64,000 nt of DNA from a virus. Its lineage: Duplodnaviria; Caudoviricetes. The notes beneath the pieces were generated by a model. It saw only the letters and a program-made list of their open reading frames with translations. It did not search any database and was not told where the DNA came from. Below, piece after piece: positions 1 through 64,000 of this stretch (its first letter is position 1; each line of letters opens with the position of its first letter). The position numbers and the translations under genes were made by a program. The stretch is from IMG/VR virus record IMGVR_UViG_3300033144_007704, positions 433 to 64,432 of that record. One strand, written 5' to 3'.

Positions 1-904
1 CCTCTTCCGCTTTGAAGAAAAGTTGTTGAGCAAATTGATTCCACGCCACATCTGAAATGGACTTTGCCAAATAATGGTTCTTAAGCATAGATACAATATT
101 AAGTTTTTCAATGCAAATTACACTAAATTTATTAACGATTTTCCTAGATTCTTGATGGATAAAGTTGTGTCGTCTATTGGAAATTCTTTCGTAAATACGA
201 TTAACAACTTTTTTAGCTTTCTTTCTTTCAGGTGATCCCCTCTTTTGTTTAGACAGTTTTCTCTGAGCTTTAGCGAGATCCTTTTGGTCGAACTTAAAGA
301 AGCGAGGATTCTCTACTTTTTCTTTGGTAGAAAAATATGCGAAAGTTTCGAGGCCAACATCGATTCCGACGGCTTTATTGTTTTTGCGTAAGGGTTTCGG
401 TTTATACTCAACAGAAAAGTTGGCGTACCATTTATTGTTTTGTCTTCTGATGGTACAGGTTTTTACGGTTCCAATAATAGGACGATGAAGCTTAATTTTA
501 ACAAGTCCAACTTTGGAAATGCTAAGTTTATTGTCAATTAGCTTGAATCCACTTTGGGGGAAAGTGAAACTATTATATCTATCAAAAGACTTAAATCTTG
601 GATATCCTGGATTTTCGCCTGCTTTTACACGTCGGAAAAATGCTTTGAATGCAAGGTCAACTCTGATTTGAGCATTCGCAAGACATTGAGAATAAGCGTT
701 TTTAATGTTCGGATTGTCTTTTTTCCATCGAGGTAAAAAGAGATTAGTATCATATAGCGACAAAGATTCTTTCTTTTCTTCATAGGAGTTCTTTCGGATT
801 GCAAGCGTTTCATTATAAACGTGTCTACAGGCGTCAAGCGAAGCTTGCAAAGCATGAATCTGTCCCTTGTTGGGACATAAACGAAATTTATATGATTTAC
901 GCAT
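1..904 (-). CDS. tnpB: TnpB RNA-guided endonuclease (IS200/IS605 family), 3' part outside the window
   Basis: Hand translation from ATG at 904 (minus): MRKSYKFRLCPNKGQIHALQASLDACRHVYNETL, later RuvC-I AVGIDVGLETF. Missing from the ORF track because it has no stop in the window. Confidence 0.9.
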   Translation of the reverse strand, partial: MRKSYKFRLCPNKGQIHALQASLDACRHVYNETLAIRKNSYEEKKESLSLYDTNLFLPRWKKDNPNIKNAYSQCLANAQIRVDLAFKAFFRRVKAGENPGYPRFKSFDRYNSFTFPQSGFKLIDNKLSISKVGLVKIKLHRPIIGTVKTCTIRRQNNKWYANFSVEYKPKPLRKNNKAVGIDVGLETFAYFSTKEKVENPRFFKFDQKDLAKAQRKLSKQKRGSPERKKAKKVVNRIYERISNRRHNFIHQESRKIVNKFSVICIEKLNIVSMLKNHYLAKSISDVAWNQFAQQLFFKAEE

Positions 905-1203
905 ATAAACAATTTGTTATTTATTAACGTAAATGTCAAGGAAAAAAATAAAATATTTAACAATTAAGTTTAATTTAACATTATAATAATGGGGGTGTGA
1001 GTGAAAGAGAAAGGCTTAGGAGTGATCCCAGATCCTAAAAGACCAGGCTATTATTGGATCCCGAAAATTGAAAAGAGATTTCGGAAGTTAAAGAAATCAA
1101 ATCAAATTGATACCATATTAGAAGAAGATGCCGCAATAGCAAAAAAGCTAACAGCGGCCATGGAAGAAGTTTAATAAAACAAAACAAAAAAAAGAAGGCA
1201 TTA

Positions 1204-2022
1204 ATGAGGATAATAAAAAAAACATTGCCCAAAAATTGTTATTTTGCTGAAGAATGTGAAAAGGATCAGATAGTATTACATCACCCGGAAAGTTCGACAG
1301 CAACATCGCCGATGAATTGGTGGAAGCAACAACAAAACGGAGTTGCTACGGCCTATATCGTCGATAAAGATGGAACCATATACGAGGTATTTGACCCCGC
1401 TTACTGGGCATGGCATCTAGGCAAATATGCCAACAGGGACTATAATAGGAAATCTATTGGTATCGAGATAGTTAATGAAGGATATTTGATGAGAGATGGC
1501 GGGGATTATAAATGGATGTTTGGAAAATACACTGGCTCCGTATATGAAGTAAAAGGATTACCGTGGAGAAGCCGTAAATGGTTTGCGGCATATACGCAGC
1601 CTCAGATTATTGCGGTTGCAGAATTAATAAGTATATTATGTCCGAGATTCAATATTCCAGAGAAGATATATGGAAAATTTGATTTCAACACAGATTTATT
1701 AAATTACAAGGGCATTATAGCTCATTGTAATGTTCATGATGGGAAAACCGATATATCGCCGGCTTTTCCGTTCAAAGACTTAGAGCCTATTGCTTTTCCT
1801 CAACTAATATTGGTTGGACCTCAGAAAGAAGCAAAATGCCCTGTCTGCAAAGAAGACGCATTGATATATGGAGAAGAACACAATATTGTTTCGAGAAAAA
1901 TTTATATAGGCAATTGGAAATGCTCTAATTGCGGGAATATCGGACAAGCTGAATATTCTATGGAATTTAAAAGACATATTTTGCAACCCAAAGGAGATAT
2001 GAATGTTAAAAATAGTGGGTAA
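1204..2022 (+). CDS. N-acetylmuramoyl-L-alanine amidase (Amidase_2-type endolysin) with C-terminal CxxC Zn-ribbon extension
   Basis: IVLHH, YIVDKDGTIYE, WAWHLG, NRKSIGIEIVN, IIAHCNVH...KTD motifs; CPVC...CSNC at the C-terminus. Confidence 0.85.
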   Translation: MRIIKKTLPKNCYFAEECEKDQIVLHHPESSTATSPMNWWKQQQNGVATAYIVDKDGTIYEVFDPAYWAWHLGKYANRDYNRKSIGIEIVNEGYLMRDGGDYKWMFGKYTGSVYEVKGLPWRSRKWFAAYTQPQIIAVAELISILCPRFNIPEKIYGKFDFNTDLLNYKGIIAHCNVHDGKTDISPAFPFKDLEPIAFPQLILVGPQKEAKCPVCKEDALIYGEEHNIVSRKIYIGNWKCSNCGNIGQAEYSMEFKRHILQPKGDMNVKNSG

Positions 2023-2728
2023 ATTCGGCATGTATAACGGAAATGGAGATGAAATTAATATAACATTTTCTTCAGATGATGTAATCGATTGTTTTACTCA
2101 ATTACATCCTTTTTTAGAAATGCCAGCTATATTAACATTTGATGAATTCTTAAGACTCGAGGGTGTGATCCATTCATATTCTGGAAAAAGAAATAAAATA
2201 TCGTTATATATTACCATAAATGATGATTCCGACAATACTCAGAAATTAGTAGCTTTAAGGGGTAAAACTATACTTCTTGAAGCAAAAATCGATAAAACCA
2301 GACCTATGCCTCTCCAGAAGGTCGATCATCAATTTTTAAGTAAAATCCGGGCCATTATCTGGAAAGCGGCAAAATATGCGGGAATGATTAGCTCGGAGTT
2401 AGAACCATTAATTAAAGATTATTGGGGAAACCCTAATTTTTCACTAACCACAAATACCTATCATGTTGACGCAGAAGAATATTATAATATTATCAAGAGA
2501 TATATTATAGACAATAAAATTCCGGGCGTTTTAAATGAGGAATTTATGGATTCTGTTACAATGGACATCAGGAGAGCCAGGCGAGAGAAAATATGCGTTA
2601 TCTGTGGTCAATCAGCAGAAGATAGCGAAGGTATATTCAGTCTATGCTTAGAACATAAGAAAGAATTTCTTAATCTTGGTAAAAAAGCATTTACAGAACT
2701 ACATCATCTTGGACAGGGGGCAATATAA
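2003..2728 (+). CDS. Hypothetical phage protein with C-terminal CVIC...CLEH Zn-finger
   Basis: 241-aa ORF with SD (AAGGAG), overlapping the amidase gene. Confidence 0.6.
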   Translation: MLKIVGKFGMYNGNGDEINITFSSDDVIDCFTQLHPFLEMPAILTFDEFLRLEGVIHSYSGKRNKISLYITINDDSDNTQKLVALRGKTILLEAKIDKTRPMPLQKVDHQFLSKIRAIIWKAAKYAGMISSELEPLIKDYWGNPNFSLTTNTYHVDAEEYYNIIKRYIIDNKIPGVLNEEFMDSVTMDIRRARREKICVICGQSAEDSEGIFSLCLEHKKEFLNLGKKAFTELHHLGQGAI

Positions 2729-3027
2729 AAAAGATACTTAAAGAAATTATAATTGCTATTGTGGTGACTACAATACCAGAATTAATTCGAACCATATTTG
2801 GCGGAAATAAAAAGAAAGAGAAATAATAATGAAATATATACTATATAGTTATGAAAGAAAAAAGGTTGCCAAGGTATATGGTAAAGGAAATCTGGAAAAA
2901 GTAAGGGACGAAGTTTATTTTAAAGGGAAAAGAGACGGATTGGTTATTCATTATTTAGATGAGGATTCATTTTTTAAGCTTAAGAATTCCGAACATGCAT
3001 ATGATCTATGGACGGAAAGGGAAGTAG

Positions 3028-3630
3028 ATGGAAAATGAAATAAAAATAAGCAAGATGTCTGGAAAGTTATTTGGAATTCCTTCTATTAATACCAATCCCC
3101 TAAGTAATCCCTTTTGTATAAAAATGCGCAAGACTGATACTATTTGCAAAAAGTGTTATTCGATAGCGATGCTTAATAGATTTAGGACTTCGTGCATTCT
3201 TCCGTTTCAGCATAATTCGGAAATATTGGCAGCAAGCATAATAAAATGGAATGAGTTGCCTATATTTAAAGAAAAGATAGTGAGATTTAATTCTCACGGA
3301 GAATTATTGAACAAAATTAATTATCTTAATTATGTAAGAATAGCTCAGAGAAATCCAGGAACCAGGTTTGCTCTTTGGAGCAAACGAAAAGATATTATTA
3401 AAAAAGAGATGATTCATATAGATAATTTAATATTAGTATATTCCGAACTGAAGATTAATAAAATAAATTTAAAAATTCCACGAGGATTTGATAAGATTTT
3501 TGCAGTATACGACGAGAAATTTGCAAAAGAGAATAATATTAAAATCAATTGTGGCGGGAAAAAGTGTATGAGATGCATGTTGTGTTATCGTAATAATGGA
3601 CCTAAATTTATTAGGGAATTAATAAAATAG
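3028..3630 (+). CDS. Gene 88 (GP88)-like Cys-rich phage protein
   Basis: KMSGKL..SINT, C..(CKKCYS), VRFNSHGE and C-terminal NCGGKKCMRCMLCY pattern recalled from this family. Confidence 0.6.
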   Translation: MENEIKISKMSGKLFGIPSINTNPLSNPFCIKMRKTDTICKKCYSIAMLNRFRTSCILPFQHNSEILAASIIKWNELPIFKEKIVRFNSHGELLNKINYLNYVRIAQRNPGTRFALWSKRKDIIKKEMIHIDNLILVYSELKINKINLKIPRGFDKIFAVYDEKFAKENNIKINCGGKKCMRCMLCYRNNGPKFIRELIK

Positions 3631-3640
3631 GAAAGCAGAA

Positions 3641-4438
3641 ATGGAACAATCATTTAACGAAGTAATAATTAAACATGAAGAGGCGGCGGCTAAATGTGAG
3701 GAAAAACTCAAAGTTGCCTATAAAAGGAATGTCGCCTTAGAAAAAGGTATCGTTGTGGGAAAAGTGTTTTCGATTCCCACGGGGGATGGACACGCTTTTT
3801 ATGAAATAATGGCAATCCAAAAAACGTTATGTCGAATAAAATGGCGGCCTGATTTAGATATTGATGAATGGCAAGATTGTGTGCTTGGAAATGGCGGTAG
3901 GTTTCGTAACGAAAATATTGAAAGAATAATTTTAATGGAAGAGAAGATGGATGAGTTGATTTATTAAAATTAAGTGATTAGAAAACAGAAGAGCAGGTCT
4001 TAACGACCTGCTTTTATTGGAGCAAAAAAAATGTTATGCAGAAAATTAGGTCAATCGATAGAAATGGCTTCATGTGCAATCTGCGATAAAAAAAATAAGT
4101 GCCAAATGTTCATTAGGTGGCATGAAGAAAATCAGAATAAGTATGATAGATTTATTCTGAATCATGTTAATAAATATCCGGAAAAATACAAGTTGGAGGT
4201 AATTATAGTGGCTACAAATCCAAAAAGAAAAGAAAATTTAATCATAGTTCTTGACGGTAAAGAAATAGTAGAAGTGATCCCAAAAAGCAAACTGAACGGT
4301 TTGTCAAATGAAAAAAAAATGAAATACGCAGGAATGGAATTATTGGAAGCACTCCCAAGAAAACTCAAGTTAATATTAAGCATAAAGACGGTACAAGTAG
4401 ATTGGGATGGAAAAATTAACATCAAAAAAGCGAGGTGA
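3641..4438 (+). other. Two hypothetical phage genes (3641..3967, 4031..4438)
   Basis: ORF track; co-directional, no recognised motif. Confidence 0.55.
3992..4015 (+). terminator. Intrinsic terminator
   Basis: AGCAGGTC-ttaac-GACCTGCT stem-loop followed by T run. Confidence 0.65.
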
Positions 4439-4637
4439 TAGTGCAAAAAATATTAACATTATTAAAAGACATAAAAACAACGTCCAGGTTAATGTATAGC
4501 CCTGTATTCAAAGATTTTGCAAAAAGAATTGATGAAGCCATAGAACAGTTAGAATCTCGCAGGGGTTTAAAATAATCTAAAAATATCTTGACAAATAATG
4601 ATAAATATATCAAACTGTTTTATGGAGAATATAAATA

Positions 4638-5201
4638 ATGAAATTATCTCAGTATGCAAAATTAAATAATGTCACCTATAGAACAGCATATCGACATTGG
4701 AAGACTGGTATTATCAAGGGAAAACAATTACCAACTGGCACTATAGTAATCAATGAAGAAAGATTGAACAATAATTATATCATATATTGCCGAGTATCTT
4801 CTCACGATCAGAAAAAGGATCTAGAAAGACAAAAGCAAAGACTTCTTGATTATTGCAGTGCCAAGGGCTGGCTGGTAAAACACGTATATTCAGAAATTGC
4901 GTCCGGATTAAACGACGATAGGAAAATCCTAAACAAGATATTGTCTTCTGATAGTAATATCGTTGTTGAATACAAGGACAGATTAACCAGATTTGGATTT
5001 AATTACATCCAATTATTAATGGACAGGATAGGTAATCATGTTATAGTTATTAATGAAGACGAGAATAAGGATGATCTTATCCAGGATTTTATATCTATCA
5101 TTACGTCCTTTGCTGCGAGAATTTATGGACGGAGAAGAAGTAAACGAAAAACAGAACGCCTAATAAAGGAATTGAAATATGAAGCTTCAGCGCAGCAGTA
5201 A
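4638..5201 (+). CDS. tnpA: IS607 serine transposase TnpA
   Basis: N-terminal MerR-like HTH (MKLSQYAK..VTYRTAYRHWKTG), catalytic YCRVSS..QK.DLERQ, SEIASGLN, DRLTRFGF, SFAARIYGRR. Confidence 0.95.
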   Translation: MKLSQYAKLNNVTYRTAYRHWKTGIIKGKQLPTGTIVINEERLNNNYIIYCRVSSHDQKKDLERQKQRLLDYCSAKGWLVKHVYSEIASGLNDDRKILNKILSSDSNIVVEYKDRLTRFGFNYIQLLMDRIGNHVIVINEDENKDDLIQDFISIITSFAARIYGRRRSKRKTERLIKELKYEASAQQ

Positions 5202-6359
5202 AATACACTTTGACAAGTGGTTAACGAAAGCGAAAAAGGATAAAATTAATCTTATCCTCAACGAGTACGCTTCGGTAGTTAATTATTTTATTATCACTTA
5301 TGAAACCGATATTCCCGATACGTCTCAATTTGATTTGAGTTATGCCGTTTACATACAAAAATGCATAAAGGATACCAAAACATGGTTATCTGCCAGAATG
5401 ATAAAGAACGCGTTCTCAGAAGGCTATGGTATGGTTCTTGCTGCAAAAGAAAAAGCAGATAAGGATAATCCTTATGTCAGGCCAGTACATCATGGAAAGA
5501 AGGCTATTTTATCATCTACAATTAACACTCAATCAGAAGATGTTTCTACCGTAGATTTTGATTTTAATGTGACCTTATGCTGTATTGGAAACAAAATGAA
5601 AATATCCGTTCCGCTTAAGAAACATAAACATTGGAACAAATTGAACACTCTCGGAAAAAGATCGAAATCCATCACTCTCACCAGAAAATATATTCAATTC
5701 AGCTTCGAGATTAAGACCGAGCCGAAAAAAGAAAGCGGAAAACTGCTTGGTGTAGATATCGGAATCAATAAACTATTTGCAACCAGCGACGGGAGTTTCT
5801 TTGGAAGGGGATATAAGCTTCTTCTCGAAAAACTTACCAGGAAAGAACGTTGCAGCAAAGGCTATTATCGTACCAAGAATGAAATCAAAACTTTTATTAA
5901 TGTCGCAATAAATAATATCTTCAAAGACGACTTGCAACTCATTGTCGTTGAAAAGCTAAAAGGCTTAAAGAATAAAATGAAAGAGAGACGGCGACTTTCT
6001 AAAAATATTCGTCGATTTATCAGTGCTTGGGCGTATAGATATATTTTAAAAATATTCGTCGATTTATCAGTGCTTGGGCGTATAGATATATTTTAAACCG
6101 AATCGAACAGGTTTGCGAAATCAACCGTGTTAGTTTTCGGTCTGTTCCGGCGTATAATACTTCTATAACCTGCCCGAGATGTAGCCATGCCGATAAGGGA
6201 AACCGAAAGACACAAGAGAATTTTCGATGTCTGAATTGTGGTTATGCAGGCAATGCCGACTTTGTGGCATCCCAGAATATCCTTGTTCGATTTCTTACGG
6301 GACCCTACTGTGCCCGTTTCAAACCCGATGACTATTTGGCTTATTTGTCAATAGAATAG
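5179..6359 (+). pseudogene. tnpB: TnpB frameshifted by a 47-bp tandem duplication
   Basis: ORF stops at 6096. The missing C-terminus (NRIEQVCEINR...CPRC...CLNCGYAGNADFVASQNI...YLSIE*) continues in another frame to TAG 6357-6359 and matches the intact copy at 60308..61480. Confidence 0.9.
6000..6097 (+). repeat. Perfect 47-bp tandem duplication inside tnpB
   Basis: AAAAATATTCGTCGATTTATCAGTGCTTGGGCGTATAGATATATTTT occurs at 6001 and 6048; single copy in the sister element. Confidence 0.95.
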
Positions 6360-6366
6360 GGAACGG

Positions 6367-6432
6367 TCGATTGTTATATCGATATTACCTCATGCACGTA
6401 AGGGAATGCTGTTAATCCCTTTCCCGCGACCA
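6367..6432 (+). pseudogene. Degenerate tRNA-like sequence (CAT in loop, CCA end), 5' acceptor strand apparently left at 4557..4565
   Basis: Hairpins TCGAT/ATCGA, TTAC-ctCATgcac-GTAA and AAGGGA/TCCCTT; 3' CCCGCGA-CCA pairs with TCGC(A)GGG left of the IS. T-loop is non-canonical. Confidence 0.4.
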
Positions 6433-6441
6433 TTATTATGT

Positions 6442-6798
6442 GGGGCTGAATTGGTTTCGACATGAGACTTGAATTACCTCATGCATGCCGAGAGGTGTCG
6501 TAAACTCTCGTGAATAATTACGGCATAGTAGAATAATCGGCGAAGAATTACTTAAAGCTGCTTAAAGCAGCGCTGCGGAATGCCTTATCGTTTTGGTGTT
6601 TAATCGCGGTTCGATATAAACGATAGCCCGTGATCGCGAGGGGGTGAATAAGTTGTCTCGCGAGATCTTCCTACGTAACGAATAGTGCGTCGATTTTGCC
6701 GGTTAAATGTTTATCGATAAAAACCAACCGGACAAGCATGTAGAGTGAGATATGAGAGTTATCATGGACAGGAATTTCGATATTCCTCAGCTCCACCA
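6442..6798 (+). ncRNA. ssrA: tmRNA, tag reading frame GEELLKAA* at 6539..6565
   Basis: 5' GGGGCTGAATTGGTTTCGAC and 3' GGAC-AGGAA-TTTCGATA-TTCCT-CAGCTCCACCA; G3:U70 Ala acceptor stem; GCATGC/GCATGT helix; ATAATC before resume codon; tag ends in AA. Confidence 0.95.
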
Positions 6799-8087
6799 TA
6801 TATCAGTAGATGGTATACGGTTATAAGAAAACTATTGATTAACGATTAATAAAAAGATTATTTATGGATTGTTTACAAGGTGTTTATGAGGCACTAACCT
6901 TGCATTTGATCCATTTTTTAATTAAGGGGAGAAAAAATGAAAGAAAGAGAATATGAAATAGCCGTGGATTATAGAATCTGCGGAACAGTTAGAGTTAATG
7001 CAAAGTCGTTCCAAGCCGCGATGCTTCTTGCTTGGGCTTGTGGAACTGAAGACGTGCACCATAAAGAATATATCGAAGACTCATGGATGGTAAATAAGGA
7101 AATGTCAGAAAATTTTTTAAAGAACAAGAATGTCGTGGATGATGATGAAATGAGCTCAGAGAAAAGGGAAGCTCTGAGAGAAGATATTTTAGAAAGATAT
7201 GATAACGAAGAATATTGGAATCTCGATATATTGGGAGATCCGGAATTATGAAGCTCTGGCTAAGATTAGGCGACGTTGCAGAATATGAGGATTATGATAT
7301 TATCGAAGAAATTAAAGAGATTTTTGAAGAAAGAGAATTAACGAAAGATTTCACTCGTTCTCATCAATATGGAATTAAGAACGCTGAGTTTTATGGGAAT
7401 AACTACATTTCTTTATATTATGGTGATGGGGAAGCTCAAGCCATAAAACCGATAAACGACGACGAGTTGAATTATTTAAATGATTAATTTAAAAGAGGAG
7501 AAAAAATGACAAGAGGAACAGCGATCATTATTACAAAGAACAATGTATATTCGACTGTCGAATATAACGGCGATATGTATCCTGATGGTAAAGGGGACGC
7601 AATGTTGCAAGATTTAAGAAAGATCCACGCCAAAAAGGATTTACTCGAACTTCAGGCAAAATGGATTGACAACTACGGATATACTGAGGAAGAAAAGAAG
7701 AAGCTATATCCTTACATTCATACCACAAAGTGGCTTATTGAAGAATTGAAATGGCTTACCAAACACGAAAATATGACAAAGAAAGACTTGTTTAAAGCTG
7801 TGGTAAATTATTTTAAAATAAGCAATAATTTCAAAAAACAGATTATTGATTTTAGAATTGATTATTACAAATATTGGTTTTCTGATTGGCTATTCATTAA
7901 AAATATATCTAATGAAAAGTTTGTTATTGTTGAGAATGATGATGAGAAATTAAGACAATTTGATATCTTGCCTGGCAAGACGATACGTCTCAGCTTTGGA
8001 CAGGAGCCAGATGATCCTGAGATGTTAGAAAAAACATTAACGGAAATCGAAGATGAAAAAATATAAAATAAAAAGGGGAAGACAAAA

Positions 8088-8969
8088 ATGTCACATATTG
8101 CAGTATTAGTAATTGGAAAAAATGTAGAGAAGCAACTTAGGAAATATGACGAAAATATCGAAGTAAAGAGATATGTAAAATATAACAAAGAAGAGCTTAT
8201 CAATCAAGGACGAAAGCATATTGAAGATTATAAGAATGGAATATATGCTAAGTTTCTTAAAGATCCGGAAAAATATAAGGCTGAATGCAAAAACAATGGA
8301 CATCTTAATTACGTAGAGAACGAATTTCCGAAGAAACTGGACTGGACAGATGAGCAAGTTTATGCTGATGAAATAAAAGGGTATGAATCGGGAGATGTAG
8401 GCAAAAAAGGAGAAGTTTATTCCACCTACAATCCAAGATCACGATGGGATTGGTATGAAATTGGCGGCAGATGGAGAGATACTTTTCCGATTAAAGATGG
8501 ATGTGTGGGCATAAAAAATAGAAGATTAGAACAATTCGCGGGAAGTCTTTACAGGAAATCTGAATCTGGATATGCGGACAGTGCGATGAAAGGAGATATC
8601 GACTGGGCGAAGATCCATCAGTCCAAGAAAGCTTATGATAAAGCAATTCGATTTTGGGAGATGAAGGTTAATGGCGATAAACCTACTACAAAACAAGAAA
8701 AAACAGAATTGAATTGGGATATGCATAAGGACGAATATTATCTCGATCGCTATAAAACAAAAGAGAATTATGCCAGGTGTCAATCTAATTTCGCAATGTG
8801 GGCTGTTGTTAAGCGTGGTAAATGGTATGAAAAGGGCTCAATGGGAATGTTTGGTTGTGCCGACGAAACCCATGATGAAGCGGTTGATTGGGAATTGAAT
8901 TTCTATGATCACTTTATTAAGGATTTACCCGACGATACTGTTCTCACCGTAGTAGATTGCCATATTTAA
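8088..8969 (+). CDS. Conserved phage hypothetical protein
   Basis: MSH..VLVIG start, YNPRSRWDWYEIGGRW, GKWYEKG.MG.FG and terminal VVDCHI, a pattern recurrent in large phages. Confidence 0.7.
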   Translation: MSHIAVLVIGKNVEKQLRKYDENIEVKRYVKYNKEELINQGRKHIEDYKNGIYAKFLKDPEKYKAECKNNGHLNYVENEFPKKLDWTDEQVYADEIKGYESGDVGKKGEVYSTYNPRSRWDWYEIGGRWRDTFPIKDGCVGIKNRRLEQFAGSLYRKSESGYADSAMKGDIDWAKIHQSKKAYDKAIRFWEMKVNGDKPTTKQEKTELNWDMHKDEYYLDRYKTKENYARCQSNFAMWAVVKRGKWYEKGSMGMFGCADETHDEAVDWELNFYDHFIKDLPDDTVLTVVDCHI

Positions 8970-8974
8970 TTTAA

Positions 8975-9010
8975 TAAAAGGGAGAACGCCGAGGTGTTCT
9001 CCCTTATTTA
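8975..9010 (+). terminator. Intrinsic terminator (possibly bidirectional)
   Basis: AAGGGAGAACGCC-ga-GGTGTTCTCCCTT hairpin immediately after the stop at 8969. Confidence 0.7.
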
Positions 9011-11367
9011 TTGGGAGGGAAAATGAAAGAAAATGAAAAATCGGAAAATAAACTGATAGATGGAATCTGGAAAATGTTCAGTTTCAATGGATTATCAAAC
9101 AAAAAAATTGAAAATATCGAATCAAATTGCGGAACGGTTTGGTTTAAAATCGATGATCAAGATTATTACATATCCATTCAGGAATGTGAAGTGAGGGACG
9201 AATGAGAATAATCATTGCAGAAAAATGTTTACGTTGCGGAGGAAAAGGCATTGAGCCGTCAACAGAAAAATATCTACCGGAAAATAGCCTGCCAGAAAAA
9301 TGTCATCATTGCAAAGGAGAAGGATCTATTTCTTTTGAAAAAGAAGTGCTGGAAGTTCAAATTCCCCTAGGCGGCAAATTGCAGCATATGTCTGGGAAGG
9401 GATATTTAATATATTGGAAACCGGAGGATCAATTATTATTGTGACTGAATGGTGCTCGAATTGCAGCAGGGAAGTTGAAATTCCATCAGATAGAGTTTCG
9501 CGGTGTCCTGTCTGTAATGCGGAAATATATCCGTGTTGCATGTGCGACATGGACGAGGTTGTCTGTAATTGGAGCAAAAAGAACGGTTGTTCAAGATTTC
9601 CGAAGGAGGGAAAATGTTAAGAAAAGAATTAGCGAAGAGAGTGTTGGAATTTCATAGAAGGAAAGCCAAGGTAATTTTTAAGGAAACTGGCGTAGCATAT
9701 TTATTACCGGCTGATGAAAAAGATATTCTGAAAGCTCGGAAGAGTGTCCTTATTGACTTTATAAAGGGAGCACGTTCTGTCGAAACTGACGGCAAAATAT
9801 GCTTTTGGTGCTTTACTAATCGTATCAATGGGGAGAGTCTACATTGTTTTGGCTGTAAATATGGAAGAAGGCATGGATTTTGTAATGATGATTGGAGTGA
9901 TTACAGTAGAATTGGTGCGGTTTCCGATAGTTGGAATGTTGGAATAATAGGATTAATAGGTAAGGGTGTAATCGAGCAATGGATTGAAGAATTATTTGGG
10001 GAGGAAGAATGGCAGAAATGAGAAGATGTATTTTTGAAAACTGTGGACATGTGACAGAAAGGGATGATTTTCTTGATCATTTAATAGAAGTTCATGGATA
10101 TAGGCTTGTTCAGACATTATCAGATTTAATTGAAGAAGACGAGGGAAAAGAAGTGGAATTAATTGCAAGCGGATATGAATGGACATGCCCTAATTGCGAC
10201 ACTCTCAATAAGGAAATGGAAATACCAAATGATGAAACAGTTAGATGTAGCTATTGTAAAAATCGTTACAAAATAAGCAATTATGCTCACGCCCAGGAGT
10301 AACGAGAAAAATGCCGTGGATAATGAAATATATATATGAAAACGGGAATGGCGAATTAATATATACGGGAATTCCTCAAGAAGAAAAAGTGGACCCAAAT
10401 GATCTTACTAACGATTTAGACGAGCTGGTTGCTTTAAAATATTATCTTAACAAATACCATACAGATATTCTGAGAAAATTTGATAAATTTTATGGAGATT
10501 TCATAACTGTAAGCGAAGTGAGACAAGCTATGATGAACGGAGAAAACAATGAGGCGCCTTAACAAAAAACAAAAGAAAATGTTGGACGAATGGTATGAAG
10601 AGCATGGCGATCTGCCGGGATTAGGAATATTTAGCCTGGAAAAATGCGATGAATTTACTTATAGGTTTCTTGAGGAACTCAGAGCTGTAAATGATTTTGA
10701 GACATTACATTGGCACATTAATGGATATATTAGTGACTTGGCAATGAATAATTGTTAGATGGAGAAATAATGAATGAAAATGAAGAATTAAATCAAATAT
10801 TGAATAAAAAAATTAAAAAGGGGGATGTGAGACCTATAAGTAAGGAGGAAAAATGAATGAAACCTATGAACACGATAAGCGAATTAATATTTATGGCTCA
10901 GGAACTGATATTAAAAGAGCAATATTATTCTTAGATAAACAATTCAGCAAGATAGATTTATCTAAAAACAATGAATACGATATGAGGATTATGCTGCAGA
11001 GCATTATTGATGGCAATAAATTGAAGGCAGATATTCTGTTTAACGGAAATCGGGTTTGGAGCCTTAAAAGGATCATCAGAGATTTCAAGAGAGCTTTAAA
11101 AAGCAAACCTTGTTTAGTTAGCGAATACGGTTCTGGAGAATGGAATATGACCAATTATCTATATGAATTTTTGCATTTGGCATGCGGAAGCATAGCTCAT
11201 TATAATAAATATGGATGGATCGGCACATATCCTGAGAAAATAGATCTGAAAAATTTCTTTTATAGGAACGAATTTGGAAGAAAGGTTGTGGACGATATAC
11301 CGGGATGGAAATCGGATGCTCACAGGATTCTCCTTGAAATCATGCAAATAATTAATAAGGATGGATA

Positions 11368-11688
11368 ATGAAACTTTTAACAAAAGAAATAATGACTGCT
11401 TTTAAAAAGCAAGGCTACACGGGAAATAAAAAACCGGAAGACATCAAAATTATCGTTAAGTTTTTTACTCCTGATGGCCCAGCTACTTGGTTTTGTTATG
11501 AATTGGAAGATAATGGCGATATCCTCTGGTGTTTTGCGAATCTTGGTAACGATATGTTTGCTGAATTAGGAACAGTGAGATTATCGGAATTAAAAAACAT
11601 AAGAGGACAATTAGGGTTGCCCGTCGAACGCGATAAATATTTTGGCGAGCACACGCTCAATGAAGTAATAAATTTTAAAATGAGGTAA
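11368..11688 (+). CDS. DUF2958-family protein
   Basis: MKLLTKEI, VKFFTPDGPATW, ELGTVRLSEL, GLPVERD.YF. Confidence 0.8.
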   Translation: MKLLTKEIMTAFKKQGYTGNKKPEDIKIIVKFFTPDGPATWFCYELEDNGDILWCFANLGNDMFAELGTVRLSELKNIRGQLGLPVERDKYFGEHTLNEVINFKMR

Positions 11689-12491
11689 AAATGGGAATAC
11701 ACACAGATATTGGCGAATGCCCAAATTGCGGCAAAGAAATGGAAGTCGGTATGAGTAATAAGCCATTTGACGCTGTCTGGGGGTTTTGTCTTAATTGTGG
11801 ATTTACTTATGAGACAATAACGAAATATTTGTCTTTGGAAGACTTAAATAAAGAGCGTGACGATGTTAATTTAGATGCTCTTAAAAAATTACCAAAACAA
11901 AAGGCGATTTAGGATGAAGGAATTTAAAAATGATTGGTGGATTAAACAAATAATTCCTTTAATTAATGAATATAAATGCGGAAGTGAAGATCCTCTGGAT
12001 GGCGATGAAGTTGATAACTTGTGTAATATCATAAAAGCAAAGATCAATTTACATCAAGGGAATATAACTGAAAAAGAATTTAGAGCAATGAAATTATATG
12101 TAGTGGAAGGGGAGCGGTAATGGAAAAATTACATTTCGGGCAATTTGTTTGGAATAACAAAGAAGGATGGACGTATTTAGGAATGGATGAAGATGGGACT
12201 ATTCAATTATGTCGACCTATACACAGGCATCCATTTCAGATCATTGAATTTGATCAAGTATATGTAGACGAGTTCGACGTGTTCTATAGGGAAAATGGGA
12301 TCAAGGTTAAGTCTTCAATAAAAGAAGCAGGATTGAATGAATCACTCAAATCTTATTACACAAATATCTTGACGAATTAGCTGCTGATTATATAGGCCAC
12401 ACTGGAAAGTTGTCTTCTGGAAATTCAATTAAAGATTTAATAGATTGGTCATATAGGCAGACAATTAATCCAACAGAAAAATAAAGCAACT

Positions 12492-12560
12492 TAGAACGGC
12501 AGGAAAAGAGATTATCCTCCTTCAGTAGTTTCTCTCTGATGTTGCCGTTCTTTTTTTTTT
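12492..12560 (+). terminator. Long hairpin with T tail (terminator or attenuator)
   Basis: AGAACGGCAG...TTGCCGTTCT followed by a run of about 10 T, directly before SD GAGGAG. Confidence 0.55.
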
Positions 12561-12574
12561 AAGAGGAGAGTATT

Positions 12575-13162
12575 ATAAAAATTATTGATTTAAAAGCAAA
12601 AAAAATCATCATAAACGACGATTTTGCTTTTGCAAACGTTGTTAATGATGAATTCGATTCAATCGTAAAAACAACGACAGAATCTGGAGAGAGTATTGAT
12701 TTTGATGACTATATAGTAGAAGTCATCGCAAATGAAGAAGAATTGAAAAATTTTTACTTATCTGCATTACATCTATCAATCGTAAGTTATTTTGCGTGTA
12801 AAACATCAGAGATTCTTTTTTCTCGAAATATCGACACTATCATTGATGATAGTGAGATAGTCTGTAAATATTTTAGAGATTCTTTCAATGAAAAAATAAA
12901 TATCATTGAAAGTTTTGATGAAAACGAAATAGAATTTCTTGAAATAGATTCTTATTATGAATCTATTGAGAAATTCTTGAAAAAAAAGGACTTAACAGTC
13001 ATTAATATTCATCCTGCTGATCTTGTAGAAGAAGCTGATTTTTATGATGATTTTGTCAATGGGTACAAAGATACTCGCTCTGACGATTTCGGATTAATTG
13101 AAATTCCTTCAGATACTAATGAAAACGGTATTTATGTTGTTGAAATTAATAATTACTATTGA
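12575..13162 (+). CDS. Acidic hypothetical protein, probably starting at ATA 12575
   Basis: Frame of ORF 12743..13162 is open upstream to ATA 12575, just after AAGAGGAG. Confidence 0.5.
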   Translation: MKIIDLKAKKIIINDDFAFANVVNDEFDSIVKTTTESGESIDFDDYIVEVIANEEELKNFYLSALHLSIVSYFACKTSEILFSRNIDTIIDDSEIVCKYFRDSFNEKINIIESFDENEIEFLEIDSYYESIEKFLKKKDLTVINIHPADLVEEADFYDDFVNGYKDTRSDDFGLIEIPSDTNENGIYVVEINNYY

Positions 13163-15031
13163 ACAATGTTGATTCCAGCAAGGATACACCTAACACGTGC
13201 AGCCCCTTTGGACTCAATGAGTTCAAAAACAAAAAGGAGATTATTATGAAATTAACAAAAAAAGAACTTTTATTTCTTGCAAAAATGCAGGAAAAATTGA
13301 ATCAGCATACCGAACTTACTGAAAAAGAAATTATCTTTTTATCAGCTTTAATGAAAAAAAGGAAACAAAAATGAAAAAGATGAAAAATTTCGGAACAATA
13401 GAAGATGTAGTTAAATCGATAAATGATGAGAGCAAATTTGAATTGATAGGCGATGAGATTAACGAACTTGAATATCTTGCTAATGAAACAAGAAAAATAG
13501 GCAATGCCTTTGAGATTGTCGGAAATGAGGCCATGAGTGAAAGGCTGATCAGTAAGGCATACGGTATTGAGATGGCCTGTAGAAAACTTAAAAAGATAAT
13601 CTCAGAAATCGAAAAGGAGCAGAAAAGATGAATATTATAAAACGCTTATTTTGTAATCACGACTATAAGATTATAAATCAATTTGAAATGAAGAGCGAGT
13701 TTGATATTGTTGCAGAAAATGGATGGACACCTCGCTCATGGTGTAGGTTAAAAAGACAAACTATTACTGATTATAAATGTATAAAGTGCAAAAAGATGAA
13801 GCGACTTATAGTTAAAACAGCTTAGGGGAGGCTTTAGATGAAATTAATAGAAGCAATTAGGGATTCTCTACAAGGGATGGTCTTCTATGATGAGCATAGA
13901 GATGAATATTCTATTTTAACTGGTTATATTTCCGGTGATGGAATATGTGAATTTGTATTTTTAGACAAAACAACATTAAGGCATAAATATTATGCCTCAA
14001 AAGAAATTGCATACATGAGAGATTATGAGCAAATAACAGACAAACACCTTATTGATAGAGTTGAGAGAGCACTTAAAAATTACAGGAAAGAGATAAAGGA
14101 CGGAGAAAATGGAAAAAATTAAACAAGAAGCCGCCATTAGATCTATAACAAGAACATCTGATGGGGTTGTCTTTACAATTGGCGACAATATAAACGTATT
14201 GGTGTCTCATCGAGTTAAAATTCTAGATAAAATAATTGGATTTCACATTAATATGGGAATTTTAAACATGAATGAGCCTTTTATATTGGTGGACACTAAA
14301 TTAAAGAACAATAGTTGGTGTCTATCTGACATATTAGGCGTGAGCCCGGAGGATATTGAATTAGTGGAGGAAAAATGAAAAAACATACATATCCCCAATA
14401 TTGTTATGTTTATGATGAGAACGGGAAAGAGATATTGAATGTAATAACTCAATTATATAAAGTTGGAATTTATATAGCGGTTTATTCTGCAGGCAATAGT
14501 ATTCCTGATCAATTTAGCACAAATTCTATAGGTGCGAAGAAATTTATGAAGCAGTTTTCACGCAACAATCTAAAGAAAGGTTATTCTTCTAAGTTTGGAC
14601 CGGAGATTACCGTGGCTGAAATAGATGGATTTTGGGAAAAGGTAGCGTGAATGAAAATAAGGGATGAAAAATGAACATAAAAATAAAAGGTTCAAAGTTA
14701 ATTATCTTTTTCGATGAAGAAGAGATAAAGGAAATTCGAGAAGATTTAGAGAGTAAAACCATTGATATAATTTGGACCAATCTTTTTTATAATGATGTTT
14801 ATTCTCTTGGAAATAATTCAGATTATGATTATTGGTGTCCTGATTCTCTAATGCATGAATATTGCGGAGCATTAACATCGAGTCCTTTAATCACCAAGGG
14901 AGCCATTATGGATGACAAAGGAGATATCAGTGATGTAGAAATAATTTCATGGTTTCCAAATTATCAAGTTGAAAATGAATTCAATCAACTTCCGGAAATC
15001 ATATTCGATATAGCTTAAAGGAGAAAGAAAG

Positions 15032-15796
15032 ATGAAAACATATGCTATTATTAGCATGAGCAAAGAACAATGCATAGCGGTGAGAACAAAATTAATTAAA
15101 GGCGGGATAGAATGGATATGTGAAGGAGGCAAAAATCCACGCTTACACTCAGATGATAAACATATTACTCTTGTTGCAGGTCCTGAAATGGGTCGTATCG
15201 GCAAGTATGATGCAGATAGTATTTCAGTTGCAATTAACTATGCTCAGGAGAGGAATTATGAAATCATCACAGCCTATAAATTCTTGGAAAATCCGACAAT
15301 TATTCCAGGATATATTAAGGCCTATAAAGAAAAAAAGAAAACGGGAAAGAATAAATTTGCTATTCTCAGTACAGATAGAGAACAGTGCGCTAAAGTAAGG
15401 GTAGAATTAATTAGAGGCGGAATATTATGGGAAGGCGGAAAGAAAGACCCTTATTTATACCCAAATGATAAATATGTTACACTTGTTTATCGGAACAAGA
15501 TTCATCGCTCTGTTATTTACGACATATGCGATATGTTAGCGGCTATTGATTTAGCCCAAAAATATAATTGTTCTATAGTCATAGCAAGTAAATTTCTGAA
15601 AAATCCAACAATTATTCCGGGATGGAAAGAGCCGTCGAAGGAACCCATGTCGGAAGCGATGATAGAAACTTCTTTCGGTAAAGTTTCCTTAAGTACAATT
15701 GAGGAAATGTTAGAAAAGCATTTTGAAAAGAGAAAAAACGAATCCGTTAATATGGCGCATTGTGATATCCAATGGAAGTTGGAAAGTAATAGCTAA
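15032..15796 (+). CDS. Hypothetical protein with an internal duplicated domain
   Basis: YAIISMSKEQCIAVRTKLIKGGIEW...KFLENPTIIPG repeated as FAILSTDREQCAKVRVELIRGGILW...KFLKNPTIIPG. Confidence 0.75.
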   Translation: MKTYAIISMSKEQCIAVRTKLIKGGIEWICEGGKNPRLHSDDKHITLVAGPEMGRIGKYDADSISVAINYAQERNYEIITAYKFLENPTIIPGYIKAYKEKKKTGKNKFAILSTDREQCAKVRVELIRGGILWEGGKKDPYLYPNDKYVTLVYRNKIHRSVIYDICDMLAAIDLAQKYNCSIVIASKFLKNPTIIPGWKEPSKEPMSEAMIETSFGKVSLSTIEEMLEKHFEKRKNESVNMAHCDIQWKLESNS

Positions 15797-16906
15797 ATTT
15801 AATCGAAACCCAGAATTATCTAAAGCAGATTATGTTTTTAATAATGGCACTCAGTATGAGGTTAATCACATAACATACAATGTTGCCACTAATCGCGTAA
15901 CAATAGCTATCATTAAATCGTAGGAGGAGGAACAAGATGTTTGAAGGAATTGTTGGAGTTATAGGAATGGCATGGCTAACAATTATGTTGCTTATAATCG
16001 CATTATGGTTATTTATAGGTGTGCTTTTTAGAAAAAGATGGTGGATAGTATATGCAAATGATAAGAAAAACATTTGGAAGATAGTGGCAAAATTGAATTT
16101 TAATCCCGGATTAACTGAAGACGATCTGGTTGAGATAGATGGCAAAGATTGCATAGTCACCATGATAACCTACATAAAGGGCTATACGGAAATAGTTGTT
16201 GAAGATCTGGATAAATAGAATGTTTGGGCGTAATCATATGTTTGGAAAAGTTGAAGACGGTTATCAAATATTCTAAAAGCGAGGAAAGACTATAGTCTCG
16301 CTACATAACCCTTGTTCTCATAAATGGGGCACTGGGCACGAGCTATAAAAAAGGAGACACAATGAAATGTAAAATAATGTGCAAGGTTGATGATTCGTGG
16401 AAAATCCTCGATGAATTATCAGAGGATCCTGGATTAAATAAAGGAGACATTGTCGTGTTGGCTAAGGATGATAAAATTGTTCAATATGGAGTATTGAGAA
16501 GATTTTACTTCAATACTATTGGTAAAAAGACGGGATTTGTAGGAATAATTGTAGAGAAATTAAATGTTAATTATGTGGACATCTGTTTGGTTGAATAAGA
16601 AAATGTCTTGACAAAATTGTTGGGAAAGGTCAAAAATATGTATAATAATATTTTCGGCCTTTCTTATTATTCTTGAAATAAGGGAGCAAGTAGATAAAAC
16701 AAGATTATAAGGTGTAAAAAGATTATGAAAACAAATAGGAAAAATGTGAATCGCGCAAACAAAGATGATACGTCCGGTATGATTAAGTATGGGACAAATC
16801 CTCTTGAGTTGGGAGATAAAACTATTAAAAACCCTAAAGAACTCAGAAAAAATGTTGCTGATAGGAAAATTAAAAGAAAAAAACAACTGCACAAAAAGGA
16901 AAAGGA

Positions 16907-17962
16907 ATGATTATTGCCCGAAAAGTTTATGTTGAACAAGACGCAGACGGTAAATATTTTGCCCGGGATATTAAGTCTGGAATAACGTATATACCTTTAA
17001 CATTCTTGCGTTTAAACGACACAATTATAACAAAGAATTTATCATCCAGTCCAGCTCTATTATTAGAGACCGGAGGACAGTATTTTATATTAGGATATTT
17101 CACTAGATCTCAATACCAGGAAGACGAACAAATAATATTAGTAGACGACGAGTTATTTATTAAAGCAGGAGAATCGAGAGTTATCGTGATATCGCCCACT
17201 GGAACTATTGGTATATATGATTTTATAAGAAAACCCGACGGCAAAATAATTAAAACTCCTAAAATATTATATGATGGAGAAACCGACGATCTTACATTTA
17301 ATGTTGATCAACTTATCTTATCTATGTATGGGGCTGGTTCCCACGGGAATGTTACTCTTGAAAGAGACGCTGTGACCGGAAATTTCTCATACAAGATCGA
17401 AGGAAAGGCAAGCGATAAAGATGGATCTCCAAGATTTAGCATGAAAATAGAAAATACTTTGTCTGGACCTGTTTTAACATACAAAATGGACAATACGCCA
17501 TCTCCAATTAATCCGGCGTTTAAAGCTGCCTCATTTTTGCCTGTAACGACATTACAGATGAAGTTAGGATCCCAGAGTCCAACTGGCAAGGTAATCGATA
17601 TAACGGTTAATGAATTATTTGAATTTACCGTGGATATGCTTGGTAATGTCTCATTGAAGTCCGGTCCGGCCGGAATGGGTGAAATTAAAATGCAGCCGAC
17701 AGGACAAATAGACATGAATACTGGTAAAGGATTGGGAACTATTCAAATGTTACCTACCGGAGCTATTAAGATTAATGGGAAAGCGGGAGTATCTTTAAAG
17801 GGACCGAGTGCAGAGTTAATGACTGTGTTGGCTGATTTTATGCAACTATATATGACGCATATTGTTCCGACGGGCACAGGTCCAAGCGGGCCTCCTACTA
17901 ATGCTGCCGCAGCAGCTATTCTTAAGGCAAAACTTCTTGCAGGAATAAAGGGGACGGCATAA
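16907..17962 (+). CDS. Baseplate spike / gp5-gpV-like protein
   Basis: Beta-repeat C-terminal half (IKMQPTGQIDMN, IQMLPTGAIKIN) ending THIVPTGTGPSGPPTNAA. Confidence 0.65.
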   Translation: MIIARKVYVEQDADGKYFARDIKSGITYIPLTFLRLNDTIITKNLSSSPALLLETGGQYFILGYFTRSQYQEDEQIILVDDELFIKAGESRVIVISPTGTIGIYDFIRKPDGKIIKTPKILYDGETDDLTFNVDQLILSMYGAGSHGNVTLERDAVTGNFSYKIEGKASDKDGSPRFSMKIENTLSGPVLTYKMDNTPSPINPAFKAASFLPVTTLQMKLGSQSPTGKVIDITVNELFEFTVDMLGNVSLKSGPAGMGEIKMQPTGQIDMNTGKGLGTIQMLPTGAIKINGKAGVSLKGPSAELMTVLADFMQLYMTHIVPTGTGPSGPPTNAAAAAILKAKLLAGIKGTA

Positions 17963-18203
17963 ATAAAACAAAGGAACATAAAGGGGGAGCGGTGAAATAC
18001 GAATTAATTATATTAAAACATGGCAGAGCATCCAAGATAAAAGATTATGACACGTTGAAAGAGGCAAAGCGTGAAGCGGTCAAGGATTATGGCGATATTA
18101 TCCATTGGTACAAGGATAAAGATCAATGGTTTTCGAAAGAATTAGACTTTATGAAATATCGCATTAAAAAAGTTTTTGGGAAAATGCCGTTTTAAATTTT
18201 AAT

Positions 18204-18281
18204 GTTGGCTGAACGCAAATTGGATTAGCGGATAGATTGTGGCTCTATTGTTTGCCGGTTCGAATCCGGTCGGTCAACCCA
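18204..18281 (+). tRNA. tRNA-His (GTG)
   Basis: G-1 plus TTGGCTG/CGGTCAA acceptor, C73, encoded CCA; anticodon arm ATAGA-ttGTGgc-TCTAT; T arm GCCGG-TTCGAAT-CCGGT. Confidence 0.9.
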
Positions 18282-19705
18282 ATTTTATGTCAAAAAAGGC
18301 AAAAAATTAAGTTATTTAATACCAATAACTTAGTTAAAATGTTACTATTAGCGAAGACAACTATTTGGATGCGGATTATTCGCGATAAATTTAACGTGAA
18401 TTACAGTGATAAAATATAAGAAAAGGCGTCTCAGTTATTTTATGTGTTAAAAAATTCAGAAAAAGTTATGTGTTTTTCTGGGAAAAAATAAGGAGGAAAG
18501 GAAAACGGATAGTCTAACTACGGGAATAAAACAAAAAAGAGAGAATTGGAATAAATTTGAAGCTATTATTCGTAAGCAATTTGAGCATGGTGCAGAGAAA
18601 TATAAATTTGATGAGCAAATGGAATGGACAGATATTATATGTCAGATGTCGCCAGGAAAAACCGGATTTGATTGGATATTACAAACAATAGCAAAATATG
18701 CAGGAAGATATTTACAATTCAAAAGAGAAAAGGATTTAATTAAAATAGCTACTTATTGTTATATAGCGTGGTTAAAAGGCGGATATCATTTATTAAAAAC
18801 ACCAGATGACGATAGTTTATCATCGTAAAGAGAAATTTAAAAGGAGGATTTATAAAATTTTTAGAATTATCTGATTTGCATAATCTTGATTGCCAAAAAA
18901 AATCAGGAAACAAAAGATAGATATGAACTCTGGCAAAAATTAGAGGATGGACGTTTAATAATGCTGAGAAGCTGGAATAAAAAATCTCTTTTGTTTATTA
19001 CTATTGATTTTAATTTAATTACTAATTAATAAAATAGGAGAAAATGTGAAATGTTTAAAATGTAAGCGTGAATATTCTTTTAAAGATTTGAATAAAATTG
19101 ATGATATTACAATTAATCAACTTGATGATGACCCAAATATTGAAGTTAAGTTTTATTGCCCAAACTGTGAAGAAGAAATTGCTTTTGTAAGAATACACGA
19201 AGATGATTTAATTATAGTAGATTATTAAGTTCCATACAGGCATTTATAGAGCATAATGATATGCGTATGCCGTGCAAAATGGAGGAGAATATTATGTGGG
19301 GAGAAATAAACCTTTATTGCCCAAATTGTGAAATAGAGCTAAAAACAAAGTGGAAGGCAGGAATACTATATCACTATTGTGATGAATGCGGTTATGAAGT
19401 TACTAATAGTTATAGCATTGCCGTAAAATTGTGGGAACAATATCTTGAAATATTAGATATGATAGAGCAGACAAAAACAATAACCTTAATATCTGCTTTT
19501 GATGAACAAAGAACAAAACTCCATCATAATCTAATAAAATTTTATGAACAGGAGAATCAAGATTTTGATATAACATTATTTAATAATTTATGTCATAATA
19601 TCAATAGGGTGGCAAGGCTGGAAGATGGAATAAAATATAACTCCAAGATATTAGCAAAAATATCATTTAGCAATAATCAATTAAAGTCTGCTATGCAGAA
19701 ATGAA

Positions 19706-19790
19706 ATATAATGAGAAGAGTATGCCGTGCGATTTCGGAGAAATCAAACGGCTACTACAAATAAAACAAGCACGGACACTTATGTTATGT
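19706..19790 (+). repeat. attC-like imperfect palindrome (site B)
   Basis: ATATAAT...TGCCGTGC [loop] GCACGG-A-CAC...GTTATGT, between a stop (19704) and SD GGAGG/ATG 19806. Confidence 0.5.
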
Positions 19791-20050
19791 GCTGTGGAGG
19801 AAAGTATGAAGAATTTTAAAACAAAGCCAGTGAGTAAAGCACCAGCGTTACCAAAAGACAAAGAACAACTTATAATTGATCCACCATATATAATGTTCGG
19901 ATATCCATCAATTCCAACATCTCAATCAATAATTATGAAAGTTGGTGGATTACGTAAAATATTAGACGAATTAAATGATGAAGATAGTTTGCGAATAGAA
20001 TGGTTTGCTGGTTTTAGAGCTACAGAATATAGCGTAATACCACATAAATA

Positions 20051-20172
20051 GCACATAACGACCAAACGTGCCACGTATCGAAAAAGGGTTTGTGGTAGGA
20101 TGCGGAATCTGAAACCCTGAAATAACCAATCAGATCGCAGTAAACGTACCACGTGGACACAATGTTATGCGA
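20051..20172 (+). repeat. attC-like imperfect palindrome (site C)
   Basis: ACATAAC...GTGCCACGT [inner GGGTTT/AAACCC] ACGTGG-A-CAC...GTTATGC, between a stop (20051) and SD AGGAGG. Confidence 0.6.
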
Positions 20173-20997
20173 TACGAAAGGAGGAATAGATGTCATATAA
20201 ACCAAAGGAACGGTGCAAAATTATCAGGATGAATATAACGAATTGTGTTGGTATGGGGCTTCACAGGTTTCTTTCGGAGGAAAAATGAATGTAAAAGAAA
20301 TTTTAATAGAGTGGCTTAAGGATCACGGCTGTGATGGACTTTGCAATACAGATATCGGATGTGGCTGCGGATTTACAAGTTGCATTCCAGGCGATACTTA
20401 TTCAAATGATTTCATTCCTTGTGAAGACATAAATGAAAATGAATGCCAGCCTGCATATAGGTGGGAATGTGAAAAATGTATGGAAAAATCAGAATGTTTA
20501 TGGTATGATGAAGGCAAAACTGATGGATGTTGGAAAACGACTAAACAGAGGGCCGGATAACGTCAAGACAAGATTCATTATTTGAATTCAAAAAAAACCC
20601 TGGAATTCAATCCACAAAACAGAATACACGTGGGAAGATAACCCTTTTGTTTTCATACACAGATTTGAACGATATAAAAGGAAATGAAATGAATAAACAC
20701 GAAATTAGATTAGAATCAGAAAAAAGAATGTTGCAATTAAAAAAAGGTGATGAAGTAACTAATATTTGCACAACTGATATAGACCAGATGCATCATTGTT
20801 GCTTTGTTAAATATGTACTGAATCCATATAAAAATAAATATGGAGTTCCGATGTGTAAAAAATTTGTGAAATGTAGGAAATACATCAGTGGAAAATATCA
20901 TATTAGCAACTTTAATATAAACGTGATATATAAAGGGCATTTGACACAAGAAGAATGTGATAAATTATATGCCCCGATATGGAAAGCAGAATTTAGT

Positions 20998-21113
20998 ACA
21001 TAATCCGGCGTGTGCCATATATCGAAAAAGAGTTTGTAGTAGCGTGTGTAATCCTGAAACTCTGAAATAACCAATTAGATCGCAGTAAGCACATGATGTG
21101 GACACGCTCATTA
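20998..21113 (+). repeat. Diverged copy of site C (site D)
   Basis: Shares TATCGAAAAAG.GTTTGT.GTAG, CTGAAAC.CTGAAATAACCAAT.AGATCGCAGTAA and GTGGACAC; compensatory GAGTTT/AAACTC; overlaps the TAA of the upstream gene. Confidence 0.7.
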
Positions 21114-21145
21114 CTCAATATTTCGTTAAGTGAAGATGATAAAAG

Positions 21146-21201
21146 AGGAGCAGAAATGAAACTATGTTTATTGCGAAGATAAAGATGGAAACATTGTTTA
21201 T
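21146..21201 (+). pseudogene. Internally deleted paralog of the gene at 22863..23066
   Basis: GCAGAAATGAAACTATG joined directly to TTATTGCGAAGATAAAGATGGAAACATTGT (YCEDKDGNIV versus YCEDKYGNIV). Confidence 0.65.
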
Positions 21202-21357
21202 ATAGATATAAGTGTTACCTTGGGTTAAGGAGATATTAAACAGTAGCCATTAACGTGAAAGAATCTATGGTTATCTAAAGAAACAGTTTGACACAAAAAG
21301 ATAAAAAATAACTTGACAATACAGAAGATAACATTATTTTATAGAAAAGGAGAAAAT

Positions 21358-21537
21358 ATGAAATTAAATAAATTTGCTGAAAAACTTGGGATTACATACC
21401 AGACGGCGTGGAAATGGTATAAAGCCGGCAGGATACACGGAGCTTATCAAACTGAAACAGGCACAATACTTGTTCCTGAAGATGGCTACGTTAAACGTAA
21501 GGTCGTAACTGAAAAACTAAAAGAAGCTAAAAAATAG
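21358..21537 (+). CDS. Truncated IS607 TnpA (MerR-like HTH only)
   Basis: MKLNKFAEKLGITYQTAWKWYKAGRIHGAYQTETGTILVPE resembles the N-terminus of 4638..5201; no catalytic domain. Confidence 0.8.
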   Translation: MKLNKFAEKLGITYQTAWKWYKAGRIHGAYQTETGTILVPEDGYVKRKVVTEKLKEAKK

Positions 21538-21546
21538 TGTGATAAT

Positions 21547-22719
21547 ATGTTGAAAGCCTATAAAACTGAGATTAATCCAACCGGGGAACAGCGAATAAAG
21601 ATGAACAAAACGTTCGGAGTGTGCCGGTTTGTCTATAACTTATTTTTACAGGAGAATAAGAAGCTCTATAAAGAAAGCGGCAAATATATGTCGGGATATG
21701 ATTTCAGTAGGTGGTTAAATAATGAATTCATCCCGAACAACCCATCCTTTTCATGGATAAAAGAAGTTGGATCGAAAGCGGTTAAGAAGTCAATCATGAA
21801 TGCAGATACAGCATTTAAAAAGTTCTTTAAAAAAGAATCTGGTTTTCCGAAATTCAAGAAAAGAAACAGCAGAAAAACGTGTTATTTTCCGAAGAACAAT
21901 AAATATGATTTAACAGCAGAACGTCACCGCATCAAAATCCCGACATTCGGATTTGTGAGGCTTAAGGAATATGGGTATATTCCAATTGAAGCCAGTGTAA
22001 AATCATGTGTTATCTCAATGGATGTCGACAGATATTTCGTGTCAGCGTTATGTGAAGTGAGTGAATGCGAATCGCAGAAAAAAGGGATACTTCTGGGTAT
22101 TGGAATCGATCTCGGAATCAAGCAACTTGCTGTCTGCAGTAATGGTAAGATGTTTGAAAACATTAACAAGACACAAAAAGTTAAGAAATTAGAAAAGAAG
22201 TTAAGGCGTGAACAACGTGCCTTAAGCCGGAAGATGCTGAAAAGAAAAAAAATAAAAAAGGAGGAGTCTATCAAAAGCCGTCCGGCGAATATCATAAAGA
22301 ACATTTTGAGAGTGCAGAGATTACATAGACGATTACGTTTAATACGGGTCGAATATATAAGAACTGTGGTGAATTCACTTGTTTTAGCCAATAATTTACC
22401 ATCTTATGTAGCGATTGAAGATTTAAACGTGCGAGGCATGATGAAGAACAAGCATCTCAGTAAAGCTATCCAGCAACAACTGTTCGGATATTTTCGTCGA
22501 TATCTTATTCAGAGAACGAATAAGTATGGCGTTGAGGTTCGGATAATTAATCGTTTTTACGCGTCCAGTAAGATATGTAATGCTTGCGGATCAATAAATG
22601 ATAAGTTAAAGTTATCGGATAGGATTTATCGATGTGTGCATTGTGGAAACGTCATCGACCGCGACGTGAACGCTTCGTTCAATATACGAGATTGTAATGA
22701 CTATAAAATTGCAGCATAA
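21547..22719 (+). CDS. tnpB: TnpB RNA-guided endonuclease
   Basis: MLKAYKTEINPT, FGVCRFVYN, GFPKFK, RuvC GIDLG / IEDL / DRDVNA, Zn ribbon CNAC...CVHC. Confidence 0.95.
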   Translation: MLKAYKTEINPTGEQRIKMNKTFGVCRFVYNLFLQENKKLYKESGKYMSGYDFSRWLNNEFIPNNPSFSWIKEVGSKAVKKSIMNADTAFKKFFKKESGFPKFKKRNSRKTCYFPKNNKYDLTAERHRIKIPTFGFVRLKEYGYIPIEASVKSCVISMDVDRYFVSALCEVSECESQKKGILLGIGIDLGIKQLAVCSNGKMFENINKTQKVKKLEKKLRREQRALSRKMLKRKKIKKEESIKSRPANIIKNILRVQRLHRRLRLIRVEYIRTVVNSLVLANNLPSYVAIEDLNVRGMMKNKHLSKAIQQQLFGYFRRYLIQRTNKYGVEVRIINRFYASSKICNACGSINDKLKLSDRIYRCVHCGNVIDRDVNASFNIRDCNDYKIAA

Positions 22720-22859
22720 TATTATAGTACCGTCGGCTAAGACGGGAATTTACGCCTGTGGAGTGTTATATCAAACGCGAGTAGCTTCGGCCAAAGCGGA
22801 TACAGTGAAGCAGGAAAACTCAAAAGTTTATAGATATTTATAGGCTTTTGTTAGCAGCA
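22720..22859 (+). ncRNA. TnpB omegaRNA scaffold / element right end
   Basis: TACCG..GGCTA...GGGAAT.TA.GCCTGTGGA.TGTT.TATCAAACG...GAAGCAGGAAAACTCA...TTTTGTTAGCAGCA, conserved with 37234..37393. Confidence 0.75.
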
Positions 22860-23265
22860 GAAATGAAATTATATGAGGTACCGAGAAATACAACGATTAT
22901 TATTGTGGAAAACAAAGTAACCGTTCCCCCCGATTCGCTGGAAATAAAGAAAGGGGACATCCTTAAATTTTCACATACGGGTGGAATGTATTCTTATTGT
23001 GAGGATAAATATGGAAATATTGTCCATCCGGCTGCCTGGACAGAAGTGGAGAATAAAGGGGGATAATGATGAAAAAAGCTATGGTAGAGCACAAAGCCAT
23101 CTATGTCGATTTAATTTGGACATGTCCCTATTGCGGGATGAAAAATGAGATAAAGAATTTTTACGTGAACCCATATAGAGCATTGGCTGAAAATTTACCA
23201 GACGAATGTTGTATGGCTTGTAACGAATTTGCGGAACTAACCTCATACATAGACAGGGATGAAGA

Positions 23266-23646
23266 ATGAGACAAAATCCATTTGAAAAATATTTAGGGCA
23301 GGAGGATCATCTTCAATTCCAGATTATGTGGTATATTTATGATCAATACAGGAATAGGTGTTTGTTTTTTCACGTACCAAATGAAGCGAAGCGAAGCGCC
23401 TTTGAGCGATTCAAGTTTAAATGGCTTGGAGCAAGAAGGGGCGTTTCAGACATATTGATATTAAGATCTGGACCAAGATTTCTTGCTATGGAAGTGAAGG
23501 TTATTTATGCAAGCGGAGCTAAGAATCGATTAACTCCGGATCAGAAAACGTTCCTAGAAGACGTGAAGAAATATGACGGAGAATCTGTGGCAGTCTGGAC
23601 ATTTGAGGAAGCCAAGAAAATAATTGATGAATTCATGAAGGATTAA
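23266..23646 (+). CDS. VRR-NUC domain nuclease
   Basis: EDHLQ, FFHVPNE, GARRGVSDIL, MEVK, RLTPDQKTF. Confidence 0.85.
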   Translation: MRQNPFEKYLGQEDHLQFQIMWYIYDQYRNRCLFFHVPNEAKRSAFERFKFKWLGARRGVSDILILRSGPRFLAMEVKVIYASGAKNRLTPDQKTFLEDVKKYDGESVAVWTFEEAKKIIDEFMKD

Positions 23647-23723
23647 TATATCTGTTATAATGAAAATTCTGGTGAATATCGCAGGAGCGATGGCGTTTTA
23701 TTGGATGTTTTATTCGTTATAAT

Positions 23724-23820
23724 GAACATTTATCCGGACATTCATCTGGACATCAACAAATAATTTACAACATCAATTGGTATCAAGTAACGGACATTTT
23801 AACGGACATTTTGTCCGTTA
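23724..23820. promoter_or_regulatory. 12-bp-spaced GGACAT boxes and a perfect palindrome
   Basis: G(A/G)ACAT at 23724, 23736, 23748, 23792, 23804; TAACGGACA-TTT-TGTCCGTTA at 23800..23820; intergenic. Confidence 0.5.
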
Positions 23821-26572
23821 TTTATTTTAGGAGGAGAAATGTTAGAATTAAGGAAAGTATTTTTAAGTGATGAGTTTTATGAAAAATATAATGAAATATC
23901 GAGAGACTTTCTGCAATTGTTTAAAGACGGCAAGAGGGTTAGAGATGTTTTATACAGAAAGGGAACGGGATGCGGAGAGCTTGAGGATCCTTATTTTTTG
24001 TTGATAAAATATTCAGAAGACTATTATGACGATCACGTCACTAAAGATCCCAAAAAAAAATTGCATTTAAAAGAGGAGTGGTGTATATTGGATCGAAACG
24101 GTAATGAAAAAGTAATATTTGATCAATTTAAAGTACCGTGTTTACAGGGAGGTTTAATATATGTTATAGACCACAGATATTACAATATAGAGACTGGAAA
24201 ATTATACTGCGAATCTTATTCTTCGATGGAATCAGAGATTTATTTATTTATTGAAAATAAATATGATAAAGACAAATCAAAACGAGGCGTTCTTAAAATA
24301 AATAAACTGGATGGCAGCGTTGAGCTTTTTAAAGATGAGGAGAAATTATGATAGACAATTACGGCGTCTTTGCATATCGCAGGAGCGATGAAGAATATAT
24401 TACTAGTGATGTTTTTTTTGAAACTGAAAAAGAAGCGATTGAATATGCAAGATGTTTAGAGGAAGAATATCCAAAAGATAAATATTTCATTCAAATCTGG
24501 TTAGAAGATAAAGAGGGATATTTCGGTAATAGCGGCGAACCGATATGGGATAATTATTAGTTAATTGGAGGGAAAATGATCATATTCAAAGTAGTAAAGT
24601 GGAGCAAGTCGCGTAAATGTTATGTTTCTTGTTTAGCTTTTAATAAATATATGTTGGAATATATCGAGGGTAAAATTACTAGGGCGATAAAGGGAACGCC
24701 AGTGATGTGTTTTGATACATTTAATAATGCTAATCAATTTATGGAGGAAGTCTTTACCGGAGAAGAGATTAGGAAATTCAAAATAAAAGTTATCAAAGTA
24801 AAATCGATAGGGAAAAGAATAATTCCTCGATATTATACCGACAATTATGACGACGATGAATTAGATAAGTTTTATGAAAATTTAAAAAAGTGGGCGGAAG
24901 GTCATTATTTATTGCATTACAGTTATAGTCAAGAATCGCCCAATCGGGGAACAGTATGTTATCCAGCAGTCAAAGTGCTGGGATTTGAGGAGAAATTAAC
25001 TGAATTAGAAAAATTGCAACAATTTAAACGAGACGTTATTGCGGAAATATCTGGAAATTATTGCGATGAATGCGAAAAAATAGATGGTGATTATTCTGTT
25101 GAAACTTTTTATGATCCGGAGAAAAGAGCATTTGTTTGCAAAAGAGGGCACGAAGAAGATTTTGAATGCAATTACAGACACGAGACAGAAAAAGGGCTTA
25201 TGGATAGGATTCGTGGAATAATAGAAGCCTTAGATAGATTGGAGGCAACATAATGAAACGATATAAAGTTAACATAGAGCATGGTGTTTTCGGAAACAAC
25301 AGCACGCCTATTTCAATAGAAGAGAGAATTATGATGAGTAAAATCCTAACAAGACAAGAATGTCTATCATTAGATATCGGCACATACAACAAAGCCGTGG
25401 AGTTGCAGCAAAAAAAGAGCAAAAATAGAAATGCGACTATGCATATTTGTGAATATTGTGGAAGAAAATATTCAATTTGTTGTATTTGCGATACCGCAGA
25501 AGAGAGATGGAATAAAATTTTAGAAAAAGTACGAGAAGCGTCTGAGCTATCAGCATTTCAAGAGTGAGGTCAAAGATAAGTTGAATGAAATAAAAGCCGA
25601 ATTGAAAGCAGTTAAAATGCCGAAACAAGTTATGTGGGATACAATATGAGCATCGATATAGTTACCGGATTTGGAAGGCGAACCTGTAGGATTTGTAACA
25701 AATCTATCGAAAAAGGAGATCTCCATTTGCGGTTCGATGGCGGATATAAAGGGCAGGCAGATAATATATGTAAGAGCTGTCTGTGGAAATTAGCGTTTAA
25801 GCTTGTTATGGGAATCGATATGGATTTATCTGACTCAGAGAAAAAGGAGAGCGTAGATGAAAAATGAAAAAGAAGCGATAGCCTTAATGGGAAGATATGA
25901 AACAATTACATTAGAGGAGATTCAAGAAGTTTGGCGAGACGACGGATTGTCTTACGCCAGAGCATTAACAGGTTTTGGTGAAACATCTACATGTACTCTT
26001 TGTTTAACTCGCAAGGTGGACAATAGGTGTTGGACAGACAGCTGTGATGGTTGTTTTTGGGGAGATATGCCCACGGGACATTGCAATGCTGGCAGTAGCC
26101 ATAAAACATATTTGGCCATACGAATGGCTCACACCCCGAGGGAATTATTTAATGCCTATCGTGAAAGAGCGAAATATATGCGAAAAGTCTATAACGTATG
26201 GAAGGAAAATAAGTGAATAGATATAAGCGAGATGTATTTTATAATGTCAGGAAGTTAACATTAGAAGACAAGGTAGATCTGCTGAATACAGCCTATGGGA
26301 TCGCAGATGAATGGTGGGTAGACATATTGGATTGTAGCAAAAGTTATGCTCGTCAGAAAATTGAAATGGATTTTGAAACCATTATGGAGAAATTTAGTGA
26401 TTCTGCCTACTTTGTGTTTATTCACCGCAGATATATCGATAATTATCTTGAAATAGGATTCAGCGCAATGTTGACGCCTGATTATTTTTTATGGTTGCAT
26501 CTGGATAAAAAACATATTGCGATGTTGGTGAAAAAATTTAATTTAAAAGCCATGGAATAGGGATGAAATAAA

Positions 26573-26914
26573 ATGAAAGCGTTAATTAGGATTCAGTCGC
26601 TTGTTCCGGTGACTATCAAGAAAAAAGGGGAATGGTTTATCGCTAAATGTGAACAGTTCGATGTAGTGACTCAGGGCAGAACAGAGAAGGCAGCAAAAAG
26701 AAATCTTGAAAGTGCAATAATGGAATTTTTTAAAATCGTCGGGATTGAAGAATCTTATCATCGGTGCAGCTTTAAATTAAAACAGATAAAGATATTTACC
26801 GATGCTGAAATGGAAAACATGAGAAGCTCTTGTAAGTTATATAAAGAGCATCTTAAAAAATATTCTAATGTGAATCCGAAAATTCAGAATGAATTAGCCA
26901 AAGAGTCTTTATAA
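26573..26914 (+). CDS. HicB-like protein
   Basis: GEWFIAKCEQFDVVTQGRTEKAAKRNLESAI matches the HicB N-terminal pattern. Confidence 0.65.
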   Translation: MKALIRIQSLVPVTIKKKGEWFIAKCEQFDVVTQGRTEKAAKRNLESAIMEFFKIVGIEESYHRCSFKLKQIKIFTDAEMENMRSSCKLYKEHLKKYSNVNPKIQNELAKESL

Positions 26915-28606
26915 AATTTAAGGAAGAGAAAGGAGAAAAAATGACAAGAGCACAAGCCCAAGAGAAAGCTGAAGTATTAAACGGCATACCGAGCCGCGAG
27001 TTATATTGCCCATTAACTGGACAGATGTGTAATCCGCATTGCGTATGCTTTGTAAAACATTATATTGTTGCATATCGCGATGAGCCAAGTTCAGATGCCG
27101 CCGAAAAATTTGTTATTAAAGGCGGTCGCTGTAATAATCCAATGCTGATTGAAAGGGGGTTGGCGTGAAAAACATTGATAAAACTTGGATATCAAAAACG
27201 AGAATACCCGAAACGGCGCAGATGAAAGAATGGACACTGGAAGAGTCCATGGATTTCTTAAGTAATTATTACTATCAGTTTGCCCGTATTTTTGAAATGT
27301 TTGAAATTGCGGGATTAATCTGGGGGAACGGACACCATATAGCTCAGTATTTATCTGCGGAAGCCTGTAAGTTACTGAAAGAAAGATGGATCGGAAAATG
27401 AAAGAAGACAAAATTGTAATAACGTTAAAGAGGAAAGTCCTTTCCGATCAAATGGAAAAAATTGAAGATAAAATCAAAGAGCTTCTGATGAGTGAGAGCG
27501 TTGCAGCAGAGGTGTGCAACACAGTTACACACAATGAACAAATCGTTACATATGATGATATTGAAGAATGGAGAAAAAATCAAACACCTCTAAAGGAAAG
27601 AGGGGAGGAATAATGGGATGTTTTAGTTATTTATGCAAAGAATGTGGAGAACCGGTTAATTCTGATAGTTTTTCTGGAGAACATTGCACTATTTATTTGC
27701 TCAAAGAAGGAAAGGTTGTTGAACAAATGACAGGACAATATAACAGTTACGGAGGGGTTCTTCAGGATAAATCATTAGAAAGTGTTAAATGGGGAACTGA
27801 TGAGTGGGATAAATTGCTTGATTTACATTTTAACAGCAATAAGGGCGACGGTTTCGCTATTGTTCACAGCGATTGTCAACACGGTAATATTCCAACAACC
27901 ATATCTGAAGAAGATCCTAATCAAGGATGGGGAGAATACAAACATTCTATAGGTTCTCCAAAGATCGAGAAGAAGGGAAAATAAATGAGAACAGAGAGCA
28001 TAAAAGTAATTCGAATCGACGGAGTTCCAGAGCAGTTTGCCTCAATAATTTTTGACGGATATCATAAATATGAAGAATTCGAAGACGATGAGCCTATAGA
28101 ATTAATCATATCTGGAAAAAGATATATGGTTAGATATAGCGAACTTCTCAAAGCCGTAACTAATTTTCTGTCTCCGAGATGAAGAAAACAGGGATGCCAT
28201 TATGAGTTCCGGATTAATTTCTAAACATGTCGGCCATAACGAATATATTCGATTACAGGAAAAATATGAAGAAGAAATGATGGATCCTTTACAGATCATA
28301 GATGCCTCTAAGCCTTCGCCTCCCGCGATAATGCCAATGCCGTTTTTTAATGATCCTGAATTCATGGATACAATACAGGTCTTATTTGGTGAAAATCTTA
28401 AAAAATGAAATTTACATTAAGGTTTATAGGTTTTATTATATTTATGGTGATAATATTTTACTATATTATCGATGCCATTAAAATGAAGAATAGCACAGAG
28501 GCTTATTTAATATCCGGAATAGGATTTATCGTGGCGACTTCCGTAATTCTGGTATGGCTTAGTCGCTCAAAAAAAGAATAGCGATGTCGATAAAAAGGAG
28601 ATTAAA

Positions 28607-29290
28607 ATGACATTAAAGAAATTTTTAAAAAAAGTAAATGGGAAAGAAAGCGATATTGTTGAATATAGCAATATTGAGGTTTTAGAGGCCGTAAAACAAA
28701 ACGGGTATTCACTGCCATATGTGAAGAACCAAACTGAAGATATTTGTTTAGATGCCGTAAAACAAGACGGGTATTCACTGCGATATGTGAAGGACCAAAC
28801 TGAAGATATTTGTTTAGATGCCGTAAAACAAGACGGGTATTCACTGCGATATGTGAAGGACCAAACTGAAGATATTTGTTTAGAGGCCGTAAAACAAGAC
28901 GGAGATTCACTGCCATATGTGAAGGACCAAACTGAAGATATTTGTTTAGAGGCCGTAAAACAAGACGGGTATTCACTGCGATATGTGAAGGACCAAACTG
29001 AAGATATTTGTTTAGAGGCCGTAAAACAAGACGGGTATTCACTGCAATATGTGAAGAACCAAACTGAAGATATTTGTTTAGAGGCCGTAAAACAAAACGG
29101 AGATTCACTGCAATATGTGAAGAACCAAACTGAAGATATTTGTTTAGAGGCTGTAAAACAAGACGGGTATTCACTGCAATATGTGGATAAATCTATATTT
29201 TCAAGAACAAGGATTATCACATTAGATGAAAAAGAAATCGAAATATCAGAGGAATCTTATCAAAGTTTTAAGAAACAATTTAAAAGCTAA
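28607..29290 (+). CDS. DUF4116-type helical repeat protein
   Basis: About 8 copies of ICLEAVKQDGYSLRYVKDQTED. Confidence 0.85.
   Translation: MTLKKFLKKVNGKESDIVEYSNIEVLEAVKQNGYSLPYVKNQTEDICLDAVKQDGYSLRYVKDQTEDICLDAVKQDGYSLRYVKDQTEDICLEAVKQDGDSLPYVKDQTEDICLEAVKQDGYSLRYVKDQTEDICLEAVKQDGYSLQYVKNQTEDICLEAVKQNGDSLQYVKNQTEDICLEAVKQDGYSLQYVDKSIFSRTRIITLDEKEIEISEESYQSFKKQFKS
28681..29185 (+). repeat. 66-bp coding tandem repeat, about 8 units
   Basis: Unit TTTAGA(G/T)GCCGTAAAACAA(G/A)ACGG...CAAACTGAAGATATTTG; no spacers. Confidence 0.95.
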
Positions 29291-29733
29291 GGTGCATATA
29301 GCGATAATAAGGTTTATATTAATGACCACAACTGAGGCATAAGTAAAGTTTCGAGTAAATATATAAACCAAAATATTTTTTTTCTTGACAAATAAACTTA
29401 AATGGCTCGATGTCGCTTATATGAATTTTTTAACAAAAAATGATTGGAACATAATTAAAAAACAATATCATCTTGCTTACGAAAGAATAGGACAAAACCA
29501 AAAGTTAATAGGTCATCCGGAAAACGATAGAGATCTATACGATTGCTTTGATGATAATGGAATTTATGTTTATCCAACTTGGTTTGGATTTAATATCTGC
29601 GGAATAAAAGATGATGTCTTAAACGTATTCCTTATGATTAAGGGAGTTGAAGATATGGCGGCTCGCGTAGATGCTGAGAAATCAGCTTTTATGCGAGCTT
29701 TTGAATTACTAAACAAAAAATTATTGGAGGAAT

Positions 29734-31083
29734 ATGAAAACAAAAGACATTAAGTTAAGTAAAAGATTGAAGGACTTATCTAACAGGGTTATAAGTTTAT
29801 ATGATGAAGTCGAGTCGCAGAGAATAGTGGCCAAATATTTCGGAATATCAAGAGCGGCTGTTCAAAGAATATTGGCTGTGAACGGAAAGGCTTCGTTGCC
29901 ATTTGAAAAAAGTAAAGATAGCGAAATATCCGAGTCAAACAATGAACAAGATTATGAAGAGACGGATATTAAAGAGAAGATTATCCCGAACAACAAAAAG
30001 ACGCCTATTTGGGACGAAAGACAGGAATCTGCAACCGGAACTATAATAACTGCCAAAAAACCAAAAACATTAGAAGATGCCACTAAGTTATTTAAAGTTG
30101 ATATGGATATCTGGATAGCAGAGAGAATGGTTATTAACTCGTGGGATGTAACAAATCGGAAGGGTAAATCTTTTACTAATTATCAAGTAAAAGTATGGTT
30201 TAAGAAAAAAGCTGATGAAGTTAATCCAAAAGAATTGGCTGAAATCTTTATAGATCAATTATCCGGGCACGATCCCTTTGAATATAAGGATATTGTTTTT
30301 AAGGAATCACCAGAAGAAAATTTATTGGAAATCACAAATTTTGATCTCCATTTAGGACGATTAGGATGGCACCGGGAATCCGGTGAAAATTATGATATTA
30401 AAATAGCAAAAGAAAGATTCATGGATTCAATTTCCGATCTGCTCAAAAAAGCGAAACCGTTTAGTTATTCTAAAATATTATTTCCAGTAGGTAATGATTT
30501 CTTTAATGCCGATACCTCAGAAGATACAACAACGTACGGAACTAAGGTTGATTCAGATGTTCGCTGGAAAAAAAGAACCAAAGAGGGCAATGCTTTATTG
30601 ATAGCCGGAATAGACATGTTGAGACAATCGGCTCCAGTTGATGTGATAATAATTAGTGGTAATCATGATTGGATGACCATGTTTTTCGCAGGGGAATATT
30701 TGACTGCCTGGTATAAAAAATGTAAAAACGTAAATATAGATAATAGCGAAAAACAAAGAAAATATTATTACTGGAAAAGCGTATTATTGGGCTTTACTCA
30801 TGGCGATAAAGAAAAACCGGTAGATTTGTTTGCTATTATGGCGGATGAACAAAAACTTAATTGGGCTAAAACAAAATTTCGCGAATGGCATATTGGACAT
30901 ATTCATCATGAGAAATCCATTGATTATAAAGGTGTAGTTGTGAGATGGTTAAAGTCATTAGCCTCAGCAGACGAGTGGACATATAGTAAGGGATATATAG
31001 GATCTATTAAAGGAAGTCAGGCGTTCCTCTGGAATGATAAACAGGGATTGATAGCCAATTTCCATAGTAATATTATTATATAA
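29734..31083 (+). CDS. Calcineurin-like metallophosphoesterase with N-terminal HTH
   Basis: DLHLG, GNDFFN, SGNHD, FTHGD, GHIHH; SQRIVAKYFGISRAAVQRIL. Confidence 0.85.
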   Translation: MKTKDIKLSKRLKDLSNRVISLYDEVESQRIVAKYFGISRAAVQRILAVNGKASLPFEKSKDSEISESNNEQDYEETDIKEKIIPNNKKTPIWDERQESATGTIITAKKPKTLEDATKLFKVDMDIWIAERMVINSWDVTNRKGKSFTNYQVKVWFKKKADEVNPKELAEIFIDQLSGHDPFEYKDIVFKESPEENLLEITNFDLHLGRLGWHRESGENYDIKIAKERFMDSISDLLKKAKPFSYSKILFPVGNDFFNADTSEDTTTYGTKVDSDVRWKKRTKEGNALLIAGIDMLRQSAPVDVIIISGNHDWMTMFFAGEYLTAWYKKCKNVNIDNSEKQRKYYYWKSVLLGFTHGDKEKPVDLFAIMADEQKLNWAKTKFREWHIGHIHHEKSIDYKGVVVRWLKSLASADEWTYSKGYIGSIKGSQAFLWNDKQGLIANFHSNIII

Positions 31084-32769
31084 AGCAACATTTAGTAAAA
31101 ATAGAGGTTTATGGAAGATACTATTTAACAAATATGGAAAAGAGAAGAGTTATATTATTAAAAGATATTAATGTTGTGCCATGTCCTAAGTGTGGGAAGA
31201 TACATAAGTTAACATATCCATCTGTGACAAAAGCCGATGGAACAAAGATAACCAACAAGGAAGCCGCTATGGTTATTTGTACCGATGGAATATCATATCT
31301 TGTTGGTTTAAGCGGAAAATTAAAAGAAGGAATTTGGAGGGGAGATGAGAAAAGTTAGAAACAAGAAAAATACGTATATTCGTCAATATGGTTATACGTC
31401 AGGAAACATTCTCGAATTGCTTGGGAAGGCAATGCAACATCCAGGGAGAGAATTTTCCATAGCTGATGATGTCGGCCTTGGTGGACTGTCGGCATTATTA
31501 AGAACTAAAGACATTGCCTTATCGTTAATAAATAAATTGAAATTGGAAAAAATAAAGGTAACGATTAAGAATGGAATTCTATATGTTAAATCGGAATTTT
31601 ATGGATCATTGGATATCTTTCCATATAGAGAAGGATTTCCCGACGCAACAAAAGAGGATTGGGAAAAATCGGAGTGGGTGCCGGATATGTTTAAAATTAA
31701 AAATGAGAAGAAATGAAACCTTTAATGGATAAAGAAATAGATCAATTAAAGAAAGAAAAAGAAGAAGCGGTAAAGTTTGCGGACGAAATGATTAAATTAA
31801 CATTAGTAGCGACGGCTAACGTGATTAAAAGGATTGCTTCGAGGCCAGGTATAGCAGAAAAAATACTTGAAATAAAAGATCAGGACGGCGGGAAATGAAA
31901 ACAATTAAAAATGAGGAAATGTCTGCGTTATTTGGAATTCCAGAAGAATTTCTGGATGAGAAAGCGGCAAATTCAAGATTAGCAAAATTTATTTGCGCAT
32001 CACTTAATAATTTGGATGAAAACACAAACAGGCTAAGCAAGGCGATTCAGAAAGAGCTGGAGAGATGTAGTAGGGAAATATCTGATACGGGATCTCTTGG
32101 AGACAGGAAGGTTTAAATGAAAAAGATAATTATAGAGGAAAAAGACGGAATTTTTCCATTATCTGAGATATTATCAGCCATTACTAATGGGAAGGCTGGA
32201 GAAACAACGGAAATAGAGGTGCGATATAAGAGGGGAAGTTCTCGAAACAAAGATAACATCGTTTTTATGGTTATTGGATATTTATTGCGAAGCATAAAAG
32301 GGATTGATATTTTACTTTACGCAAACGATAATATTAAAAGCATGGAAACTACTTGCGGTCGTATTCATGTGGGAAACCCAATTTATACAGCGAGAGGCAT
32401 AGCTGCCGACATCCTTATAATAGCAGAGCCCGTGTTTGACGAGACAAAAGCAATTCTTACAGAGACTGTGACCAGGTCGCAAATTGGAGCGATAATTACT
32501 TTGTAGGATTTAATAGGTAAATAAAAGAAGAATGAAATGCCGACAAGTTCATTTGATAAAGCTATAATAATTAAAAGTAAAAAGGCTGTAAATAAATTTT
32601 ATACTATCCTAGATGCTCCTGTTGAAAAGTTCATTCCGAATATCGATGTGGAGAAGGAACTCAAGAGGAGGATTAAGATATTTAAAGAAGCAGGGCGTGG
32701 CGATAGCCTGGTAAGTATTTGCGAGGAATGTTTATTAAAAGCGCTGGAGACGATAGGTACGGAGATAAA

Positions 32770-33264
32770 ATGAAAACGAGAATTATTTCAGCATTTCCTG
32801 CAACGGGGAAAACATGGTATTTCAATAATCATAAAAACGTATTAGATTCTGATTCGAGTAACTTTAGCTGGATGATAGAATACGGAGATAAAATACGAAA
32901 TCCCAAGTTTCCACAAAATTACATAGAACACATTAAAGATAATATTGGTAAATATGATATTATCTTGGTTTCTTCTCATAAAGTGGTTAGGGACGCCTTG
33001 CTTGATAATTGCCTCTTTTTTTATTTAATTTACCCAACCATAGACAAGAAGGATGAATTTCTCAAAAGATGTAGAGAAAGAGCAGATAGTGAATCGTTCG
33101 TTAGTTTAATTAATGATAATTGGGAAAAATGGATAAGAGAATGTATGTTTTGTTGCTATGGATGCGAGAATATACCAATGACATTAGATAATATCGAAAA
33201 TGAGATTAATCATATTGTGCGATCTGAAAAAGGAGACGCGATTGAAGGTGAAGCAGTTAGTTAA
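32770..33264 (+). CDS. P-loop nucleotide kinase-like protein
   Basis: IISAFPATGKT, LDSDSS.FSW, FPQNYIEHIK; SD GGAG before ATG 32770. Confidence 0.65.
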   Translation: MKTRIISAFPATGKTWYFNNHKNVLDSDSSNFSWMIEYGDKIRNPKFPQNYIEHIKDNIGKYDIILVSSHKVVRDALLDNCLFFYLIYPTIDKKDEFLKRCRERADSESFVSLINDNWEKWIRECMFCCYGCENIPMTLDNIENEINHIVRSEKGDAIEGEAVS

Positions 33265-33880
33265 AAGCATATCATATAATCAGCAGGAAATAATTAAATG
33301 GATATTAGACCTGCACTGTCAGACTTCTATCGAGTTAGACGCGACCTATGGTAGAGGCAATTTTTATAAAGGCAATTTCGAGGAGCCTAAACTGAAATTT
33401 GATTTACATTATCAGATGGAAGGAGTTAAAAAAGCTAATGCAAAAGATTTGCCGTTAAAAAACAGTAGTCTTAACACGATAATGTTTGATCCTCCCTTCC
33501 TGGCGACTAAAGGAAAATCATTAAAGATTGACGACGAAAGCAATAAAATCAATAAAAGATTTACCGTCTATCCGACGGAAATAAAATTGCATCAATTCTA
33601 TATAGATTCGCTGAAAGAGTTTTACAGAATATTAAAACCAGACGGGATATTAATTTTTAAGTGCCAGGATAAAGTAAGCAGCGGGAAGCAATATTTCAGT
33701 CACGTTTTTATAATAAACGAAGCCGAGAAGATAGGATATTATACAAAAGATTTGTTTATATTGCTGGTTAAAAATAGAATTATAGCAAATTGGCAGATTA
33801 AAAACCAGAAGAATGCACGCAAATATCATTCATATTTTATTGTGTTTGAGAAAAGCGGCAGGAGAATTAAATATGTGTAA
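33200..33880 (+). CDS. DNA methyltransferase (amino-MTase type)
   Basis: LDATYGRGNFY SAM-binding-like motif, catalytic MFDPPF, EFYRILKPDGILIFKCQD. Confidence 0.8.
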   Translation: MRLIILCDLKKETRLKVKQLVKSISYNQQEIIKWILDLHCQTSIELDATYGRGNFYKGNFEEPKLKFDLHYQMEGVKKANAKDLPLKNSSLNTIMFDPPFLATKGKSLKIDDESNKINKRFTVYPTEIKLHQFYIDSLKEFYRILKPDGILIFKCQDKVSSGKQYFSHVFIINEAEKIGYYTKDLFILLVKNRIIANWQIKNQKNARKYHSYFIVFEKSGRRIKYV

Positions 33881-34271
33881 GGATGCGGCACTGATGTGTA
33901 TATTATATTTCATTTTTAGTATAGCAGGCTGGATGAAATACAATGAATTATGATTTTAATTTAGACGATGAAGGCTATCCGACGAAAGATTGGATTAACT
34001 TTCTTAAAAAATTTGAAAGCGATACAATGCCAATAATGAAATTTGTTGATTTATGGAGATTAAATTGGTGGCACCCTAACTGGGGATTTCATATCAAACG
34101 CAAATATAAAGGCATAATAAAACTATATGTCAGTACTGGTGGTTGGTCAGGTAATGAAGAAACCATAGATGCAATTACATCAAATTTTTGGCTGAATATA
34201 TTTTTAGGTTATTATCAATGGAATCGAGGAGGACATTATATTTTCCATATTCCTGTAGATAAATATAAACC

Positions 34272-34349
34272 AAAGTCTGCTATGCTAAAATGAGATATAA
34301 AACATCAAGCTGCTCCGAGTAGCTTGCGGAGTGGAGAGCGGCTATTATA
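34272..34349 (+). repeat. attC-like palindrome (site F) and 3' gene end shared with 19683..19711
   Basis: AAAGTCTGCTATGC.(A/G)AAATGA.ATATAA in both places; TATAA..AGCTGCTC [loop] GAGCGGCT.TTATA. Confidence 0.5.
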
Positions 34350-35042
34350 GTCGCCGAGAGAAGGTACAAAATGAAAGAAGTTAAAAGCCAAAATATCCCT
34401 CTTACGAGGAAACAAAGAAGATCCAGAACAAAAAACCAGAATAAGGCAATAGAATCGTATATAAAAGCTAATCAAAGCAAGATGCCGTCGCCGGCATTGT
34501 ACGACAAAATGAAAATTACCAAAAAGTCGATTTCATTAGCTTCTCCGGATAGTACAAAAATTCGAGACTTACCGGTGGGAGAGGTAATAGAATATTTAGG
34601 CATGAGACGTAATGTTCGATGGAATAAGTTATGGTTTTTAGTGAAAGCCGGCAACGGACAAATAGGATTAGTTAACCAATTGGAATTAATAGCCAATACA
34701 AAATTTTACGACACTATCACTAATGACCAAAAGGAATAATGAGATGATAATGAAAAGAAGATCGATGGAAAGGCGAGAGCTGATAGAATATGAAAGAGAA
34801 AATGATTGCATTAAGATTCAGGGGAAAAAATATTGGGCAAGCGTTAATTCAGATCCTTACGGATACGTGATTATTATACATAAGAAAAATGCTCGAGATA
34901 CCGTTGCGGAGAGAATTGTTTCAGGCAACAATATGTTTGATCAAAGCATCGACAGGAGTGTTCCCTATAGTCATCCCGACGCCATCCCGGAAGATGATCT
35001 TATAGGAATAGCAGAAGAACAGGCAAGAGATTTATTAAGAGA

Positions 35043-35540
35043 ATGGGACGGGGAGGTAATTTAATGTTATCAATGAAATTATGGTATAAAAATTTTATCT
35101 ATATTTGGAAGCATAGATGGCATGTTTTCGCAGAATGTTGTAAGCTCGGGATACCGTGGAGAGGGATATTTCACGATTTAAGTAAATATTATCCAGATGA
35201 ATATGCTTCTTATGCCCGCCACTTTTATAGCGGAAAAAATGAAAAAAAAAGATATAGTAAGAAATTTAAAATAAGTTGGCTTAAACATATTCACAGGAAT
35301 CCTCATCATTGGCAATATTGGGTTCGCGTGCAAAAAAGCGCAGATATAAAAAATCCTTACCTGGCTGTTGTTAAGGCGCTCGAAATTCCCGATAAATATT
35401 TAAAGGAATTAGTAGCGGACTGGAGAGCGATGGGGAAAACGGGATTGTCTGCAAAGAATTTCTATTCAACGAAGAAATACGATATAATCCTTCATAAGAA
35501 AACGCGAAAAAAATTAGAGCAAATACTGGAAGTAGAATAA
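35043..35540 (+). CDS. DUF5662-like HD-type protein
   Basis: HRWHV, HDLSKY, WLKHIHRNPHHWQYW, ELVADW. Confidence 0.75.
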   Translation: MGRGGNLMLSMKLWYKNFIYIWKHRWHVFAECCKLGIPWRGIFHDLSKYYPDEYASYARHFYSGKNEKKRYSKKFKISWLKHIHRNPHHWQYWVRVQKSADIKNPYLAVVKALEIPDKYLKELVADWRAMGKTGLSAKNFYSTKKYDIILHKKTRKKLEQILEVE

Positions 35541-36487
35541 TGACTAAATTAGAAAGAATAATATATTTAAGAAAGATGAAAATATATTTACAGGAAATAG
35601 ACAGAATTCTGGATAGATTAGATAAGGTTGATATATATGGAGATATTGTGCAGAATTTTGAAGACGAGTGTCGGAAAAGGCATACAAAACGTATCATAAA
35701 AATGATTAATGACGATCTCAAGAGGACCAGACAATGAGAATTGATTTTATATGTCCTCACTGTGGTCAATGGTGGACCGGAAATGTTCCGGTAGCAAAAG
35801 ATGATAAAGATCCCATTGTGGATTATTGCCGCAAATGCAGCACGAAAACAATTGGAAGAGATAGTTCAACAAAAGTTAAGAAAAATTAGCAGAAATAAAA
35901 GGAAAAGATGATATATTTAACTGATAAAGAAATTGAGGAAATCATCTGGGATGCATTTTGTAAGATTCCTTCGAGCGGAAAGGCTCAACAAGAAAGAGAA
36001 TGGTTAGTGGCTCTTGTTGCCGAGGTTAAAGAACGCAGAAGAAATGACAGGGAAAGTAGAATAAATGAGAAAACACACGCTTAAAACTGGAGATATTTTT
36101 ATAGACGGAACAGGTTTTACGTGGATTAATGGAAAAAAATATTTTGATTTTGATATCTTTGAATACAGAGAATGTGAGAATGAAGGAAAAGGGTTTCGCT
36201 ATAATAGGGACGGTTCTGAAACCTATTATTACTGGGCTCGCCCCGAAGAATCCATGCTTTTTAAAAATGTGCCGAAAGACATAATGTTCTCATTTAAACA
36301 TGGCAGCAGCGAATTTCAAATTAAACGAGAGAAGCTTGAAAAATGTAAATCAATTTCGGAAATTGTAAGAAAATCAAATTTTCAATTCAGAACGCCAGAA
36401 GAAATTAGAGCAGAGGACTCCACGATTTTAATTCAGCTATTTCCGTGAAGGAATTAAAATGATGAAAAAAAATATAAGGAGAAATTC

Positions 36488-37027
36488 ATGCCAGTAAATT
36501 GGGAATCGTTTAAATCGCAACTAACAAGCTATTTTGCTTCGAGATCTGCTTCAAGTGAAACAGAGGCAGCGCAAAAGATAGCAAATCTTTATCATGCGGC
36601 AGCAAAAACAGCTAAAGTAAATATAACCGGATGCAAATTAATAGATAATGGGAATAAAGCCAGATTCTACCCTATTATCCTACAGGGGCTCAATTCTGCC
36701 AAGGCGTTGCAATCTGGAAATGCTGTTTCGCTTATCAGCGATGCCTGGAATGCCGCCGTTATAGCATATTGGACGGGAGCTATTATATCGAGCAGTTATA
36801 CTGGATTGCCACCAGGATTATCTACGCTTGGTCCTCCTATAACAGTACTTTCTCCGGGAGTATGTAATTTCATAATGCCTTCAGGAGCACAGCCTCCAAG
36901 TGCTATGCCTGATGCAATGGCGATGGCATTCAAAGCCCACTTATTAACAATAACGGGTGTTTATGCTGCCATGACGTCTTCGACTCCGCCAGTACCGATT
37001 GTAATTCCGTGGACGGGGATGGGTTAG
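36488..37027 (+). CDS. Putative baseplate-associated virion protein
   Basis: Ala/Pro/Gly-rich, AYWTGA and terminal PVPIVIPWTG; composition unlike its neighbours. Confidence 0.45.
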   Translation: MPVNWESFKSQLTSYFASRSASSETEAAQKIANLYHAAAKTAKVNITGCKLIDNGNKARFYPIILQGLNSAKALQSGNAVSLISDAWNAAVIAYWTGAIISSSYTGLPPGLSTLGPPITVLSPGVCNFIMPSGAQPPSAMPDAMAMAFKAHLLTITGVYAAMTSSTPPVPIVIPWTGMG

Positions 37028-37092
37028 CGCGGAAAAGGTGTTGAAGTCCCAATCAAAGAAAACGGAGTAGATGGTTGTTAGATCGTAAAAAA

Positions 37093-37393
37093 AGTCAATG
37101 CGGAAGCATTAAAAATGATCTGAAATTATCAGGCAGAATATATCATTGTAGTGACTGCGGATTCGTTTGTGACAGAGACGTAAATTCTGGCATAAACTTG
37201 AAGAATGCTCAAAAATACAGGATAACGGCATGATAAATTTAACAAAATACCGATGGCTAGTCGGGAATCTAAGCCTGTGGACTGTTGTATCAAACGAGAT
37301 TAGCAACCCCATAAAATGGGTTGTGAAATCGGACAGGGCGAAGCAGGAAAACTCATTAATCTATAAGATAATTATAGGTTTTTGTTAGCAGCA
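37093..37393 (+). mobile_element. TnpB remnant: last 46 codons plus omegaRNA / right end
   Basis: SQCGSIKNDLKLSGRIYHCSDCGFVCDRDVNSGINLKNAQKYRITA* (TGA 37231-37233) aligns with the end of TnpB 21547..22719, followed by the homologous scaffold. Confidence 0.85.
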
Positions 37394-38067
37394 CGGATTG
37401 GTTGGCTAAAATAATGGAAAAGATTGAAGACGACAGTAGGCTGATTTGCTTCATCTATCTCTTAGGAAGAGATTATCTTCCTTTGGGAAAAATTGAAAAC
37501 ATAATGCAGGAGATTCCGAAAGTGGGGAATGCTTGCATATATTCAAATTCAGATCTTGCGAATTATGCTCGGAATGTTGTAAAAAGATTGCGGAGGTAAA
37601 ATGAAATGTCAAAAAATAAAAAAAAGATACTTAAATGTCAGAGAAAAAAGTCTTATGGGACATTCAAAGAAGCTGAACGTTCCAGGATGCAACATCCTGA
37701 GAGAGGAAACTGGTTAATGAGTTATCATTGTGGAGTATGTGGAAAATGGCATTTAGCCAAAAAACACAGGCACATATCTCATACTATAGCAAGATTGCTC
37801 AGAGGGACTCTTTTTGCGGATAAGACTTCAAAGGAGAAAAATTAAGGAATGGTAAAGTGTTCGGAATTTGATATTGATTTACACATAAAAATAGGGGAAT
37901 ACGAAGAAATGTTAACTCTTCGATGTAATCTGTGTGGATATTCATATAAAATTCCGAACCACCATTCTCATTCTATCTGGCGATATAAATATTGTTGTGA
38001 AGAGTGCAGGGATGCGGATAAGACTTTAATGGAATTCGAAAAATTAAATCAAATTAATTCATTTAGC

Positions 38068-38096
38068 TTGACAAAATGAGAAAATTTATTTAAAAT
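38068..38096 (+). promoter_or_regulatory. Sigma70-like promoter
   Basis: TTGACA-17 nt-TAAAAT upstream of 38130. Confidence 0.55.
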
Positions 38097-38389
38097 ATAC
38101 AAAATGAAAAGGATTGTTCTTATTAAATCATGAAATGGGATTATCGGGTTGTTAGGTTTCCGAACAAATATCTAAAAAAAATAGTGCCTTCTTGCAATGA
38201 TTTCTATTATCATATAATGGAGATCCTTTATGATGATAATGGTTCTATTGGGTCAATGATACCCCATGACGATCTGATATTTCCTAAAAAACACGATCTG
38301 TTAATAGAGATAGAGGCAATAGTATCTGCTTTAAATAAACCCGTGATAGATCAAGACGGAAACGTGGTCGGTCCGCCCATAATGGTAGA

Positions 38390-38866
38390 ATGAATAATTT
38401 TAATAAGAAAGAGAGAAATTATCCTGGAGAAACTCAATTCGCTAAAAAGCTGGAAAAGGAAGCTTCTCGATATGGTTGTAAACTTATAGATATACCGGAT
38501 GTTTACGTAACTGCAGAAAAATTGGAACAATTCAAAAAGACAGGAAAATTTAATGAGCGAAGAAGACCATTTGATAAACTACTGGTATCGCCTTCCGGAA
38601 ATTATTGCATAGAGATTAAATATAATAATAGCCCACTAAGGCCCCACCAGAGAGAAACACAAATAAAGATAAATGAAATTAATCGAAGCTATTTTGTTGT
38701 TAGAAAAAAGGTGAAGATTAATAAAATATCTAAAAAGGTTATTCCGCGATATTCGATAGAACAAATTATAAATGGTCAGAAAATAATTTACAGATATGAT
38801 TACATAAAGGAAATATTTGATTTTTTTAACAAGCTTAGACTATTTATTAATGTTAATGCTAAATAG
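38390..38866 (+). CDS. PD-(D/E)XK nuclease, Holliday-junction-resolvase-like
   Basis: ETQFAK, RRPFDKLL, CIEIK, LRPHQ. Confidence 0.6.
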   Translation: MNNFNKKERNYPGETQFAKKLEKEASRYGCKLIDIPDVYVTAEKLEQFKKTGKFNERRRPFDKLLVSPSGNYCIEIKYNNSPLRPHQRETQIKINEINRSYFVVRKKVKINKISKKVIPRYSIEQIINGQKIIYRYDYIKEIFDFFNKLRLFINVNAK

Positions 38867-38965
38867 AAATAACTTGACAAAAATTCTATTGGGCTTCACA
38901 TCTTCAAAAGAAATAAAATTTTTTTTAGCTATCAGCCGAAAAGAACAAGGGGGATTAAGGCGATA

Positions 38966-39361
38966 ATGGATTATTTGCGCATCTATGTTAAAGAAGGTGA
39001 CCAGGACAAAGTTAAAAAGAGGATTAAATTAGCTTGTCCCGCTATTATAAAAGAAGCAGTATTAGCTCCGATGTATGGACCCTCGCTCCCAAAATTAAAA
39101 AAACCAAAGGCCATGACTACCGGAATGAACACTAAAACAATGGCGTCCATGAGCGGACCTGAATTATCTCAAAGACTGAAACCGCCCACAAAATTTAGCA
39201 CTCATTTCAAGACAGTTGGCAAGAAGGGTAAGTTGAAGCCAATATTTGAAACGACCCGAAAAGCAGGAAAAGGATTATTTAATAAAGCTTTTACAGGATT
39301 ATGGGTTGGAAGCACCGTTTTAGATACATTAAAATATAGCCCGAAAGGCTTACCATTTTAA
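38966..39361 (+). CDS. Basic protein with internal leader-like CPAIIKEA
   Basis: Motif at about 39035, preceded by AGAGGA. Confidence 0.6.
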   Translation: MDYLRIYVKEGDQDKVKKRIKLACPAIIKEAVLAPMYGPSLPKLKKPKAMTTGMNTKTMASMSGPELSQRLKPPTKFSTHFKTVGKKGKLKPIFETTRKAGKGLFNKAFTGLWVGSTVLDTLKYSPKGLPF

Positions 39362-39379
39362 AATAGAAAGGAGAAATAA

Positions 39380-39592
39380 ATGAAATGTCCAGAAATAATC
39401 AAGGAAGCATTATTTGGTTTAACCTTAACAACCCCTCTTTTTATTAGGAAGCGGAAAAGGATTTTTAAGGATAATGTTAAAAAAAAGAAGACAAAAATAA
39501 AAACACTTGAAAAATCTGATAAAATAAGAAATGCTTTAATTAATATGTCTAAAGACTATACAAAATATCATGGAGATTTATATTTTGATTAA
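39380..39592 (+). CDS. Small basic protein with MKCPEIIKEA leader
   Basis: SD AAGGAG; leader shared with paralogous starts. Confidence 0.75.
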   Translation: MKCPEIIKEALFGLTLTTPLFIRKRKRIFKDNVKKKKTKIKTLEKSDKIRNALINMSKDYTKYHGDLYFD

Positions 39593-39606
39593 AAGGAGAA
39601 AAATAA

Positions 39607-41610
39607 ATGAACTTATTCAAACAACCATTATCAGCTAAGGATGTTTTTTCTTTCATTAGAAAAGAAGCGTCTTTAGAGCTTTCCAATAAAATCGAAAATT
39701 GGCGAAAAGAAATCGATGAATACATGGATAGTCGCTATTCATTCTTATCGTCAGGGTTGGGAAGCGTAAATTTTAAAAAAGTAGATGAAAACACAAAAGA
39801 CGCAGTGGGACAAATTATCTGGTCGGAAAATAATATGTCTTTTACTATTCCTATTATTATTGAAGACGGAAAATTAAAAGAACCCAATACAGCAGTATAT
39901 AAGAACAAGATTATTCCTCTTGATGAGGAGTTTCTTTCCTGGACACAAAGTTCTAATGAAAATATAGGCGAAGCGGTTAAAGAAGATAAAGACATTACCG
40001 GCAATATGGAATACATCGCTCAAGATGGATTATTTTCATACGACGAAGAAGGACAGCAGAAAATATCTGCAGATCTGTCGACCATCGATCGTGTGAAAGG
40101 TTATCTTAAGGATAAGAGAATTAAATTAACCGAGAAGATAGCTTCTTCTATAAAAAACGCAATACCTGTAACTGCTCCTACAAAAGAGCACCTGTTGGAA
40201 GTTTTATCAGAAAATGCAGACATCCCATATCATTATAAGGTTGCCGCATTATACAGAGACGCAAAAGGTCGACTGGAAATTAAGGAAGGGACATTTAATG
40301 CAGAAGACATGAAAAAGCTGGGATATACTTCGGGTATAGGAATTGGACAAACCGATAGTCCAGACCATCCGGATATAGAATATCATTATATTAGAAATGA
40401 TAAGAACCTTCAAAAAATACCGGTAGTAAAAAGAATTACCGATACAAGACGTTGCGAGCAATTGCTTGTAGAGGGGAAAACAGCTCAAGGAAAGGTATTT
40501 AATAACCTTTTTGCAATATGGGAAAGTAAGCCTGAAATAAAAAGCCTGGCAACAATTGATAGAGAAAAAACGGAAGATGCGTACGGGTGGATATATGGGG
40601 ATATATACGGAAGCGTCTCTCCGGACGACAAAGGAGAAGGCAAGGAATCGCATGGAGCATCCATAGATACTGAAAAAATAGATAGAGCTGCTGAAACATA
40701 CGATAAAACAATAATATTTTTCGCAGGAGAAAATAATATATCCGTCCCATATCATGTTATTGGATGTGAAGACGTAAAAATCGGAGAAGAAGGCAATCGC
40801 GCCAGAACCCTTAAGGTAAAATCTCTGACAGACGATAAAATAGCTGTTCTCTGGCTTGATCATAATATTACAAAGATACTGAAAGCAGATAATAAAAAAC
40901 TAAAAGCTAAAGGTTATGCATCCTTAACATGGGCGAATTATGATGTTTATCTGATACCTGCTTCCTATTCGATCGGAATACTTCAAGGCAGGAGAATCCC
41001 GGCAGCATCATATAAAGATGACTATCGTAAAATGATAAAAGATATCACAGGACAATATCCAATAGAGTTACAGATTCAACAAAGAGATGTGGACCTGTAT
41101 AAAGTTGACATAACCGATTCCGGCGGCAAGAAAGAATATGATAGATTATCAAAAAATGCTGCAACCGTATTAACAAGATATTTCACGGGTAATGGAATTA
41201 AAGACATTCAGGATGTAAGATATGATACTGCTTACAATATCCAGAAAGTCGCCAGAGAAGAAACTTTTCCCGTTAAATCGGTGGACCTCACCTCTCTTAT
41301 AAAATATCGAGGCAATTGGATTAAAGCAGCCGGTATTATATGTAATGTTCCTGAAAAGATTCTTAAAAAAGCTGAGGTTAAGAAGGTTGTCGATGATTTA
41401 ATTGGTATGGAATATATGGACAACAGTAATATTCAGGATATGGCTGAAGTAGAAACAAGAATAATGAAAGCCCTCGATGATGTTGGGCAATTGCTTTTAG
41501 TAGCGAGAATGGGAAAAACCGAATTATCTGAAGCGGTATTAGCTAAGAGTTTTAACGCCCTAACAAAACTAATCAGTGAGATTCGAGGTAAAAACGAGGC
41601 GAAAGGATAA
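39607..41610 (+). CDS. Large probable virion head/core protein with repeated KxA motifs
   Basis: 667 aa upstream of terminase; RKEAS, EKIAS, QKVAR, IKAAG, KKAE. Confidence 0.55.
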   Translation: MNLFKQPLSAKDVFSFIRKEASLELSNKIENWRKEIDEYMDSRYSFLSSGLGSVNFKKVDENTKDAVGQIIWSENNMSFTIPIIIEDGKLKEPNTAVYKNKIIPLDEEFLSWTQSSNENIGEAVKEDKDITGNMEYIAQDGLFSYDEEGQQKISADLSTIDRVKGYLKDKRIKLTEKIASSIKNAIPVTAPTKEHLLEVLSENADIPYHYKVAALYRDAKGRLEIKEGTFNAEDMKKLGYTSGIGIGQTDSPDHPDIEYHYIRNDKNLQKIPVVKRITDTRRCEQLLVEGKTAQGKVFNNLFAIWESKPEIKSLATIDREKTEDAYGWIYGDIYGSVSPDDKGEGKESHGASIDTEKIDRAAETYDKTIIFFAGENNISVPYHVIGCEDVKIGEEGNRARTLKVKSLTDDKIAVLWLDHNITKILKADNKKLKAKGYASLTWANYDVYLIPASYSIGILQGRRIPAASYKDDYRKMIKDITGQYPIELQIQQRDVDLYKVDITDSGGKKEYDRLSKNAATVLTRYFTGNGIKDIQDVRYDTAYNIQKVAREETFPVKSVDLTSLIKYRGNWIKAAGIICNVPEKILKKAEVKKVVDDLIGMEYMDNSNIQDMAEVETRIMKALDDVGQLLLVARMGKTELSEAVLAKSFNALTKLISEIRGKNEAKG

Positions 41611-41612
41611 AA

Positions 41613-42629
41613 ATGTCCTCAAAACAAACATTAAGGGCTGTGCCTCATGAAAACTATATTAAAGTTTTAATGTTGAGCGGAGTGCCGATAAAATCAACAG
41701 GCACGCAAAACAGCATAGATGATGTTTTGGTAGACGACAACTATAATAGCTTGCCGGAATATTATTATAAATTAATAGAGGATGAATGCAGAATCATGCC
41801 CGGCGGGAGCGAAATGATCGATAAAAATCGTCTTGTCCAGGAATATAATTCTAAACTTATCAGGCCTGCAACAGCAAAGATATTAATGGTGTCTGATTCG
41901 GTTTCTAAGGAATTCAGGAGACCTGATATATTCCGTGATCTGGTTAATTATCAAAATTTTAAAAGAAAAAGATTCAAATACTCGGGGTCATACAGGATAT
42001 TATATCTTCTTAGAACTGAAACTGCAAGACAGTATGTGGAATGTGCAGTTTTAACAAGAATGGCTTTAACCGATTTGACTAAGGGCTGGAACGATATAAC
42101 AGTAGGGCAGACAACCGTGAAGTTAAAGCCCATAGTGATAAGTGAGTATATATATTATTTTTGGAATTGCAGGGAATCCACCTTACGTAAACAGGGTACA
42201 ACCAGATTAGATATAATGTCTTATCTCGATGCGGATAAGCAAAACAAATTTTACAGGCCTCATAGGGAATTGTTGTTCAGGGAACCCTCTGTTACAAAAC
42301 ATAAATTCGGGACATTCTCAGAAGATGAAAGAAGAATAGATATTAGTGTTATGAGAGGCAAAACCAGGGATCGTATAATGGATATTCTGAGCAGCGAAAA
42401 ACACAGATCGATATCTGCAGATATTTTAGATTTATTTAAATATTGCGATACACAAGTAAAAGAAAGTGCCGATCAAGGTAAAAGTGTCGATGAATATAAG
42501 GCTGTTATTGAGGATTTTAAACATAGGATAGTAGTGTGTGTTGAAGAGGATATTGCGCTGGATGATTTGAAAAACAGAAAGGTGGATCCGAGAACCATAG
42601 AAATGGATCAGCCGATTAATAAAAAATAA
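41613..42629 (+). CDS. Hypothetical protein (terminase small subunit candidate by position only)
   Basis: 338-aa ORF close upstream of TerL. Confidence 0.4.
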   Translation: MSSKQTLRAVPHENYIKVLMLSGVPIKSTGTQNSIDDVLVDDNYNSLPEYYYKLIEDECRIMPGGSEMIDKNRLVQEYNSKLIRPATAKILMVSDSVSKEFRRPDIFRDLVNYQNFKRKRFKYSGSYRILYLLRTETARQYVECAVLTRMALTDLTKGWNDITVGQTTVKLKPIVISEYIYYFWNCRESTLRKQGTTRLDIMSYLDADKQNKFYRPHRELLFREPSVTKHKFGTFSEDERRIDISVMRGKTRDRIMDILSSEKHRSISADILDLFKYCDTQVKESADQGKSVDEYKAVIEDFKHRIVVCVEEDIALDDLKNRKVDPRTIEMDQPINKK

Positions 42630-42651
42630 ATGGAGTAAAAGGAGAAGCGTT

Positions 42652-42900
42652 ATGAAAACACCAGAAATGATTAAGGAAGCGATTATAGGGCCACTCATAG
42701 ATCTTAATTTGGTTGGGATACCGAGTATTATAGGCTATTTAAAAGGAAAAAAAGATGCTCTTAAAGCTAAAAAGATCGACAAAAGCCAATTGGATTTTGG
42801 AGATAAATTAGTGCGACATGCATTATTGCCGGGATCCTTGGGATATTGGGGAGGATATAGCTCTGGGGTAAAACAAAGAAAAAATAAGCAAGGACAATAA
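42652..42900 (+). CDS. Small protein with MKTPEMIKEA leader, Gly-rich hydrophobic cargo
   Basis: ORF track; SD AAGGAG. Confidence 0.75.
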   Translation: MKTPEMIKEAIIGPLIDLNLVGIPSIIGYLKGKKDALKAKKIDKSQLDFGDKLVRHALLPGSLGYWGGYSSGVKQRKNKQGQ

Positions 42901-42903
42901 GTT

Positions 42904-43302
42904 ATGCCCAGTGTTAGTCGATCCCAACAATCCGCCTCAGCATTAGCATTGTCAGCTAAGCGAGGCAAAATATCTCCAAATAAATTATATGGAGCCGCAA
43001 AACAGATGTACAATAGTATGTCAGAAGAACAACTTCGGCATTACGCCGAAACAAAAACAAAAAATTTGCCTGAAAAAGTGGCAGAAGAGAGGAAATTTAT
43101 GAAATGCCCGGAAATTATTAAAGAAGCGATATTTGGGATTGGCAAAAACATTTCTAAAGGATGGATAAAAACCAAGCATAAAGGTATATCCTATATGTTT
43201 AATAATACTGCGGAAACTCATAAAATTATGCAAAGACGAGATATTAATAGTGACGAAAGAATTAAATTAATGTTGAAAAATAAACTTATGAAAAAAGTTT
43301 AA
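42904..43302 (+). CDS. DUF3008-like protein fused in frame to a MKCPEIIKEA-leader module (ATG 43099)
   Basis: MPSVSRSQQ...ALSAKRG...MSEEQLRHYAETKTKNLPEK, then internal SD GAGGA and leader. Confidence 0.7.
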   Translation: MPSVSRSQQSASALALSAKRGKISPNKLYGAAKQMYNSMSEEQLRHYAETKTKNLPEKVAEERKFMKCPEIIKEAIFGIGKNISKGWIKTKHKGISYMFNNTAETHKIMQRRDINSDERIKLMLKNKLMKKV

Positions 43303-43330
43303 GCACAATGCTATAAGCAGGAGAAAACCT

Positions 43331-43665
43331 ATGAAATGCCCGGAAATTATTAAGAAAGCAGCGGATGAAAAATTATTAAACAAAAAGGTGAAAGTCCAAA
43401 AAAAGATCAGAAACTTTGTTATTATTGACAATCCGCAAGAACGAGAAGTATCCTCATTGGTCGTCGGGATAGGCGAGGAATGGTGGAAACGTTGTTATCG
43501 CCGGGGACAGAAACTTTGTTAGGGGTAGGATTAGCTTCAAGGCAATTATCTAAGATGAATAAAGAAAAATGGAGTAAAAGGAGAAGTGTTATGAAAACAC
43601 CGGAAGCAATAAGAATTAGTTATTATGGGATAGAAAAAACAGGAAGGTGGACCCGAGAACCATAG
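43331..43665 (+). pseudogene. Leader-bearing modules (MKCPEIIKKA at 43331, MKTPEAIR at 43591), apparently frameshifted or truncated
   Basis: Overlapping ORFs 43331..43522 and 43480..43665; the second runs into the 112-bp repeat. Confidence 0.5.
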
Positions 43666-43716
43666 AAATGGATCAGCCGATTAATAAAAAATAAATGGAG
43701 TAAAAGGAGAAGCGTT

Positions 43717-43926
43717 ATGAAAACACCGGAAATTATTAAGGAAGCGGTATTTGAAAAAATAGCTGAACGAGGTCAAGGAATTGGTCAAGGCGGAGAAAGA
43801 CAACTTGATTTTGGTGCAGATGAATGTAAATGTCCTAAATGTGGACATGTTACAAGTCATGGTAAAGGCACGCCATGTAATACAATAAGCTGCCCGGAAT
43901 GTGGGACTAAAATGGTTGGGGTGTAA
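43717..43926 (+). CDS. MKTPEIIKEA leader fused to a Gly-rich / Zn-ribbon domain
   Basis: RGQGIGQGG...CKCPKCGH...GTPCNTISCPECGTKM. Confidence 0.75.
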   Translation: MKTPEIIKEAVFEKIAERGQGIGQGGERQLDFGADECKCPKCGHVTSHGKGTPCNTISCPECGTKMVGV

Positions 43927-43935
43927 AACTAATTA

Positions 43936-45711
43936 ATGAGAAATTTAGATCCCAAAAAGATCATAATAGTTTCAGAGCATAAAAAAGTTCCGGGCAATTA
44001 CCTTCAAGGAGGACATAAGCGCATTGCAAAAATGTACGCAGACGGAAGGGAATTGGCCGCAATAAAGGCTAGACACTTTAAGGGTGATTATAAAGGCTAT
44101 ATTTATAGAACGCATTTCATGAATGCATTATTAAACCTTAAGAATGAACCTTTATCTTATTGGTATCTGGAATTCTGGAAAGAAATATTAAATTCAGCAA
44201 GATTAAGCGTAGCCGTTCCTCCTGAAAGAAGGAAAATGATATGGAAATTTTCCCGCCAGACAGGAAAGTCCGTAAATGCGGGAGCATTAGCTATTACATT
44301 ATCAGTTGAAAATGATAACTTTACAACAGTAATAACTCAACCGACCGATAAACAAATAAGCAGATTTTCCGTAGATATACTCAAGAGAATGAACAGGGAT
44401 TCTATTATAACAGAAACATGGTATTATGATAATAAACTAAACGAGAGACAAGTTAAAAATAAATCATATACAACTGGTTCTCGTATTGTTCTCGCCAATA
44501 TATATAGTTCCGTATTGTCCGCCAGAGGTATTTCAGCAGATTTTTATCATGCAGACGAGTATCAAGACACACCCGAACATCATGCCACTATTATCGAAGA
44601 ATCATTAAGTAGATCTCCTTTCAGATATATGATTAAAAGCGGAACTCCTTTACAGCCAGAAAATCCTCTTCAAAGAGAATTTGATAGATCTACCGGGCAC
44701 GAATGGATGGTAAAGTGCGAAAAATGTAACACGTGGAACGGACCCCTCGGGATTAAAAATATAGGTAAATACGGAACGATATGCTACAAATGTGGAGCAG
44801 AAATATATACCAGATTCGGGATATGGGCGGCAGCACAACCGTCTGCTGCTATAAAGGGATATCATGGTTGTGAATTAATGGTACCGCCGGACGCAGAATA
44901 TGCCGCGACCTGGGCCGAGATATTATTTAAGCTCGAAAACAAAACAACTCTTGAATTCATGAACGAAGTCCTCGGCATGTCTTATTCCGATAATAAACAT
45001 CCCATATCCAGACAAGACGTAATATCCGTATGTGTTCCCGGCAAACGTTATGTAAAAGAGATAACAGAAATAACTCCGGAAATGAAAAGATATTCTTATG
45101 CCGGCATAGACTGGGCAACGGTAATGCGCCCAGGCAGATCGAAAGAAGATATAAAATCTTTTACAACTCTCGTAATAGGTTCGTTTATACCAAACAGCAA
45201 TAAGATCGAGATGAATTATATTAAGAGATATTATGATCTGGAGTTTGAGGATCCAAATAATCCGGATGCTGTTGTAGCGGATATGGTAAAGTGGATTAAT
45301 GCACTTAATGTCAGGATAGTGGGAATGGATTTTGGAGCCGGACATCAAGAAAATATGCGATTAGTAAACATATTAGGCTACGATAGAACAATGGAATTAG
45401 AATATCTGGGAGGAACAGACGATAAAGTTGTTTATGACAGCGCGTCAAATAAATGGCTTTTAAATCGATCAAGGGTTATGGAAGATTTTATTGTAGATTT
45501 TGTTCTAAATAAAAGATTTAAAATGGCTAAGTACGATGGGGAAACATCAGAATATTCTGCCGATCTGACAACAGTATATAAATACCATGATCCGGCTAAA
45601 AGATATTTAAGATTCGGGAAATCGGGGCCAGACGACTTGTTTCATGCAATGTTGTTTATGAGAATGGCGTGGTTGTTTGATCATGACAAATTGCCATATG
45701 TCTCAAAATAG
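43936..45711 (+). CDS. terL: Terminase large subunit (lambda gpA-like)
   Basis: Walker A KFSRQTGKS, RGISAD...Walker B ADEYQD, SGTP, Zn motif CEKC...CYKC, NEVLG, GIDW, GPDDLFHA. Confidence 0.9.
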   Translation: MRNLDPKKIIIVSEHKKVPGNYLQGGHKRIAKMYADGRELAAIKARHFKGDYKGYIYRTHFMNALLNLKNEPLSYWYLEFWKEILNSARLSVAVPPERRKMIWKFSRQTGKSVNAGALAITLSVENDNFTTVITQPTDKQISRFSVDILKRMNRDSIITETWYYDNKLNERQVKNKSYTTGSRIVLANIYSSVLSARGISADFYHADEYQDTPEHHATIIEESLSRSPFRYMIKSGTPLQPENPLQREFDRSTGHEWMVKCEKCNTWNGPLGIKNIGKYGTICYKCGAEIYTRFGIWAAAQPSAAIKGYHGCELMVPPDAEYAATWAEILFKLENKTTLEFMNEVLGMSYSDNKHPISRQDVISVCVPGKRYVKEITEITPEMKRYSYAGIDWATVMRPGRSKEDIKSFTTLVIGSFIPNSNKIEMNYIKRYYDLEFEDPNNPDAVVADMVKWINALNVRIVGMDFGAGHQENMRLVNILGYDRTMELEYLGGTDDKVVYDSASNKWLLNRSRVMEDFIVDFVLNKRFKMAKYDGETSEYSADLTTVYKYHDPAKRYLRFGKSGPDDLFHAMLFMRMAWLFDHDKLPYVSK

Positions 45712-45767
45712 AAAAATGTTGACAGAATATTAAAGATAGTTCTTATTTTGATTAGTAGGATAAATAA

Positions 45768-64000: not shown

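Follow-up and report, generated by a model that had tools for sequence, protein, structure and literature searches.

Two palindromic spacers of a tailed phage enclose copies of a conserved pseudoknotted RNA that also occurs in phage tRNA arrays

A run of small genes in a tailed-phage sequence (Duplodnaviria; Caudoviricetes), contained in positions 433 to 64,432 of the IMG/VR record IMGVR_UViG_3300033144_007704 (64,000 nucleotides, referred to here as the window), is interspersed with four palindromic elements (sites A-D). A first-pass annotation offered two readings of these elements, either a repeated structured RNA or sites at which single-strand recombination shuffles the genes of an integron-like array of cassettes, and the question raised by this locus is which of the two applies. 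The RNA reading holds for sites C and D, which belong to a covarying pseudoknot family, and integron-like recombination is not supported. Sites C and D hold a small non-coding RNA that is conserved, encoded on the plus strand and read together with the flanking small genes, either as two genes of its own or as two copies embedded in the transcript.

The four sites are located on the plus strand at 19251..19275 (A), 19706..19790 (B), 20051..20172 (C) and 20998..21113 (D), the coordinates given in the first-pass annotation. Adjacency to stop codons was confirmed: A begins 23 nt past the TAA at 19226-19228, B begins 2 nt past the TGA at 19702-19704, C overlaps the final G of the TAG at 20049-20051 with its first base, and the TAA at 21001-21003 lies inside the 5' flank of D. 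A GGAGG-type Shine-Dalgarno sequence and then an ATG follow A, B and C, as proposed, with start codons at 19294, 19806 and 20190, respectively. The outer arms described for these elements are CATAAC/GTTATG in C (20054-20059/20164-20169) and TATAAT/GTTATG in B (19707-19712/19784-19789), where pairing uses two G-U; in D the 3' outer arm is absent. The inner stem with a single unpaired A on its 3' side is indeed present in B, C and D. It is formed by CCGTGC (19725-19730) and GCACGG-A-CAC (19770-19779, bulged A19776) in B, by GTG-CCACGT (20068-20076) and ACGTGG-A-CAC (20151-20160, unpaired A20157) in C, and by GTG-CCATAT (21012-21020) and ATGTGG-A-CAC (21096-21105, unpaired A21102) in D; in C and D this stem is named P1.

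The plus-strand genes separated by these elements include a 60-aa ORF with a zinc-ribbon-like Cys pair upstream of A (19046..19228), a 136-aa ORF with a Zn_ribbon_TFIIB match between A and B (19294..19704), an 81-aa ORF of no family between B and C (19806..20051), a 91-aa Cys-rich ORF downstream of C (20285..20560), for which a protein search found no relative in viral contigs, and a 104-aa ORF of no family upstream of D (20689..21003). A possible 32-aa ORF (20190-20288, plus strand) precedes the 91-aa ORF. The 60-aa ORF and the next gene show only a short similarity (13 aa, E 5e-4), and sequence comparison indicated that the genes flanking A-D are not paralogues of one another, so tandem duplication of a gene plus its spacer fails to explain the repeats. 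The nearest stable-RNA gene is a tRNA-His (GTG) at 18205..18281, on the same strand and 1.8 kb upstream of C. Two RAGATH-18 RNAs are also present in the window; the one at 22755-22816 lies beside a TnpB gene and is unrelated to the motif described below. The 91-aa ORF, used as query in a protein search, gave no relative of the present phage, and neither did BLAST of positions 18900-21300 against phage records.

The interiors of C and D, which the first-pass annotation overlooked, are one highly conserved pseudoknot motif, and the interior of B is unrelated to it. In C the core (20079..20150, plus strand) consists, in this order, of CGAAAAAG, the 5' strand of helix A (20086-20091), GUGGUAG, the 5' strands of helices B (20099-20104) and C (20109-20111), the 3' strand of helix A (20112-20117), which forms the pseudoknot, UGAAAUAACCAAUCAGAUCG, and the 3' strands of helices C (20138-20140) and B (20145-20150), with one A-C mismatch and one G-U pair in helix B. 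In D the core (21023..21095, plus strand) contains helix A at 21030-21035/21057-21062, a 7-bp helix B at 21043-21049/21089-21095 and helix C at 21054-21056/21083-21085. Helix A displays a compensatory change between both copies, GAGUUU/AAACUC in D versus GGGUUU/AAACCC in C. The closing duplexes have energies of -16.8 kcal/mol in C, where the duplex is placed directly against the core, and -18.1 kcal/mol in D. Minimum-energy folding of C and D with a program blind to the pseudoknot was not better than that of shuffled sequences (z -1.55 and -0.95, respectively).

A covariance-model scan, as suggested in the first-pass annotation, has been carried out with C and D in the seed alignment and revealed a widespread RNA family from which B is excluded, with 60 matches at E <= 0.01 across 70 sources. 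Within the window only C (20075-20158, 77.1 bits, E 1e-13) and D (21019-21103, 84.3 bits, E 3e-15) were matched, with scores that are partly by construction because both copies are in the seed. Independently of the model, two blocks conserved between C and D were used as exact patterns and were found at 45 and 19 viral loci.

The family has a core of about 72 nt that folds as an H-type pseudoknot, a helix in two parts (B+C) being crossed by helix A (GGGUUU/AAACCC). Unpaired and nearly invariant bases, about 50 in number, are found in the 5' block, GUAGUAG, the 3' block UGAAAUAMCCAWUNAGAUCG and a short linker rich in U and A. The definition of the model, R1, comprises the 5' block CGAAAAAG with helix A and GUAGUAG, helices B and C, the 3' strand of helix A and the 3' block; C and D contain these elements, and B and the spacer at 20561-20688 fall outside the definition. 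In a structure-blind MAFFT alignment of 36 rows (A1), pairing amounts to 99.1% in helix A, where five of the six pairs show double changes, and to 97.2% in helix C; none of 500 shuffles reached the observed values, and slid partners fell to 34-66% paired. In another alignment with 51 distinct rows (A3), all 16 pairs together were 89.0% paired compared with 68.8% after shuffling (0/500 shuffles), although the counts for helices B and C lean towards structure because A3 was fitted to both. On the sense strand, G-U cells (35) outnumber A-C cells (13). Helices A, B and C all covary, including the pseudoknot helix that was left out of the model. The ends of the family are flexible and there are optional insertion points for hairpins, one of them holding a skipping-rope RNA. 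Copies range from 75 to 110 nt, with a minimal size of about 75 nt. A circularly permuted form occurs in T4-like and T5-like phages, and the permuted copies of mogra, Stubb and PM2 retain all three helices.

Named carriers of the motif are Vibrio phage 2.275.O and six other Vibrio phage records, Bacillus phages Eldridge and Kirov, and Pectobacterium phage PM2, and six additional copies were obtained from metagenome contigs. BLAST with the PM2 copy retrieved 32 records from Proteus, Klebsiella, Pectobacterium and Escherichia phages. Among cultured carriers, the copy is located at 171,579-171,664 in Vibrio phage 2.275.O (MG592671), from 100,721 in Bacillus phage Eldridge (NC_030920), at about 100,450-100,545 in E. 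coli phage mogra (MN850579) and, on the complementary strand, at about 75,730-75,810 in Pectobacterium phage PM2 (NC_028940) and about 36,890-36,990 in Proteus phage Stubb (NC_048086). In bacterial and archaeal genomes, 78 loci with the 19-nt 5' block were found and the model confirmed four of them; the remaining 74, with no model match at E <= 0.01, are probably chance matches. The family is confined almost entirely to phage sequence. Three complete genomes of 325-366 kb contain two, one and one copies.

Same-strand tRNA genes are present in the locus for 31 of the 58 copies outside the window, and opposite-strand tRNA genes for none; for 17 of these 58 copies a same-strand tRNA is no more than 25 nt away, and such copies often occupy a "tRNA slot"; in the Mosigvirus phage mogra the motif sits in the interval between tRNA-Met and tRNA-Arg. 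The strand of the motif is the local coding strand in 39 of 42 decidable cases, drawn from 51 distinct copies. Copies in tRNA slots have no closing stem (loci L063, L050, L057, L035, L024, L015 and L008), and in examples such as L035, L008, L050 and L063 the core begins 3-7 nt, and helix A 10-14 nt, past the CCA end of the tRNA. Copies between ORFs have a long abutting closing stem (for example L049, L052, L058, L062, L065, L055 and L061, together with C and D of the window), which is 12-23 bp in other phages; the stem of C is interrupted (9 + 6 bp) and shorter. Five copies (L051, L053, L056, L059 and L060) end in a stem followed by a U-run. No common partner was found among 36 ORFs beside 21 copies, the sole recurring neighbour being a ResIII/DEAD helicase gene located immediately downstream of three copies; behind several copies, an ORF follows after 1-21 nt.

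The motif is a conserved pseudoknotted phage RNA absent from Rfam 15. Neither the region of C and D nor a typical copy (L035) had a match in this catalogue at E <= 10. At gathering scores the motif was not covered in the whole window or at 14 motif-bearing loci, whose 103 matches correspond to 102 tRNAs and one GOLLD RNA, and six more motif-bearing loci yielded only tRNA, tmRNA-type and one skipping-rope match. An ARAGORN tmRNA call over the L005 copy was unconfirmed by Rfam and has been discarded. Literature searches with core strings and keywords gave no description of the motif, which supplementary materials such as the 10,006 candidate RNAs of PMC10690425 may hold.

Sites A and B share parts of this arrangement. 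Site A is a remnant that comprises only the 5' half of the closing-stem module, with no 3' partner in the sequence and no stable fold (z +0.47). Site B has the closing-stem module of C and D around a 39-nt insert (19731-19769) whose sequence is unlike the conserved core, and it folds far better than its shuffles (z -3.46, 0/200 as good). With filters off, the model gave only 3.1 bits (E 1.6) for B, which is not a member of the motif, has no Rfam match and gave no significant BLAST match in phage records. A diverged or inverted copy was considered for B, with an insert stretch, CUACUACAAA, complementary to the conserved UUUGUAGUAG, and was set aside as unproven in view of that score; the 9-mer CTACTACAA, which bears on this idea, occurs three times on the plus strand of the window. 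The spacer at 20561-20688 was also rejected as a decayed copy: it contains the 12-mer AAACCCTGGAAT (repeat D12), yet it has no model match. C and D are 81-85% identical across about 94 nt (window repeats D1 and D2), and a 23-nt stretch of A matches the 5' flank of B with 87% identity (window repeat D14). The 5' flank of B is common to A, C and D, and its 3' flank is common to C. The pattern GGACAC-N(0-4)-ATGTTATG has two matches in the window, only B and C (0.01 expected). The four plus-strand matches of ATAAY-N(5-12)-RTGCC in the window are A, B, C and D; counted on both strands, this pattern has 8 matches versus 5.4 expected, which is not above chance. The flank sharing among A-D is far above chance. 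A scan with the 3'-flank pattern gave 118 loci, all of them apparently chance.

In the integron attC site, the core sites R'' (RYYYAAC) and R' (GTTRRRY) close an imperfect palindrome. Arms resembling both are found only in C among the four sites (ACATAAC/GTTATGC, one mismatch each); B has ATATAAT (two mismatches) and GTTATGT (one mismatch), D has ACATAAT and lacks the 3' core site, and A has the 5' side only. Apart from the arms of C, the attC reading is favored by the location of the elements in consecutive intergenic regions separating unrelated single small genes, by palindromes that are imperfect with one unpaired base, and by the precedent of the DUF1874 motif, also in consecutive spacers, which is discussed as a possible attC in PMC5737381. 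The same source describes attC sites as conserved mainly in structure and little in sequence, whereas here a core with a pseudoknot inside is kept in sequence across phages of unrelated hosts. Moreover, the tRNA-slot copies have no palindrome at all, the complete genomes carrying the motif hold one or two copies and not an array of many cassettes next to intI, the excess of G-U over A-C cells is on the sense strand, and Rfam models gave no match. The absence of an integrase from the window noted in the first-pass annotation was corroborated, and the proposed search for a tyrosine recombinase or an HUH nuclease found neither among the 101 ORFs of the window, which comes from a record with an estimated completeness of 33%; all that this search brought up was a serine resolvase (4638-5198) together with TnpB-type genes. 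Since C and D are copies of a conserved knotted RNA, they are not integron-type recombination sites, and a cassette array with attC-like sites has been largely refuted and is now highly improbable. Another DNA-level explanation is a small MITE-like mobile element with the RNA gene or hairpin as its cargo and the ends of genes as its insertion sites, perhaps moved by a transposase of the window. It would explain the sharing of A-D flanks beyond the stems and their starts at or in stop codons, next to genes that are not paralogues, and it fits the IS607-type and TnpB genes of the window and the resemblance of A and B to decayed or re-filled copies. This element is nevertheless improbable, considering that 0/118 loci with the 3'-flank pattern hold the motif, that the closing stems of other phages are unrelated or missing, that copy number elsewhere is 1-2 and that no target-site duplication is visible at the sites. 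An IS200/IS605 hairpin or a TnpB guide RNA does not correspond to the motif either, as the TnpB-linked RNA of the window is RAGATH-18 and no HUH transposase was found among the 101 ORFs.

At the RNA level, C ends 6-7 nt before the Shine-Dalgarno sequence, several other copies precede an ORF closely, the helicase gene at three of them, and the level of conservation is typical for aptamers, as would be expected from a riboswitch-like or protein-binding leader acting in cis on translation or stability of the downstream gene. This role is very unlikely for the family, because some of the tRNA-adjacent copies occupy the interval from one tRNA to the next, where there is no ORF on which to act, the downstream genes are mutually unrelated, an alternative pairing with the Shine-Dalgarno sequence is not evident, and terminator-like stems end some copies. 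Self-cleavage of the transcript by the pseudoknot core, separating cistrons or helping the release of adjacent tRNAs, has somewhat more in its favor and is still unlikely. Such self-cleavage is known in phages from HDV-like theta ribozymes, hammerheads and twisters; circular permutation, which occurs naturally in the motif family, is common among small ribozymes, and the RAGATH-18 class, with its two members in the window, is a motif class found near ribozyme-associated genes. Both the conserved unpaired bases and the pseudoknot of the motif are of ribozyme grade, helices A and B cross in a P1/P2-like manner, and with the optional hairpin after the 3' strand of helix A the order is that of HDV-like P1, P2 and P4. 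Furthermore, tRNA-adjacent HDV-like ribozymes in phages are documented in PMC10879173. There the cleavage site of theta ribozymes is placed at most 5 nt to either side of the tRNA 3' end; these ribozymes are flush with that end, whereas helix A of the motif starts 10-14 nt past the CCA end. The nested double pseudoknot of HDV (P1, P1.1, P2, P3, P4 and a catalytic C in J4/2) was not found in the motif: P3, L3 and P1.1 are absent, there being no P3 because only 7 nt separate the 5' strand of helix B from the 3' strand of helix A, and helix C pairs non-locally instead. Rfam ribozyme families gave no match at E <= 10. The permuted form displaces any internal site relative to the neighbouring tRNAs, which rules out the formation of tRNA ends as the role that is conserved. 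The stem plus U-run of five copies is a feature that, for other motifs treated in PMC5737381, is judged there as contrary to self-cleavage.

The explanation regarded as probable is that C and D are a conserved RNA whose product is stable, acts in trans and is excised from the transcript, with no DNA recombination. The RNA itself would be the product, compact, tertiary-folded and stable; its action in trans, on a target common to many hosts or phages, is a guess, with the machinery of translation or tRNA handling as the most plausible setting. Where it lies in a tRNA array, the RNA may be freed as nucleases trim the adjacent tRNAs. Between ORFs, the added long closing stem, with its internal loop and bulged A, would insulate the fold, and it would most likely be the site of a double-strand RNase (RNase III-type) that frees the RNA, splits the cistrons and leaves stable hairpin ends. 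We infer this processing from shape: a duplex with an internal loop of the RNase III type is seen in B and C, and cleavage is predicted only. B would be this processing stem around another insert, and A would be one half of the stem in a decayed state. The sharing of A-D flanks outside the stems, from the stop codons on, is unexplained by a model based on RNA only and hints at DNA-level spread. As a more speculative possibility, of low probability, the motif may constitute a new compact functional RNA class, a "non-tRNA in a tRNA slot" of large virulent phages of many hosts, either with a catalytic or self-cleaving fold or serving as decoy or sponge for something universal in translation, in the processing of tRNAs or in host immunity, and here also as RNA punctuation at which a multi-gene early message would be cut into units.

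Stable RNAs of phage tRNA regions such as T4 rnaC/rnaD, GOLLD and ROOL have been enigmatic, with functions open for decades. The present motif is small and shows ribozyme- or aptamer-like conservation, its pseudoknot is well supported, it occurs naturally in a circularly permuted form, and it is directly testable because it is carried by cultured E. coli, Pectobacterium, Proteus, Klebsiella, Vibrio and Bacillus phages. A tempting misreading is also corrected, since a palindrome at the end of a gene in the early region of a phage can be the closing stem of an embedded RNA and not a recombination site.

Compared with integron attC sites, the elements are alike in being imperfect palindromes at gene boundaries of consecutive spacers, with an unpaired base and, in C, arms near the consensus; they differ in an interior that is a sequence-conserved pseudoknotted RNA, found also in tRNA arrays without the palindrome, in the single extra base located on the other arm, in the low copy number per genome and in the lack of a detected integrase. 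The T4 RNAs rnaC/rnaD (species 1 and 2) are also stable non-tRNA RNAs in slots of a phage tRNA cluster, but both conserved blocks are missing from their sequences, and the model found nothing in the T4 tRNA region (L071) at E <= 0.01; they were discarded as members of the motif as they show no likeness in sequence. In the early genes of phage T7, RNase III processing hairpins separate the cistrons of a polycistronic transcript, and their stem, internal loop, stem shape is that of the closing-stem module of A-D; unlike the present elements, for which cleavage is predicted, the T7 sites have no conserved cargo RNA. The HDV-like theta ribozymes of gut phages, described in PMC10879173, are likewise small, pseudoknotted, in sense orientation and often by tRNA genes, with P1/P2 crossing like helices A/B and P4 at the position of the optional hairpin; the motif differs in lacking P3, L3, P1.1 and any HDV-type Rfam match, and it begins at a distance from the tRNA 3' end. 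The DUF1874 motif, with multiple stems in consecutive intergenic regions and discussed as a possible unusual attC in PMC5737381, is similar in arrangement, whereas the present motif is mostly single-copy and tRNA-associated, and no Rfam match was found for it here. GOLLD, ROOL and skipping-rope RNAs, according to Rfam, PMC5737381 and PMC12286853, are structured RNAs of phages or prophages near tRNA islands; one copy of the motif (L024) is located 390 nt downstream of a GOLLD RNA, another (L011) has a skipping-rope RNA inside it, and some copies resemble skipping-rope RNAs in having a terminator at their end, but the motif is far smaller (75-110 nt) and unrelated to these RNAs in sequence and fold.

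The palindromic sites A (19251-19275), B (19706-19790), C (20051-20172) and D (20998-21113) each lie on the + strand in a spacer between + strand ORFs. Site B starts 2 nt past a TGA, C on the G of a TAG and A 23 nt past a TAA; the TAA of the upstream gene is inside D, and a GGAGG-type ribosome-binding site follows A, B and C. The inner stems with one unpaired A on the 3' side, described in the first-pass annotation, are present on the + strand in B (CCGTGC/GCACGG-A-CAC), C (GTG-CCACGT/ACGTGG-A-CAC) and D (GTG-CCATAT/ATGTGG-A-CAC). The outer CATAAC/GTTATG arms that it had proposed are found in C and form in B only with two G-U pairs; in D the 3' outer arm is absent. The 5' flank pattern has four + strand matches, exactly A, B, C and D, and the 3' flank GGACAC-N-ATGTTATG occurs solely in B and C, with 0.01 occurrences expected. 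Sites C and D share 81-85% identity along about 94 nt, and A matches B at 87% of positions in a 23-nt stretch. The likeness among the four sites is beyond chance, confirming the original observation, and a closing-stem module is common to all of them, with flanking genes unrelated among themselves. The interior of C and D is one common motif, and that of B differs.

Sites C and D have been shown to be members of a conserved, pseudoknotted phage RNA family encoded on the transcribed strand. In a BLAST search, C matched an interval without annotation within the tRNA region of Vibrio phage 2.275.O. Conserved blocks of the two sites and of the earliest copies found elsewhere gave two exact-match patterns, which hit 45 and 19 loci in the collection of viral contigs, and a covariance model (R1) was built from a seed of 17 minimal copies. 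Over 70 sources, R1 produced 60 matches at E <= 0.01; its matches within the window are limited to D at 84.3 bits and C at 77.1 bits, both of them part of the seed alignment, and neither site B nor the spacer 20561-20688 was recovered with filters off. Metagenome contigs yielded six more copies, all of the sub-type seen in the window, with AAUAACCA and a spacing one base shorter ahead of helix C. Of 78 loci that a 19-nt pattern retrieved from bacterial and archaeal genomes, the model confirmed only 4, so the family is essentially confined to phage sequence. By BLAST, the motif is present in seven Vibrio phage records (including Va1, phiKT1024, phiTY18, pv27 and 2.275.O), in the Bacillus phages Eldridge and Kirov and in Pectobacterium PM2; the PM2 copy as query returned 32 records, from phages of Proteus, Klebsiella, Pectobacterium and Escherichia.

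The core begins with CGAAAAAG, the 5' strand of helix A (GGGUUU), GUAGUAG and the variable 5' strand of helix B, followed by an A-rich linker of a few nucleotides, AAAC in the majority of copies, the 5' strand of helix C (CAG or CUG) and the 3' strand of helix A (AAACCC). Then come UG, an optional hairpin, AAUAMCCAWUNAGAUCG, the 3' strand of helix C, a short U/A-rich linker (UAA, UAG or UUAG) and the 3' strand of helix B. Helices B and C are crossed by helix A, which makes the core an H-type pseudoknot. In a structure-blind MAFFT alignment of 36 rows, pairing was 99.1% in helix A, where 5 of the 6 pairs showed double changes, the variants including GGGUUU/AAACCC, AGGUUU/AAACCU, GAGUUU/AAACUC, GGGCUU/AAGCCC, GGGUUC/GAACCC and GGGGCU/AGCCCC, and helix C was 97.2% paired (CAG/CUG, CUG/CAG, AAG/CUU, GAG/CUC). 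The observed pairing was reached in none of 500 shuffles of this alignment and dropped to 34-66% with slid partners. In a model-fitted alignment of 51 distinct rows, which is biased towards helices B and C and leaves helix A outside the model, 89.0% pairing was obtained over 16 pairs versus 68.8% in shuffles. The excess of G-U over A-C cells (35 versus 13) fits folding of the sense strand. Between the window copies, helix A shows a compensatory change, GAGUUU/AAACUC in D versus GGGUUU/AAACCC in C; helix B has seven pairs in D and five of six in C.

Circular permutation of the motif was found in PM2, in Proteus phage Stubb and in E. coli phage mogra, where tRNA-Met and tRNA-Arg flank it. In this form the 3' block and the 3' strands of helices C and B come first, and a loop then leads to the 5' block; the closing stem is the one that in other copies forms an internal hairpin, and helices A (GGGUUA/UAACCC), B and C are all retained in pairings read by eye. 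A third architecture was observed at the outside loci L012, L016, L019, L036, L037, L045 and L047, none of which matched R1 at E <= 0.01. It retains the 5' block, helix A and UGAAAYACCCRAA, the remainder being replaced by a stem between sequence 5' of the 5' block and sequence before the 3' strand of helix A, and some copies end in a U-run.

The genomic context was tallied over the 58 matches that do not come from the window, some of them from identical loci. A same-strand tRNA lies within 25 nt in 17, within 300 nt in 29 and anywhere in the locus in 31, and an opposite-strand tRNA was present in the locus of none. The motif constitutes the entire gap between two same-strand tRNAs in L063, L050 and L040, and in L057 it directly follows one tRNA, with the next 16 nt downstream. 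In L024 a GOLLD RNA precedes the motif by 390 nt, and another copy abuts a permuted two-piece tmRNA gene (L054, 9069-9488, - strand), overlapping it by one Rfam model; an ARAGORN tmRNA spanning the copy of L005 (5226-5681, +) was not confirmed by Rfam. In L011 (3112-3203, -) the place of the optional hairpin is taken by a skipping-rope RNA (RF02924, 51.2 bits), and L014 has a similar insert, indicating that the motif can hold another structured RNA inside. Around the motif of Vibrio phage 2.275.O (L004, 2760-3400; record 171340-171980), an unannotated 800-nt gap contains more T-arm-like GGTTCGATTCC strings, and thus probably has unannotated or unusual tRNA-like genes.

The strand of the motif could be compared with that of local coding for 42 of the 51 distinct copies, the other 9 being ambiguous; the two agree in 39 and are opposite in 3. 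Copies between ORFs have a long closing stem abutting the core (for instance L049, L052, L058, L062, L065, L055, L061 and window C and D), and tRNA-slot copies have none. In several copies (L051, L053, L056, L059, L060) the 3' end consists of helix B and a U-run. The motif occurs twice in one complete genome and once in each of two others, all three being 325-366 kb long.

These data bear on the proposal that A-D are attC-like integron cassette sites, a reasonable idea given that, as PMC5737381 shows, a complex motif in consecutive spacers has been considered a possible attC. It is rejected because the core is sequence-conserved and pseudoknotted, copies in tRNA arrays lack the palindrome, complete genomes hold one or two copies and site D has no 3' core site. 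No tyrosine recombinase or HUH nuclease was detected among the 101 ORFs scanned, in a record of about one third of the genome; the genes found include a serine resolvase, TnpB-type genes and a reverse transcriptase. The alternative offered at the time, a repeated structured RNA, is upheld for C and D and extended to a widespread family. The RNA itself would be the product, acting in trans. In tRNA arrays it would be released by tRNA processing, and between ORFs it would be insulated by the closing stem, which is probably an RNase III-type processing site by analogy with those of T7 early transcripts; processing there would also divide the message into units. Site B would be a cargo-less processing site and A a decayed half. 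The flanks of A-D, alike outside the stems and starting at stop codons, leave some room for the spread of these sites as a small DNA element.

Other features were observed in the window, all on the + strand. In the insert of B (19752-19761), CUACUACAAA complements the conserved UUUGUAGUAG sequence in copy D (with one G-U pair for copy C); this could reflect antisense pairing or an inverted remnant, or possibly chance, since the 9-mer CTACTACAA occurs three times on this strand. The spacer 20595-20645, between genes 20285-20560 and 20689-21003, contains AAACCCTGGAAT and CACGTGG strings that recall the motif 3' half and closing stem, and did not match the model. A one-piece tmRNA (6442-6798, 107.9 bits) is directly preceded by an IS607-like pair from the ORF scan, a serine resolvase (4638-5198) and a weak, TnpB-type OrfB_IS605 ORF (5179-6093). 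In the region 21313-22816, a 74-aa helix-turn-helix ORF resembling a truncated IS607 recombinase N-terminus comes first, then a TnpB gene (21547-22716; HTH_OrfB_IS605, OrfB_IS605 and Cas12f1-like TNB domains) and last a RAGATH-18 RNA (22755-22816, 70.3 bits) that is probably the guide-RNA scaffold of this TnpB. Upstream of a second RAGATH-18 RNA (37274-37349, 63.6 bits) there is no intact TnpB ORF, the ORFs 36065-36445 and 36488-37024 being without Pfam match, and no RAGATH-18 match was reported after the TnpB-like ORF 60308-61477 of the ORF scan. A reverse transcriptase ORF (55438-56490; RVT_1, E 1.7e-16), set among large structural-type ORFs, may be a diversity-generating retroelement.

No Rfam 15 family matched the motif, whether in the window, in the C/D region or in the motif-bearing loci, and within the running text of papers the core strings were not found and keyword searches turned up no account of it; the motif may be among the 10,006 candidate RNAs of PMC10690425. 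Absent from Rfam 15 and the searched papers, this widespread RNA family is open to testing in cultured phages. T4 rnaC and rnaD, although found in a slot of the same type, bear no resemblance to the motif. According to PMC10879173, HDV-like theta ribozymes adjoin phage tRNAs; unlike them as described there, the motif has no P3/P1.1 and its start is not flush with the tRNA end, and the crossing of two helices is common to both.
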